Shown here piece after piece: positions 1 through 64,000 of a stretch of 64,000 nucleotides of DNA (its first letter is position 1; each line of letters opens with the position of its first letter). Source of the stretch: Heteronotia binoei (taxonomy: Eukaryota); contig NC_083227.1 of NCBI RefSeq assembly GCF_032191835.1, forward strand, positions 60,140,001 to 60,204,000, in the 5' to 3' direction. The position numbers and the translations under genes were made by a program. The notes beneath the pieces are model-generated. The model was not told the DNA's origin and made no database searches. It saw only the letters and a program-made list of their open reading frames with translations.

Positions 1-72
1 CTTTTCTCATAGGACTTTGTCTCCAGACCCCTGACCATCTTTGTTGCCATCCTCTGGACATGTTCCAGCTTG
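1..72 (-). mobile_element. CR1 LINE ORF2 3' fragment
   Basis: The reverse complement reads as the CR1 ORF2 C-terminal region (...ctggaacatgtccagaggatggcaacaaagatggtcagggg...), homologous to the LEKVQKRATRMIKGLE region of the CR1 copies at 52090 and 58500. Confidence 0.7.
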
Positions 73-441
73 TTCACAACTGCTGGTGTCTCTGGGCAGT
101 GCTGCTAACAACACTTTTGCCACTCAGAGAGCCTCAGGGCTGGGGCAAATCAGGGGAAGGAGACTCGAAGACCCCTGGTGAAGGCCTGCTAGGACAAGAC
201 TCCAGTGCCCGGGGGAGCCTGTGGTATGCAGGGAGTACAGCACTACCCCCCTCCAAAAACAGTGCTCTTCATGCCCACTTTCATCCTCACGACACACAGA
301 GGTGTTCACACTCAAAAAGGTGTGAGGGTATAAATGTGGGAGATCTTTTTGGAAAGTCCATAGTCCCAGAAATGTAGTCTGTTCCCAACTTGGATAGGTT
401 GTAGAGGAGCCAGCATGACTGGTGTGTGAGAGTAGGCCAAG

Positions 442-560
442 TTCAAGTAATCAAATCAAGTCATGCAGATTCTTGGTGGGACTTTTTATAAGGTACTTTT
501 AAGGTTGTTCTAGATGACTAAAATGTTCTGGTAAGTAACTGTAATAAACTGAACTGAACT
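442..560 (+). mobile_element. Short 5'-truncated non-LTR retroposon 3' end with (AACTG)n tail, family unassigned
   Basis: A perfect 12-bp TSD GAGTAGGCCAAG lies at 430-441 and 561-572. The insert ends aataaactgaactgaact. Confidence 0.7.
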
Positions 561-1149
561 GAGTAGGCCAAGGAGGTGGCTGCCTAGGGTACCACCTGGC
601 TTACAGGGGCACCATTGGGTGCCCCCTCTCCCTACACATGGTGTGTGTGCTCCTTGGACCTGACTTCCCCTTTTGCATTCCCAGGGTCTGTAGCAGGGCC
701 CAGGAAGGCTGGGTGGGGTTGGTGGGGCACCTCAGCAGTGAGCGCATTCAGAGCCTGGCTCCAAGTGTGCCCATTGCCACACCAACTCCACTTAGCCTTC
801 CCGGGACCTGGGAAGGTTGAGTGGGGGCAAGTGGCAGGGCAGCAGGCATGCTTGGAGCCAGGCTCCAAGTGCACACACTGCCGCACCCCCCACATTGGAA
901 GTCAGGGTAAGGGCAGGGCTCTGCCTGGGGTGGCAGAACCTCCCAGTGCCAGCCTGGGAGCCAGTGCTAACATCCATTATGGAAGCAACCCTATTGAGGC
1001 ATAGCAATTACTTAGGAACATACTTTAAATAGTCCCCAATCATTATTTCAGTGTATGAACATGTCAGTACTTCAATTCATATGTACTTGGCTAAACAAAA
1101 AACTGTACAGTCTTTATTATGCAAGGAAGTTTGCTTCACTAATCACTTG

Positions 1150-3117
1150 AGATGGAAAACTCACTGGTCTGGTGGGGCTGTTGTGGGGTGACTTTGGGGA
1201 GCCCCTGTCAGAAGACTTTCTGTCCTTCTAAATCTGCCTTGGAGAATAGTGGGTGGCCCAGGAGCCTGACAGGTGTTTCTTTTCCTCTGCATAGTAGAAG
1301 AAGAATTCATCATGGGTTGTTTCTGACCTGTGAGAGTTGTAGCCATGCTTTCTTGCCTTTTCTGATGAGGCTGGGATGCCCACCAAGTTGTCATGGGGTT
1401 ATTTTGGGGAGCCCCTGTAGGAAGTCTCTTGTCATGTATGCCTTTTGTTTCCTATGTAGAGAAGAATTCACTGTGTATTCCAGCCCTTGTGGAGGCTGTG
1501 AGAGTTGTGGGCACAAGCATGCTTTCCTTGTTTGTTAGGTGGGGCTGGGATGCCCAGCAGGCTGTTGTCATGTGAAGTAACTTGTCGGAAGTCTCTTGTC
1601 ATATCTGCCTTTGTGTTGTTGCATCACTAATCACTTAAATCTGAAACCTCTGATTTCCACTGGTCTGGCGGGGCTGGGGAGTCCCCCAAGCTGTCATCGT
1701 GAAGTAACTTTGGGAAGCTCCTTTCAGAAGTCCTTTGTCATGTCTGCCTTTCTGTCCTGCAGAACCTGCCTTTGGAGGCACGGGGGGGGGGGGGGCGGGC
1801 TGTGAGCCTAGGGGGGATGCTTGCCTTGCTTCCACTGTCTGCTCAGTGGTGTCTGCCCAGGTTAATTTTCCCTCTGAGTTTGGTATCACTGGCTTGTTCC
1901 TCAGCTGTTCCATAGACTGCTGTAACTGCAACAGTTTTTCCTAGGGAGAACGCTTTTTTATGGAGGGGGGGTGTCTGTAACTGGGACCTCAGAAATGTAA
2001 TCTGCCCATTACTTGGAGAGATTGTAGCAGGCAGCAGGGTGCGGTTCCCTGTGTGTTTAGTGTGTGTAGCTTGCAAGGGGTCCATTCTATACACTTTTGA
2101 ATCTGTGCCTGACATTTCCCCCCAAACTTAGCTGGCTTGATCTTGGTCCTGCTCAGTTTGCAGTGCCAGGGTCTGCTGGACTTGAAAAAAAAAAAATACC
2201 CCCTTCAGTTTCTACTACAGATGTTCTCTGGCATGGCCTTAGTCCTGCTGGGTTTGCATTGCCACAGTGGCATTGATTCTGCTGAACATATTACAGTGGT
2301 TCTGCTGGGCTTGCAATATGCCCCCCCTTCAGTTTCTACTGAAGAGATTCTCAGGAATTTGATTCTGTTTTGCAGGGCTTCTATTGCCCTTGCTTTGCTC
2401 CCCCCCTCGCCCCGTGTTTCCCCTGTCCATTGAACACTGTCTAGGGCACATGATGCTCTTTATTCTTGGTTCCTGGGGGACAGCTGTGGGAGGACTTCTA
2501 AATGTCCTGGCCTCACTAGTGGACCTCCTGATGGCACCTGGTTTTTTGGCCAAGGCATGACAGTATTGGACTGGATGGGCCGCTGGCCTGATCCAACATA
2601 GCTTCTCTTATGTTCTTATTGGAAACAATGGAGGATGACCACCTTTTTGGGGGGGGGGAGGGGGCTGTAACTCAGACCCCATAATTTCAATCCTCACCAG
2701 ATTTAGAGGGCAGGTAGAGGAGTGTTAGCCAGAGATCTGCTGTGAGTTTTGTATCTTTAGCTTGCACAGGATCCATTCTATACATTCCTGAACCTCCTCA
2801 ACCTTTTTTCTCATTTCCCAAGAAAGCACTTTCCTGGAGGCACCTTCTTGGGGAATGGGGGGAGGGGAGGGCATAACTCAGATTCCATAATCCAATCCTC
2901 ACCAAACTTGGCAAGGTGGTAGAGGCAAGTCAGCTTTGAGTTTGGTGTCCCTAGATTGCTGTGGGGGGGGGGGGGAGTTGTTCTACTGCATCACAAACTT
3001 CAGAAACTGAACCTGTTCATCTAGTATCAAAAAAGTTCATAATGGTCCATGATTCGCAAACTATGCATGCCACGAACCATGAACCAACCCGCATTTTCCA
3101 GTTCATGCCAATCTCTA
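1150..3117. mobile_element. Degenerate hAT-like non-autonomous element with internal repeated units
   Basis: The right end gttcatgccaatctcta resembles a TAGAGATGGGCACGAAC-type terminus. The motif (gtaact)ttgggga(a)g...gaagtc(t)cttgtcat is repeated at about 1190, 1400, 1575 and 1700. The left boundary is uncertain. Confidence 0.35.
2470..2618 (+). mobile_element. CR1 3' UTR fragment
   Basis: Contains ttggactggatgggccgctggcctgatccaacatagcttctcttatgttctta, the same 3' end and tail as the CR1 copies at about 52650 and 58750. Confidence 0.8.
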
Positions 3118-3700
3118 ATTCTTACTCATTCCATACAAGATGGGGTTCATGCTTTGGATGTGAAGATAGAATACACTTTGCAAAAGATTGGGAAGTTTGG
3201 AGCTAGGAAGCTCAAGTCGCTCATGTTTCTTACCATGTGGCTTCTTTGGAGCCTCTGCAACTGCTATTAATTCTATCAAAGCTCTTGCTTGTTATTTGGT
3301 CCCTAAGGGCTATAGCGCTTCTTCTCATATTGCTATCATGTTGTTTGATTTATTTTTCTCAAATAGATTAGGGCAACCTTGAACTCGCCTGTTAATCCTT
3401 TGGGCCTTAGCCTTCACTCAGATTTCTTTCTCTTTTTTTAGGTATTTGTCAATGTCATGCTTTTATCTGATGTTGTTTTCCATGACTCTCATCTCCAGAA
3501 AATCTCTCTGTCTGGGGAGTTTATATGCCACCTCTAAACACCCCCCCCACAATACCACAAAAGGATTTTAAAAATACACATGGACACTTGATTTTAAAAG
3601 ATGAATTAGCAATATAAAATCAAAATAAGCCATCAAAAACAAACCACCAAGCACTCTAAAAACATCGATAAAACAGACAAGAAACAGATCACTGAACAAT

Positions 3701-4347
3701 ATGTTATCGAAGGCTTTCACAGCCGGAGTCCATTGGTTGTTGTAGATTTTCTGGGCTGTGTGGCCATGGTCTTGGGACTGTGAGACTTGAAGTTTCATCA
3801 GCAACTGTGACTAGCATCCTCAGAGGTGTAACCCAGAAAATTGGAGTTCTCTCTGGGTCAAATTGAGAAGAAGTTGGTAGGCAGGTAATTTATATCTACT
3901 CAGGCAGGTGGGCTGAGTCATTATCTTGTGGGAGCTTCCTAAACTGTGACATGCTAATGGAGGAGCTAATCTGAGGGGGTTCTTTTGTATATGGATTGGC
4001 TATTGAAATTCTAATCTTATCTGTAGTGCTGTTGTAAGCTGTAGGGCATTTTGTGTTTTTCAGGACTGGAAGCCATGCCCTATTTATTTTTAAACTTCCT
4101 TCCTCTTGAAATTGTGTTTACCTTGGATTTCAATGGCTTCTCTGTGTAATCTAACATGGTAATTGGATGTGTTGTCCAGCATTACAGTGTTTTGGAATAA
4201 GATGCTGTGTCCTGTTTGAGTTAGGCTATGTTCAGCCACTGATGATTTTTCAGGTTGGCCAAGCCTGCAGTGTCTTTCATGTTCTTTTCTTCTTGTCTGG
4301 ATGCTGCATTGTGTGGTCCTGATGTAAACTTGTCCACAACTGCATTC
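3701..4347 (-). mobile_element. Penelope-like element (GIY-YIG endonuclease 3' part plus pLTR)
   Basis: The minus strand translates as CSCGQVYIRTTQCSIQTRRKEHERHCRLGQPEKSSVAEHSLTQTGHSILFQNT...YHVRLHREAIEI, a Penelope GIY-YIG domain. A pLTR with a hammerhead motif follows. A 14-bp TSD GATCACTGAACAAT lies at 3687-3700 and 4387-4400. Confidence 0.88.
3788..3826 (-). ncRNA. Degenerate hammerhead ribozyme core within the Penelope pLTR
   Basis: The minus strand reads cct-CTGAGGA-tgctagtcacagttgctgat-GAAAC-ttca, matching CUGANGA...GAAA. Stem II pairing has decayed. Confidence 0.55.
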
Positions 4348-5445
4348 TAGCCTTTTAATGATTTAATTTACTGAAATGGCTTCAATGATCACTGAACAAT
4401 TAAGAAGAGAAAATCTGTGAAAGAAGCTTGGGTGAAGGAATGTTTTGGCCTGGCACCTAAAAGCAAATGATATATTAAATGATTTGTGTGAACATATGAT
4501 CTGAAAGATGGCTTCCTTCTGCATGAAAGTCCACTGTGGATGCACTTCTAGAAGTACCATCTCTGTGTCAGGTACATGAGCAGACATTTCACATAGTGCT
4601 CTGAATGTGCATATTGCCAAAAACATAGGGTCCGGTCCTACAATCTGCCAGCAGAAGACACTGCTCACAGATCTTCCCCATGTCCTATTCCTCCCAGCAG
4701 TTCTTTCCAACCTGGGAGAGGAAGAAGGGTGCAGTTTCACACACACCCTTCTCCACTGCATCCTCCCCAGCAGCAAGGCTATGCGTCCGTGTGGGTCCTG
4801 TGGGATCAGGAACTGACTTTTTCATGGTCAGAAAGGATGGTTAGGGGGGAAATGGACATGAGAAAGAACAGCAGTCTTTGCATCTGTGGATTCCTGGGTC
4901 TAAATCTCAATACAGGTACCTTGTTGAGGTTCTGAAGTTATGTGATACTTGATGAGGCACTTATGAGACCCTTAAGTTTTATACAATATTAGCAAACAAA
5001 AACAGTCATTTGTCATTAGAGAGGCCACATCTGTTTTCATTTCTTGATTAAAATTTCCCCCCTTATTAAATCACAGTATAGTGTTTATTGTATAAAGCCA
5101 AAGGCCACTGCAATTAGGACATACAAAGGGGACTTAAACAGTAATAGCAGAAAAGGAGATAATTTTAATGTTAAAAACTATTAAAAACATTTAAAAACAC
5201 ATACATACATCTTCACTATATATTATTAGTCTTTAGATGTAGCTCTAGCCCATATTTTCTGGGCTGTTGTTAGATCAATTAAAACTTGTAGCCCTAATTT
5301 TCAGTGGTTGCTCCTAGAGCATGGAACTTCTTCCAGTAGGAAGCCCACATGATTCCTATTATGGAGGCATTAGAAAACTTTTAACTATTTTCTTTCATTT
5401 ACCAGGGATAAGGGGAATTTTATTTTCATGTGCATTTTTTGTAGA

Positions 5446-5712
5446 GACTAATTCCCCACTAGGCTTGTTCTGGTGTTGGAGCTCCCCCCCCCCCCCCGAT
5501 GCTTCTGTCCAATTTCGCATGAGCTGCCTTGGAGCTGCAACGTGCCTTGCCTCTTTCCTGTGGCAAGCAGAATCCAGTGTTCAGAGGATCTTGCTTGCCA
5601 TGGGAAAGAGGCAGAATGATTCGTAGCCCCAGGGCAGCTTGTGTGAAATAGACTGGAAGTGTCGGGGGAAATATAGCTCTGACACTGGAACAAGCCTAGT
5701 GGGGAATCAGTC
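5446..5712. mobile_element. Palindromic MITE
   Basis: Terminal inverted repeats gactaattccccactaggcttgttc...gaacaagcctagtggggaatcagtc. A related copy lies at 60625-61375. Confidence 0.7.
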
Positions 5713-6615
5713 TGAGTTACATAATGAACATGAAATAAAACAGATTTTTTTTTTTAAATCATAACTGGAGAATCTTTGCCAAACAAGAACTCTGTGCTGT
5801 TCGATTTAGCCTAACCACCAATAGCTGGGTTGCAGTTCTCAGAACAGCTCATTCCAGTGAGCTTCTGCTGAACTCACTAAGGTTAGGCCAAAATAACTGG
5901 GGACCTGCTGTCTTTCAATATAGTATCTGCCTAGTTCTAAAGGAGGAGGAGAGAAAACAATTGGCTGTCCATCAGACTTCTGGGCAAATTGATTTTTTTT
6001 GTGCCTTTGCCTGCCTCTCGCATTGAGCTTAGATGCATCCCTGCTGAAAGGATCGTTCTGCATATATGAAACAAAGGAGCAAATAAAGACAAGCAGAAGC
6101 TATAAGCCCACCTGACACGCACATTAATAGCAAAAGGTTGCTTTAAGAAATACATCCTTAGAGGTGGAATGTTTTAAAGTTGTAAGCAGAGGTAAATGAA
6201 ACCCTCAGAGAAAACATTCGGCCTCAGACAATTTGGACAGCAGCCCAGCAGACTGTATTGGGTATAAAACACACACAGACACATGTTCTAGCCTTTGAAT
6301 GATTTTAATTTACTGAAATGGCTTCAATGATACAAACAGCAACCCCCCCCCCTCCCACCACCACATGGCTGTGTTCTAAAACCACTTGACATTTCCAATG
6401 CAAATTAAACATAAAACATCTTGGGCCTTTCCACACAATTAAATCATGTCGCAAGCATGCATTTGTTTCTTATTTGTTTCATGCAGTCAGCACATCTCCC
6501 AGAGCTGTAGTTCTGTTGGGTTGAAACCTTCAAGGGCAGGTTTTAGGCAGTGAAGGGGATACAAGAGTTACCTCACCTGACTGGATTTTAAGACATCCTG
6601 GGAGATGGTCTAGAA

Positions 6616-6872
6616 CAGGGGTGACTCTTTCACATATATTGTGTGGCTCTCAAAGCCCCCACTGCCCTGTTGGCCGGCTTGGAGAAGGCATTTGTCTCTT
6701 TAAATCGCTTCTCCAAAGCAAGCCGGTTGGCAGCTTGGAGAATGCATTTAAATTAAAGTTGCTTTCTTTCCACCTCTCCCTCCCTCTCTCCTTGCCTCCC
6801 TTTCTTGCGGATCTCAGACATCTGACATTTATTCTGTGTGGCTCTTACACTGGGCAAGTTTGGCCATCCCTG
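6616..6872. mobile_element. hAT MITE
   Basis: CAGGGGTG...CATCCCTG ends with an 8-bp TSD gtctagaa/gcctagaa (1 mismatch). Confidence 0.75.
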
Positions 6873-6904
6873 GCCTAGAATGATTTTAGATGCAAGCCCG
6901 TGTC

Positions 6905-7110
6905 TTTCATATGAAGATGTCTTATACCGAGTCAGGTCATTGATTTATCAAGCTCTATTTTGTCTATTCTGAAAGGCAGACGCTCTCCATAGTCAAAAGC
7001 TGAGGTCTTTCACATCACTTACTACTTAGTCCTTTCCACTGGAGGAGCCCAGAATTGAACCTGGGACAGGACCACATACATTCTGAGTAGATACTCTACT
7101 ATTGAACCAT
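6905..7110 (-). mobile_element. tRNA-derived SINE (Squam2/Anolis SINE2-like), degenerate
   Basis: Degenerate reverse-complement match to the SINE at 61909-62113 (gtcttataccgagtcagg...gaattgaacctgggac). Confidence 0.6.
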
Positions 7111-7161
7111 GGCCCCTCCTCACTTCACATAATAGAAAGTAAGTGGTGGTATTTACATGGC

Positions 7162-7460
7162 AAAAAGGTAAAGGTAGTCCCCTGTGCAAGCACCAGTCGT
7201 TTCTGAATCTGGGGTGATGTTGCTTTCACAATGCTTTCACAGCAGACTTTTTACGGGGTGGTTTGCCATTGCCTTCCCCAGTCATCTACACTTCCCCCCC
7301 AGCAAGCTGGGTACTCATTTTTCCGACCTCAGAAGGATGGAAGGCTGAGTCAACCTTGAGCCGGCTACCTGAACCCAGTTTCCACTGGGATCGAACTCAG
7401 GTCGTGAGCAGAGCTTAGGACTGCAGTATTGCAGCTTTACCACTCTGCGCCATGGGGCTC
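7162..7460 (-). mobile_element. Sauria SINE (Squam1), near full length
   Basis: The minus strand has a tRNA-like head (gagccccatggcgcagagtggtaaagctgcaatactgcagt...gagttcgatccc), the body ggtagccggctcaaggttgactcagccttccatcc and the tail ggggactacctttaccttt. Confidence 0.92.
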
Positions 7461-7714
7461 TTTCATTTACATGGCACCTGCTGTTAATTGCTGCCTATTC
7501 CCTGCCTTGTACGATCCTCAGTTTCTCTCACAACATCTATCATGAGGAGCATCATAGGCTACCTTAGGAGGATATTTCCTCTGTGGTTTCCAGGTGAAGG
7601 GAAGGAAAAGCATCATAGGAATGGGCATGAAGGCTACAGAGGAGCCAGAAGTCCCTTCTCTTTCTCCCATTTATGTTGGAAAGCTAAATAAAGGGACATT
7701 GGTAATGATGAGTG

Positions 7715-7893
7715 CAGGGCTGGCCCTGCCACTAGGCAAACTAGGCAATTGCCTAGGCCACTGGCCTCCTGGGAGTGCCAAATTGGGTGCCTACCATATA
7801 ACTTGGTGACACTATCAGTGCAAAGGGCGGGGGGGGGGGGAGAGCCAAAAGTTAGCCTTGCCTAGGTTGCCAGACAGTCTAGGACCAGCCATG
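7715..7893. mobile_element. hAT MITE
   Basis: Starts CAGGGCTGGCCCT. A perfect 8-bp TSD GATGAGTG lies at 7707-7714 and 7894-7901. Confidence 0.8.
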
Positions 7894-7903
7894 GATGAGT
7901 GGT

Positions 7904-8133
7904 GTCAAATTGCAACTGACATGTGATGACCTGAGTGGGGAGGGCGGGATATAAATCAAATGAAATGAAAATGAAATGAAAAATGACCCCATAGGGTTTT
8001 CAAGGTAAGAGGTGGTTTGCCATTGTCTGCCTCTGTGTAGTGGTCCTGAACTTCCTTGGTGGTCTCCCATCCAAGTACTAACCAGGGCTGACCCTGCATA
8101 GCTTCTGAGATCTGACAAGATTGGGCTATCCTG
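7904..8133 (-). mobile_element. 5S rRNA-derived SINE (5S-Sauria type)
   Basis: The minus strand has a 5S-like head (gatctcagaagctatgcagggtcagccctggttagtacttggatgggagacc) followed by the Sauria/RTE-type tail ggcaatggcaaaccacctct. It is interrupted at 7932-7982. Confidence 0.8.
7932..7982 (+). mobile_element. Ultra-short L2-type LINE 3' tail insertion
   Basis: tgagtggggagggcgggatataaatcaaatgaaatg... flanked by a 6-bp TSD ATGACC at 7926-7931 and 7983-7988. Confidence 0.7.
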
Positions 8134-8736
8134 ATCCCTCCATGTCAGGTCAAAGGGACATTACCCATAGTTTAAGAGCTACTTTCACCCTTTGTATTAC
8201 CTGGCATCAGTTGTAACATGGGCATTAGTAGGATTGCTGGCAGTCTTGAGAAAAATATCTTGTCCCTTGATGTTAAGGAATGGACAGCTGAAGCTTTGCA
8301 TGGCGTGAAGGTAAACAACATCAACTGGTAAGGAACATCTCATCAAGCCACTCTTAAAGGAACAGGACACTTTTCCCCTCCAGGCTGTCGCCCAGCCAGA
8401 ACTCTAATATAAAGAAGAGGGGAAGTAACAGGAAATGTTTCATATCAGAACTTATATGTGCTATTTCATTTAACTAGAGTAAATTGATATGGACAGGAGC
8501 CAATGATCTAGAGAGAAGGAAATAGTCCAGAGCAAAACAACATAAAAAGTGATTTTTAAGGAGGATTTCAAAAAATTATACTCTAATCATTCAAATATTC
8601 CAGGCAATCCTTTCCACAAAAGGGGTCAGCCAGGGAAGAGACATATTGTCTGCTGTTCTTTCTACTCAACAGCCTTTCTGGTTTCATGTGTATGTGCATA
8701 TGGTCAAGGTGGAGCCAACTTATGGTGACCTCATAG

Positions 8737-9116
8737 CAGGGCTCTTTTTCTATCAGGAGCTCCTCTGCATATTAAGCCATGTCCCCTGATGTAGCCAATC
8801 CTCCTGGAGCTTACAGTAGGCCCTGTACTAAGAGCCCTGTAAGCTCTTGGAGGATTAGGGTTTGTAGAATCTTTCGGGCTCAAGTGCCGTGTTCTACTGG
8901 AGAAAGTTTTCCTTCCAGACGTTTTGTTCTCCGCAGCTGAGAACAAAACGTCTGGAAGGAAAACTTTCTCCAGTAGAACACGGCACTTGTGCCCGAAAGA
9001 TTCTACAAACCCTAATGAAGTTACCAGCCGTGAAAACCTGAAATCTTGGAGGACTGGCTACATCAGGGGTGTGTGGCCTAATATGCAGAGGAGCTCCTGA
9101 TAGAAAAAGAGCCCTG
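8737..9116. mobile_element. hAT MITE (tgcatattaggccacac family) carrying a nested Penelope insertion
   Basis: TIRs cagggctctttttctatcaggagctcctctgcatatta / taatatgcagaggagctcctgatagaaaaagagccctg, with an 8-bp TSD cctcatag/tctcatag. Confidence 0.85.
8854..9043 (+). mobile_element. Penelope pLTR fragment with inverted 5' duplication (78-bp-arm palindrome)
   Basis: Arms at 8854-8931 and 8939-9016 differ at 1 position. The sequence aaaacgtctgg...gaacacggc...cccgaaag...ccagccgtgaaaacct resembles squamate Penelope pLTR ends. A TSD TCTTGGAGGA lies at 8845-8854 and 9044-9053. Confidence 0.75.
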
Positions 9117-9559
9117 TCTCATAGGGGTCTCAGGGAAACAGATGAGCAGAGGTGGATTGCTTTGGCCTGCCTCCTCATAGAGATCATGGACTTCCTTGGT
9201 GGTCCCCTTTTCAAGTGCTAATCAGGAAGGAATCACTCTGCTTAGCTTCTGAGATCTGGTAGAATGGCCTAGCCAGGCCATCCAGACCTGGTTTCTAGTT
9301 TCATACTGGTGGAAAATACTATCTATTGTGAGGGCCTGCTTACACACACTTTCCATGCTTCTGGCTTGGCACATAGTCATAGTTGTCAAGGGTACACACA
9401 AATGATGTATTCTGTTGCTGAGTTCTTCCCCCCGCCCCCCCCGCCTCCCCGTATTTGTAAGTGATTACAAGGCAGCTATTTTTGTCTTATATTTCATATA
9501 TATATATTTAGCCTGTATTATATCTGTGATTTGTTTTTACAAATCCCAAACTGAACTTC

Positions 9560-9600
9560 ATGGATAGGCTGAGCTGTCATAGACTTGATAAGTCAAAAAT
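9560..9600 (+). CDS. Putative exon 1 of an orphan spliced ORF (MDRLSCHRLDKSK)
   Basis: ATG at 9560 has an in-frame upstream TGA at 9527. The donor AT|gtaaag is phase 2. No homology recognised. Confidence 0.25.
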
Positions 9601-9717
9601 GTAAAGTCTTTTTCCCCGATAGAGATCATACTCCTGAGAAATTGCTTGACTTGTGATTGTGTCATATTTATATAAATAGATGTATGACCTGAGGTTTTTT
9701 ATAATGCTCTTCTTTAG

Positions 9718-9777
9718 AGATAGAACCGTCAAGCGCAAATCTGCCATAAAAGGCAAAAAGAAAGAGCAAGTTGAACT
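9718..9777 (+). CDS. Putative exon 2 (DRTVKRKSAIKGKKKEQVE)
   Basis: Acceptor gctcttctttag|A, open frame, donor CT|gttagt, phase 2-2. Confidence 0.3.
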
Positions 9778-10590
9778 GTTAGTCTGATTCTTGCCACTGT
9801 TTGTAAGTCAAAAACTGATGTGTGTAGGAATGATCTTAATGTGGGTGTTTTGGATCATGAGGCTGTTGCCTTTGCATGACACACATTCATATAATGGGTT
9901 TTCATGGTATCCTGATTCATGTGAGGAGATGATTATGTTGAAATTATGCCAGAGTTATTTACTATCAGAAATTGTATGGAGGAAAAAAGGAAGACCCAAG
10001 GAATCTCTTTGTGGAAGCATTTGGGTTGAGACAGCTATATGGGGAAATGATCAGGGACTCATCACATAGCTTAGTTCCAGAAAGACTGGAAAACTAACCT
10101 GGTTGGAATTAACACTTGTAGACAAAAGGCATACCATTATCATAATCATCATTCTACATAACATTGAAACACCACTGGAGAAATATAAATGTGACAGCTT
10201 TGTAATCAGACAGAAACCAGATGGAAAACTGGGGGGGGGGGGGGGACTAAAACTGATTTGGCTTGAATTCCTTGGCATGGGGAAAGATTGCTTAGCTACA
10301 AAAAATCCGGAACATCTTAAATTGCAGTCAGTAAAGAACTAGGGGTTCTTTTACATCAGAGACAAGCAGCTTCCATTCACAGAGACTCATTGTTTCCATA
10401 TATGTGGAGTTTCATTCTTTCTTTTTCTTAAAATTGAAACTATAAGCAACATATTTTTCTGTACCTTGATTAAATTTGGTAGCGTCCCAAAGTGCTGAGG
10501 GAAAAAAATTGGCAGGGGAAGTGAAGAGAGAAGGGGTTTAAAAAGTTTAAACCATGGAGTCTCTCCATGGTACCCTATGACCCTATAGGG

Positions 10591-10726
10591 CAGGGGTGGC
10601 CAACGGTAGCTCTCCAGATGTTTTTTGCCTACAACTCCCATCAGCCCCAGCCAGCATGACCAGTGGCTGGGGCTGATGGGAGTTGTAGGCAGAAAACATC
10701 TGGAGAGCTACCGTTGGCCACCCCTG
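10591..10726. mobile_element. Palindromic hAT MITE (136 bp)
   Basis: caggggtggccaacggtagctctccagatg...catctggagagctaccgttggccacccctg, with a perfect 8-bp TSD CTATAGGG. Confidence 0.92.
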
Positions 10727-11200
10727 CTATAGGGTACAATGAAGAGGTTGTGCCATGGCTGCAGTGTAAATCCCAGGCATGGCTGGAGAAGGGAGGGGTG
10801 GCATTTAAATGCCTCCCCATCCTCCCCCAGCCATGCCGCTGCTGACTTCCTTTTCCCAGCTGGCCTGCTATGGCAGGCTAGCTGGGGAAGAGAATGGGAG
10901 GTAGAGCAGGTCAGTTTCACTCCCTTCTGCTTCCAAGCAAAGGGGAATGAAAGGAACTCCTTTGCTTTCCCAGCCAGCCCATTGTGGCAGGTCAACTGGG
11001 GAAGTGAGGACAGCTTTTAAAGGAAAAGCTTTTAAAGATGCCTCCCCTTTGCTTTCCCAGCCAGCCTCCCCAATTTGTTTTCCCTCTCCTCCCTGATTTG
11101 AGGATGGACATCTGAATAAAAGCTGAGTAAGATTGGCTTTTATTTGGGAGCACCTTATTGGTAGCCAAATCTGATTAGAGAATCTGATTTGGCTAAATAG

Positions 11201-11217
11201 ACATTCCCAAAATACCG
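11201..11217 (+). CDS. Putative 17-nt microexon (HSQNT)
   Basis: Strong donor CCG|gtaagg and a weak acceptor aaatag|. It is the piece that reconciles phase 2 with phase 1. Confidence 0.2.
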
Positions 11218-11324
11218 GTAAGGTATTTTTCAGGTATTCATTCCATTTGGCAAAGGCAGGAGCAGAAGTGTCTTCTGCTAATAAGAGAAGCCCCTTAAAC
11301 CCCAACCCCATTTTCTATTTTCAG

Positions 11325-11425
11325 AAGCTGTAAAATATAAGCAGCCTAAAAGATCAGTTATGCATGTAGGAGAGCTTCAGAAAATGTCTTCTAGACTGGT
11401 GCTACTGCCCTGGCACTGTCTTCAG
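11325..11425 (+). CDS. Putative exon (AVKYKQPKRSVMHVGELQKMSSRLVLLPWHCLQ)
   Basis: Strong acceptor ccattttctattttcag| and donor CAG|gtttgt. Only the phase-1 frame is open. The exon ends in phase 0. Confidence 0.4.
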
Positions 11426-12624
11426 GTTTGTTTTAAAAGAAGATCACAAAAACCCAAATCAATTTTGTCCTTGCTCAGGATCTTCTTTCACCTCCTGAAC
11501 AGCTGACTGTGACTGTACTGCCATTAAAACCCTCTGTTAGCTGCTTGACAGTCTTTCCATATGCTATAGAATACATTCACTTGGAACCTTTCTTAGACGC
11601 TTTTCAAGCGGCCCATGATAAACTGATGCCATATGCAGGGAATGTAGCATAGACCCACCATGTCACAGATCTATCAGTGTTTTTCCTCATCTGCCAGCAT
11701 GCACAAAACAGTAGAGAGACAAAAGTGACTACACACATATGTGCATCTTCACTACTCCATTTAGCATCTTATCCTGCACAGCTCTTGAAAGCTTTTCCGT
11801 GTATCCAGTTTCAATGCTCCAAATGCCTGCATCTGATCCCTCAGTTGTTTTTTTTTGCACTGTGGTGTCTCTTTAAAATATCTGTCACCTTCTCATAAGA
11901 TAGATGTACAGGGAGAAATTCCCAAATAATTATACTACAGTTGGATGTCTAGTTCTGCTAGGGCCATACTCTTCGGCCTAGTTAGAACAACAGTTAATGT
12001 AGCCGTTGTGAGGGACATGCACCTCACTTTTACACTACATGAGACCATTGGTCATGTAGCTCAATACTGTCTTCATTGGCTGACAGCAACTCTCTAGGGT
12101 CTCAGGAAGAAATGGGCTGCCTCTTCCAGAATTTGCTTCCTTGAGAATGTTTAACTGGGGATGCCAGCAGAAAGGGTAAACCATTCAAACTAGAAAAGTC
12201 ACCAGGAAGGAGCAACTACAAAGTTTGGCTTCACAGGAAATCCTGTTAACTGGCTGTAGCACTCCCACTTGCAACCAGATTGCTTTTGGTAACCATACCA
12301 CAAAATCCCAGCCAGGGCCTTCAAACAGGGTTCAGCTGCATTGGGTAACAGCAGAACTGCCATGCCTAAACTGAAGAACTGAAGGGAATTCATATGTGTG
12401 ACTCCTCTCCAGCAAAGAGGCAAAGCATGAAGTGGAACCAGAGGCAGAGCAGTTTGGACCAGAGAAAGCTTCTTTCCTGTACTACACTGATTTCCAGAAG
12501 AAAGGAGAGGTAGAAGCCACAGTAAATCCTCCAGCTAGGAATGTCAACCTCCAGGTGGGACCTGGAGATCTTCTGGAATTACAATTCATCTCCACACTAC
12601 AGAGATCAGTTTCTCTGTAGAAAA

Positions 12625-12860
12625 GAGTAAGAGTCTAGTAGCAGCTTAAAGACTAACAAAATTTGTGGTGCAGTTTGAGCTTTCATGAGTCACGGCTCAT
12701 ATAACATTTGTGGTACAGGATGAGTTTTCATGAATCATTGCACACTTCATGAAAACTCATACTGTACCACAAATTTTGTTAGTTTTAAGGAGCTACTGGA
12801 CTCCTACTCCTTTTTATGGCTACAGACAGACTAACACAGCTACTCATCTTGATCTATCTC
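12625..12860. mobile_element. Penelope-like pLTR remnants (second family) in inverted plus direct arrangement
   Basis: Two inverted copies (12625-12700 and 12704-12745) precede a forward copy gaaaactcatactgtaccacaaattttgttag...gactaacacagctactcatcttgatcta. Confidence 0.6.
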
Positions 12861-13291
12861 CTGGAGAAAATGGCTTCTTTGGAGGGCGGAATCTGTGCCC
12901 TTTGTACTCTGCAGAGGTCCCTGTTGTCCTCAGGCTCCACCCTCATATCTCCAGGAGTTTCCCAACCTGGATCTGGCAACCCTACCCCCCATCTCTTGCC
13001 TTCCAACTCCTCCTGGCACCATGAGACTGGAGCACCATGAATGTTATCCTCGCAGGCTCCACACAAACACACTATTTGTTTTCTTGGGTTATGTCATCCA
13101 GGGACGTTAAACCACAATAAAGGCTCAAATGGTTGCTTCTACCATAGCAAACCAGCCACCATGTGAAAGTCCAGGTTTATTGTTTTTATTGCGACTAACA
13201 ATAACAACAATCTTTCTTGTTGTAATTATGCAGTTATGTTGTCAAACTATCTGCCATTAAAACAGGCTGTATATTTCTGACTTTCTTTCAG

Positions 13292-13432
13292 GAACTCAAA
13301 CCCAAGACTTCACCCTACCCATCTGCCTTGCTATTGTTTCTGCATCCTGAAGCTGACATAACCCATCACTTCAATGACAGAAGAGCTCCCTGTGTTGCTA
13401 TGGAATCTCAAATGCATTTCCTTGGGCTGTAA
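13292..13432 (+). CDS. Putative last coding exon (ELKPKTSPYP...MHFLGL*)
   Basis: Acceptor ctgactttctttcag|G with a CTGAC branch-like motif. The phase-0 frame is open for 46 codons to TAA at 13430-13432. Confidence 0.35.
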   Translation, partial: ELKPKTSPYPSALLLFLHPEADITHHFNDRRAPCVAMESQMHFLGL

Positions 13433-13784
13433 CTGAGGCATGTGGACACCTGGCAAAGGTCTTCTGCAAGCTGTTCTGTGATCCAGGATGCTCGGAGCCC
13501 TCCCATTTAACATTTACATCACTCACGATTCAGATTGACAAGGGGATTCAGCTCTGCTAGGTAATAGTGACAGAATGGCCCTGTCTATTTCTATTCAGAT
13601 TTCATTGTGTGGAAGTAGCGGCTGTCGATGGAGAGAGACATCTACATCTGCCAAGCCCATAAATTTCATTATGGATGAGATGAATACGTGCATCTTTAAA
13701 AGAGCATAATAGCAGCCTTGCCAGATCAGATGAAATGTCCTTGTGGTCCAGCATCCAGATACACCTGCAAGGTCTATGTATTAC

Positions 13785-14330
13785 TTACAGAATTTATATC
13801 CCAACTTTCTGCCCTCACAAGAACCACCAAGGCAGCGAACAATTTTAAACATATATGACAAAATCACATTTTAAAACCATTAAAAACAAACCCTCCCAAA
13901 CACACATCATTAAAACAAATTGAAAACACAGTTAAAATATGTACAAAGACATAAGAACACCAACTAAAACACTGAAGGAAGGGTCAATTAAGGGAATGCC
14001 AAATGAAACAAAAAATCTTCACCCACTGGTGGAAAATGTCAACAGAAGGGGACAGACATATCTTCGTGGGGAGAAAGTTCCAGCACTTCGGCACCATGAC
14101 CAAGAAGGCTCCCTCCTGAGTGGCCACCTACCTAATATCAGAAGGTGGAGGTACCTGAAGCAGCGTCTCTGAAGATTATTATAGTGGTTGGGTGAGTTCA
14201 TAAGGGATAGCCCAACTTTCAGGTATATAATGGTGGGCAGGGAGGCTGAGAGCAAGGGGGACAAGTTGTTCAAGTGCAGGGCACCGCTCAGTCATGGTGG
14301 AGTCTGTGCAGACAGAAGCTCTAGGCAAAG
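13785..14330 (-). mobile_element. L2-like LINE 3' region, degenerate
   Basis: Starts with the tail aatttatatcccaactttct...caaggcagcgaac and an A-rich UTR, followed by decayed ORF2-like sequence. Confidence 0.45.
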
Positions 14331-14352
14331 CCCTTATTGGACCCCTCTGGGT

Positions 14353-14554
14353 CAATGTTCCTTCTAAGCTGCAGAGTCTTGTGAGCAAAAATTCTACTTT
14401 ATGAGCTACTGGTATTAAAGTTGTGAGCTACTGACATTAAAGTTGTGAGCTACTGCATAAATTATTGTGTTCTAGGGTCATCCTTCCTGAGCTAAGACAG
14501 AAATGTGTGAGCTGGAGGTTAGCTCTATGCTAACTCAGCTTAGAGGGAACACTG
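14353..14554. mobile_element. hAT MITE with an internal ~22-bp tandem repeat
   Basis: caatgttccttctaagctg...cagcttagagggaacactg, with a perfect 8-bp TSD CTCTGGGT. The motif gagctactg recurs three times. Confidence 0.9.
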
Positions 14555-15789
14555 CTCTGGGTAAACAACGCCCCTAAGGGAAGCGCAGTCTCCCAGTCAT
14601 AAACTCATTGGGCCATGCCTGTGGGTGGGTATGGCGCTGTGCAAGTCGTGCCCTCCAGATACCCCCACAAGAGCATGGGGTTCCTGTCTGCAGGCCACTT
14701 AGCAAGGTGGGCTTCTTTCTTCCACCAAACCACTTCATGGCCAGCCTGCATGTCTATGGGGGTGTGCAAAGCAAGCTGAAAGTGGCAGCGGTGCTGTCAG
14801 GTCAGAGGGCAGCAAGTCAGAGGGCAGCCTAGAGCAGCCAGCTAGCTGAGGCTTTTTGCCTTCCCTCTCTCCTTCCACAACTTTCTTTCCTTCTTGTTTG
14901 GCTGCTGCCTCTGGAAAAGCCAGCTGTGCCAGCGTGCACACTCCTCCTTCCCTTCCTCAATGAAGCAGGGCAGCCTTTTCTCCATAAGGGGGTGAAGGAA
15001 GGGGGAGGAGGCAGACAGGGACAGCAAGTGCTACAAGGTGACAAGTGGTTACAGGTGGTGCTGTTGCTGCAGGCAGCCACCTCTGAGTCACAGGAGAGGC
15101 ACCTCTGTACCCCAGCCAGCAGCTGGTCCCCTCTCTCCTTCCCTGCCTCAATCCTCTCCTGTCTGAGCAGTGCTGCCACAGCAGCCAAGTCCAGGCATCT
15201 GTTCAGAAGGCAGCACATGTGAGTGCAGCAGCACAAGCTGAGTGAGCTGTGTGCCAGACCCGAGCCTTGGTGGAACCTGTAAGTTGCTGTTGCTGCTTTG
15301 CAAGGCAGCTGCTTTACACTGCAAGCAATTTTTCACCCTGCACCCCAAATATTCTGCACCATTCGTGATCAGTCACAGAAGGCAGAGAAACAGCTGATGG
15401 CTGCAAAGCCAAATGCAGGTTGCACTGGTGCTGCTCCCCTGCGAGAGCTCCACTGGTGGGATAGGGTGGGGTGAGGTACCAAAAACCCTGGTGCCAGCCC
15501 TGTTCCCACCCTCAGTGTTGTTGTCTCACTGCCTTAGAGGCTGCTGAGGAGAGATGGGGCTCTCAGGAATAGCTATTATGCACATGTGGAGAGAAGTTTA
15601 TGGAAGGGGGGATTAATCAATTTTGGTAAAGTGTTCAGACTTTTCTGCAAACCTGGAGGGTGACCCAAGTTTGGGTGAAAATGGGATGTTTCATACTTGT
15701 TAGCTACCTTGAACTTTCTTTTGAACAGAAAAGCAGGACACAGATAAATTAATAAAAATAATTTTTTATCTTCATGACTAATAACTATT

Positions 15790-16520
15790 GATGAACTTTT
15801 CAACAACACATTCATCTAATCCTTTTTAAAGATGCATAAGTGAGTGGACTTCACCACAATCCAGGACAGTGAGCTCCAGCACTGATCCTTGTGGTCCTCT
15901 GAGGTCACTTCCCTCCATTGTGAGAACCAGATGTTTATTCTGACTCTCTGCCTCCTGGCCACCATTCAGTCCATAAGAGGACCTGGCCTCTTACCCAATG
16001 ACTGATAAGCTTACTTAAGAGTCTTGGGTGAGGTATTTCGCAAGATGTCTTTTGGAAATGCAACTATATAATGCCTACTGGACACCCTTATCGACATGCT
16101 TGTTAAGTCGCTCAAATAATATCAAAAGGTTGGTTAGGCAGAACTTCCCTTTGCAGAAATCAGGCTGATTTCCTGTTAGCAGGCTTTGTTCTTTGATGTA
16201 CTTGATTAATATATCTTTAATAACAGTGTGTACTAATTTACCTGGAACAGATGTTAGGTAACTGGCCTGTAATTCCCTGGACCCTTTTAAAAATCCTGGT
16301 GTGATATTAATTTTCAATTGTTTGGCATGGTGGCTAACTTTACCAACAAATAGCACATACCAGTTAGCAGATCAACAATTTCATATTTGATTTCCGTAAT
16401 AATCTTCAGGTATATGCCATCTGGACTTGAAGATTTAGCTTTCAGTTTGCCTAGTAATCTTATAGCTTCATTTATCACTACCTCAATTTGACTCAGTTCT
16501 TCAAATACCCTCCCAAGTGG
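15790..16520 (-). mobile_element. CR1 reverse transcriptase fragment (pseudogenised)
   Basis: ORF 16075-16356 contains GKLVHTVIKD...NQPDFCKGKFCLTNLLILFERLNKHVDKG, a CR1 RT motif. Confidence 0.85.
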
Positions 16521-16929
16521 CTCTGGCAGGGCTTTTTGTTTTTGTAGCAGGAACTGCTTTGTTTATTAGGCAGGACTCTTTGTACAGGGCCTACCATAAG
16601 CTCCTGGAGTATTGGCTACATCAGGGGGTGTGGCTTAATATGCAAAGGGGATCCTGGGTTACGGTATGAGTAAATGTACCACATTTTCCACAGTGAAAAC
16701 AGATGCAAAATATTCAGTCAATTCCCCTGTGGTCTCCCCACCTTTCTTAAACAATGCTTTCATTCCTTTCTCACCCCAAAGTCTAACCACCTCCCTCCCG
16801 ATGGCTTAACAAAGGGAGCAGAAAACCATGATTTAAATGCTCTCAGCCCTTTAAACAAACTGCTGAACAGTGGGGATCTGCCAGAAACTGCATTAAAATC
16901 CATGAAAGTTAGTGGCGGTTCTTAAGTTC

Positions 16930-17700
16930 ATGAATATTGCTTCACAAGCTACAGATCAGCTAAAATTTGTGACAGACTTCAGTTTGTCAGCTGGTTCATG
17001 CCGATCCCTACCCAGAACTGTAAACTGTATTCCAAATGAGGCTTCAGTCACAGGGAGGGTGAGGCACTGACTGCTCCAGTGGCACCAGGGAAGGAGGAGG
17101 CTAGTGCACTGACTCAGATCAGAACTGCCTTGGACCATGATGACAGGCAGGTGCCCCAGGCCAGTTTCTTGCAGACACCTAGAGCAAAGGCACGCCTGGC
17201 CTCCCTGGCATCTGTCGCAATGCTGGCTGGGGTGAGCAAGTCCAGTTGATGCCAAGGCTAGGATGTAGGGGAAGACTGTGGGGGGTGAAGCCAGAGAAGT
17301 GGGAGCCCAGTGGCAGGAGCCCATAGCCTGATGAGAAGGGACCAAGGTGAGCAAGCGGGGGTTCCAGGGAGGTAGCTTTAAGAGGAGGCTTGGAAGCAAG
17401 CTGGGGAGTATCAGGCTGGAGATCTGAGGCTGTGAGAGTGAGTCTGCCAGCTCAGAGGAGGAAGACACGGGTGGACCAAACCCTCTCCCCTCCCATCCTG
17501 AGACTTGCTGAGAATCCCCATGAGTGAGTGGCAGGGCAGCAGAAGGTGGCGCCCCCCAGAGGGCATCCTTTGGATGTGACATGAGGGTAGTTGAAGTCTC
17601 CCCATATCAGCATGACCAGCTTTAGTCACCCCTGTTATTTCCTTCTCTATCTCAAGATCAGCTTCAAGACTTTGATCACCCCCACTTTTAAGTAACCCGT
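16930..17700 (-). mobile_element. Degenerate CR1-type ORF1 (esterase-like) region
   Basis: HLPVIMVQGSSDLSQC in ORF 16956-17582 resembles the CR1 ORF1 VxVHVGTND motif. It lies next to a same-strand CR1 RT fragment. Confidence 0.4.
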
Positions 17701-20414
17701 ATCACCCAGTGGTCTGATTATGTGCATAAGGCAGCTTTCTGTGTTCATATAGGCATGCTTGAATGTTAAGATTGGGTTCTGAGACCCTATTGAGGGTGGG
17801 ACCTCTCAAAATATATTATTGTTCCCTTTTTACTGATTGAGGATTGAGGCCTGAGAGCTTGTTACTTGCTCAACAATTATTTGTCCATTTACTAATGCAT
17901 TGTTATTCTATAAAGTGTCCCATTACTGTATCAGAATTAGAACTTGGAACTTTTTTTGTTACCTGAAGGTTTCTTTCCACCAGAGGCATGGGAAAGTGCT
18001 CTCCCACAAAAAAACAAACAAAAAAACAACCCCTCACAAAGCGATTTATAACCCTTTCAAACCCATATTCCACAGCTCGGGCCTAATGGCATGTCTTAGG
18101 AACAAACCCATTGTTTCTGTCTCCAGCTGTCGTTTTGATTGACTAGTTTGGTTACTCTTTCCTGCCATTAAGTGGAAAGCACAACTGGCCTTTTATGTCA
18201 TCAGATGCCTATAATCTTTGGAACTAATTTGAACCACTTGAAAATAAAGGTCACCAGAGGCGGCTGCATTCCTCAGCGGACCTGGGAGCATGAAGCTGTG
18301 TTCTATGCAGCCTAACCTGGCTTTAGAGTAACTTTGTGTGAGAGAGGGAAGGCAGTGGAAAGTGGCTGGCAATTTGACTCCCCTGCCCCTCTGCTCAACA
18401 CCAAAGACCTACAGCAGCTTTTTGCTCCATTTGGTGTCTTCCAGGGAATAACTTGTAAAATGAGCTTTACGTTTCCACAGCTGCTGTTTTGCCTTTAGCA
18501 TTTGCTAATTATGACTTAGGGGCCCGTTCTTTTTAACACATTCTCCCTTTAACGTGCTCCCCAGTTTCTGGCCTGTTTTATGGATGTGAGTACTTTTAAT
18601 AGCCCATAAATTGCAAACGGACTCTGGCACTGTCTGATTTTACTACAGTAGCGTGAGATGAACGATGCCAGCTATCTTCTCCAGTGATAATTAGACTGTA
18701 AGTGCCCTCGCTGGGAATGGCTGTTAACTAAATTTGTATTGGGTTTTTTTGAGTGGAGTACAAATTTGTCCCCAAACTGGGAAATCCTGGCCTATGAAGC
18801 CCTAAAGATGTATTGCCCATTATTAGCTGGTTGTTAAAAAAGCCACTTGGAATGTATGTTAAGGTTTATTGTAGGCTACATAAATTGGAAGCATTCCTGC
18901 GGGGTTGGGAGGCATAGCAGTGCGCAATGGTTTCCTCCAGTTGCTAGGAAATAAAGTTAGCTTTCAGATCCTTGCATGCATCAGTGCACACCAGTGACAT
19001 AGGATGGCTTCTGCATATGGGTGGAGAGATGTGCTTCTTAGTGGCATAGACAGTGCTGTAGCCAAAAAGTAGTGGATGAAGCATGAAGCCAGTTTGTTCA
19101 TGATGACAAGATCATTTCCCTTGTAGACAAAGGCTGCTTTGGCAGGTAGAGTCTAGGCATTATATTGTTCTCCAAACCCCAGCCTCACCAGGCTCCGCAC
19201 CTGAAATTGCCAGCTATTTTCCAACCTAGAGCTGGCAGTTCTATACATAGACCTCTGGCCTGATCCATCAGGGCTCTTCTTACATTCTTATCTCACAGCA
19301 GTTGCTCACCACTTCTTTCTCTGTCACTTCCAGCATCACAACTGCCTTTCCTTTTTAATACAGGCAGCTATTTGCTTTCTGCCTTCATCTAGGAGAGAGA
19401 TTCACCTCTTCTAAGGTCTGATGGGTGTTTTGCAAGAGCCATTTCCTAACGCTTAAGGCCCCTTGGGGAGAGATCCACCATAATGAAGACACATGACCAC
19501 CCATTTTTTCTCAAGCTCTGGTTTTCCCCTCAGTTTAGGCCAAGCCTGTAGAGTAGATTGAGTCAAAGCCAAACTTGTAATTATTTTTTCTTTGCAGTTT
19601 GCAGCAAACAGTATTCTGATTGAGTAGGGTTGCCATCTCTGGGTTAGGAAATACCTGGAGATTGGGGGGGGGGGGGGAGAGCACGTGAAGGACAGGTTTT
19701 GGAAAGGGAGTGACTTCAATGGGGATATAATGCCATAGAGTCCGCCTCCCCAAAGTGGCCATTTTCTCCAGGTTAACTGATTTCTGTTGCCTGGAGACAG
19801 GCCCAGCCTGAGGCAGAACCCTACACTGGCGCCCTCCCCCCTGTACTAATCGTCAGGGGTGCCAGGCACAAAGCAAGTTCGGAGCATGCTGGGCAGGGGA
19901 AGCCATGTTCTTTCTTGGTTTTGAGGGATCTGGGGAGCTCCTCCAACCCCTCAGAGCTGAGAAAGGCTCAGGGACAGAGTGAGCCAGGATGGGGTGCCTA
20001 CCTCTCGCATGCACTCCTGTGGGAGCTGGCATCCCAGGCCGTTGCCTAGTTTGCCGACTCTGCCTGGAGATCATTTGTAATTCCAGGAGATCTCCAGCCA
20101 GCACCTGGAGGTTAGAAACTCCAATTTTGATTAGCTTTTCATGTGTAGAGTTAACTGAATTCAACAGGGTAGCCATCTCGGCAGTAGCTGCTGGTGAACG
20201 TTCATGAATTGCTGGCTAGCATGGAATGTGCATTATATATTTGTTTAGAAAATTTATATTCCCCCCCCCCCTTAGAGACCTGTTTGAGGTGGCTCACAAG
20301 TAAAATAGCACAATAAAATGATAAAACAGCAGCTTACAGACAAGCCATAAAAACCACAGCAGGCAAACAAGCCATAAAACTTATGTCCCAAGGTCATCCT
20401 GGGAAAATAAAACA

Positions 20415-20510
20415 GAAATCTGGTGTCACCCTTGAAGACTAACAACATTTATACCGGCATGAGCCTTTATGAGTCACAGCTCAGTTCTTCAGACACAACA
20501 GAAAGTCATG
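20415..20510 (-). mobile_element. Penelope-like pLTR remnant with a decayed hammerhead core
   Basis: The minus strand reads CTGAAGAactgagctgtgactcatAAAG, with the GAAA motif mutated. Confidence 0.5.
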
Positions 20511-21036
20511 CATCCTTTAAAAATCAACTATATTAGAGTGTACATGCTTTTGAATATGCACAGATAGTGGTGGTGACATTTGTTGTGTTGGGCCATGCTC
20601 ACTGGGGCAAACTGGTCATTATGACCACCAGGAAAAGTCCCACTGAGCTGACGGTATGGGGGCCAAGCCCTGTAGGTGCTGTCCTGACCCTTCACAATGG
20701 GAGATTCGCTTCATCTTGCTCAGGGATGCCTTGTGTGGGGCTGCCCTGTAGTTAGGCTTGCCAGTCTACAAGTACCACCTGGAGACCTGTTATTATAATT
20801 GATCTCCAGATAGCCAAATTCAGTTCTCCTGGAGCAAATGGCTGCTTTAGAGGGTGGTCTCTATGGCATTGTACCTCGCTGAAGTCCCTCTCCTTCCCTC
20901 CCCAGGATCTTCTCCACAAATCTTCAAGTATTTCCCAACTTAGAGCTGGCAACCCTACCTATATGAGATGAACCTTGCCTTATGTGTAGTGATTCTGACC
21001 AAAGTGGGGAGGGTGTCTCATGCAGTAGCCTTGATC

Positions 21037-21232
21037 AGGGCTTTTTTTTAAGAAAAAGCCTAGCAGGAACTCATTTGCATATCAGGCCACACCCCCTGAA
21101 ATCACCATTGTTTCACATGGCTTTTTTGTAGAAAAAGCCCAGAAAGAACTCATTTGCATATTTGGCCACACACCCTGATGCCAAGCCAGCCAGAACTGCA
21201 TTCTTGTGAGTTGCTGTTCAAAAAAAGCTCTG
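21037..21232. mobile_element. hAT-type MITE of the tgcatattaggccacac family, with a duplicated left end
   Basis: cagggctttttttt...ggaactcatttgcatatcaggccacac occurs twice and the element ends aaaaaagctctg. Confidence 0.6.
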
Positions 21233-21584
21233 GGCTTGATCCTGGGTGAGTCACTCACAACTACTGCCACCAACTAGTTTGTCTTCATGGCAGTAGAGAG
21301 GCATTTGTGCAATGATAGGATCCTTTTCCTGGGCCATTTTAGCTTCTCCATCTGCCTATGCATGCTCAGAATTTATTGGATTGACCCATAGTCCCTCAGT
21401 AGTAGGGCAAAAACACTTGAAGTATTAGTGATTTGGACCCAATCTCTCCCATGAACAAACACTGTGATTGTCCAAGCACCAAAGATCACTATTATTTTGT
21501 GGATATCTGATGGGGAACAACAATGGGGAAATTTGCATGAGAGCACGCATGGACAAAAACATTTGTGATTCAGTTCAGAACTGC

Positions 21585-21910
21585 TGGCAGACTGGATCAG
21601 ACCAATGGTCCATCTAGTCTAGCATCCCATCTCACACAGTGGTCAACCAGTTCCTCTGGAGGGCCAGCAATAGGACTGAGGCCTTCCCCTGATGTTGCCT
21701 CCTGGCTCTGGGATTCAGAGTTTTAGTGCTTCTGAATGTGGAGGTTCCCCTCAGTCACCATAGCTAGCCATTGATAGATTTATCCTCCATGAATCAATCT
21801 GATCTCCTTTTAAAGCTGTTTATTCCTGTGGCCATCAGCTATATCCTCTGGCAGTCAATTCCATATTTTAATCACTCTCTGTGTAAAGCAGTATTTCCTT
21901 TTGTCCACTG
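21585..21910 (-). mobile_element. CR1 3' end fragment
   Basis: ggatcagaccaatggtccatctagtctagc...gaccaacc and ccatattttaatcactctctgtgtaaagcagtatttcc are reverse complements of the CR1 UTR and ORF2 end. Confidence 0.7.
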
Positions 21911-22448
21911 AACCAGTTAACAGGAATAAAATCTTTATTTATGGACCTAACAAACTAGATAGTAAAGAGAAGAGGTGAGTCTAGCTGCCTTAATAGCTGG
22001 CAGAGAGTTCTTGACTATTCTATAAGAAAAGCCTAAGAATAGCACTCTGCAGACAGACTGCAGTTGCCAGCCCCTAGGTCCCAGTGGGGGATCTCCTGGT
22101 TTCAAGGACCTCTCTCTGCCACAGGCCAGCTGGCCAGTGAGAGAAACCCTGTCCCTAAACAGGGACATCACCATGCGATGTCCCCAATATGATTACATCA
22201 CCTAGAAGTGATGTCATCATGTCAGGGACATTATGTAGGGGATGGTCTGGGTTTTTGAGCAAAGCTCTATAGTTTAAGCCCAATTTTACCATAGAATTTG
22301 CAAAAAAGAAAAACAAAACAGAGTATCCCCTTCATGATGTCCATGCCCACCCCCATAACACTCCCCCCCCCAAATTGCCCTGCAGGAGTGACGAGGAGAC
22401 CTCGCAACCCTAGGACAGACAAGGAAAAGCCGCTTTTAGAAACAACAT

Positions 22449-22616
22449 TGTAATGTACTGGAAACCGAGACGGTTTGAAGGCAACATTGTTTATTGCGAG
22501 CACATTACAAAAGTGAGTACACGCGGCCGGGGTCCCGCATATATACATTTCCCCGGACGGCCCCCGGTCCGACCAGGCCAATCCTGGTCGGTTAAACTTC
22601 CCACCACAGATGTTGA
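22449..22616 (-). repeat. 3' LTR, U3-proximal ~100 bp deleted
   Basis: Identical to the 5' LTR except for 5 substitutions and a 2-bp indel. The match stops at agatgttga and runs directly into integrase sequence. Confidence 0.9.
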
Positions 22617-23412
22617 AGAAGTCCTGGGTTGGGCAACGGTGTGTGGCGCCGTATCTGGTCGATATGCCTCCTCAAGAGGAGGCCACCCTCCGTGGACACA
22701 TCGTAGTGACGGGACCCGGTTACTCGAAGTACCCGTCCCGCCACCCACTTGGGGCCGCTCGCGTAGTTCCTAGCGTACACGGGGTCCCCCGGGAAAAACT
22801 CCCTAGCCGCCTCTCTGCACTCGGGGGAGTTTTGGATGTCGGTGGCCCGGTCGGGGTGCAACCGATCTAGCCTCGTTATGAGTTTCCGTCCCATTAGCAG
22901 CTCGGCAGGGCTGACCCCCGTGACGGGGTTGGGAGTTATCCTATTGTCAAATAGGAATGCGGCTAGGCGGTGATCCCAGTCCCCCTGTACTATACAGCCC
23001 AGGGCCTCTTTGGTGGTGTGGACCATCCGTTCTGCCTGGCCGTTGGTAGCTGGATGGAATAAGCTACTGGGACCTCCCTCCCGTCCGGGAGTTGGTGACC
23101 CAGGACGGCGCCCACCCCATACAGCGATGCGTCACATGCAAGGATCACCGGTAGGCCCTCATCAAAATGGTGGAGCACATCGTTTGATGTGAGTAGGTCC
23201 TTTACCGCTTGGAATGCCGCTGCCTGTTTCTGTCCCCAAGCCCAGGGGGCATTCTTATCCAAGAGTCTGTGGAGGGGTTCTGCAATGGCGGCCTTGTGGG
23301 GCAAGAATGAATGGTAGAAATTTAATAACCCCAAGAAACTCTGGAGGTCCGCCTTGCTCTTCGGGGTTGGGGCTTCCACGATAGCTGTGGTTTTGTTGGG
23401 CGTCGGGTGGAT

Positions 23413-25328
23413 TCATGCTGCGTCCACCACAAACCCCAAGAACTCTACCCTGGGCACCCCCAGGGAGCACTTTTCCCGCTTTACTTTCAGGCTGGCCTCT
23501 TGGAAACGGCGGAGCACCTCACGCAGCCGGTTGCAGAATTCCTCCAGGTCTGGGGCAGCGATCAAAACGTCGTCGAAAAACGGCTGTACCCCGGGGATCC
23601 CTTTGAGGAGAGAATCCATCAGACTCTGGAAAACCCCCGGGGCCACGCTCACTCCAAACTGTAACCTCCGCACCTTAAACGCCCCCCTGTGGGACTATTG
23701 TCTGTGCCTCTGCCATGGCGGCGTCTACGGGCAGCTGCTGGTACGCCTGAGCCAGGTCTAATTTCCCAAAAATCTTGGACCCCGCCAGCGCAGCCAAAAC
23801 GTGGCTGATGACTGGGACCAGGTAGGGGTTATCCTGAAGTGCCTTGTTAATAGTGCACTTATAGTCTGCGCATATGCGCATGTCCCCGTTAGGCTTCACC
23901 GGGGTCACGATCGGAGTCTCCCATTCAGCGTGGGAAACAGGTTCCAGCACCCCCTGAGCCGTGAGGTGATCTAGCTCAGCCTCAATCTTAGGCTTTAGCA
24001 CAAACGGGACCCGCCTGGCCTTAAGACTTACTGGCCGCACTTGGGGGTCGAGAGGTAAGGATATGGGGGCCCCATAACACCCCAGGGCCCCATCAAACAC
24101 TTCCAGGAACTCTTTACACACGTCGTCGAATCCCCGCGTCCCCAGTTGCTGCACCCCCACTATTTTTATTCCCAGCGGCTGGAACCAGGCTAGCCCCAAA
24201 AGTGGACCACCAGTATTTCGAGGTTGCCCCTGAACCCCTTGTACTTCACCCCCACCGTTGCCTAACCCAGGACTTGTACAGGGTTCTTTTGGAAGTCCCG
24301 GAGCACGAAATCGGCCAGACGCAGTCTGGGCTGGCCCCGTGAGCACAGCCTCCTCAAGGATTCCTCCGATATTATGGAGATGGAGAAACCTGAGTCCAGT
24401 TCCATCAGGCAAGGCTTGCCCTCTATCCTGACTGAGACCTTGACCTTGCGGGGGGTCTCATTGGGCAAGTTCATTACCTGTACGCTGGTCGATGCTGTCG
24501 CGTAGTCCCCTGTCGATTCCTGGTTGGTTGCCAGGCGGTGGCGGGTGCCCTTGGACCGGCAGGCCCTTGCTATGTGGCCCATCTTGCCGCAGCTCCTGCA
24601 GAGCATGTGGCGGTAGGGGCAGTCCCTTCGCTCGTGTTGGTCCCTGCAGCTGGCGCACCTGGTCGAGGCTGGTCTCTCCGTCGCTCGGGGTCGCTGGGTT
24701 GCTCGTGGGTTCGTCCCTGGTTGGCGGCGCAGCTGGAGTGCCTTCTCCTCCTCCGGTCCGTAGGGGTCCATCTCTCCCTGGTGGACGGTGTCGGTTCTTG
24801 TTTTGGGAAAGGTCCTCGTGGACCGCTCGAACGCCACTGCCTCGTTGAAAGCTCTCTGGAGGGTGAGCTCTTCTCTCGTGAACAGCTTCTGTTGCAGCCT
24901 CTCGTCCCTCAGGCCCCAGACGAAACGGTCTGCCAGGGACTCTTCCAGCTGTGCGAAGCTGCATTTGCCTGCGATTTGGTGGAGGGCCGCCAGGTAGTCG
25001 GCGGCTGACTCTCCCGCCTCTTGGTCCCGCTTGTGGAAGAGGAAACGGCAGGCCACGCATGAGGGCTGTGGCAGGAAGTGCCCGGTAAGGAGCCGGACTA
25101 TCTCTTCATAGGACTTCTCCGTGATCCTCGCGGGGCCGAGAGACCCTTGGCGATCTCGAACGTGGCCGCCCCGCAGACGCTCAGGAGGACGTCCCGCTTC
25201 ATGCAGTCTTCAGTTATGCGGTTTGCCCGCAGGTAACACTCGGCCCGCTCTGTGTAGGTCTCCCATCCCTCCGGAGTAGCGGGGTTGAATTCTTCAAGAC
25301 AGCCCGTGGTCCCGCTCTGGGTAGCCAT
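23413..25328 (-). pseudogene. Frameshifted gag-protease-RT of the Gypsy element
   Basis: The domains are split over ORFs 25098-25328, 24262-25056, 23675-24412 and 23413-23673. Confidence 0.9.
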
Positions 25329-25410
25329 GGTGGCTGTGGCGGTGGCCGTGTTCGCTCAACGGGTTGCCTTGGTTGTCTCTGTTGGATTCGTTTGAATTTG
25401 GCGGGCTAGG

Positions 25411-25428
25411 ATCCCACCTTCGTCGCCA
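25411..25428 (-). promoter_or_regulatory. Primer-binding site, probably tRNA-Ser(GCU)
   Basis: TGGCGACGAAGGTGGGAT lies 1 nt from the LTR. It is complementary to the recalled vertebrate tRNA-Ser(GCU) 3' end ATCCCACCTTCGTCGCCA. Confidence 0.8.
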
Positions 25429-25429
25429 C

Positions 25430-25696
25430 TGTAATGTACTGGAAACTGAGACAGTTTGAAGGCAACATTGTTTATTGCGAGCACATTACAAAAGTGAGTA
25501 CACGCGGCCGGAGTCCCGCATATATACATTTCCCCGGACAGCCCCCCCGGTCCGACCAGGCCAATCCTGGTCGGTTAAACTTCCCGCCACAGATGTTGAG
25601 GGGCGGGGCCACTGGCGAGCCACATCCGGGAACCCGAGGGTCTCCCTTAGGTGACCATTGCCATGAGGCCTGGCCACTTATGAACAATACATAACA
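25430..25696 (-). repeat. 5' LTR (267 bp)
   Basis: The minus strand runs TGTTATG...CATTACA and contains a TATA-like tatatatg and AATAAA. It matches 22449-22616. Confidence 0.88.
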
Positions 25697-25914
25697 AATA
25701 TACTCCCCTGTAGTCCTGTCCAGCTCAAGCTTACTGCCCTCTGCAGGATCTGCTTCTTCTTTGTACACAAGACATTGCTGCATTCTGACAAGAACTGAAC
25801 ATTAAGAAAGCAAACTTTCCCCCCCAAGAGTTCAAGATTGTTGTTCACAGTCTCTAACCCAATTACAATTCAAATGCAGGAGTGATCACTCTTCCCTTGT
25901 CTAGACACATTAGG

Positions 25915-26050
25915 TCAAGAGTGTCAAACTCATTTGTTATGTGGGCCGGATCTCACATAAATGTTATTTTGTTGGGCCAGGCCACACATGCCATAAAATG
26001 TAACACGAGGTATCAAAGATATAAACTTTATAAAGCTGATTTCAGATGTC
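25915..26050 (+). mobile_element. hAT MITE left-end fragment
   Basis: gtgtcaaactcatttgttatgtgggccggatctcacataaatg is shared with the elements at 28686 and 30867. Confidence 0.65.
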
Positions 26051-26454
26051 AAATGGCAATAGCAGGTGAATGATAATAGTAGGCTTGATTGGATTAGGTG
26101 TGATATGTAGAGGGGTAGTAGGTGTGGAGATTGGTAACGAGTAGCATTGGTAATGAAACAGGAAACCTAGGTCGCAGTTCCATCCAGGAGGATGCAAAGA
26201 ATGAATGCACATAAGTCTGACATTAGAAACTACAATATTCAGTTGCTGACTTAAGATTAGCAATGCTCTTGGACAGGAATGTCAAAGGGAGAATAGAAAG
26301 GGGGACTGCTAAATTACAATTGATAATGAAGCTCAAGACAATGTATCCTCCTGGCCAGAACTGAGAGCTAGTTTCTTCTGTCTCTTTACCAATGTGTGCT
26401 ATTATCATTTGGCATATGAAATCACTCCACTCTCCAAGATAAAAGTACCAATCC

Positions 26455-26900
26455 AACACAGAGAGAGGCAGAAAGGCAAAGAGAGGGGATCAGAGAGAGA
26501 GAGAGAGATGCAGAGAGGTAAAGAGAGGGCGACAGAGAGAGAAGGGCAGAGAGGAAGGCAAAGAGAGAGGGGGCAGAGAAAGGGGCAGAGAGGCAAACAG
26601 AGAGAAAGAGAGAGACAAAGAGAGAGGCAGAAAAAGGGGCAGAGAGAGAGAGGGGGACAGAGAGACAGGCAAAGAAAGGGGGCAGAGAGAGAGAAAGAGA
26701 GAGGGGCAGAGAGGGGGGAAGAAACAAAGAGAGGGGGGCAAAAAAGAGAGAGGCAGAGAGGGAGGGGCAGAGAAAGGGGCAAAGAGGCAAACAGAGAGAG
26801 AGGCAGAGAGGGGGCAGAGAGGCACACCGAACGGGGCAGAAAGAGGGGGCAGAGAAGCAGATAGAGACAAAAAGGGAGGGGCAGAGAGACAGAGAGATGG
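26455..26900. repeat. Degenerate (GA)n / GGCAGAGA purine-rich low-complexity tract
   Basis: About 450 bp composed almost entirely of A and G, with recurring ggcagagaga and aaggggcaga units. Confidence 0.95.
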
Positions 26901-27859
26901 CTGTGAGGCACACATGGTGTGGCAGAGAAAGGTGCCTAGCGGGGGGCGGGGAAGGAGTGCAGCTGCGGTGACAGAGGAGCAGAGGGGTGCCAGGGGTGGC
27001 AGCGGTTGGACTGTCTGAACCCTGTGCCTCCTTTCCTTTCAGTGCCATTATTTCACACAGCCCCAAACCCATTGTGGATTGTGTTCCACAGTCAGTGGGG
27101 GAAATGGCAGACAAGAGGGGAAAGCACAGCATCACCCCCATGTAGAGGTTCCATTGTCACTGCAAATGCCTCTACATTTGCTGCAGCAAAGGAACAAAAT
27201 GGAGAATCCACCTCATGAAGAAATTTGTGTTCATAGTTCATTCATCCATGAAGCTGACTGGATGGCCTTGTACCAGCCACCTTTTCTTCATTTAACTTAG
27301 AAGGATATTGTGAAAGTAAGATAGAAGGAGAGCCACATGCTGAGAAAAGGAAGTTACAAAGCCAGCTGTTTCCAGGACTGCTCACATGTCATCTTAACCT
27401 TTTTTATGAAGGGATGGCATTTGGCGGCACTTAGTTTCAAATTCTTGTAAAAGCAATTGCCAAAATGCTGAAAGGTTTGGTTACCAAAATACTAGAAACA
27501 ATTCAGAGTCAGGTTCTCAAATCTCTTTTAGATTTAACTAATGGGACTCCAGCCACTGTGTTATGGGCTTCTTTCCATTGCAAATGAGGTATATAAACTT
27601 GTTTATTGGCTTAAATTCCATAAGACTCTTGATAACAGCTATCCAAAGAAATGTGTTCTTAAACAAGATTTCCCAGCACACTTCAGTTAAAATGAAGATA
27701 AGAGCATAAGAAGAGCCCTGCTGAATCAGACCAATGCCCTTCCTAGCTACTTAAATCTGCTGGGGTGGCTTTTTTTTTTAAGGGGGTGTGACTGGGTATT
27801 ATTCCTCCTTGAGAGAGGGGCTGGTCACCCTAGCCTTGCTCACTTTTAAAGAAATCTAC

Positions 27860-28560
27860 CCTAAACCCAGTAGATCTCAATAACTATTGACCGGACTCAA
27901 ATGTTCCAGTCCTGAGCAATGTGATTGAACAGGTGGTGGATGGAGGTAGTGCAACCTTGATTCTCCTGGACCACTCAGAAGCTTTTGATACCATCGAGCT
28001 TGGTATCCTTCCAGACCCACCTTCCCAGGCTTGGACTGGGATGCATTGTTCTACAGAGGGTAGGTTCCGTAAGGTGGAGATTGGGAACTGCTGTTCAGCA
28101 CCTTGGTTTTTGGCCTCTGGGGTCCCACAAAACTCTATCTTGTTCCCTATGGTCTTTAACATCTCCATGAAACCACTGGGTGAGGCGATCTGGGCTGGGT
28201 TCAGCGATATGCAAATAACTTTCAGCTCTATCTCATGCATCCAACCATGCTTGTGAGACAGCCTCAGGGTCTGCAGTTCTTCCACCAGCATGGCTCCATT
28301 TGCCATGTTACCCCTTCAAGGCACCCATCCCACTGACATTCATCCCCTGTGTGGAGTTCACTTGTCTCTGCTTTCTATCTGTGGGTACTGTTGCAAGACA
28401 GCAGGTGCTATGGGTGTTTGGCCAGCAATTTCATTGGACAAAGCTGCCAATGACACCCCTCCCCAGGCCCCAGCTGTGGCCAGTCCTCTCTGGAAGAGAG
28501 AGGGTGCCCTGGAAAGGGGCTGTGCTAACAGCTTGATATGAAACTGCCAGCATCCCTGCC
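27860..28560 (+). mobile_element. L2 LINE reverse transcriptase fragment, decayed
   Basis: ORF 27921-28256 contains LILLDHSEAFDTI...SGVPQNSILFPMVFNISMKPLGEAI, matching the L2/CR1-clade LDLSxAFD and GVPQGS motifs. Confidence 0.82.
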
Positions 28561-28685
28561 AACCCTCCCCCCATAGGCAGCACTATATTAATTAATACAT
28601 ATCCCCAATAACAAGACTGTGAGAAAAGTGAAGTTGGTTGTAGGTCATCCAGGAAGTTTAGGTCTCCTAAATGAACATTCTAAAG

Positions 28686-29182
28686 CAGGGGTGTCAAACT
28701 CATTTGTAATGAGGGCCAGATCTGACATAAATGAGACCTTGTTGGGCCGGGCCATGTGTGTACCTATTTAAGATTAGCAGAGATATAAATTTTTTAAAGA
28801 ACAAAAACACAACTAAAGATTTTTTTAAAAAAAAAAACCCTTAAAACAAAACATGCTTAAAACATGAGCACTTGTTGGTCTTAAAGGTGCTTTCTTTGTA
28901 TTTCTCCCATGGGATCCAGGGAACTGGGCAAAGGAAGCTTTGGCTCTTTCCCTCCCTCCCCAGGGGACTCGGGGGGGGGGGAGGAGCCTCAACCAACAGA
29001 GAAAATCAAGGTTTTGTTCTGTAGCTCCTGTGCAATTGAGTAAGCCTGACAAAGCAAACTGAGATGCAGAAGGAAGCAAGAGAGAGGGAGAAGGAAGCAG
29101 ATAAGAGTCAGTTGCTTGGGCGCCTGATAGGAGCTCTCCAGGGGCCTGATTCGGCTCCTGGGCTGTATGTTTGACACCCCTG
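28686..29182. mobile_element. hAT (Charlie/Buster-like) non-autonomous element
   Basis: caggggtgtcaaac...gtttgacacccctg, with an 8-bp TSD ttctaaag/ctctaaag. Confidence 0.9.
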
Positions 29183-30069
29183 CTCTAAAGATTCTCTAAG
29201 CATGATTTGGTCCAGCAGCATCTCCTCCCTTTCCCATTGTGTACAGACTGACTCTCCCTCTCTGGACAAACAGGTTTTTGAAATACTACAAAATCATGTA
29301 AACCATAATGTCCTGTTCTTGGAAGCTTTTATGTAACAGGATAAGAGTGTAGATCATGAGGAAGGATACTTTTCTTATATTATTTTTAACTCTCTCGGGG
29401 GAGAAAAACACCAGCAATCTGGTACTTTAGCCTTGCAATGGTCTGATCTGAGAACAACCAAGCAGGTTGCTGTAGAGTAATAAACAATATATATTTATGC
29501 AGCCCACTCCCTTCATGCTTACTAAAGGTGGCTGCTTTAATTGGATAAAAACAAGTAAATATTTCCTGAGCTGAGGATGGTAGAGGTTATTAATGACCAA
29601 AATTTCCAGTGAATGAATGATAAAAAATAAATAAATCAGAACTAAGACATTCTGCTGAGTTAGGAGAAAATGTAAACCTAACGTTGCCAAGTTCCATTTC
29701 AGGGTGAAAAACATGAGAGGAAAGAAATGATTAATTTATTTTGGAAGGGCAGAAAACAGATTTATTATGCAACTTCACTATGAGTAAAATCTCTGACAGT
29801 AACAAAAATCTGAAGGCAGTTGCAAGCTATCTAGAAAGCTCATAAATCCCAGGGAAATAATAAACACTAATAAATGCTTAGGAGGATCCTTTTATTGCTC
29901 ACGGCTTTCTCACCAAGTCCGCTAGCAGTGAATGACGGCACAACCTGAGTGAGAAGCATGCCGGAAGGCTAAAAAACCAGAGTTTCCTCTTCTGTTCAAA
30001 ACTCTTGATCACAGGAAATTAAAATCAGGAGGAGCAACTGCCAAAATGAGGAACAGTGAAAAGGGAGAA

Positions 30070-30290
30070 GAGAAGAGTTTATTAATCCACATTTCTCTAC
30101 CCAAAGAAGTCTCAAAGCAGTTTACAATCATATTCCCTTCCTTTCCCATAACTTTCATTTTGTAAGATAGGTGGGGCTGAGAAAGTTCTGAGAGAACTGT
30201 GACAGGACCAAGGTCTCCCAGCAGATGTCGTGTGGAGGAATGCGGAAGCAAACATGCTTCTCTCGTTTAGAGTCCATTGCTTGATGGCTC
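30070..30290 (-). mobile_element. MIR-derived SINE (Squam3-like), degenerate
   Basis: Reverse-complement match to the SINE at 47682-47960. Confidence 0.6.
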
Positions 30291-30448
30291 TAAGTTGGGA
30301 AATATCTGTAGATTTTGGGGTGGATATCAGTTTTCTGGATATCAGTTGTAATCCAAGAGGCAGGCAACCTTGCCCATTGCACTCTCTCTCTCAGATTGTA
30401 CTGTACATTCCAAAAACCAGATACATAGTAAAATTTTGAGCAGGCAAA

Positions 30449-30644
30449 NNNNNNNNNNNNNNNNNNNNNNNNNNNNNNNNNNNNNNNNNNNNNNNNNNNN
30501 NNNNNNNNNNNNNNNNNNNNNNNNNNNNNNNNNNNNNNNNNNNNNNNNNNNNNNNNNNNNNNNNNNNNNNNNNNNNNNNNNNNNNNNNNNNNNNNNNNNN
30601 NNNNNNNNNNNNNNNNNNNNNNNNNNNNNNNNNNNNNNNNNNNN
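30449..30644. other. Assembly gap (N run)
   Basis: A run of about 196 N. Confidence 1.
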
Positions 30645-30866
30645 AGTCATCTTAAAGGGTAGGGGTTCACAAGTATCATATCTTAATATATACTAGTGTC
30701 TTCAAAAACTTTACTGAAAAACCAACAAATAGATTACTTACTAAACTGTTACATCAACCATTGGTAAAGGCTGTAATAACCCATAGAAATTCCCAAGAGT
30801 TTAATTTCTATATAGATAGGGACAAGCTCAAACTGTATTTGATGCACAATTAACAATAGCCTAGCT

Positions 30867-32524
30867 CAGAGATGTCAAACTCATTTGTTATGAGGTCTGG
30901 ATCTGACATAAATGAGACCTTGTTGGGCCAGGCGATGTATGTCATAAAATGTAATGCCAGGTAGTGGAAATATAAACTTTATATGGGACATAAACACAAT
31001 TAAATATTTTTAAAAACTTAAAACAAAACATTAGCACTCTTGCAATATTTTGTTTATTTAACAGTCTCTGATAATTGACCCCTCTTGCTCAGAATTATTG
31101 CATCAAAAACTGGAGACAATGTTTGTGATTTAACAGTCTTGAGTATGCTGTTCAGGTATGTATCTGTAAGTTGCAAACCTACTTTTGATTTATTGATATT
31201 CATTACAGAAATCTCATGGTCAAGGCTTTGAGCCCAAGACCCAGAGGAAAACATGAAATGGTGGGGCATTGTGAGCTTTGGTACATAAACTGCTTGTCAG
31301 GAACATGTGAAAGCACTATGACATAGACTGAGGGCTATGCGCTTGTCTACAAAACTATAGTCTTCCCCAGAGAAATAACTACAACTTCTATGAGGCAGTA
31401 CAAGAACAGAGAGACAGCGATGTATAGTGGTCAGTATTAGCCTGCTGTCTGGGAAGTCTAATATTCCAAGTCCAAGGAAATGTGCTGGGTTAACACAACT
31501 CTAATTCACTTTACTGGCTTGTTGTTATTCCTCATCTAAATCGTTCACATTGCTTTCCTACTGAGAAAGGCTGGATCATGAGGATGTGAATACAATGAAA
31601 ACCCAGTTGCGCCCTGGAGAGCCCTGGCATAACAGTCTAACAGCTCTCTCTCTCTCAGCAAAAAGCTCATACCTTGAATAAAACTTTGTTGGTCTTAAAG
31701 GTGCTTTCTATGCAGGCCTCAGATTCAGCAGAAGCTCCCAGGAGCACAGCTCCTGAACCTTTCTGAAGGTTCTCCCTCTTCCTCCCCACCTACCTTGTCC
31801 GTTGAGTAGTAGGTGCAGCTGCATAAAAATCCCTGGATTAGGAAAGCGGGCAGCCATCCATCCACCAGGAACTTTGCCCGACCAGCAGCCCTCATTAACC
31901 CCTGGAGAAGCCTGCACCACCCTTTCTTCACTTCTTACGTGATTTTGGGTTGCAGATGGCTTGCTGGCCTTCTGACTTGGGGGGAACGGTCCAGGAGAGC
32001 CCAGGTGAGTGAGCTCTGCTTGGGCTGCCTGGATCTTGCTCACCTGGAGCTCTCCTTTCTTGCTTCGAGTTGCTTTTGGCTGTGGGGATGTGCTAATGAG
32101 TTATGATAATGAGCTCCACCACCTATTTTCTACAAAATGACCCCTATTTCTATGTATCTTTCCTGTGTGATTGAGGGAACTGGGCAAAGGAAGCTCTTGC
32201 TCTTTGCCTCCCTCCCCAGGATATGAGGAGGGAGAGAAGCCTTGGCCAATAAAGAGATGTTTGGCTCAGTAGCTCTGTTGTGTGATTGAGAGAGCCTGGC
32301 AAAGCAAGCTCTCATGCTTTCCCTCCCTCTGCAAGGGAGGAGCCTCAGCCAATTGGGGAAAGCCAGACTTTGCTCTGTAACTGCTGTGCAATTCAGTGAG
32401 TCTGGCAAAGCAAGCTGTGATGCAGAAGAAAGCAAGAGAGTGGGAGAAAGAAGCAGACAATGGGATGAATACAAGCCCTGTGGGGGCCAGATATGTTCCA
32501 CAGGCCACATGTTTGACACCTGTG
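30867..32524. mobile_element. Longer hAT element of the same family as 28686-29182
   Basis: cagagatgtcaaac...gtttgacacctgtg, with a degenerate TSD gcctagct/gcctaatt. It shares left and right subterminal sequence with the 497-bp copy. Confidence 0.75.
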
Positions 32525-32739
32525 GCCTAATTTCTCAATGCATATTGTTACACTGCATTGCCTAAATAGTAAATAGTATTAACTAATTATGCTTATAAAA
32601 TTATAATCTATTACTGCATCAACTGTGAAATCAGAAGTGATAATGTAATACTTTTAGAGTAGCTGAAATTCTCAATAAAGTATCACAATCCTCTCTCACA
32701 GATCACATAAAGAGGAGAGAGACTATAAAAACCAACAAC

Positions 32740-33560
32740 AATAATAATATCAAATTATAACTTCTAAATTTTTCTAATGGCCATTATTTCTTTATTGGTA
32801 TAATACTCATCCACTGCCCTACTAAACCCAGCAAATCAATGTATTTTTGGAGCTAAAGTATAATTAAACAGCCTTCAAGAAATCTGTCCTCCACCATTAA
32901 GAACATTTCAGAGTCGTTTGTGGGCTGAGTAGGTTCTAAAATTTTCTAAAATTTCTTTCATGTCCCTCTTAAAGATATCAGGCCCTGGAAATTCTCCTTT
33001 TTCTGCAGATGTACTGGAATCAGTATCTTTTATTGTTGGCATCACTTACAGACAAGGGCAGGCTAAAAAATCAAATCAAATAAATAAGTTGTTAAATGGA
33101 AACATGGATGTAGGAGGACATGTGCTCTAGAAAGATTCACCACTTAGGACACCACATATGTACACTTTCCTAATCATATAAAATTATTGCCATTTTAAAA
33201 TCCAATAGTTGTATTTTTTAGTATTATTTCATGAAGAAAAAACATTATTATTCTTTCATCAGCAGAGTATACATATAACAACAGGACTGTTCTAATTAAA
33301 ATGCTGAGGAATAAAACTTGGTGAAATCCATTGTACCTAGCAAATGTGAGCTTTACTAAACCAGAGAATTTGCAGTCTTTCCTAGAAGGTTTCTGATTTT
33401 CTATAACTTCCAATTTTTTTGCTCTGTCTAGTATATCTTGGAAATAACCTTGATCAACTTGATCAGTCTAGTCTAGTATATCTTGGAAATAACTTTGATC
33501 GACTTGATAACTTTTCCAAAAAAGTTTTTAATTTTTCACAAGTTGACCAGAAGGCCTGCT
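32740..33560 (-). mobile_element. L1-clade ORF2 fragment, heavily decayed, with an internal 38-bp tandem duplication
   Basis: The minus strand gives degenerate RT-like peptides. The unit gtctagtatatcttggaaataa..ttgatc..cttgat is duplicated at 33426-33463 and 33471-33508. Confidence 0.45.
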
Positions 33561-36049
33561 CAGAATCTTAGGTAGGATCAGGGTTTTTTTTGACCAGGAA
33601 TGCAGTTCTGGCTGGCTTGGTGTCAGCGGTGTGGCTTAATATGCAAATGAGTTCCTGCTGGGCTTTTTCTACAAAAAAGCCCTGGGTAGGATAAATATTT
33701 ATGAATTCCATCTCAAGAGACTGCTGACCTTGAAAGAAAGTCAATTTGATCCTGAACAATTACCTGTAGTTCTAAGATTCAGGAACAGGTGAGAAGGAGT
33801 TGCTCACACTGATCTTAAAAGATACAATGCAGGGAGTTATCCGTTTTTACTCTCACAACTTTGGGGTTGTACTTGCTGACCACCACCTCCTTTTTAACCT
33901 CTCTCCCATTCCAGGGTAGCTGTTGGGGCCCCTAAACATGACCCTGGATGTGTCGAATGTCAATCACTTTGGACTTCTAGGACTTCTTTAAGATGAAAAA
34001 TCTTTCAATGTGTGTTTAACAGTCTCTCCCTAATATTGCAAAGTTTGAGTACTCTGCTTTGTTCCCAAGATATGGCTATTTGGCTCTTTTAAAAGCTGCA
34101 TACATAAAGTATTGTTCCCCGTAACATACCATTCCAGTATGTGAGACTGATACGTTATCTGTTTTCGATTACTGATATCATGTTTATATAGGAAAGCATC
34201 CAAAAGGTTCCAGAAATCATGAGGGTTTTTTTTTAAAGGAACCACAAAAATTAATCCCAGACGTTACTGGCCTGAATGTATTTATTTGAAGTAATGACTG
34301 AGGCTTTATGTGAACAGATGGGCCATCCCTGGGAGAACAATTGGTTCCCCCCTCTTTTTAGTCTATGATGTATTTTATGATTGGAGCAAGTCAGTCAATG
34401 CCATGTGTTCCTTTCTAATCTGTAAGTGCTTTTTGCTTGCTTCATTCTTGGCAGCTGGAATATTTACTGAAAAGATCAGACGTGGACAGACGATGGCTGA
34501 GTTCCAGCCTCTTGGAGAGCTCATTGCTTGAATGTTGGTTACAGATAAAGAAATATGGTTCACTGGGCCTAACTACCAATCCTCCCCATCCTGCCCTTCT
34601 CTGGTCATATTTCTGTTAATATATGTGTGTACGTGTTTAAATGCTCTCTGTAATACCCTTCATAAATATTATATAGATGAGCTACTAGAGGAAGTACAAT
34701 AGGTGTCAATTTGATTGCCCAGATTTTCTCTCCCTTTTTTATAAGCCTGATTTATTATAAATCCTTCATACCCATTAACCTATGAACTACGTAGATGATA
34801 TCTCTTTGGAACTAAATTGTCTCTATTCCCAGACATTTATTTGCTCAATCAGGGCTCCATCTGAAAGTAAAAATAATGGTCCATTAGTGCACAGTTCTCA
34901 GAGACTATATGTGAAAATGGTAAAAGGCTTTTCAAGATGTACTGTTCCAAATGGAAAGCCACTACATATGTACTTTGGGGAGGAAATAATAGCATCCAGA
35001 TGATCAGGTGGCTATTGAAGCAGTGGCTGAACACAGACTATATAGCTGTGCAGGGACTTGGACTGAGGTACTGTAGAGATTTCATGTTCTCTGGAGTTCA
35101 TGACTTTGTTTTTTCAAGCAGCTGGGTTTTTTTGGGTCAAACCTGGCTTGCAGTTCCACAGTGGAAGAGCTTGTGCCCTGCATAAAGGAAATCCAAAGTT
35201 CAGTCCCTGCTTTCTCTGCTGAAGGGGTCTCTGCTGAAGGTACTGAGAAAGATCCCTTCCTATCAAGACTATGGAAAGCTACCAGCAGCCAGGACAGACC
35301 AAACCAAGCTAGATGAACCAGTGACTTGATTCAGTTTAAGGCAGCTTCATGTAAACTTTCTATGAGGCTGATCTTGCTACTATCCTGCCATTATCTGAAC
35401 TTTGGGACAACCCCCTGGGATCACTCATACCAGACCATTTCAGGGCTCATATTTATGTCAATGCATTTCAGTGCTAGCTATGACTTTTAAATGGTTTGTG
35501 AGTGGGCTACTTGAAGGACCATCTCCACTGATCTAGAAATGATCAGGTCAGATCCTGCCTCGTATTCCACCATCATTGGAGGTTCAGTGGGTGCCAACCT
35601 AGGAAAGGGCCTTTTAAGTGGTGGCACTGAAATATGGAGTGCCTTTGCATGTGGACACATGGCTGGCACTTTCCCTCTTGGTTTTGAGGAGGTTAGCAAA
35701 AATGTTTCTCCCCCACCAAGCATTTGAGGTAGCATAAAGGGGTAGCCTAAAGTTGGGGAAACTGAGGATTTATCCGGATTTTAGTGCTAGTTTCTGTTCT
35801 ATTGTTACCTTGTTTTGCATTGCTATGGCACTATTGTCTTGTATATACTATAGCTTGCATTTATGTGATTGTAAATCATAGGGGCCACAGTGATTATTTG
35901 AAGTTATTGTGTATTGTATGTTTTAAATCTGGAGTTATAGGCAGCCTTGATTCATGGAGAAAAGCAGGGTATAAATATTATAATAAAAGGGGGGACATGC
36001 TGAACATTGGGTGAAAAAATTGAATTTTAAAAATTTGAATAAACAAATA

Positions 36050-36620
36050 AGCACCTGCGATTGTATGTGAAATGTCAGTATGTAAACAACACAAATACAA
36101 AAGAACAGGAAGGTATAATAAAAAAGTGAATAGTAACCACAAACAAAACACAGCCTGAACCCACAATAAGAAAAAATGTGATAAGCATATAATTATAAAC
36201 AATGTACAATGTTCAATATGCCAAAAACATATAAACAAAAATTATAACAATGTTCAATATGCCATAAGAGTGACTGACAGTAAAAGTGTATGATACATCA
36301 AAACAGCCTACAAAAGAAATAAAGCACAGACAAATAAGACAGATTGCCAGCTAAACTCCATTTTGAGCGAATCTTTGTCAGAATATTCCTGTATCGTCCT
36401 GTTTGTTCAGATCATTTGTATTTTAAAGTCAGCCACCAATTTTAAACAAGTGATCTCTTGCCCTTGTTGTGTGGAATGCAAAATAGCACCAGCTGTTACA
36501 TCCCTATTTTTGTTAAAGTTTCCTGTACTTTTGTTTTTACATCCTTTGTGAGTGTTCCTTTTTTGTTCCTCTGGTATATAAAGAATCTAATAGCATCTAG
36601 AGGTAAAAAGAAAACTCGTG
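36050..36620 (-). mobile_element. L1-clade 3' end (ORF2 terminus plus T-rich UTR)
   Basis: The minus strand reads ...KIRSKWSLAGNLSYL* followed by a long T-rich UTR. Confidence 0.4.
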
Positions 36621-37049
36621 CTCTAAGAGTAAAGCTGAATAGAATGGTTCAGTAAGGCCATTTTCTCGCAGGTTATCAGCCTGGGTTCAGTTCTTTTGAA
36701 AATTCTCCCCCCCCCCCGCCCCATTCTCCCACAGCAGTATGGGGCATTCATGTACCTCTTGGGGTTTCTCCAACTTTTCCTCTGATCTTTCTTAAACCTG
36801 CTTGCTCCAAAGTTTTGGGAAAGATTGCGCTAAAGCCTGGATGGCTACTGGATGGCAGCCATCTTCCCTGACCCTGTCCCTGCAGCAGCCATTTCTTAAC
36901 ACCACCACCAGGGTGAGACTTTTTATTTTTTATTTTTGAAAAATGGCACTACAATATAATATTAATATATCATTGCAACAATATACGCAACACATTCTCT
37001 GAATTCTCAGCTTTCATTTTTAAAAGGTAAGTCTCTAGCTCCTTCCCTT

Positions 37050-37216
37050 GCAGAGGTTGTCCTTGAAAGAGCAGCTGCTGTGAGAGCCCTCTCAGCCCCA
37101 TCCACCTCACAGGGGGTCTGTTGTGGGGGAGGAAGGTAAAGGAGATTGTGAGCCGCTCTGAGACTCTTCGGAGTGGAGGGCGGGATATAAATCCAATATC
37201 ATCTTCTTCTTCTTCA
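37050..37216 (+). mobile_element. Squam3-like SINE, 5'-truncated
   Basis: gttgtccttgaaag...ctctcagcccc...cacctcacaggg...gagggcgggatataaatcc followed by (TTC)n. Confidence 0.85.
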
Positions 37217-39427
37217 CTTCAAAGGGATTCAGTGAAGCGGCTGGAAAGTAAGCAGGGAGTGGCTCATCTTTGGAATCATCAGATCATAATTACTCCAGCC
37301 AGTGCAAAGCTGTACTGAGCACAGAGGTTTGAGGGAAAGCCAGCAGTATTGGCAGGCTAGCCACGGACCCATTTGCCAATGGGGCTAAGGAGTAGGATTG
37401 CTAGATCTGAATCGAGAAATGTTGGGGTGGATCCTGGTCTGGGTAGCGTTTGGGGAGGGGAGGGACATCAGTAGGGTATAATGCCATTGAGTCCATCCTC
37501 CAAAGTAACCGTTTTCTCCAGAGGGTTCCTTTAAGCAGTGGAAGGCTAGTTCAAGTGAGGTAAATACAAAGGAGCACAGGTTTTAGCAAATAAAAGTTGA
37601 TAATTAGATAGGCAAAAAAGGAATCACTGAAAAGGCCCAGCAGTCAGGAGAATCTGGGTCTATCATGGAAAATAGAAGGCATGGGAATGACCCATCCACA
37701 GGGGAACTTTTAAAAAGTGAGCCGGGAGGAAGCCAAAGAGGAAGGGCAAGGAGTTGACCATGGAGTGTGTAGATGGATCGAGCCATGGCAGGGTAGAGGG
37801 AGTTTGGTGGAGAAGAACCTTTCCCCCCTTGCTGTACTTAAGCTTTCCCTAAAGGAGAAAAGGAGCCTTGGATGGCACAGCACTCCCAGACTCCACCCCA
37901 CAGCCTTCAGAGTGAGACTATGGGATATCATAGAACTTTTCACTCCTATTGTTGTACTGGTATATCAATATAATGATATTTCAGTGCTAATTTTTTAAAA
38001 ATGCAAAAGGCCTTGTGGCCCAGGGGCACACCACACACAAGCCCCTCCCCAAGTGGAAACTATCTTAAAGGGGTTCCTGACAAAACCTGGCATCATGAAT
38101 ACAAGGACCAAAGATTTAGACAGACCTACCTGCAACACAAAGGGAAATCTGATTGTTTTTCATTGAGGAAAATGTGTAGTTGAAAATGTGACCTGCTTAG
38201 AAACATGTTCCCGGGGGCACAAAGCACATGTTCATCCCTACAAAGTAACAGAAACTTTAACAAAAGAGAACAGAGGCAAACTCTCTCTACCTTGGGAAAG
38301 TGCTTTACTAACTAACTACAGGTGTAGGTCTCATGAGCAAGCTTACAAGTTATGTTTTAAAAACTACAGATGGAGAGATGACTTCCATTCATCAGATATT
38401 TTCTTTAAAATGCAGTCAGACACCTGTCCCGTATTACATTTCTTTTTAATTTTTTTTTAAAACAAGCATCCTCTGAGACATTCAAGTAGGTGAGCCTGGT
38501 TCCCTCCAACATATGGAGGACACATTAATAAGGAGACATGTGACAGGTTGATAAGTATGCTAAAAGGTGCTTTGCGTTCAAATAACGAATGGCGCATGTA
38601 GCATATTAATGGATTCGCAAGCCGCTGCAGCTCTTTCTCCAAGAGACAGTGGCAACAAGAATGGATATCTCCAGTGTTCTGATGCGTAGGATTGGAGGAG
38701 ATGTGGGAAAACCTTGGTTAATTTGTGGGGAGGCTTTTTTTGGATGCAGAAGTGGGCTCAGCAGGCGCCCCTCAAACAGCAGACTTCAAAGTCTGCTGGG
38801 GGATCCCTCTTTTAATTGTGACAGGCAGGCAGATCAACACACTTGTTTACTCTGGCTTTCAGCCCATTAGCCGAACCAGCCAGCCTTGAAGAAGCTGGGC
38901 AATTGTCTGTTCAAGCTTCTCTTATCAAAGTTTGGGGGAGGGGGGCAGAAGAGGGCTGAGATTATATTTTGGCAAACAGAGGGATTTCAGATGAGGTTCT
39001 GCTATTTTAAGCAGGGCAGAAAAAAAATACAATTTAAACGTCCTATGGGCTCTCAAGTTGGATAATGAGATTTTTTTTATCCGCTGGGTAATTCAGTTTG
39101 CTTTCTGCTCCATTAATATCTATTTAAAGCTCAAGAGCAGCTAGTAAGCGCAACATGGAGAGAGAACATCTTTGAAACAAATAATGGTGCCCACCAGGGT
39201 GAGTCCAGAACATGAAGCCAGCTAGCTAGTTGAGAAAAAGAAAAGGAGGGGGGAAACCCCTATTCTAACCAAACAATCTCTTGTAAGGGAATTTTCATGC
39301 CAGCCAGTTTTCACATGATACGTTCAAGTATATCGCTTATATAAACTGCAATACTTTTGGAGGAAGCCCCATTGAATAAAGGAGGGCTTACTTCCACCCA
39401 GACCTGTTTTGGGTTACTCCTATTTTG

Positions 39428-39600
39428 GTAGAAAGTGCCATCAAGTCACAGCCAATTTAAGGGCAAGAGATGTTCAGAGGTGGTTTGCCACTGCTTGCAT
39501 CTGCATAGCAACCTTGATCTTCTTTGTTAGTTTCCCATCCAAGTACTAACCAGAGCTGACCCTGCTTAGCTTCCGAGAGCTGACAAGAGTAGGCTTGCCT
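39428..39600 (-). mobile_element. 5S-Sauria SINE
   Basis: cccatccaagtactaaccagagctgaccctgcttagcttccgaga is the reverse complement of a 5S rRNA internal region, joined to a Sauria-type tail. Confidence 0.8.
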
Positions 39601-40201
39601 GTTCCAAATGCCATCATTTCTCCCCATTGCGCTCACTGTTCTCAACTCTAAATAAGGCCTCATAAAATGATACTAACTTTGTCCAGGTATCCCTTCATGC
39701 GAAGAAAGGTTTTGCAGCTCTCATCTATTGGAATTGATAATGTTTCCTAAAGTCTCCTTAGCCAAATTTCTCTCTGGAATTTGGACTTCTGAATTATCTG
39801 GCCATGTTTTCCAATGTAAATTTTGAAATGTTGCTTGCATGCTAACTTCCATCAGCTAAAACCCACAGTTGTTTCAGGCAGCTTTATCAAACAATAACCA
39901 GAAATGTATTTAAATTCAAGAAATATTTTATGAATTAGAGGATGTGAAATGATCAGTTAATTTAACTTTAAAAAAACCCAAACAATTAAACTCAGTGGGC
40001 ATTAACATGGGAATCTTGGTCCTGCTCTTCATTCACTGAATTGAGGAAGAAGGCAGGTATAACAGAAGGTTTGGGATGGAGGAAGAAAACTGGGAAGGAA
40101 AATGAAAATCTGGACTCACCTGTTTCATTATACCACTGTCACTTACCCCAGAGCTCATGCTGAGGGACCTCCTCTCTGCTACAGATCTATTCAGATCCAA
40201 G

Positions 40202-40678
40202 TAGGGTTGCCAAGTCCAATTCAAGAAATATCTGGGGACTTCGGGGGTGGAAACAGGAGACATTGGGGGTGGAGCCAGGAGCAAGGGTGTGACAAACATA
40301 ATTGAACTCCAAGGGAGTTCTGGCCATCACTTTTAAAACTTCCATAGGAAATAATGAAGGATGGGGCACCTTCTTTTGGGGCTCATATAGTTGGGCTCCC
40401 GATCCACTCTTTTTGAAACTTTGGGGGTATTTTGGGGAGAGGCACTGAATACTATACTGAAAATTTGGTGCCTCTACCTCAAAAAACAGCCCCTCCAGCG
40501 CCCCAGATACCCACGGATCAATTCTCCATTATTTCCTATGGGAATAAGTCTCCATAGGGAATAATGAAGTGCCGAGCAGCCATTTCCCTCCTCCACCACC
40601 GTTTCCGATGACCCTGAAGTGGGGAGAGGGCCTCCAAACCAGGGGTCCTCTGCCCCCACCTGGGGATTGGCAACCCTA
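40202..40678. mobile_element. hAT-type non-autonomous element (TAGGGTTGCCA family)
   Basis: TIRs tagggttgccaa...ttggcaacccta. Same family as 60829-61348, which has an 8-bp TSD. Confidence 0.8.
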
Positions 40679-41169
40679 ACACACACTTACTTGCTCTGAG
40701 ATGAAAGCAAATCAAACAGAAGAACTCTGCTTTGATGAAGCCAACTGCTTCTGACCCTTCCCAATGAAGTACTTCCTGCTCTTATTTAAAGGCATATGCA
40801 CACATTTTAAAATGGAACCTATTTTCAAGTTTCTAAAGCTGCAGGAGATCTACAGGTAGGTGGTGGCTGTGGGGGTGGGCTTCCCCCCCAACCAGCTGGC
40901 TGGGGGCAGGGGAAGCCTGTAAAACCGGGGGATCCCCTGCTGGGACCTGGGGATTGGGAAGCCTATGTCCAAGGCAAAGAGGAAGAGAAAATATCCTGCC
41001 TGGATCAGTCTTTCCCCAGACTTCACACCTGGGTTCCCACCCCCTCATACTGCCCTCTATAAATTGGTTTTAGAAGAAGATGTTTTAACTGTTATTGTAA
41101 GTCACCTTGAAGCAAAGAGGAAAGTCAGGATATAAAGGTTTTAATACATAAATAAGTAGTGGGCATGAG

Positions 41170-41340
41170 GAATAGCCCAGTCTTGGAAGCTAAAGAAGGT
41201 TGGCTACAGATGGGAGACCACCAAATAAGACTGGGGTTGCTGTGCAGAGGAGGACAATGCAGACCACCTCTGCTCATCTCCTGGCTTGGAAACCCCATTG
41301 CCTGGGGGTTGCCATGAGTCAGTTGTGATTTGACAGCACA
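41170..41340 (+). mobile_element. 5S-Sauria SINE, degenerate
   Basis: ggaagctaa...gatgggagaccacc...gttgccatgagtcagttgtgatttgacagcac. Confidence 0.6.
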
Positions 41341-42689
41341 CCATGACCACCACCACCACCAATGTCATTGTTGTCATGGTAGAATATGAATCAGACCATA
41401 GCCTTTTTTAAGAAAAACAATTGATATTGCAGTCTGCTCTGATCATACTTTAAACCAGGTGATTATGTCTTTATACACACTGCACATTCTCAAATGCACC
41501 ATAAGAAGAAAGTAATACAATGATTGTGAATGGCATGAAGTGCATTCCAATGCATACCCCACGTGCCCATTCTTCCTGATCCAGCATGCGAAACATGCCT
41601 AGAAACCCGCTTATACAATATTCCATTTTGATAGATTGGGCTGCTACAAGGGGCAGCTACAGTCGCCAACTCTATGTTGATAGAGTTGCTAAACCCAACA
41701 TCATGGCACATAAATGTAGCACTCGCTCAGACATGTTTCTTATATAAAGATTTTCATAATATCATCCCAGAATCAAGTAATAAAGCTCACAAATTAATAT
41801 TCCAGATAATAAATCAAAGAGATGAAGGCTGGATGCATATATAAGCTAAAAGTGCCAAAGCACATGCTATCCCAGATGAAATTTATCTGCATACCACAAA
41901 AGAATTGACTTGATATTATAAGTGTCCTCCAGAAGTAGATGTTGAGAAACAATCCTAATATACAGAGCCAGTTCCTTAGGAAAGTATGCTGGCATTTCTT
42001 ATGGTGGTTTTACAGATCTACAGTGCAATCCTAAACACAGTTTCACTATTCTAAATCAATAGAAGTCAATGGACCTAGAAGCATGTACCTCTGTTTAGGA
42101 TTGTTCTGCACAAGAACAATCCTAAATGGATAATGAAAGGAACAAAGTTCTCTTGTGCCACTTTTCCTTCATGTATCCTGTTACAGTTATAATTAATTGT
42201 TACTATCACAGTAATTGTCCAGAAGTAAATGGTACATCTGCAATACATCCCAAGTGAGAGGGCCTTATTTAATTTACATATTTTGGCATATGTGATTAAT
42301 ACAATTTGCACATTATTTTAATGAGCAGAGTTAATGCCCTTATTACAATTGTACTTAAAAGTATTACCTTCTCATGCTTACCCCGAGCAAATATGTTTCA
42401 CCAACAGAAATGAAGACAGAGGGTGTATTACTCCTATGGTAGACTACCACCGAGCAAATAAACTTCAGGAAAGAGCTGGGACTACTTTAAAGTTAAACCA
42501 CTACAGCTGGAAGTTTGGAGACTTTGGGTTCCTTTCTCCAAAAGAAGGAGAGGTACTTGGGCCTGATAAATGGATAACTAGACTATTTAAGGCCAGTAGC
42601 CTTTTGCATTAGGCATAGCTGACGCTGAAACTCAGTGTGGTGTAGTGGTTATAGTACTGGTGCCGAAATGCCTGGGTTCAAATCTCCTA

Positions 42690-43133
42690 CATGGTGGGTT
42701 TTCCATTGCCTTATTCCCCGGAATTCTTATTATTGGATTTTTGGGCTGATTCACTGATAGATAAAACCATCAAAACTTTTGTCTCAAAATTGGTTGCTTC
42801 TGCTCACTTGGTTATCGCCAGGAATTGGAAGTCCCCCACAATTTTACTTAGACAATGGTACCAGAAACTCTGGGAATAATTTTTGATGGGCAGGATTATG
42901 CATAATCCTTTTTGGGGGGACTCTCTTGTGGTAGTTCCCTTGTCAGAGTATGATGAAACATGGAAACCAGTTTTAGAGTTTTGGGGCAAAAAGGATATAA
43001 TTCCCTCGATGCAACTAATGCAAGATGGTTGGTAACTGTGAATTTAGCAGTTGTGCTGATGGTATTCATGGCTACTATGTTATATAGTATGGTTGTAGGT
43101 TTTTCTATTGAAATAAAATAAAAGAAAAAAAAA
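42690..43133 (+). mobile_element. L1-clade 3' fragment with poly(A), inserted in a MIR-like SINE
   Basis: ORF 42691-42879 contains SAHLVIARNWKSPT..LRQWYQKLW, an L1 ORF2 C-terminal motif. An A-rich tail follows. SINE halves lie at about 42630-42690 and 43134-43230. Confidence 0.72.
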
Positions 43134-43899
43134 TCCCCACTATACCATGGAAACTAGACGGATGACCTTGAGCCAGTCACACACTCTAAGCCAGACCTAC
43201 TCAACAGGGTCATTGTGTGAATAGAATGGGTTGTGTGAGAAAAGGAAGGATAAAAATGTAGTCAATTAATGACTGCATTGGCTGGCACAATGTCCTACTC
43301 TGAGAGGCAATCCTAAGCATTTTGTCAGCACATCTGTCTACTTTTCTCCTTGTGATGACAATTGTGACTGGAAATTAGTCCAATTTGTTGCCATCACCTC
43401 CTCTTTCTGCTGAATAATTTCAATTGTTCTTGCCATTACTCTCTTGCTTTCTAACAAAGGTTATGACTAGCTGATTTCTCACATTTATCTCAATTCTGTT
43501 ATTTTGACACATTTGAAGCTAAGCTGAAATTTTGTGTTCATTAGTCATGAAATGTCTCCTCCTCCTTTTCTTCTTATGTTTCTTTCCTTTGTCTTTGTAA
43601 AATCCCCATCTCAGTGAAGTAGTTAGATATCTTCCCTCTTTTCCCAGGACTTTGGACCTTCCCCATATTCCCCTTCAGCCAATCCTTGGCCCATTATGCA
43701 CTGACAGCTTACTCCAGAGAATCTGAGCATTCAAGCCTTTAAGCTTGATTTTGCATTCAATGTTATTTTATACAAACTATTCTTTTTCCTCCAGAGTGAA
43801 TATTCTGTGCATTTATTCTGTACCTACAACAAAAAACAGCAGTTTTTCTTAATTGGGATGTAAAACATCACTTGTGATGTCGGAGGGGTGGCATCCAAA

Positions 43900-44239
43900 C
43901 AGGGCCAGCACTAGGGTTTCTGGCACCCTAGTCCCTTGCCCCTGCAACAGTGAGGGTGAATGTGGTGGTGGCAGGCAGCTCAGCACTGAGTGCCTTAAAG
44001 CATACCTACCACCCTGCCACCAGCGGTGCCCCTTTCCTGCTGCCACTGCTCACCCGCCTGCAGGTAGGCAGCAAGGTGAAGGAGGGTGGTGGAGAAGTGG
44101 GCAGCAAGAGTTAGTGTGGAGGTGGGAAAGGGGCACTGGGGTAGCAGTGTGTGCATGGGGAGGGGCACCTACTGGTGGCCACCCCTGATGGCAGGTAGTG
44201 CCCTAGGCAGCCCCCTACCTGGCCTATGCACTGGCCCAG
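43900..44239. mobile_element. hAT MITE
   Basis: cagggccagc...ctggcccag, with a perfect 8-bp TSD CATCCAAA at 43892-43899 and 44240-44247. Confidence 0.85.
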
Positions 44240-44438
44240 CATCCAAAGGGTTTTTTTTTAAAAAAAACAACACTGTTTTAATGCTAGGCTTCCAGAGTTA
44301 GCCAAAATGGTCTCCCCCACCCCATTTGTCCACTAAAGCAGAAACAGAAAAATTTCAAAGCTTTCCCATGCTAGGGTCTTTCTTTACATGCCTTACATGT
44401 CTTTACATGCAATTTCATTCCATGCTGACGATGCCTCC

Positions 44439-45589
44439 TGTGACGGAAAGCAATGGGTTAACCATAATCTGAAGACTCACAGGGCTGCGTCAGGTGACCT
44501 GAGGGTGGGGGCAAAGTGCTGAGAGCTCTCAGGGAGGGAAAGTAGTTGAGTGAGAGAAACTGCTGAGGCAGGAGTTCAGTCAGTTGATGTCTGACAGAGT
44601 GGAGGCCTGTCAGAGAAGTCTGTCAGTGGGGACCTGACAGAGACTGAGGGGGTCAGTTCGGGCCTGGTAGAGGCTGAGAGGACAGCTGATCCTGTGAAGA
44701 AGCTGGAGACGGGGAAGTCTTCCAGAGACTGCCAGCTTGACCAAACCAGCCAAGAGGGCTGTGTGTGTGTGAGTCAGTTAAAACCGGAATGGTCACAGAC
44801 ACCAGGAAACTACTCTAAAGATCTAGTGAGGAGGTTGAGGGAGTGGATGTGGGTCTGAGACACCAAGAAGGGCTGAGAGGAGAGACTCCAGTCGAGGGGT
44901 GAGACTAGACACATCAATCCCAAGAGGCCAGACCTTGGCTAGAGGTGGAGAGTGAGTTAACGGGAAACTGTGAACTGTGTAACTGTGAAGGACTCAAGAA
45001 AGTAAAAGTGAATGTAAAGCCTGAAACAACAGAACAAAGTATAAGCCTGTGTAAATATCTCCCATATCCCCAGTTTAAGACTTTTTGTTACAATAAATCT
45101 GTGGTTTAAGTTAAAGTTCTCGTGAGCCTATATTGTGTGGGAAGAATAAACAAAGCTGCTGTGGTCCCATCAAATAAACAAGTAAAAATACCCCGAAGAG
45201 ACTAAAATATAGAGATCCAGTGAGGCCGTGAGGCGGGCGCTGCTATAATACACACACACAGCCCTCTTGGCTGGTTTGGTCAAGCTGGCAGTCTCTGGAA
45301 GACTTCCCCGTCTCCATCTCCAGCTTCTTCACAGGATCAGCTGTCCTCTCAGCCTCTACCAGGCCCGAACTGACCCCCTCAGTCTCTGTCAGGTCCCCAC
45401 TGACAGACTTCTCTGACAGGCCTCCACTCTGTCAGACATCAACTGACTGAACTCCTGCCTCAGCAGTTTCTCTCCTTCAACTACTTTTCCCTCCCTGAGA
45501 GCTCTCAGCACTTTGCCCCCCACCCTCAGGTCACCTGACGCAGCCCTGTGCGTCTTCAGATTATGGTTAACCCATTGCTTTCCGTCACA
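44439..45589. mobile_element. Non-coding element with ~335-bp terminal inverted repeats, TG...CA ends and a 5-bp TSD (unclassified)
   Basis: Arms at 44439-44770 and 45250-45589 differ by 3 substitutions and 3 indels. The ends are TGTGACGG...CCGTCACA. TSD CCTCC lies at 44434-44438 and 45590-45594. Confidence 0.9.
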
Positions 45590-47274
45590 CCTCCATTTAT
45601 TTTGTTGGTCTTTCCCCATCCTGCCACTCACTCCTCTGTGCCGCCTGCCACTGCCCCCCCCCCCCGTGTTCTAGTGAGGCAGTGACAGGAGGAATGTCAG
45701 GGCCCGGTGGAAGCCTGCTTTGGGTGCCCAGAAGTGGGGGAGAGCCAAGCAGGCAGTGGTGATGGCCAATGAGAGAGCAGCTGCCAAGTTTCCCAAGCAA
45801 AAACTGTCCTTTCCCCTCAACCCCTTTCTTCGGATGACAGTATGGGCATGACGCAGAACCCTTAGAAGCTGTCTCTTCCCAGATGGGAGGGAAAGGAGCA
45901 GGAAAGAGCTCTAAGCTTCCCATCTCAGCAAATGTCTCTCTTTATATTTCTTGCAAATTCCATTCTGCACTTATGATACCCCCCACCTTTATTTGGTTTG
46001 CATCCTGAATGATGGACAAAGTAAGCTATAGTGAAGCTTGTTCACTGATGATAGGGGAGAACCACTAACGTTCTGCTAAAATGGCTACTTGAGAGAAAAT
46101 ATGCATGGAAGAATCTCCTATTTCAATAAACAAGCCCAGCGCAAAACTGACCAATAAGAAGTGAGAGGAAGGACCTCAATGGGAGCAGAGGAGTGGCTTC
46201 TGAGGGGTGGGGAAAGGGGCACTGGGGAAATCCAAGGGAATATGTATGCTTTTGAATTACTTTCATCTTGGAAGTGAGGCAAGGGGAAAGACTGCCATAA
46301 ATCCACTCCCAAACAACACAGGCAAATAGCGAACAGAAAGTGAACTGAGCACTGAAGGGAGGAAAAACAATGCAGAACTGAACCCCTCCCACAGACGGAC
46401 ATGCACTGTAAGAGCGATGGGAATGCAGAATGACAAAGAAAACCCAATGGACATGCACAGTGAAAGTGAGGGAAAACACCAGTGCATAACAAACCCTTGT
46501 TAACGCATCTTCCTTCCTTCTTTAGCACAGGAGTGAGAGATGACAGGACAGTTTTTCTTCATAACACTTAGGTTATTGGAATTTTCATTTCAGTCAAATT
46601 GGAGAGTCAGTTATATTCACACTGATTTGTGTCTATACACACCTCTATAACCAGTGACAGTAGGCAACAGGCCTTGCTTGGGAATACGTTTTTTCTGATT
46701 GACCAGTTTGCTGCTTTATCAGTCTGAAGACTTTCCTAGCAAGCTGATCAGCTGCAAAGGAAACTAATCCTCAATCCCTTCAGAATATGGTTGAGAAATG
46801 AGTAAATATTTAAACAGATCATACCCTCCCCCTGAGGTAGAGCCTGAATTATTCTCCTAGGTTATGGTATAATTTCTGTTGATGCATGGCCTTGGGGCAG
46901 AACTAGATACAGTGCACAAGGAGGATCTACTGCCATTATCAACAACCCCAGAGTAAGTTTGCATGTAGTTGGAGGTGGTCTTTCTCTTAGATAAGACTGA
47001 TTATTTATCCTTGCTGAGGGAAGACTCTTGGATACAACTGACTGAATCTAACTGATTGAATTGAATTGGGAAGACAAATTGAGGACCTGAGGTCATCAGG
47101 GATGGAAGCTGCATAAATGTTGATTTTGAGCTGTTTGTATTAATTGGATTTCATGAGCAATTATGACAGAGCAGATAGAGTATGCTCTCCTCTTATTTAG
47201 ATTTGTCATATTCCTGAATATTTAAAATATTTAACAATCCCACAACATAGAAGAGCATTTATGTTAGCTAGATG

Positions 47275-47453
47275 CAGAGCTTTTTGTAGCAGGAACTCCT
47301 TTGCATATTAGACCACACAACCCTGATGTAGCAAATCTTCCAAGAGCTTACAGAGCTCTTCCTACAGGGCCTACTGTAAGCTCATGGAGGATTGGCTACA
47401 TCAGGGTTGTGTGGCCTAATATGCAAAGGAGTTCCTGCTACAAAAAAGTCCTG
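47275..47453. mobile_element. hAT MITE (tgcatattaggccacac family)
   Basis: Palindromic element with TSD gctagatg/gctagatt. Confidence 0.88.
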
Positions 47454-47681
47454 GCTAGATTAAACATGATAATTCTCAGGATAATGGATGGTCACTATAA
47501 GAAGCTTCCTTATTCAAATAGATTCTGTTTTGTGCTAACGGGAGCAAATTGATAATTTGCGGCATTGTCTTCTGGAATATATGGTTTACTCAGATAGAAG
47601 AGAATTATGGATTTTGGTGCTTTTTCAAGAGCTATTGCCAACTCCCCCCCCCCTTAAGTTATAGCAATATGCAATAGCAAG

Positions 47682-47960
47682 AGAGCCAGTTTGGTGTAGT
47701 GGTTAAGTGCGCGGACTCTTATCTGGGAGAACCGAGTTTGATTCCCCACTCCTCCATTTGCAGCTGCTGGAATGGCCTTGGGTCAGCCATAGCTCTCTTG
47801 GAGTTGTCCTTGAAAGGACAGCTTCTGGGAGAGCTCTTTCAGCCCCACCTACCTCACAAGGTGTCTGTTGTGGGAGAAGGAGATAAAGGAGATTGTAAGC
47901 CGCTTTGAGACTCTGAGATTCAGTGTATAAGGGCGGGATATGAATCCAATATCATCATCA
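47682..47960 (+). mobile_element. MIR/Ther1-derived SINE (Squam3-like), full length
   Basis: tRNA-like head gagccagtttggtgtagtggttaag...gagtttgattcccc, core ctcagccccacctacctcaca and tail gggcgggatatgaatccaata(tca)n. Confidence 0.88.
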
Positions 47961-50081
47961 TAATATGAATAAATAAATGAGACCAAGTTTGGGGTTGTGT
48001 TGGGTTATTAGGATTGTTTTTTAATTTTGTTAGTGTGATACTGCTCAAGGCCATTGGGTCAAATGAGTCATTTCATGTAAGTAAGTTCTCCTGCACCATA
48101 TGACAGAACTGCTGATCCTGCTCTTTCCCAGGAATGCTGCTTCCAGCATTAGGCTTCTGAAATCATCCTCAGCTTGGTTCCCACCCGCAGCTAAGCCATT
48201 GAGCATCCTATGCATGGACTCATCTTGGTTTATTGGAGTTTGCTGGACAAAGAAGCTGCCATGTTCTTAATGACCAAGTGTCAAGCTACCTGATTGGCCT
48301 CCTACACCCCACAGAAGAAAGCAGAAGCTCTGGAGTTGGCTATCCTGAACTGCAACAAAACCAAAACTTATTTTGCAGGTGTAGATTCTAAACAGCAGCT
48401 GTGGGATGTCCTTTACCTCAAAACCAGATTTTTCTACACATTGGGAGAGAAATCTGTGCACCATGCTCTTGCAGCGGTTGATCCAGGAGGTCCCTGCCTG
48501 CCAGATCCCTCCGATAAATGCCTTTAAATGAGGCATTTCTGGCAGAAGGCCACAAACCCTTGGAATGCTTTTATTTGTAACCCACATAACAGTTATATTC
48601 TTGTCAATGTTTATTGAGTTAAAATATAGCTTGGGGAGGAAAATTTCCCAATGTCTGGATACTTTCTTCCTTCTGTCCTTCTGTCCTTCCTCCCCATCCA
48701 CCCTTACAGTATGATTTTTGCATACTATGCAATTTACTGTTTGGAAGTTCTCCCTATTCTTCCTGTAACATTTTGACCCGTTTAATTTTCTCCTTTCCAA
48801 CAATCATTGGCTGTTGGTGGGGAAACAACTTAGGTAAGTCTGATAAAATATTGTCAGGAGCAGCCCTATGTATAATTGCAGTCTCATATCTAGTTCCACA
48901 CTCAGTTCTACACTAAGATTCCACCCCCCCCCCCACCCACCAGATTGGTAGGTAGTTTGCTTGAGTTACTTTTTACAGATCACCCCTTACAGTATTAATA
49001 GGGATGAATATATGTATATTCCTAACATGCTTAAAGCTACGCAGCTGCAGAAACCCATTTTAGTAATCTCCATACCAACTCAATAAATACCACCCCCAAA
49101 TAAATCCAGGAAATAAGTGTGCTTACTGGGCTGACAGCTATTTTTGTGGACTGAGAAGAGAACAGACATGAAATAGCACACGTCTGGTCAACTGTAAATA
49201 TGACAATTCAGCCCAGGGTTAATCCAGGATCCACACATTTGCTCCTTTCTCAAACTACTCAAACACAACTTCTGTAGATGCCTACAGGCGTTCTTAGGTG
49301 TTTTCACTGTAAGTAGATAGGTTACATTGGTAAGGTCAACTCCACTAGGTTACATTGGCAAGATCAACTCCACATGAGTTCCAGTAACCTGTGCACTAAA
49401 TCAACTAGTACAGATAAAAGCAGAATTTAATAACCATTATGAATAGTACCTTCCCAAATACCCTTAGGATAAAAAAAAAGTCCTCAGAAGTTAACACTAA
49501 ACCCTAGAACATGGAAACCAAATCTGTCAGTGAGCTCTTCTTGTACAAGAAGCTGGGGTAATTAGAACTGTCATTTGTCTCCACAGCTAGTTTTTTTTCC
49601 TAAATGCAAAACATCTCATTTCATTTGTTACAGAGATCCAATTGTTGGTTCTGCCTATTTGTTCATGTTTATGTTTAATTCGATTTATACCCTGCCCTCC
49701 CTGCCGAGGCCTGGAACTAAGTGTTTAAGCTTGGACCTGAGTGTTCTTACACAAACAAGGAAAATGTTACATAATATTTTAAAATGTTTGCATATAGATT
49801 GGGAAACTTTTCTTTTTGTATAGACTGAGCACAGCTCACTTTTAATATTTACTATTATTATTATTGTCGCTATTTATTTATTTATTGTTAACTGTTGTTA
49901 TGCAATAATTTATTTTGGCATTTGGGTCAAATGTGTCAATTTTGGGGTTTTTCCCTTTTTCTTCATTTGTCTAGATATATATCTCCATAATTTAGTGTCA
50001 TACAAAATGTCTTACACCAAATGCAAATTTCAGAATAAGATACTGGTTAATGGTATTAGAAAATTTAAACAGGGAAACTGA

Positions 50082-50722
50082 GAGCACAATCCAGAGGGGC
50101 AGGGGCCGGAAAGTCTTTTGGAAGCAGATGAGCCAGTACGTGGGTGCAGGAAGGGTTTGTTCCGTGGGCGGGGGGAGTTCTGTGGGTGGGAAGACGCCTG
50201 AGCACCGCTCCGTCCGAGGGCAGCGGTGCCTGAGGGCTGCACCCAAGCGTGGGCAGAAGTGAGGCGGAGCGCGGCGTTCAGGCGGAGGAGGGGGTGGAAT
50301 TGGGGGTGCAGCCAGGCTTAGGCGACTTCTGGAGCAGTTTGGCCCATGACACGCCCCCCCCCCCCCGAGAGGCACAACTTTACGCCTGCAAAAATGGCGG
50401 CGTGCCCCATAGGCACTCGTTGAAACCAAAAACAAAGGTCGCCTCCGCCGCTGCAGAAGCTTGCAAACTCCTTAGGGAGCGGCGTGATTGCCTTGCCAAT
50501 TCCCTCGCGCCTCGGGCTGACGAACCCCCTCCTCAGCACCCAATTGTGGTCTCCCCCCTCCTAGAAATACTTCCGCTCTGGCCTCACACAACTCAGTCGT
50601 TAGGGAGAGGAGCGTGTGGCAGGAAGCTCTGCTAGTGAGCTCCCAGCCATACAGATACTGTATGGACTTTCCATACAGATACTGTAAGGACTTTCCAGCC
50701 TGCCCCCCTCAGGATTGCGCTC
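50082..50722. mobile_element. CpG-rich non-autonomous DNA element with GAGCACAATCC/GGATTGCGCTC termini
   Basis: About 33-bp imperfect TIRs at 50082-50115 and 50689-50722. The superfamily is not established. Confidence 0.6.
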
Positions 50723-50831
50723 TCAGTTCCCTGTTTAAATTTTCTAATACCATTAACCAGTATCTTATTCTAAAATCTGCATTTGGCCAACGCCATGCTG
50801 GGAATTATCAGGAAGGAAATTGAGAACAAAT

Positions 50832-51931
50832 GACGATGGTGTCTACATCCGCTATCGCACCAATGACAACCTGTTCAACCTGAGGCGACTAAAGGCCCAC
50901 TCCAAGACAATGGAAAAACTTATCCAAGAGCTACTGTTTGCTGATGCTGCTGCACTTGTCTCCCACTCGGTATCAGCTCTGCAGCATATGACGTCCTGCT
51001 TTGCAGAGGCTGCCAAGCTATTCGGCCTAGAAGTTAGTCTGAAGAAGACAGAAGTTCTCCACCAGCCTGCACCCCAGGAAGATTATCATCCTCCTTGCAT
51101 CACTGTGGGTGAATCAGTTTTGAAGACAGTCCAGCAGTTCAGCTACCTGGGGTGCATCATCTCCTCAGACGCCAAGATCGACAAGGAGATTGACAACAGG
51201 CTGGCAAAGGCAAACCGTGCATTTGGCCGACTGCATAAAAGAGTGTGCAGCAACAAGCATCTGAAAAAAGGCACAAAGATCAATGTTAACAAAGCGGTTG
51301 TGATGACAACCCTCATCTACGGCTCCGAATCGTGGGTTTTATACCGTCATCACCTGCGACTCCTTGAGCACTTTCATCAGCGCTGCCTTCGCACCATCCT
51401 CAACATCCACTGGAGTGACTTTGTAACCAACACTGAAGTCCTCAAGCGGGCGGAGGTTACAAGCATCGAGGCATTGCTGTTGAAGACGCAGCTGTGCTGG
51501 GCAGGGCATATCTCCAGGATGGAAAACCACTGCCTTCCCAAGATTGCCCTGTATGGCGAACTTTCCACCGGCCATCGAAATAGAGGGGCACCAAAGAAGA
51601 GGTACAAGGACTCCTTGAAGAAATCCCTTGGTACCTGTTGCATTAACCATCACCAGTGGCCTGACCTAGCCTCAGATCGCAAAGCATGGAGGCACACCAT
51701 CCACCAGGCTGTCTCTTCCTTTGAGAACGCACGCATAGCTGGTCTTGAGGACAAAAGGAGATTGAGGAAGAATCGTACTGCTACAGCACCAACCCCAAAT
51801 CAGACTTTTCGCTGCAGCCACTGTGGCCGGACCTGCCTGTCCCGCATTGGTCTTGTCAGCCACCAGCGAGCCTGCAGCAGACGTGGACTACTGCACCTTT
51901 CTTAAATCTTCGTTCACGAAGTCAAGCCGAG
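50832..51931 (+). mobile_element. RTE-clade LINE, 5'-truncated, uninterrupted ORF (RT C-terminal part plus Cys/His motif)
   Basis: GVYIRYRTNDNLFNLRRLKAH...LLFADAAAL (catalytic FADD changed to FADA), FSYLG, RGAPKKRYKD and CSHCGRTCLSRIGLVSHQRAC. The tail is aagccgaga. A 65-bp direct repeat flanks it. Confidence 0.93.
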
Positions 51932-52342
51932 ATTCTGAAATCTGCATTTGGCCAACGCCATGCTGGGAATTATTAGGAAGGGAATTGAGAACAAATCAGC
52001 CAGTATCATAATGCCCCTGTATAAATCAATGGTGCGGTCTCATTTGGAATACTGTGTGCAATTCTGGTCACCGCACCTCAAAAAGGATATTATAGCATTG
52101 GAAAAAATCCAGAAAAGGGCAACTAGAATGATTAAAGGGTTGGAACACTTTCCCTATGAAGAAAGGTTAAAACGCTTGGGGCTCTTTAGCTTGGAGAAAC
52201 GTCGACTGCGGGGTGACATGATAGAGGTTTACAAGATAATACATGGGATGGGGAAAGTAGAGAAAGAAGTACTTTTCTCCCTTTCTCACAATATAAGAAC
52301 TCGTGGGCATTCGATGAAATTGCTGAGCAGTCAAGTTAAAAC

Positions 52343-52402
52343 TGAGCCTGCTTCGGCGGGGAGGGCGGGGTATAAATAAAAAAAATATTATTATTAAATT
52401 TA
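52343..52402 (+). mobile_element. Ultra-short L2-type 3' tail insertion
   Basis: tgagcctgcttcggcggggagggcggggtataaataaaa..., with a 7-bp TSD TTAAAAC at 52336-52342 and 52403-52409. Confidence 0.8.
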
Positions 52403-52578
52403 TTAAAACGGATAAAAGGAAGTACTTCTTCACCCAAAGGGTGATTAACATGTGGAATTCACTGCCACAGGAGGTGGTGGAGGCTACAAGCATAGACAAC
52501 TTCAAGAGAGGGTTAGATAAAAATATGGAGCAGAGGTCCATCAGTGGCTATTAGCCACAGTGTGTGTATGTATATATA

Positions 52579-52623
<45 letters not shown>

Positions 52624-54717
52624 TTTGGCCACTGTGTGACACAGTGTTGGACTGGATTGGCCATTGGCCTGATCCAACATGGCTTCTCTTATGTTTTTAT
52701 GTTCTTGCAGACTTAGAGTGAGGGACAGGCAGGCACGTTGGTGACGGGTTTTGCACCTCGCGGTTGCTTTGACGGTATCTTTGACTTGCAAGGGGGGAGA
52801 GAGAGGTTTCTCCCCTGGGGCTAACTACTCTTGTTTCCAGGTCTCCACAGGTTCCGGGCTCCCGGAGGCTCTGCATGCGAGGACTGTCGCCCTTGGCTGG
52901 TTAAGTTCCACTGCCCCCCCAGCCTCCCTCTCCCCTTGCTCTTGACACTCGGTGTGTGAACGTCTCTAACACTTCAACTAGGCAGTGGGCTCCGGCAGGG
53001 GGCATTTGCTGACACCACTCCCCTGTGCTGCAGCCTGCTCTCTTTCCTCGGTCTGCCCTCTGCCGCATTCCCAACCCCTGGCAGGCCACCATGTGTGTGT
53101 GTCTGGCTGCTGTCCCATTGCGGGGAGGTGGGTCAGAGACTGTCCCTTTAAGAGAGCACCCGGCTGAAACGCAGCCCGCTCTTCCAGCTGCTGCCCCTGC
53201 AGGTGCTCTTGATCTCTATCTCCGTTTTGCAGGTGGGACTCCAACACAGAGGCTTCCGTGTGTGCCACTCTACCGCCCCCCCCACTCCCTCAGCTGTTTC
53301 TGCCTGCCGCGCAGAATGGAGCCCCGCCCACGGCGAGACTGCCCAGCACGCGAAAGGGAGACTGTTGCACTCTGTTCTGGAAAAATAAAGTCTGAGCTGT
53401 GCCCTCTGTTGCCTCTCCCATTTGGCATCTGCTGCACATTCCCTGTGCAACTCCGCCCCTGTCATTGGCCTCTCCGAGGGAATGCCTGGGAGGGTGGGCA
53501 GACTTGGTTTTGTGGGGGGGAATGGTCTATGAGCTGCCACACTGCCCCCCACATGGCTGGACAGGGGAGGGGAGTGCCACCCCTCAGCCTGCCCGGGCTG
53601 ACAGCCTACCTGACCCTACAGGGCTGTTGTGTGCAGGGCACTAAGGGGGTGGGGCTGATGAAGTGGACTCAGAGTTCTGCGGCTGATTCACTCGCACTCT
53701 GAGTTCTGCGGCCCCCGGGGGAGATGTTCCGTGCACAAGGCAGGGGGGAGTCAGGGCAGCACAGGGGGTCTCTAGGTGGGGGGGGGGTGTCTGCTCCTGA
53801 GCTGCTCACTCCAAGACACACATTCCAGCCGCTGTCTATGACAGCGAGCTCCTGCACTTGGTACTTCCTGCTTGTCTGCCTGCCATTGGCAGAGTCTCTG
53901 ACAGCGGGAGGGTGTGAGGGGATTGATGGCTTCTCCGTGGTTCTGTGCAGGCCTGTCTCGCCTCCACCCCCACCTCACCACCAAGCCAGGCTTCTCGTGC
54001 GCACTTGCCCAGCCTCACTCCTGTTCCCTCCCCATGTTGGTGGGGTGTCTCTCCTTTGCCTGTGATGGTCTGCCCATCATTGGCTCCATTCTCTGTTTGT
54101 GGGTGGGCTGGGGATGGGTATCAGCCTCTCTGGGGCCACCTCTCCCCATCCCTGACTGTCATGAGTTGCGGTGCATGCGCCAGGACTGGTCAATGGGGGT
54201 GGGTGGGCTGGCCCTCCCCTCCGGCTGCCTCCGCCTCCCTTCTGTGCCTCCCACCTCCCTTCTGTGCCTCTCCCCTCCCCACGCTCCAGCGTGCCAAAGT
54301 CCTCAGGAAGTCTACTAGCGGCGTGGCAACTACTCCGTGGCCGGCCACCCCTTATCTCTGGATTGGGCTGCCCGTTCTGGATATTCTCTTTCAAAATCTT
54401 CCTTCAAGTGGACTTAGAAGGTGATTCTAAAGGTAATCTTGCAAGCTCTGCCAAGGAGCACCTTTCTAGGCCATGAAAACAGAAGAAACTGATGTTATGT
54501 ATGAAAATACAAATGTGGCAGCTCACTCTCAGTACTGGCATACTAGTCATAATCTAGGCTTTCAGATAGTGGGTGGATGGATGGATATGAAAACCAAACT
54601 TGAGCTACTGAGCACTAAGGCAGCTCAGTAAATAAACTGAAATTCATAGTGACATTGCCAACACCCACCAATCATGAACTAAAATGTCAATAATGCATCT
54701 ATGTACTCTGTATATAG

Positions 54718-54997
54718 AAAGAAGAAGAAGATATCGGATTTATATCCCGCCCTCCACTCCGAAGAGTCTCAGAGCGGCTCACAATCTCCTTTACCTTCCT
54801 CCCTCACAACAGACACCCTGTGAGGTGGGTGAGGCTGGAGAGGGCTCTCACAGCAGCTGCCCTTTCAAGGACAACCTCTGGCAGAGCTATGGCTGACCCA
54901 AGGCCATTACAGCAGGTGCAAGTGAGGAGTGTGGAATCAAACCCGGTTCTCCCAGATAAGAGTCCGCACACTTAACCACTACACCAAACTGGCTCTC
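54718..54997 (-). mobile_element. Squam3-like SINE, full length
   Basis: Reverse-complement match to 47682-47960, ending ...ccactacaccaaactggctctc. Confidence 0.9.
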
Positions 54998-55169
54998 CAG
55001 TGAATCAATGTATACCAATGACAGTACATCTCATGTCAACCTGCTCCCATCCACCAATAGAACAACTTTTGGACTGATTTCTGGAATCAGTTGAATTTGG
55101 GGATAGCCATCTTGATTTTGGAGGAGAGTTTCGCAGATAACATGAACTGCCAAAAAAACTAAAAAGTTA

Positions 55170-55445
55170 ATTCTAGATCAAATCCAGCCTGGAAGCTAAA
55201 CTGACTAAACTGAGGCTCTCTACTTTGGCCACCTCATGAGAAGACAAGACTCACTGGAAAAGATAATAATGCTAGGAAAATTTGAAGGCAGTAGGAAAAG
55301 AGGAAGACCCAACATTCCTTTCCTCAGGAAAGGATGCCACAACTTTCAGTTTGCAAGACCTGAGCAAGGCTGTAAATGATAGAACATTTGGGAAGTCATT
55401 AATTCATAAAGTTGCCATAAGTTGGAAGTGACTTGATGACATGTA
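55170..55445 (+). mobile_element. RTE-BovB LINE 3' end
   Basis: Decayed translation KLRLSTLATS/RRQDSLEKIIMLGKFEGSRKRGRP...LQDLSKAVNDR, with tail gtgacttgatgacatgtaa. Confidence 0.8.
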
Positions 55446-55742
55446 ATACACATCTTGGGCTAAAAAAGAGATCCTGGAACAGCTGCCTTGTTCTGGTTGT
55501 TTGCAGTTGCTTCTGGCACCTAGCTCATATCAATCATGTCATCGGCCTGAGCAGTGCAAGGTGGCAAGTCCAAGTTTGTCCCACGACCCTTCCAAGGACC
55601 AGAACTGGATGTGCTCTCTAATGAATTCCATAATTTGTCACTTTCAGCATGCCTGGGTTCTGTAAAATCCAGATCTTCTGCTGCTGAGCAATGTATGCCA
55701 AGGAAAAGATAAAAAGATTAAAAGTGGTTTCAACTGGACGTG

Positions 55743-55805
55743 CATAATAATAATAATAATTTTTAATTTATATCCCACCCTCCCCGCCGAAGCAGGCTCA
55801 GGGCA
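55743..55805 (-). mobile_element. Ultra-short L2-type 3' tail
   Basis: (taa)n followed by ttatatcccaccctccccgccgaagcaggctcaggg, the reverse complement of 52343-52402. Confidence 0.75.
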
Positions 55806-57097
55806 TCATATTTACATGTCATATCACAATTTTATATGTCACGGTTTTTGCAAAACTTTGTTTTGCTAAGGTAAACACACACTACAGCTGAAGCTACCTT
55901 TGAAAGGTAAGTCCATCTATATAGGTGACATGTCAAACTCTATAAATGTAGGGCCTCTTAATTTAGAGGATGAGGCCATGGGAACTCCAATAAGTAGTTT
56001 TCCAGCATCTGAGAATAGCTTGGCACATGCGCCCAGCTCGCTGATCAGCCTCTGAAGCCAAAACTAATTTATTGTGTGATGTGAAGCATTATCAGTTTGG
56101 AAACATATCCTCTTCTACCACTTGGGTTTTAGAAAATGCAGTTCTGTGCACATTAATAAAGAGGAGAAGTTTGCTGACAGACCTGATTAAACCCACATGT
56201 GCTCTAAGAGCCTAGTCAGGCTCAGGACTTGCCCCACATAGACCCTTCCTTGTATGCCAGGAAACGCACTCTGTATTTCATTATTGGTTTAAATATTTCA
56301 TTTTGATTGCACAGCAGGGGCCCTCGTCCATTGACTGCAAATCTTACATTCTTTATAAAATAAGAAACAAAGATCAACCTCCAATACAGACTTAGAAGAC
56401 TTGCAAAGCACAAGAATCTGAATTTTCCGCACAAACCTGATTAGTGAGTTTACTGTTTCCCCATGGCTATCCTGTGCCACAAGGTTTTGTCCTTTAATTT
56501 GAAACCATGAGCTGGAAATGTTGTTATTTCATGAAAATTACTGGTTGGTTGATTGCCCACTTTTTGGACTATGGGTTAGTATTTAAGTTGGACAGTATTT
56601 TAATCCTTACACTAGTACACCCCAGCCTTAGTAAAGAAGGATAAGGAGGAAATAGAGAAAAAGAGTTACTGTGTAGACTTTCCATATACATGAAAATGGC
56701 TTAAGCCAGCACTATTTTTGGAGAGATGAAAGGTAGGAGCTGGACATTCAAGCGTCATTAGGTACTATCCTGGTTAGGTTACCAAGCAACTTTAAATTGG
56801 GTCCTGGAGTTCTCTTAGAAATAATATTGATCTCCAGATTACAGAGATCAGTTCCCCTGGAGGAAATGACAGCTTTGGAGGGCTCTGTGTCATTACAATC
56901 CCACTGAGGTCCTTTCTTTCCAATGTTGATCCTCCCCTGGCACAATCCCCAAAACTCCAGGAATTTCTCAAGCTGTCATTAGCAATTCCTACTGTGCTAG
57001 GTCCATTCAAAATAGAGGGCAGGTTGCTAAGAATCTAAATCAACTGCAATACTATTGTTCAATATAGTTATTGTAAATAATCTAAATTGGACAGGTA

Positions 57098-57272
57098 AAA
57101 TCAAGTGGATAGCCATATTGGTCTCAAGCAGCAGAAAAATGTTTGAGCCCAGTGGCACTTTTAAGACCAACAGAGTTTTATTCTGGGTATAAGTTGTAGT
57201 GTGCACGCACACAGAGGCTTCTAGCCAGAATAAGACTTTGTTGGTCCTAAAAGTGACTCTGGACTCAAACTT
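57098..57272. mobile_element. Penelope-like pLTR remnant in inverted arrangement
   Basis: Inverted arms at about 57142-57186 and 57225-57270 surround gtgtgcacgcacac. Confidence 0.55.
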
Positions 57273-58208
57273 TGTTGGCCAAGAAAATACACTCAGGTGT
57301 ACAGTGGTACATGGATTTAGAGTGAATGCTTAACTTGTTGTTGTACTAGAAACTTTTCTGTTGCATTGTGGATGAGAAGCAAAAAAGAAAAGAAAATGTA
57401 GTTGCTCAAGAGGACGCACCAAGGTTCATACATATTGGTTAGGTGTAAGGGACAGGTTTGAAGCAATGGCTGGGTGTAGAATTTGGTCCAGCCAGCTTTT
57501 ACACTGAATTGCAACTTATCCCCCCACCGTATTATAGCCCCTGGCCCACATGACTTTTGCCCATGATGCCCTCCATGGCCTTTCTTGGGTGGCCAAAAGG
57601 GATGTATTAGGGAACAGAGTCGGGCTTCTAGGCCTCTTGGTATAGTGGGAGGCCTCCCACTGGAGGCCATCCTTGCCTGCTACCACTTCACGTGGCAGTG
57701 GGAGGAAAAAACCCTCAGTGTTGTGTATGCCAATATGCAACTTCTATGGGAAGCCTGGAAGTGACATAGAGTAGCCCTAGGGATTGCCAGAAACTCTATG
57801 GTAAAACCACAGAAGTGATGTAGCAGCACATATGGCATTATAGCCCCCTCAAGTCCCTGCCCCCAAACCTCCTGCCAGTTGCACATATGACATTATAGCC
57901 CCCTCAATTCCCTGTCCCCAAACCTCCTGCCAGTTGCCAGGCACAGCAACCATATAACAGAGCAAGAACTCAGAGCAACAACAGCTAGGGCTGGTGAACT
58001 GATTGATGCAGGATTGACTGAGATTGAGAAGGATGCAGCTGTCTAAATGTTTAAGGGCTGACATAGTGTAACTGCTAAGTCTGCTAAGTCTGATCCAAGT
58101 TGGTAGCCATGTTGGTCTGAAGCAACAGAATAAAGCAAGAGTCCAGAAGAAGTGTGTGCTTGTGTAACACATGAAAGCTTATACCTTGAATAAAACTTTG
58201 TTGGCCTT

Positions 58209-59035
58209 AGCCAGTTTGGTTTAGGTGGTTAAGTGTGTGGACTCTTAACTGGGAGAACCTGGCAGGGACTGACCAAGAGAAAGATCTTGGGGTCGTGGTA
58301 GATAACTCACTGAAAATATCAAGAGAGTGTGCGATTGCAATAAAAAAGGCCAACACCATGCTGGGAATTATTAGGAAGGGAATTGAAAACAAATCAGCCA
58401 GTATCATAATGCCCCTGTATAAATCGATGGCGCGGTCTCATTTGGAATACTGTGTGCAATTCTGGTCACTGCACCTCAAAAAGGATATTATAGCATTGGG
58501 AAAAGTCCAGAAAAGGGCAACTAGAATGATTAAAGGGTTGGAACACTTTCCCTATGAAGAAAGGTTAAAACACTTGGGGCTCTTTAGCTTGGAGAAACGT
58601 TGACTGCAGAGTGACATGATAGAGGTTTACAAGATTATGCATGGGATGGAGAAAGTAGAGAAAGAAGTACCGTACTTTTCTCCGTTTCTCACAATACAAG
58701 AACTCATATATATATAAATTTTTGACCACTGTGTGATACAGAGTGTTGGACTGGATGGGCCATTGGCCTGATCTAACATGGCTTCTCCTATGTTCTTATG
58801 AACCAAGTTTGATTCCCCACTCCTCCACTTACTGCTGGAATGGCCTTGGGTTATCCATAGCTATCACAGGAGTTGTCCTTGAAAGGGCAGCTTCTGTGAG
58901 AGCCCTCTCAGCCCCACCCACCTCACAGGGTGTCTGTTGTGGGGGAAGAAGATATAGGAGATTGTAAGCTGCTCTGAGTCTCTGATTCAGAGAGAAGGGT
59001 GGAGTATAAATCTGCAGTCTTCTTCTTCTTCTTAA
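58209..59035 (+). mobile_element. Squam3-like SINE split by a CR1 insertion
   Basis: The head lies at 58209-58259 and the remainder at 58801-59035. AACC is duplicated at 58256-58259 and 58801-58804. Confidence 0.85.
58260..58800 (+). mobile_element. CR1 3' fragment with an internal deletion
   Basis: ORF 58235-58603 (EKDLGVVVDNSLK...HLEYCVQFW). Relative to the 52000 copy it jumps from aagaactc to the (TA)n UTR. The tail is ttatg. Confidence 0.92.
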
Positions 59036-60828
59036 AGGTGCTACTGAACTCTTACTTTATTCTGTTGCTAAGTCTGGTTAGGGAAATTTTTGGAGATTTT
59101 GGGGTGGAGTCTGGGGATGGCTGAGTTTGGGGAAGGGAAGGAGCTCTGCTGCCATAGAGCCCAATTTCCAAAGCTGTCATTTTCCCCAGGGGAATTGATC
59201 TCTGTGTTCTGAATATCAGTCATTGTTTGGGAAAAATTCCAGGTTGGAGGCTGCAGCCCTAGATAGCTCAGAGAAAGTAGTAGCACAGTGCACATTTATG
59301 TGCAGTCAGGTGTGCCAGTTCTGAAATGATGTGTTTTTCCTGAAATGTCCTGGCAGCAGGATATTGGAGTGAAGAAAGCAGAATTAGTATGCTGTTAAGT
59401 ATAGGGGGAAATTGAAATAATTTGAAATAAGGGGGTGGAGGAGGACCCAATAATGTTTCAAGCTCAGGGACACAAAATTCTAGTTATGCCACTGTTTGGT
59501 GGAAGTGGCTAGATGATTTCTCAGTTGCAGTGGTGTTAAATATTGGTAGCAGGACCATCTTCCTTTAGTTTTATAGTGGTGTTAAATACTGAAAATAGGT
59601 TCATCTTGCTTTACAATTCAGGTGGGTTTCTTGCCTACTGGAATGATTCATGATAGTAATGTAAATCCATTTTTGTTATTCTGTGTTGTTATTATTACAA
59701 TAAGAAGTAGGCAATCTTAAGTATAATATATATTTATCATAAGTATAAGGAGGACAGGGCATAATTAATAGAAATTTAAGCTGACACATTCAAGCTTCCC
59801 TGTTTCTAAGTAAAGGACAAATACAAATGTCACCAGCTTTACCTCTTGAGCTAGGAATAGTATATGTTATAAATAGGAATGGATACTATGTTCAATTATG
59901 GCACAAGACTTTCTTGTCCATCCCTTCCCCCTTGAATGGAAAAACTGTGGTCATGGTATCTGCTCAGGGCAGTCTATTATTTAAATAGAGGATAGCTGAC
60001 CTGGGATAGTTTGCGCAATCCTCAAAACTACCTTTGAAATAAATGTCTCAGTGTGCTAGCTAATATTTATGTTCTGTGAAGCCAAGAAAAGCAAGGGCTG
60101 GCATTCCTTCTGCAGCAGAGAGAGCCCTGCCAAGTAAGCCACCTGGAGTTCATCATGTGACTGCCTTTTAGCACCCCCCCCCCCTTCAGTCTTTTTTCCA
60201 GGAATGGCTGTCGCTCTGTTCCAGATAAGTTGTAAGCTATCCATGATATGTTGCCATTTGTGGACCATACCAGATAATGTATCCCATTCTTTCCTGCATT
60301 TTCATACTACTGACTGTTTTAGGGCTAGCAGCCAAAGATTTCTTTTTGCGGATGGTCTTCAGAAAGTTAAGAAATGATCATTATTTCTATTACATTATTT
60401 TACTTCAGTTGGTGGTAAAGAAATCAGTGGAGCTTTTCATGATTCTTCTTAGTGATGGAGTGTGATGTAGTAGTTAGAGAACTGGACTAGGCTCTGGGAA
60501 ACCTAGGTTTGACTCCTCACTCTGCCACAGAAATCTGCTGGGTGCCCTTAGGTCTAAGGTCTTAGTCTAAACTATCTCACAGCATTGCGGTGGGGAGTAT
60601 AACATGGAGGGGGAAAAACATCCCCTGCTAGGCTTGTTTTGGTGTTGGAGCTCTTTCCCCCTGATGCTTTCGTCCGATTTCACACAAGCTGCCATGCTGC
60701 AGTGACTTGGCCCGCCTCTTTCCTGCTTGCCATGGGAAAGAGGTAGGCCAAGTCACAGTCGTGGGTCAGCTTGTGTGAAATCAGATGGAAGCTCAGGGGA
60801 AAAAGAGCTCCGACTCCAAAACAAGCCT

Positions 60829-61348
60829 TAGGGTTGCCAAGTCCAATTCAAGAAATCTCTGGGGACTTTGGGGGTGGAGCCAGGAAACTTTGGGGGTGGG
60901 GCCAGGAGACATGGGGGCGGAGCCAGGAGTAAGGGTGTGACAAACATAATTGAACTCCAAGAGAGTTCTGGCCATCACATTTAAAGGAACAGCACATCTT
61001 TTAAAATGCCTTCCTTCCATAGAAAATAATGAAGGATAGGGGCACCTTTTTGGGGGGCTCATAGAATTGGACCCCCTGGCCCAATCCTTTTGAAACTTGG
61101 GAGGTATTTTGGGGCGAGGCACTAGATGCTATACTGAAAATTTGGCGCCTCTATCTCAAAAAACAGCCCCCCCCCAGAGCCCCCAATACCCGCAGCTCAA
61201 TTCCCCATCATTCCCTATGGGACTCATTCATGGAGGTGCATAATGGCTTTGGGGGCGGGGCTTCCCCCGCCGGCCAGCTGGCTGGGGGAGGGGGGAAGCC
61301 TGTAAAACCGGGGGATCCCCCGCTGGGCCCTGGGGATTGGGAAGCCTA
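60829..61348. mobile_element. hAT element (TAGGGTTGCCA family) nested in a palindromic MITE
   Basis: A perfect 8-bp TSD ACAAGCCT lies at 60821-60828 and 61349-61356. The host MITE lies at about 60625-60828 and 61357-61375. Confidence 0.9.
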
Positions 61349-61908
61349 ACAAGCCTAGTGGGAAATCGGTCACAGTGTTATAAGGTCCTTGGGGCTCCAC
61401 GAGGGAGAAAAGCACAATAGCAATCCTCAACATGGCCAAATCCATGGATATTTGAATCCAGAAACTGGAGCCATGGACAGACAAGACAGATCTTTCTACA
61501 ACCCTGAAAAATGCTCCAGGTTTTCAGGAAATATGAAATCTTTAAAAAAACAAAAACAAAAAAAAAACAATGGAGGGTTAACCCCCCCTCCAATAATAGT
61601 ACCTGAAACTTTAAGAAGTGAGTGCCATCAGTAGCCATTGCTTAAGCATCCACAATAGCATTGCCACCCTTCAAGTCTTGGTTTCTGTCAGTCAAAAGTA
61701 GGGGGAGGGGCAGATCATTTTCTAAAGCTGTTTTGGGCTTTGAGGAAGGATTCATTGGGGCCTGGCTTGGCAGCAACCACTAGGTGACTTGATACTATGC
61801 AAGCAGCCTGTCCTGACTCACTCAGGACATGCTGCTTACTAATCTTCAGTAGCAGCCACATCACAAAAGTCAGTGTGGTGTAGCAGTCAGAGTTTCAGAC
61901 TAGGATAG

Positions 61909-62113
61909 GAGGGATGGTGGCTCAGTGGTAGAGCATCTGCTTGGTAAGCAGAAGGTCCCAGGTTCAATCCCTGGCATCTCCAAAAAAGGGTCCAGGCAAA
62001 GGTGTGAAAAATCTCAGCTTGAGTCCCTGGAGAGCCGCTGCCAGTCTGAGTAGATAATACTGACTTTGATGGACCAAGGGTCTGATTCAGTATAAGGCAG
62101 CTTCATATGTCCA
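61909..62113 (+). mobile_element. tRNA-derived SINE (Squam2/Anolis SINE2-like) inserted in a MIR-like SINE
   Basis: A box TGGCTCAGTGG and B box GGTTCAATCC, followed by a body and the tail ggtctgattcagtataaggcagcttcatatgtccatatg. Confidence 0.85.
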
Positions 62114-63104
62114 TATGGGAGATGCAGGTTTGAATCCCCACTTTACTGCGGAAGATCACTGAGTGACCTTGGAGCAGTCACAGATTTTCAGCTTAATTAT
62201 GAAGATAATTATGTGGACTTATTTGGGTCCCCTTTTTGAAGAAAGACAAAGTATACACGAAGTATAATAAATATAGCTGAAGATGGTGGGGCAGATAAAT
62301 GGTGAGTGGGTGGGAAGAAGAGAAGGAAGCAGGAAAAGAGGACTGACTCTGGGGGCTTTCAGGGAAGTGAGATGAAATAGTGTGTATGGGGATTAAATGC
62401 TCCCATAAGTCCTTGTGACTATCCCACTTTGAATAAATAGACAAATGACAACACTCACTTATTTGGTGAGCTTGGCTGCAACCTATAATTTCACCTCAGT
62501 GACAGGGATGATGGATCTGCTAGGTCTGAAAAACTGCAAAAAGTTCTCCTTTCAAGAGCATTCTTTACTCCTTTAGGAATCAACTTCTGCAAGATGTTTC
62601 TTCCAAGATTTGTGCCCAAATTCCTTTGTGTTGCCCTTTTCCAGATGTAAATGCCTCTGCTTCTTTTCCTTTTAGACATTTTAACACATCGTGAAACTAA
62701 CCTCAATCAAAAGTTCCTGAAATGTGTTCTGTAATTGTGTAAACACCAGGCTTATCGTGAAGCAACATGAAGCAAAGCAGTCGCCTCAGGCAGTGGCTTC
62801 CACAGGGAGTGTAATTTTCCTGCTGCCGCTCTCCAATTCTATGTATCTTCTTTTAAAATAAAAACGCTGTATCCCAGAGCATGGGGGAGGGGGCTCATTC
62901 TGATTTTCACATCTTGTGCAAAAATGTTTAAGAATGGCTCTTCAAGGAAAGATGGCTATTTAGTGATAGCCATGTGCCCAGAGTGAGCTGGCATAGTCTT
63001 AGCCAAAGAAGCCTTGGTACACATTAATGCTTGCTATAATCTTCAATACACCTGTCAGGGCAGAACATATTGTTGATCTCAGTGGAATTAAACATGTATG
63101 GTCA

Positions 63105-63305
63105 TGGAAAATGCCGTCAAGTCACAACTGACTTATGGCAACCCTGGAGGGTTTTCAAGGCAAAAGACTTCAGAGGTGGCTTGCCATTGCCTGCCTCTGT
63201 ATCGTAACCCTGGTATTCCATGGATGTCTCCCCTCTAGATAGTAGCCAGAGCTGACCCTGCTTAGCTTCCAAGAATTGACAAGATGGGGCAAGTAGGGGC
63301 TATTG
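63105..63305 (-). mobile_element. 5S-Sauria SINE
   Basis: gctgaccctgcttagcttcc (5S-like) plus ggtggcttgccattgcc and gtcaagtcacaactgacttatggcaaccc. Confidence 0.75.
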
Positions 63306-64000
63306 AGGTCAGAACAAACATGAACAAACAACACCTGAAGGAAGGCTTTCTTCCATGTTAGGCTTTCTCCAACATTCAAGTACTGAGATGGGCCACAGGT
63401 TACTTCCTGATGGATGGTAGCAATAAGCAAAACAGTAAACATTTCAAAAAGGAACTCAAAGGGGGAAGAGAAGCAGAGTTAAATCTTGTAACCCCAAATG
63501 CGGGTAGAGTATTGGAGGCCCATTACACACGGACATCTTACTGCAGATTTTCAGAGCAGTAAGCCTTTATTTTCTACTTCTGATTCTGTGTCTGCCTCAT
63601 GCACTGTTCTTTTTTCTCCAGGATATTTATTCTGTAGCTACAATTTTTTAAAATGCTCTTTTCTAAATTGAGGTGGAACATCATCTGTGATGTAGGGAGT
63701 AGCATCCACAGTTTTTTAAAATTTATACAGTTGCCCTATTGCAGCTGTGTTGTAGCATCCAGCAAATGCCTTCCATTGAAATTCCTGTGGGTTCAGGTTT
63801 TGCACATGCATTTTAGCATCAGTTCATTGAATGAAAAGGAACAGAAAGGAACACAGGCAAAGGGCAGAAACCCACTTTTGAAATTTACTAGACTTTTTCT
63901 GAAACTGACAAGCAGCTGTGAAGTTGTTTCTATACTGCTGAGCACTAGGGGATTCTCTGCTGTGTTCTTGGCCACTGTAAAAAATGGGAAAGAGTCACAC

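Follow-up and report, generated by a model that had tools for sequence, protein, structure and literature searches.

How can an insertion that bears the marks of an LTR integrase carry the same terminus at both ends, in inverted orientation? This question is raised by a 1151-bp element at 44434–45594 (CCTCC flanks included) of a gecko DNA window, the whole stretch of 64 kb that was analysed. The element is a genuine insertion of about 1.15 kb. Its two arms, 332 nt on the left and the reverse complement of 340 nt on the right, align over 340 columns with three substitutions (44477/45551, 44550/45476 and 44551/45475) and three indels of 1, 1 and 6 nt, with every extra base carried by the right arm. 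This reproduces by pairwise alignment the arms and the count of differences given in an earlier note on this DNA. The arms are 96.8% identical in blastn (E 5e-161), and the longest perfect arm-to-arm stretch is 152 bp. In a self-comparison of the 64-kb window, they are the longest among 21 inverted pairs; the other pairs within the best 12 of these 21 are shorter, less alike and at least 567 nt apart. The spacer of 479 nt is, as the same note had it, without a long ORF. Among 23 ORFs of at least 40 aa, the longest that overlap the element are one of 87 aa, which runs from the arm into the spacer, and one of 93 aa, which enters the arm from the flank.

Table 1. Positions of the element's features in the 64-kb window.
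Feature	Position	Strand	Basis
Left TSD, CCTCC	44434..44438	.	direct exact repeat
Right TSD, CCTCC	45590..45594	.	direct exact repeat
Integrase att-like terminus, fits TGTNANR	44439..44445	+	PMC3601003 Table 3, rGmr1 and Sushi rows
Left arm, 5' part of putative U3	44439..44770	+	alignment
(TG)6 tract, candidate start point of inverted copy	44760..44771	+	sequence/motif scan
Putative LTR unit (left arm + spacer), read as U3-R-U5, ~810 bp	44439..45249	+	composition
Spacer, non-coding, 5' half resembles left arm on same strand	44771..45249	+	Markov models
TATA-like TATAA, candidate LTR core promoter	45040..45044	+	motif scan
Three AATAAA, poly(A)-signal-like	45092, 45145, 45173 (45092..45178)	+	motif scan
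Right junction: putative LTR GC-rich end, then AT stretch, then (CA)n	45229..45260	+	
Right arm, inverted copy of 44439-44770, second U3-type att end	45250..45589	-	alignment

The element begins with TGTGACGG and ends with CCGTCACA. Both the TG...CA ends and the exact duplication of CCTCC on either side, which had been claimed before, are confirmed. The duplication is a direct repeat, and two random 5-mers would be identical with a chance of 0.0013 (window) to 0.0017 (2-kb flanks), about 0.0015. LTR elements typically have TSDs of 3–6 bp (PMC10045372), and a direct TSD of 4–6 bp, as found here, is expected of a Ty3/Gypsy solo LTR. The two TSD copies of a Gypsy element at 22449–25696, also in the window, are 5 bp long and differ at one position. 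The termini fit the integrase att motifs of rGmr1, TGTNANR and CGTNACA (PMC3601003, Table 3), which makes a single observation since the right end copies the left. The 7-mer TGTNACG is not rare (5 in the window against 5.77 expected) and is weak evidence taken alone.

The flanks also bear on the question whether the structure arose in the library or the assembly, either as a fold-back chimera or by misjoining of two LTR loci. The homopolymer indels between the arms look like sequencing errors, and the assembly is scaffolded, with an N gap at 30449–30644; this gap is the only one in the window, and none is close to the element. A fold-back would extend the inversion into the flank and give GGAGG on the right side. 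The actual right flank is a direct CCTCC, and the fold-back artefact is rejected. For a misjoin of two loci, the 5-mers would have to match by chance (about 0.0015), and the dinucleotide run of 11–12 nt is presumably too short for bridging a join. An artefact of either kind has an almost negligible chance.

Left arm and spacer act as one unit, and the sole break in composition lies near the right junction. Purines make up 0.63 of the left arm and 0.36 of the right one, the spacer halves have fractions of 0.67 and 0.55, and there is a single compositional change point at 45262 (2-LL range 45233–45305). When arm-trained Markov models of order 1, 2 and 3 are applied to 1238 background segments, the score of 44772–45040 is equalled or exceeded by 10, 5 and 7 of them. 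Over the whole spacer the similarity to the arm is modest, with 198, 30 and 44 of 1226 background segments scoring as high, and the longest word shared by arm and spacer (11 nt) is matched or exceeded in 73 of 1226. The 3' limit of the putative LTR unit is uncertain (45247–45252). The AATAAA that the earlier note placed near 45094 is present, but it is one of three such hexamers, which lie 70–160 nt before the right junction; none is found on the minus strand within the element, and at least three occur in 5 of 2498 background segments of 209 nt.

This organisation is similar to that of Ty3/Gypsy solo LTRs with rGmr1/Sushi termini (PMC3601003), which share with the element the TG...CA att motifs, the 5-bp TSD, the lack of coding, AATAAA close to the 3' boundary of the ~810-bp unit and a length in range. 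AATAAA and TG/CA att motifs are conserved LTR features of the Metaviridae (PMC3601003). Both the att motifs and the LTR length fit the rGmr1 clade, for which lengths of 294 to 1160 bp are among those listed in the excerpts of that paper. In contrast to the element, whose right end is the 340-bp inverted left end, the U5 end of these LTRs has an inverted repeat of ~7 bp. At the putative U5 end, an att motif that would complement the left terminus is not clearly present; at 45240–45261 the best inverted match to the left end is 6/10 and lies within the CA run, and the junction itself allows several parsings. The short AT stretch at the right junction is not accounted for by the left arm. The U3 of rGmr1, from a fish training set, is described as T-rich (PMC3601003), whereas the arm of the element is purine-rich. 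According to a preprint, Gmr1-like elements are depleted in reptilian genomes except turtles. The label of the rGmr1 clade is weak because of this arm composition and this depletion outside turtles. Another mark of that clade, an integrase that precedes RT in pol, has no counterpart in the non-coding element.

A full-length LTR retrotransposon at the locus is not supported, as adjacent PBS, PPT and gag-pol remnants were not found. The first TGG past the junction falls within the right arm. The 15 nt preceding the two arms hold 6 and 12 purines, and 12/15 is reached by 5.4% of the 15-mers in the window. For gag-pol, the 40–50 kb part of the window gave no Pfam match and no tblastn match to Gypsy proteins. 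We also reject the right arm as the 3' LTR of an element on the minus strand, since there is again no PPT and no pol remnant.

Within the 64-kb window we found no other copy of the element (blastn, word 7). A partner in direct repeat or a gag-pol region, which like a further copy could prove 44439–45249 to be an LTR, was not found there either. The 87-aa ORF had no candidate in a set of 5.8 billion proteins and no match among 1.84 billion representatives, none of 198 candidates passed for the 93-aa ORF against longer proteins, and the 22-nt terminus had no match in bacterial and archaeal genomes; plasmids and phages gave no match. These blank searches are uninformative, because both ORFs are probably spurious and even the genuine gag nearby has only three matches at E 1e-20. 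Pfam gave no match in five element ORFs (5 of the 23 of at least 40 aa). The whole Pfam set of 80 ORFs, made up of these five and of 75 of the 84 ORFs of at least 100 aa (six AG-repeat and three N-containing ones were left out), gave three matches, all to retroelement domains outside the element. Rfam at gathering level returned only a tRNA at 61911 in the window, and its two matches over the element below threshold (E 0.31 and 0.36) are due to chance.

Our preferred reading, a tentative one with a probability a little short of even, is that of a rearranged Ty3/Gypsy-type LTR with termini of the Gmr1/Sushi kind, which acquired an inverted copy of its U3 and was inserted as a one-off event. An LTR with two U3-type ends fits best: left arm and spacer share a continuous composition that changes at the right junction, the poly(A) signals lie close to where the ~810-bp unit ends, and the att motifs of rGmr1 are matched by the termini. 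The earlier note had proposed such a solo LTR formed by fold-back; the two U3-type ends are retained, while fold-back becomes just one of several routes. Before integration, the U5 end of the cDNA would have been extended by the first 332 bp of U3 in inverted orientation, joined at the (TG)n tract of the ~810-bp LTR (44439 to about 45249). A free plus-strand 3' end may have used the (TG)n of the same or another plus strand as a priming site, with extension up to the U3 terminus. Integrase may instead have joined the U5 end to the opposite-strand U3 of another cDNA by autointegration, or two cDNAs may have been inserted in concert via their U3 ends, with a subsequent collapse of the palindromic centre. 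DNA with two identical att ends would then be inserted by integrase in one concerted step, which would leave the exact 5-bp TSD. The internal gag-pol region would have been missing from the start or removed through LTR–LTR recombination, and the present copy would be a dead one-off insertion, devoid of PBS, PPT and coding capacity. What the sequence shows directly is the arms, the ends, the TSD, the asymmetry and the poly(A) motifs; the LTR identity, the part played by integrase, the route and the single-copy status are inferred from them.

The steps of this proposal can be compared with retroviral systems. A free viral 3' end is able to prime on either viral DNA strand and to append copied sequence (PMC5041404), and inversions arise by opposite-strand autointegration (PMC7197481, PMC2644782). 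For the one-off reading we also count that the breakpoint microsatellite contains 5 of the 23 TGT sites of 44439–45240. Like the element, the products of aberrant retroviral integration and autointegration (PMC5041404, PMC2644782, PMC7197481) have an end joined to inverted sequence of their own. They are, however, either dead circles or integrations in which the host repaired one end and long duplications or deletions resulted, whereas the element has two precise ends and a 5-bp TSD and is found in a germline assembly. One-ended, host-repaired integrations mostly leave long duplications or deletions instead of 5 bp (PMC5041404), and this speaks for the action of integrase at each end. That a rearranged cDNA can be integrated whole and with the usual 5-bp TSD is known from the template-switch complex LTR insertions of the Triticeae (PMC1950507). 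These contain three LTRs and are in direct orientation only, in contrast to the inverted partial LTR of the element. No description of an insertion through two U3 ends in vivo was found in the literature searched, and the excerpts of the S. osmophilus preprint and of PMC6894440 hold no precedent for inverted LTRs. If true, the one-off reading would make this locus a germline record of an LTR integrase inserting DNA through two copies of the U3 end.

The differences between the arms give a further indication of how the copy was made. The arm pair has one transition, two transversions, no CpG transition and three indels in 340 columns, whereas the neighbouring LTR pair has five transitions (four at CpG), no transversion and one indel in 170 columns; with six events per pair, the contrast gives a two-sided Fisher value of about 0.08 (hand calculation). 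This hints that the arm differences are unlike ordinary decay and have copying errors or two templates as their source, and the spectrum is as expected if they arose in this way. As a separate observation, assembly errors in the arms would give a similar difference spectrum.

The same differences have to be weighed for a plain solo LTR with a CCTCC TSD that was altered only later, by a template switch or by antisense nesting and precise deletion, a history that we consider unlikely though deserving of serious weight. In the first case, replication would have departed from its template at the LTR end, continued on the opposite strand from (TG)n for 340 nt and come back via short terminal homology. 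All three indels enlarge the right arm, two of them within homopolymer runs. The same indels could come from reverse transcriptase errors, which counts against a rearrangement after insertion. Single-base additions to homopolymer runs at high rates are ascribed to polymerase theta in the excerpts of PMC2441791, and inverted repeats made by template switches in vertebrate genomes are described in those of PMC5453318, where the events are, however, short. The exit point is one of just 12 TGT sites in 43939–44759, and if a 3-nt homology steers the return, it is not far-fetched that it should end on the terminus; even so, both switches must fall at the two LTR termini. In the second case, another element would have inserted antisense inside the first, whose outer part was lost. 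An LTR element nested antisense in itself is an observed case in the excerpts of PMC11624286, but this route demands an additional base-precise deletion.

A propagating family of any kind has a modest chance. In one form, which is rather improbable, the whole 1151-bp unit would be the LTR of a family whose U5 captured an inverted U3, and the locus a normal solo LTR. The structure would have spread by ordinary retrotransposition, giving precise ends and a TSD with no unusual event at the locus, and the arm differences could have accrued in the source lineage. The length of 1151 bp lies inside the rGmr1 LTR lengths listed in the excerpts of PMC3601003. Multi-copy families are also presumably likelier than a unique event to be sampled by a random window, which favours such a family and counts against a one-off insertion. 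In its genomic RNA, however, U5 and U3 would be spanned by a ~330-bp panhandle, a kind of stem that is stable in the folding prediction and that should impede reverse transcription and attract dsRNA surveillance; no such family was found in the literature searched, and the 64 kb hold no second copy.

A non-autonomous long-TIR DNA transposon, mobilised by a transposase of the Ginger type or by another one related to integrases, is distinctly improbable. The earlier note had named a Ginger partner as one option, and this part is weakened by TSD and TIR length. According to the excerpts of PMC2836005, Ginger1 and Ginger2/TDD share with the element TGTNR termini, long TIRs and an integrase-type TSD, and the size and non-coding nature of the element suit a non-autonomous transposon. 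The same excerpts give Ginger1 a 4-bp TSD of CCGG/CCGT and TIRs of 40–270 bp, against 5-bp CCTCC and 332/340 in the element, and animal Ginger2 a 4-bp TSD at RTATAY and TIRs of 50–180 bp. The TSD of the element thus differs from that of Ginger2/TDD, and its length agrees only with protist TDD-4/5, for which 5-bp TSDs and TIRs of 260–297 bp are given in Dictyostelium (excerpts of PMC2836005). Lizards are mentioned in these excerpts only for the domesticated genes Gin-1 and Gin-2. The element further differs from the animal Gingers described there in its lack of a transposase and its asymmetric LTR-like interior, and neither the one-sided continuity nor the clustered poly(A) signals are required in a TIR element. 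GingerRoot/IS3EU (6-bp TSDs, mostly TA...TA ends) and Polinton (6-bp TSDs, AG ends) do not agree with the element either.

Unlikely as well is a gecko Gypsy-type family that propagates with two inverted U3 ends, either as an LTR retrotransposon or as a TIR element that derives from an LTR and moves as DNA. The retrotransposon would have inverted LTR termini of ~335 bp, a DIRS-like RNA panhandle and insertion by a DDE integrase. DIRS elements themselves rely on a tyrosine recombinase and are not known to leave a TSD. They resemble the element as retroelements with inverted terminal repeats (excerpts of PMC5633606), and the element differs from them in its TG...CA ends, 5-bp TSD and lack of coding. 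An evolutionary link between LTR and Ginger-type TIR elements is raised in the excerpts of PMC2836005 and PMC3601003. If multi-copy, the element would mark a direct path from LTR to TIR architecture, and a propagating two-U3-end family would stand, as an intermediate that is still alive, between LTRs and Ginger-type TIRs and would also be a dispersed source of hairpin RNA against the parent family. LTR finders built on direct repeats would miss the structure, and TIR finders would misfile it as a DNA transposon.

The RNA of the element is predicted to fold into a stem of ~330 bp, and formation of a dsRNA hairpin is possible only if the element is transcribed through. Of the read-through hairpin in the earlier note, the folding holds, but signals on both strands may stand in the way. 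A plus-strand transcript meets the three AATAAA ahead of the right arm, and on the minus strand an AATAAA in the flank (45596–45601) lies just before the element. Transcription that starts from the TATA-like motif at 45040 would leave out the left arm. No host gene was identified, and no host exon was recognisable when the listed ORFs of at least 75 aa were looked over. With transcription through the element, a stem of 152 bp (perfect) to 330 bp (near-perfect) could serve as a substrate for ADAR or as a source of small RNAs that silence the parent family. The latter would be a parallel with Mu killer in maize, which is described together with antisense-nested EVD loci in the excerpts of PMC11624286 as a transposon inverted duplication with a potential hairpin RNA that silences its own family; the element differs from these loci in its vertebrate host, its origin and its putative hairpin RNA.

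The 1151-bp insertion at 44439-45589 of the window, referred to here as the element, is real and unusual. In pairwise alignment its arms are reverse-complementary apart from three substitutions and three indels (1, 1 and 6 nt), with the extra bases of all three indels on the right arm. It starts with TGTGACGG and ends with CCGTCACA, and CCTCC flanks both ends, direct and exact; two random 5-mers agree with p = 0.0013 (window) to 0.0017 (2-kb flanks). The alignment bears out the inverted arms, TG...CA-type ends and target-site duplication (TSD) described in the earlier note, and its claim that the spacer lacks a long ORF holds as well. Credible coding capacity is absent: 23 ORFs overlap the element, the two longest with 87 and 93 aa, and none of the five ORFs scanned matches Pfam. 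The element has no above-threshold Rfam match, and blastn finds no further copy of any part of it within the 64-kb window. That the inversion is an assembly artefact is highly improbable because the right flank is direct, not inverted; the sole N gap of the window lies 14 kb away.

Features of the element and of its surroundings (window coordinates)
Feature	Position	Strand	Description
Left arm	44439-44770		332 nt; alignment
Spacer	44771-45249		479 nt
Right arm	45250-45589		340 nt; inverted relative to left arm; alignment
TATA-like site	45040	+	TATAA; motif scan
AATAAA (three)	45092, 45145, 45173	+	motif scan; none on - inside element
Broken Gypsy retrotransposon	22449-25696	-	TG...CA ends; flanks ATATT/ATGTT, one mismatch
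AG-rich array	26460-26855		low complexity, degenerate
~340-bp element	43901-44239		short imperfect inverted ends starting CAGGGCCAG; 200 bp upstream of 44439-45589
Second, shorter inverted pair	50017-50118 and 50686-50786		102 nt, 89%, 567 nt apart; just 5' of RTE-like ORF
382-aa ORF (RTE-like)	50757-51902	+	partial RVT_1 match, below Pfam cutoff
Direct repeats	51950-52302 and 58348-58705		355 bp, 94% identical
tRNA-Thr(GGT)-like sequence	61910-61982	+	

In a DNA transposon both TIRs would be expected to have similar inner boundaries, whereas those of the element's arms differ. On the + strand, purines make up 0.63 of the left arm, 0.67 of 44771-45040, 0.55 of 45041-45249 and 0.36 of the right arm, and the best single composition change point, 45262 (2-LL range 45233-45305), is the right junction. 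Markov models of orders 1-3 were trained on the left arm. With these, 10, 5 and 7 of 1238 background segments score as high as the spacer's 5' half, read on the arm's strand; the whole spacer is weaker, with 198, 30 and 44 of 1226 doing so. The longest word common to arm and spacer, 11 nt, is unexceptional (73 of 1226 background segments). Where a single AATAAA had been noted in the spacer, three are present, as in 5 of 2498 background segments of equal length. The plain reading is one unit of ~810 bp (44439 to ~45249) and, after it, its first 332 bp again in inverted form, this copy beginning within a (TG)6 tract.

This unit looks like an LTR by its anatomy rather than through a homologue. 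Metaviridae LTRs are described as conserving att motifs and AATAAA, and the rGmr1 att motifs TGTNANR and CGTNACA match both element ends (PMC3601003). The rGmr1 LTR lengths among those listed, 294-1160 bp, include both 810 and 1151. Three points count against the rGmr1 label: its U3 is described as T-rich (PMC3601003); Gmr1-like elements are, according to a preprint, depleted in reptiles except turtles; and the att-like 7-mer occurs in the window about as often as chance predicts (5 observed, 5.77 expected). No clean inverted match to the unit's start is found at its 3' end, and the natural LTR end can be placed anywhere in 45247-45252. No PBS, PPT or gag-pol remnants adjoin either arm. Membership in the Ty3/Gypsy LTRs is likely, though unproven; searches of protein, bacterial/archaeal genome, plasmid and phage collections gave no relative, blanks that are almost weightless. 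Short, imperfect direct and inverted sub-repeats around CTGACAGA inside the arms, at 44575-44642 (and 45384-45450), are like the enhancer repeats of a U3. Were the whole 1151-bp element the LTR of a family, no accident at this locus would be needed to explain it, but its RNA would form a panhandle; we consider this quite unlikely.

Concerted integrase action leaves two precise att-like ends and a 5-bp stagger (PMC2857682; TSD lengths, PMC10045372). When integrase inserts one end alone, either strand of the element can serve as template for lengthening the free end, and the host-repaired junction is described as usually carrying long duplications or deletions (PMC5041404). Since the element has precise ends and a 5-bp TSD instead, the inverted copy was most likely present before insertion. 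The element works like an integrase-inserted, LTR-derived sequence with two U3-type ends, the inverted copy of the U3 start supplying the second att end, and the chance that it is a one-off insertion falls just short of even. The inverted-LTR reading of the earlier note is favoured in this form, with its fold-back at the microsatellite as one of three candidate routes. The free 3' end of the cDNA could prime on the (TG)n tract, where 5 of the unit's 23 TGT sites lie; the U5 end could enter a U3 by opposite-strand autointegration, which makes inversions (PMC7197481, PMC2644782); or, as we infer, two cDNAs could be inserted in concert, followed by collapse of the centre. Rearranged cDNAs with normal 5-bp TSDs on insertion are known in direct orientation (PMC1950507).

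Alternatively, a plain solo LTR may have changed after insertion, through a template switch or through antisense nesting and precise deletion, which we jointly regard as unlikely. A template switch would leave the TSD intact and require no more than short homology at the terminus; the 820 nt upstream of the (TG)n tract contain 12 TGT sites, of which the LTR terminus is one. Inverted repeats do arise by template switches, but the events described are short (PMC5453318); antisense nesting is observed for EVD (PMC11624286). A non-autonomous Ginger-type element is improbable, as the TSD and TIR features described for animal Gingers (PMC2836005) are mismatched and those of GingerRoot/IS3EU and Polinton also fail. 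On the features tested, the element belongs to none of the described Ginger, GingerRoot, Polinton and DIRS groups. A propagating LTR-derived family with inverted ends is unlikely. Literature searches with literal phrase matching, in a collection lacking most subscription papers, showed no described element built like this one, which may already be present in a repeat library.

Substitutions, 1 transition and 2 transversions, separate the arms at 0.9% of sites (Poisson 95% range, 0.19-2.6%). There are 3 indels besides, and all 4 CpG sites common to both arms are intact. The LTR pair of the neighbouring broken Gypsy element, our control for the mutation spectrum, shows, over 170 columns, 5 transitions (4 at CpG) and 1 indel but no transversions. 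With six events per pair the contrast is suggestive only (Fisher two-sided ~0.08, hand calculation). This suggests a young structure whose arm differences stem from error-prone copying, two slightly different templates or assembly error. Polymerase theta is described as adding single bases in homopolymer runs (PMC2441791), which leaves host repair synthesis as a candidate source.

Folding of the element RNA gives one long stem (-844 kcal/mol, a value with no shuffled comparison at such length), whose longest perfect stretch is 152 bp. A transcript begun near the TATA-like site would be without the left arm. Read-through on the + strand would encounter three AATAAA before the right arm, and on the - strand one, in the flank at 45596-45601; such hexamers in introns are frequently ignored, so a hairpin RNA may still be made.

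The DNA of the window is vertebrate and rich in repeats (CpG observed/expected 0.22), and no host gene is recognised in it. The neighbouring Gypsy element, presumably Mag-like, has Pfam matches to the gag zinc knuckle and RT-RNaseH; most of its integrase region is missing and its 3' LTR is without its 5' part. Three matches to its gag piece reach E 1e-20 or better; each is a predicted protein of Heteronotia binoei (76-77% identity), which makes a gecko the probable host. We take the 382-aa ORF to resemble the 3' half of an RTE/BovB LINE, and the translated direct repeats, presumably, CR1-type LINE 3' ends. Because a GGT anticodon is unusual in eukaryotes, the tRNA-Thr-like sequence is possibly a pseudogene or the head of a SINE. 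A 196-base gap at 30449-30644 indicates that the assembly is scaffolded. The ~340-bp element, possibly a hAT-type MITE, shows partial similarity to window 564-638.
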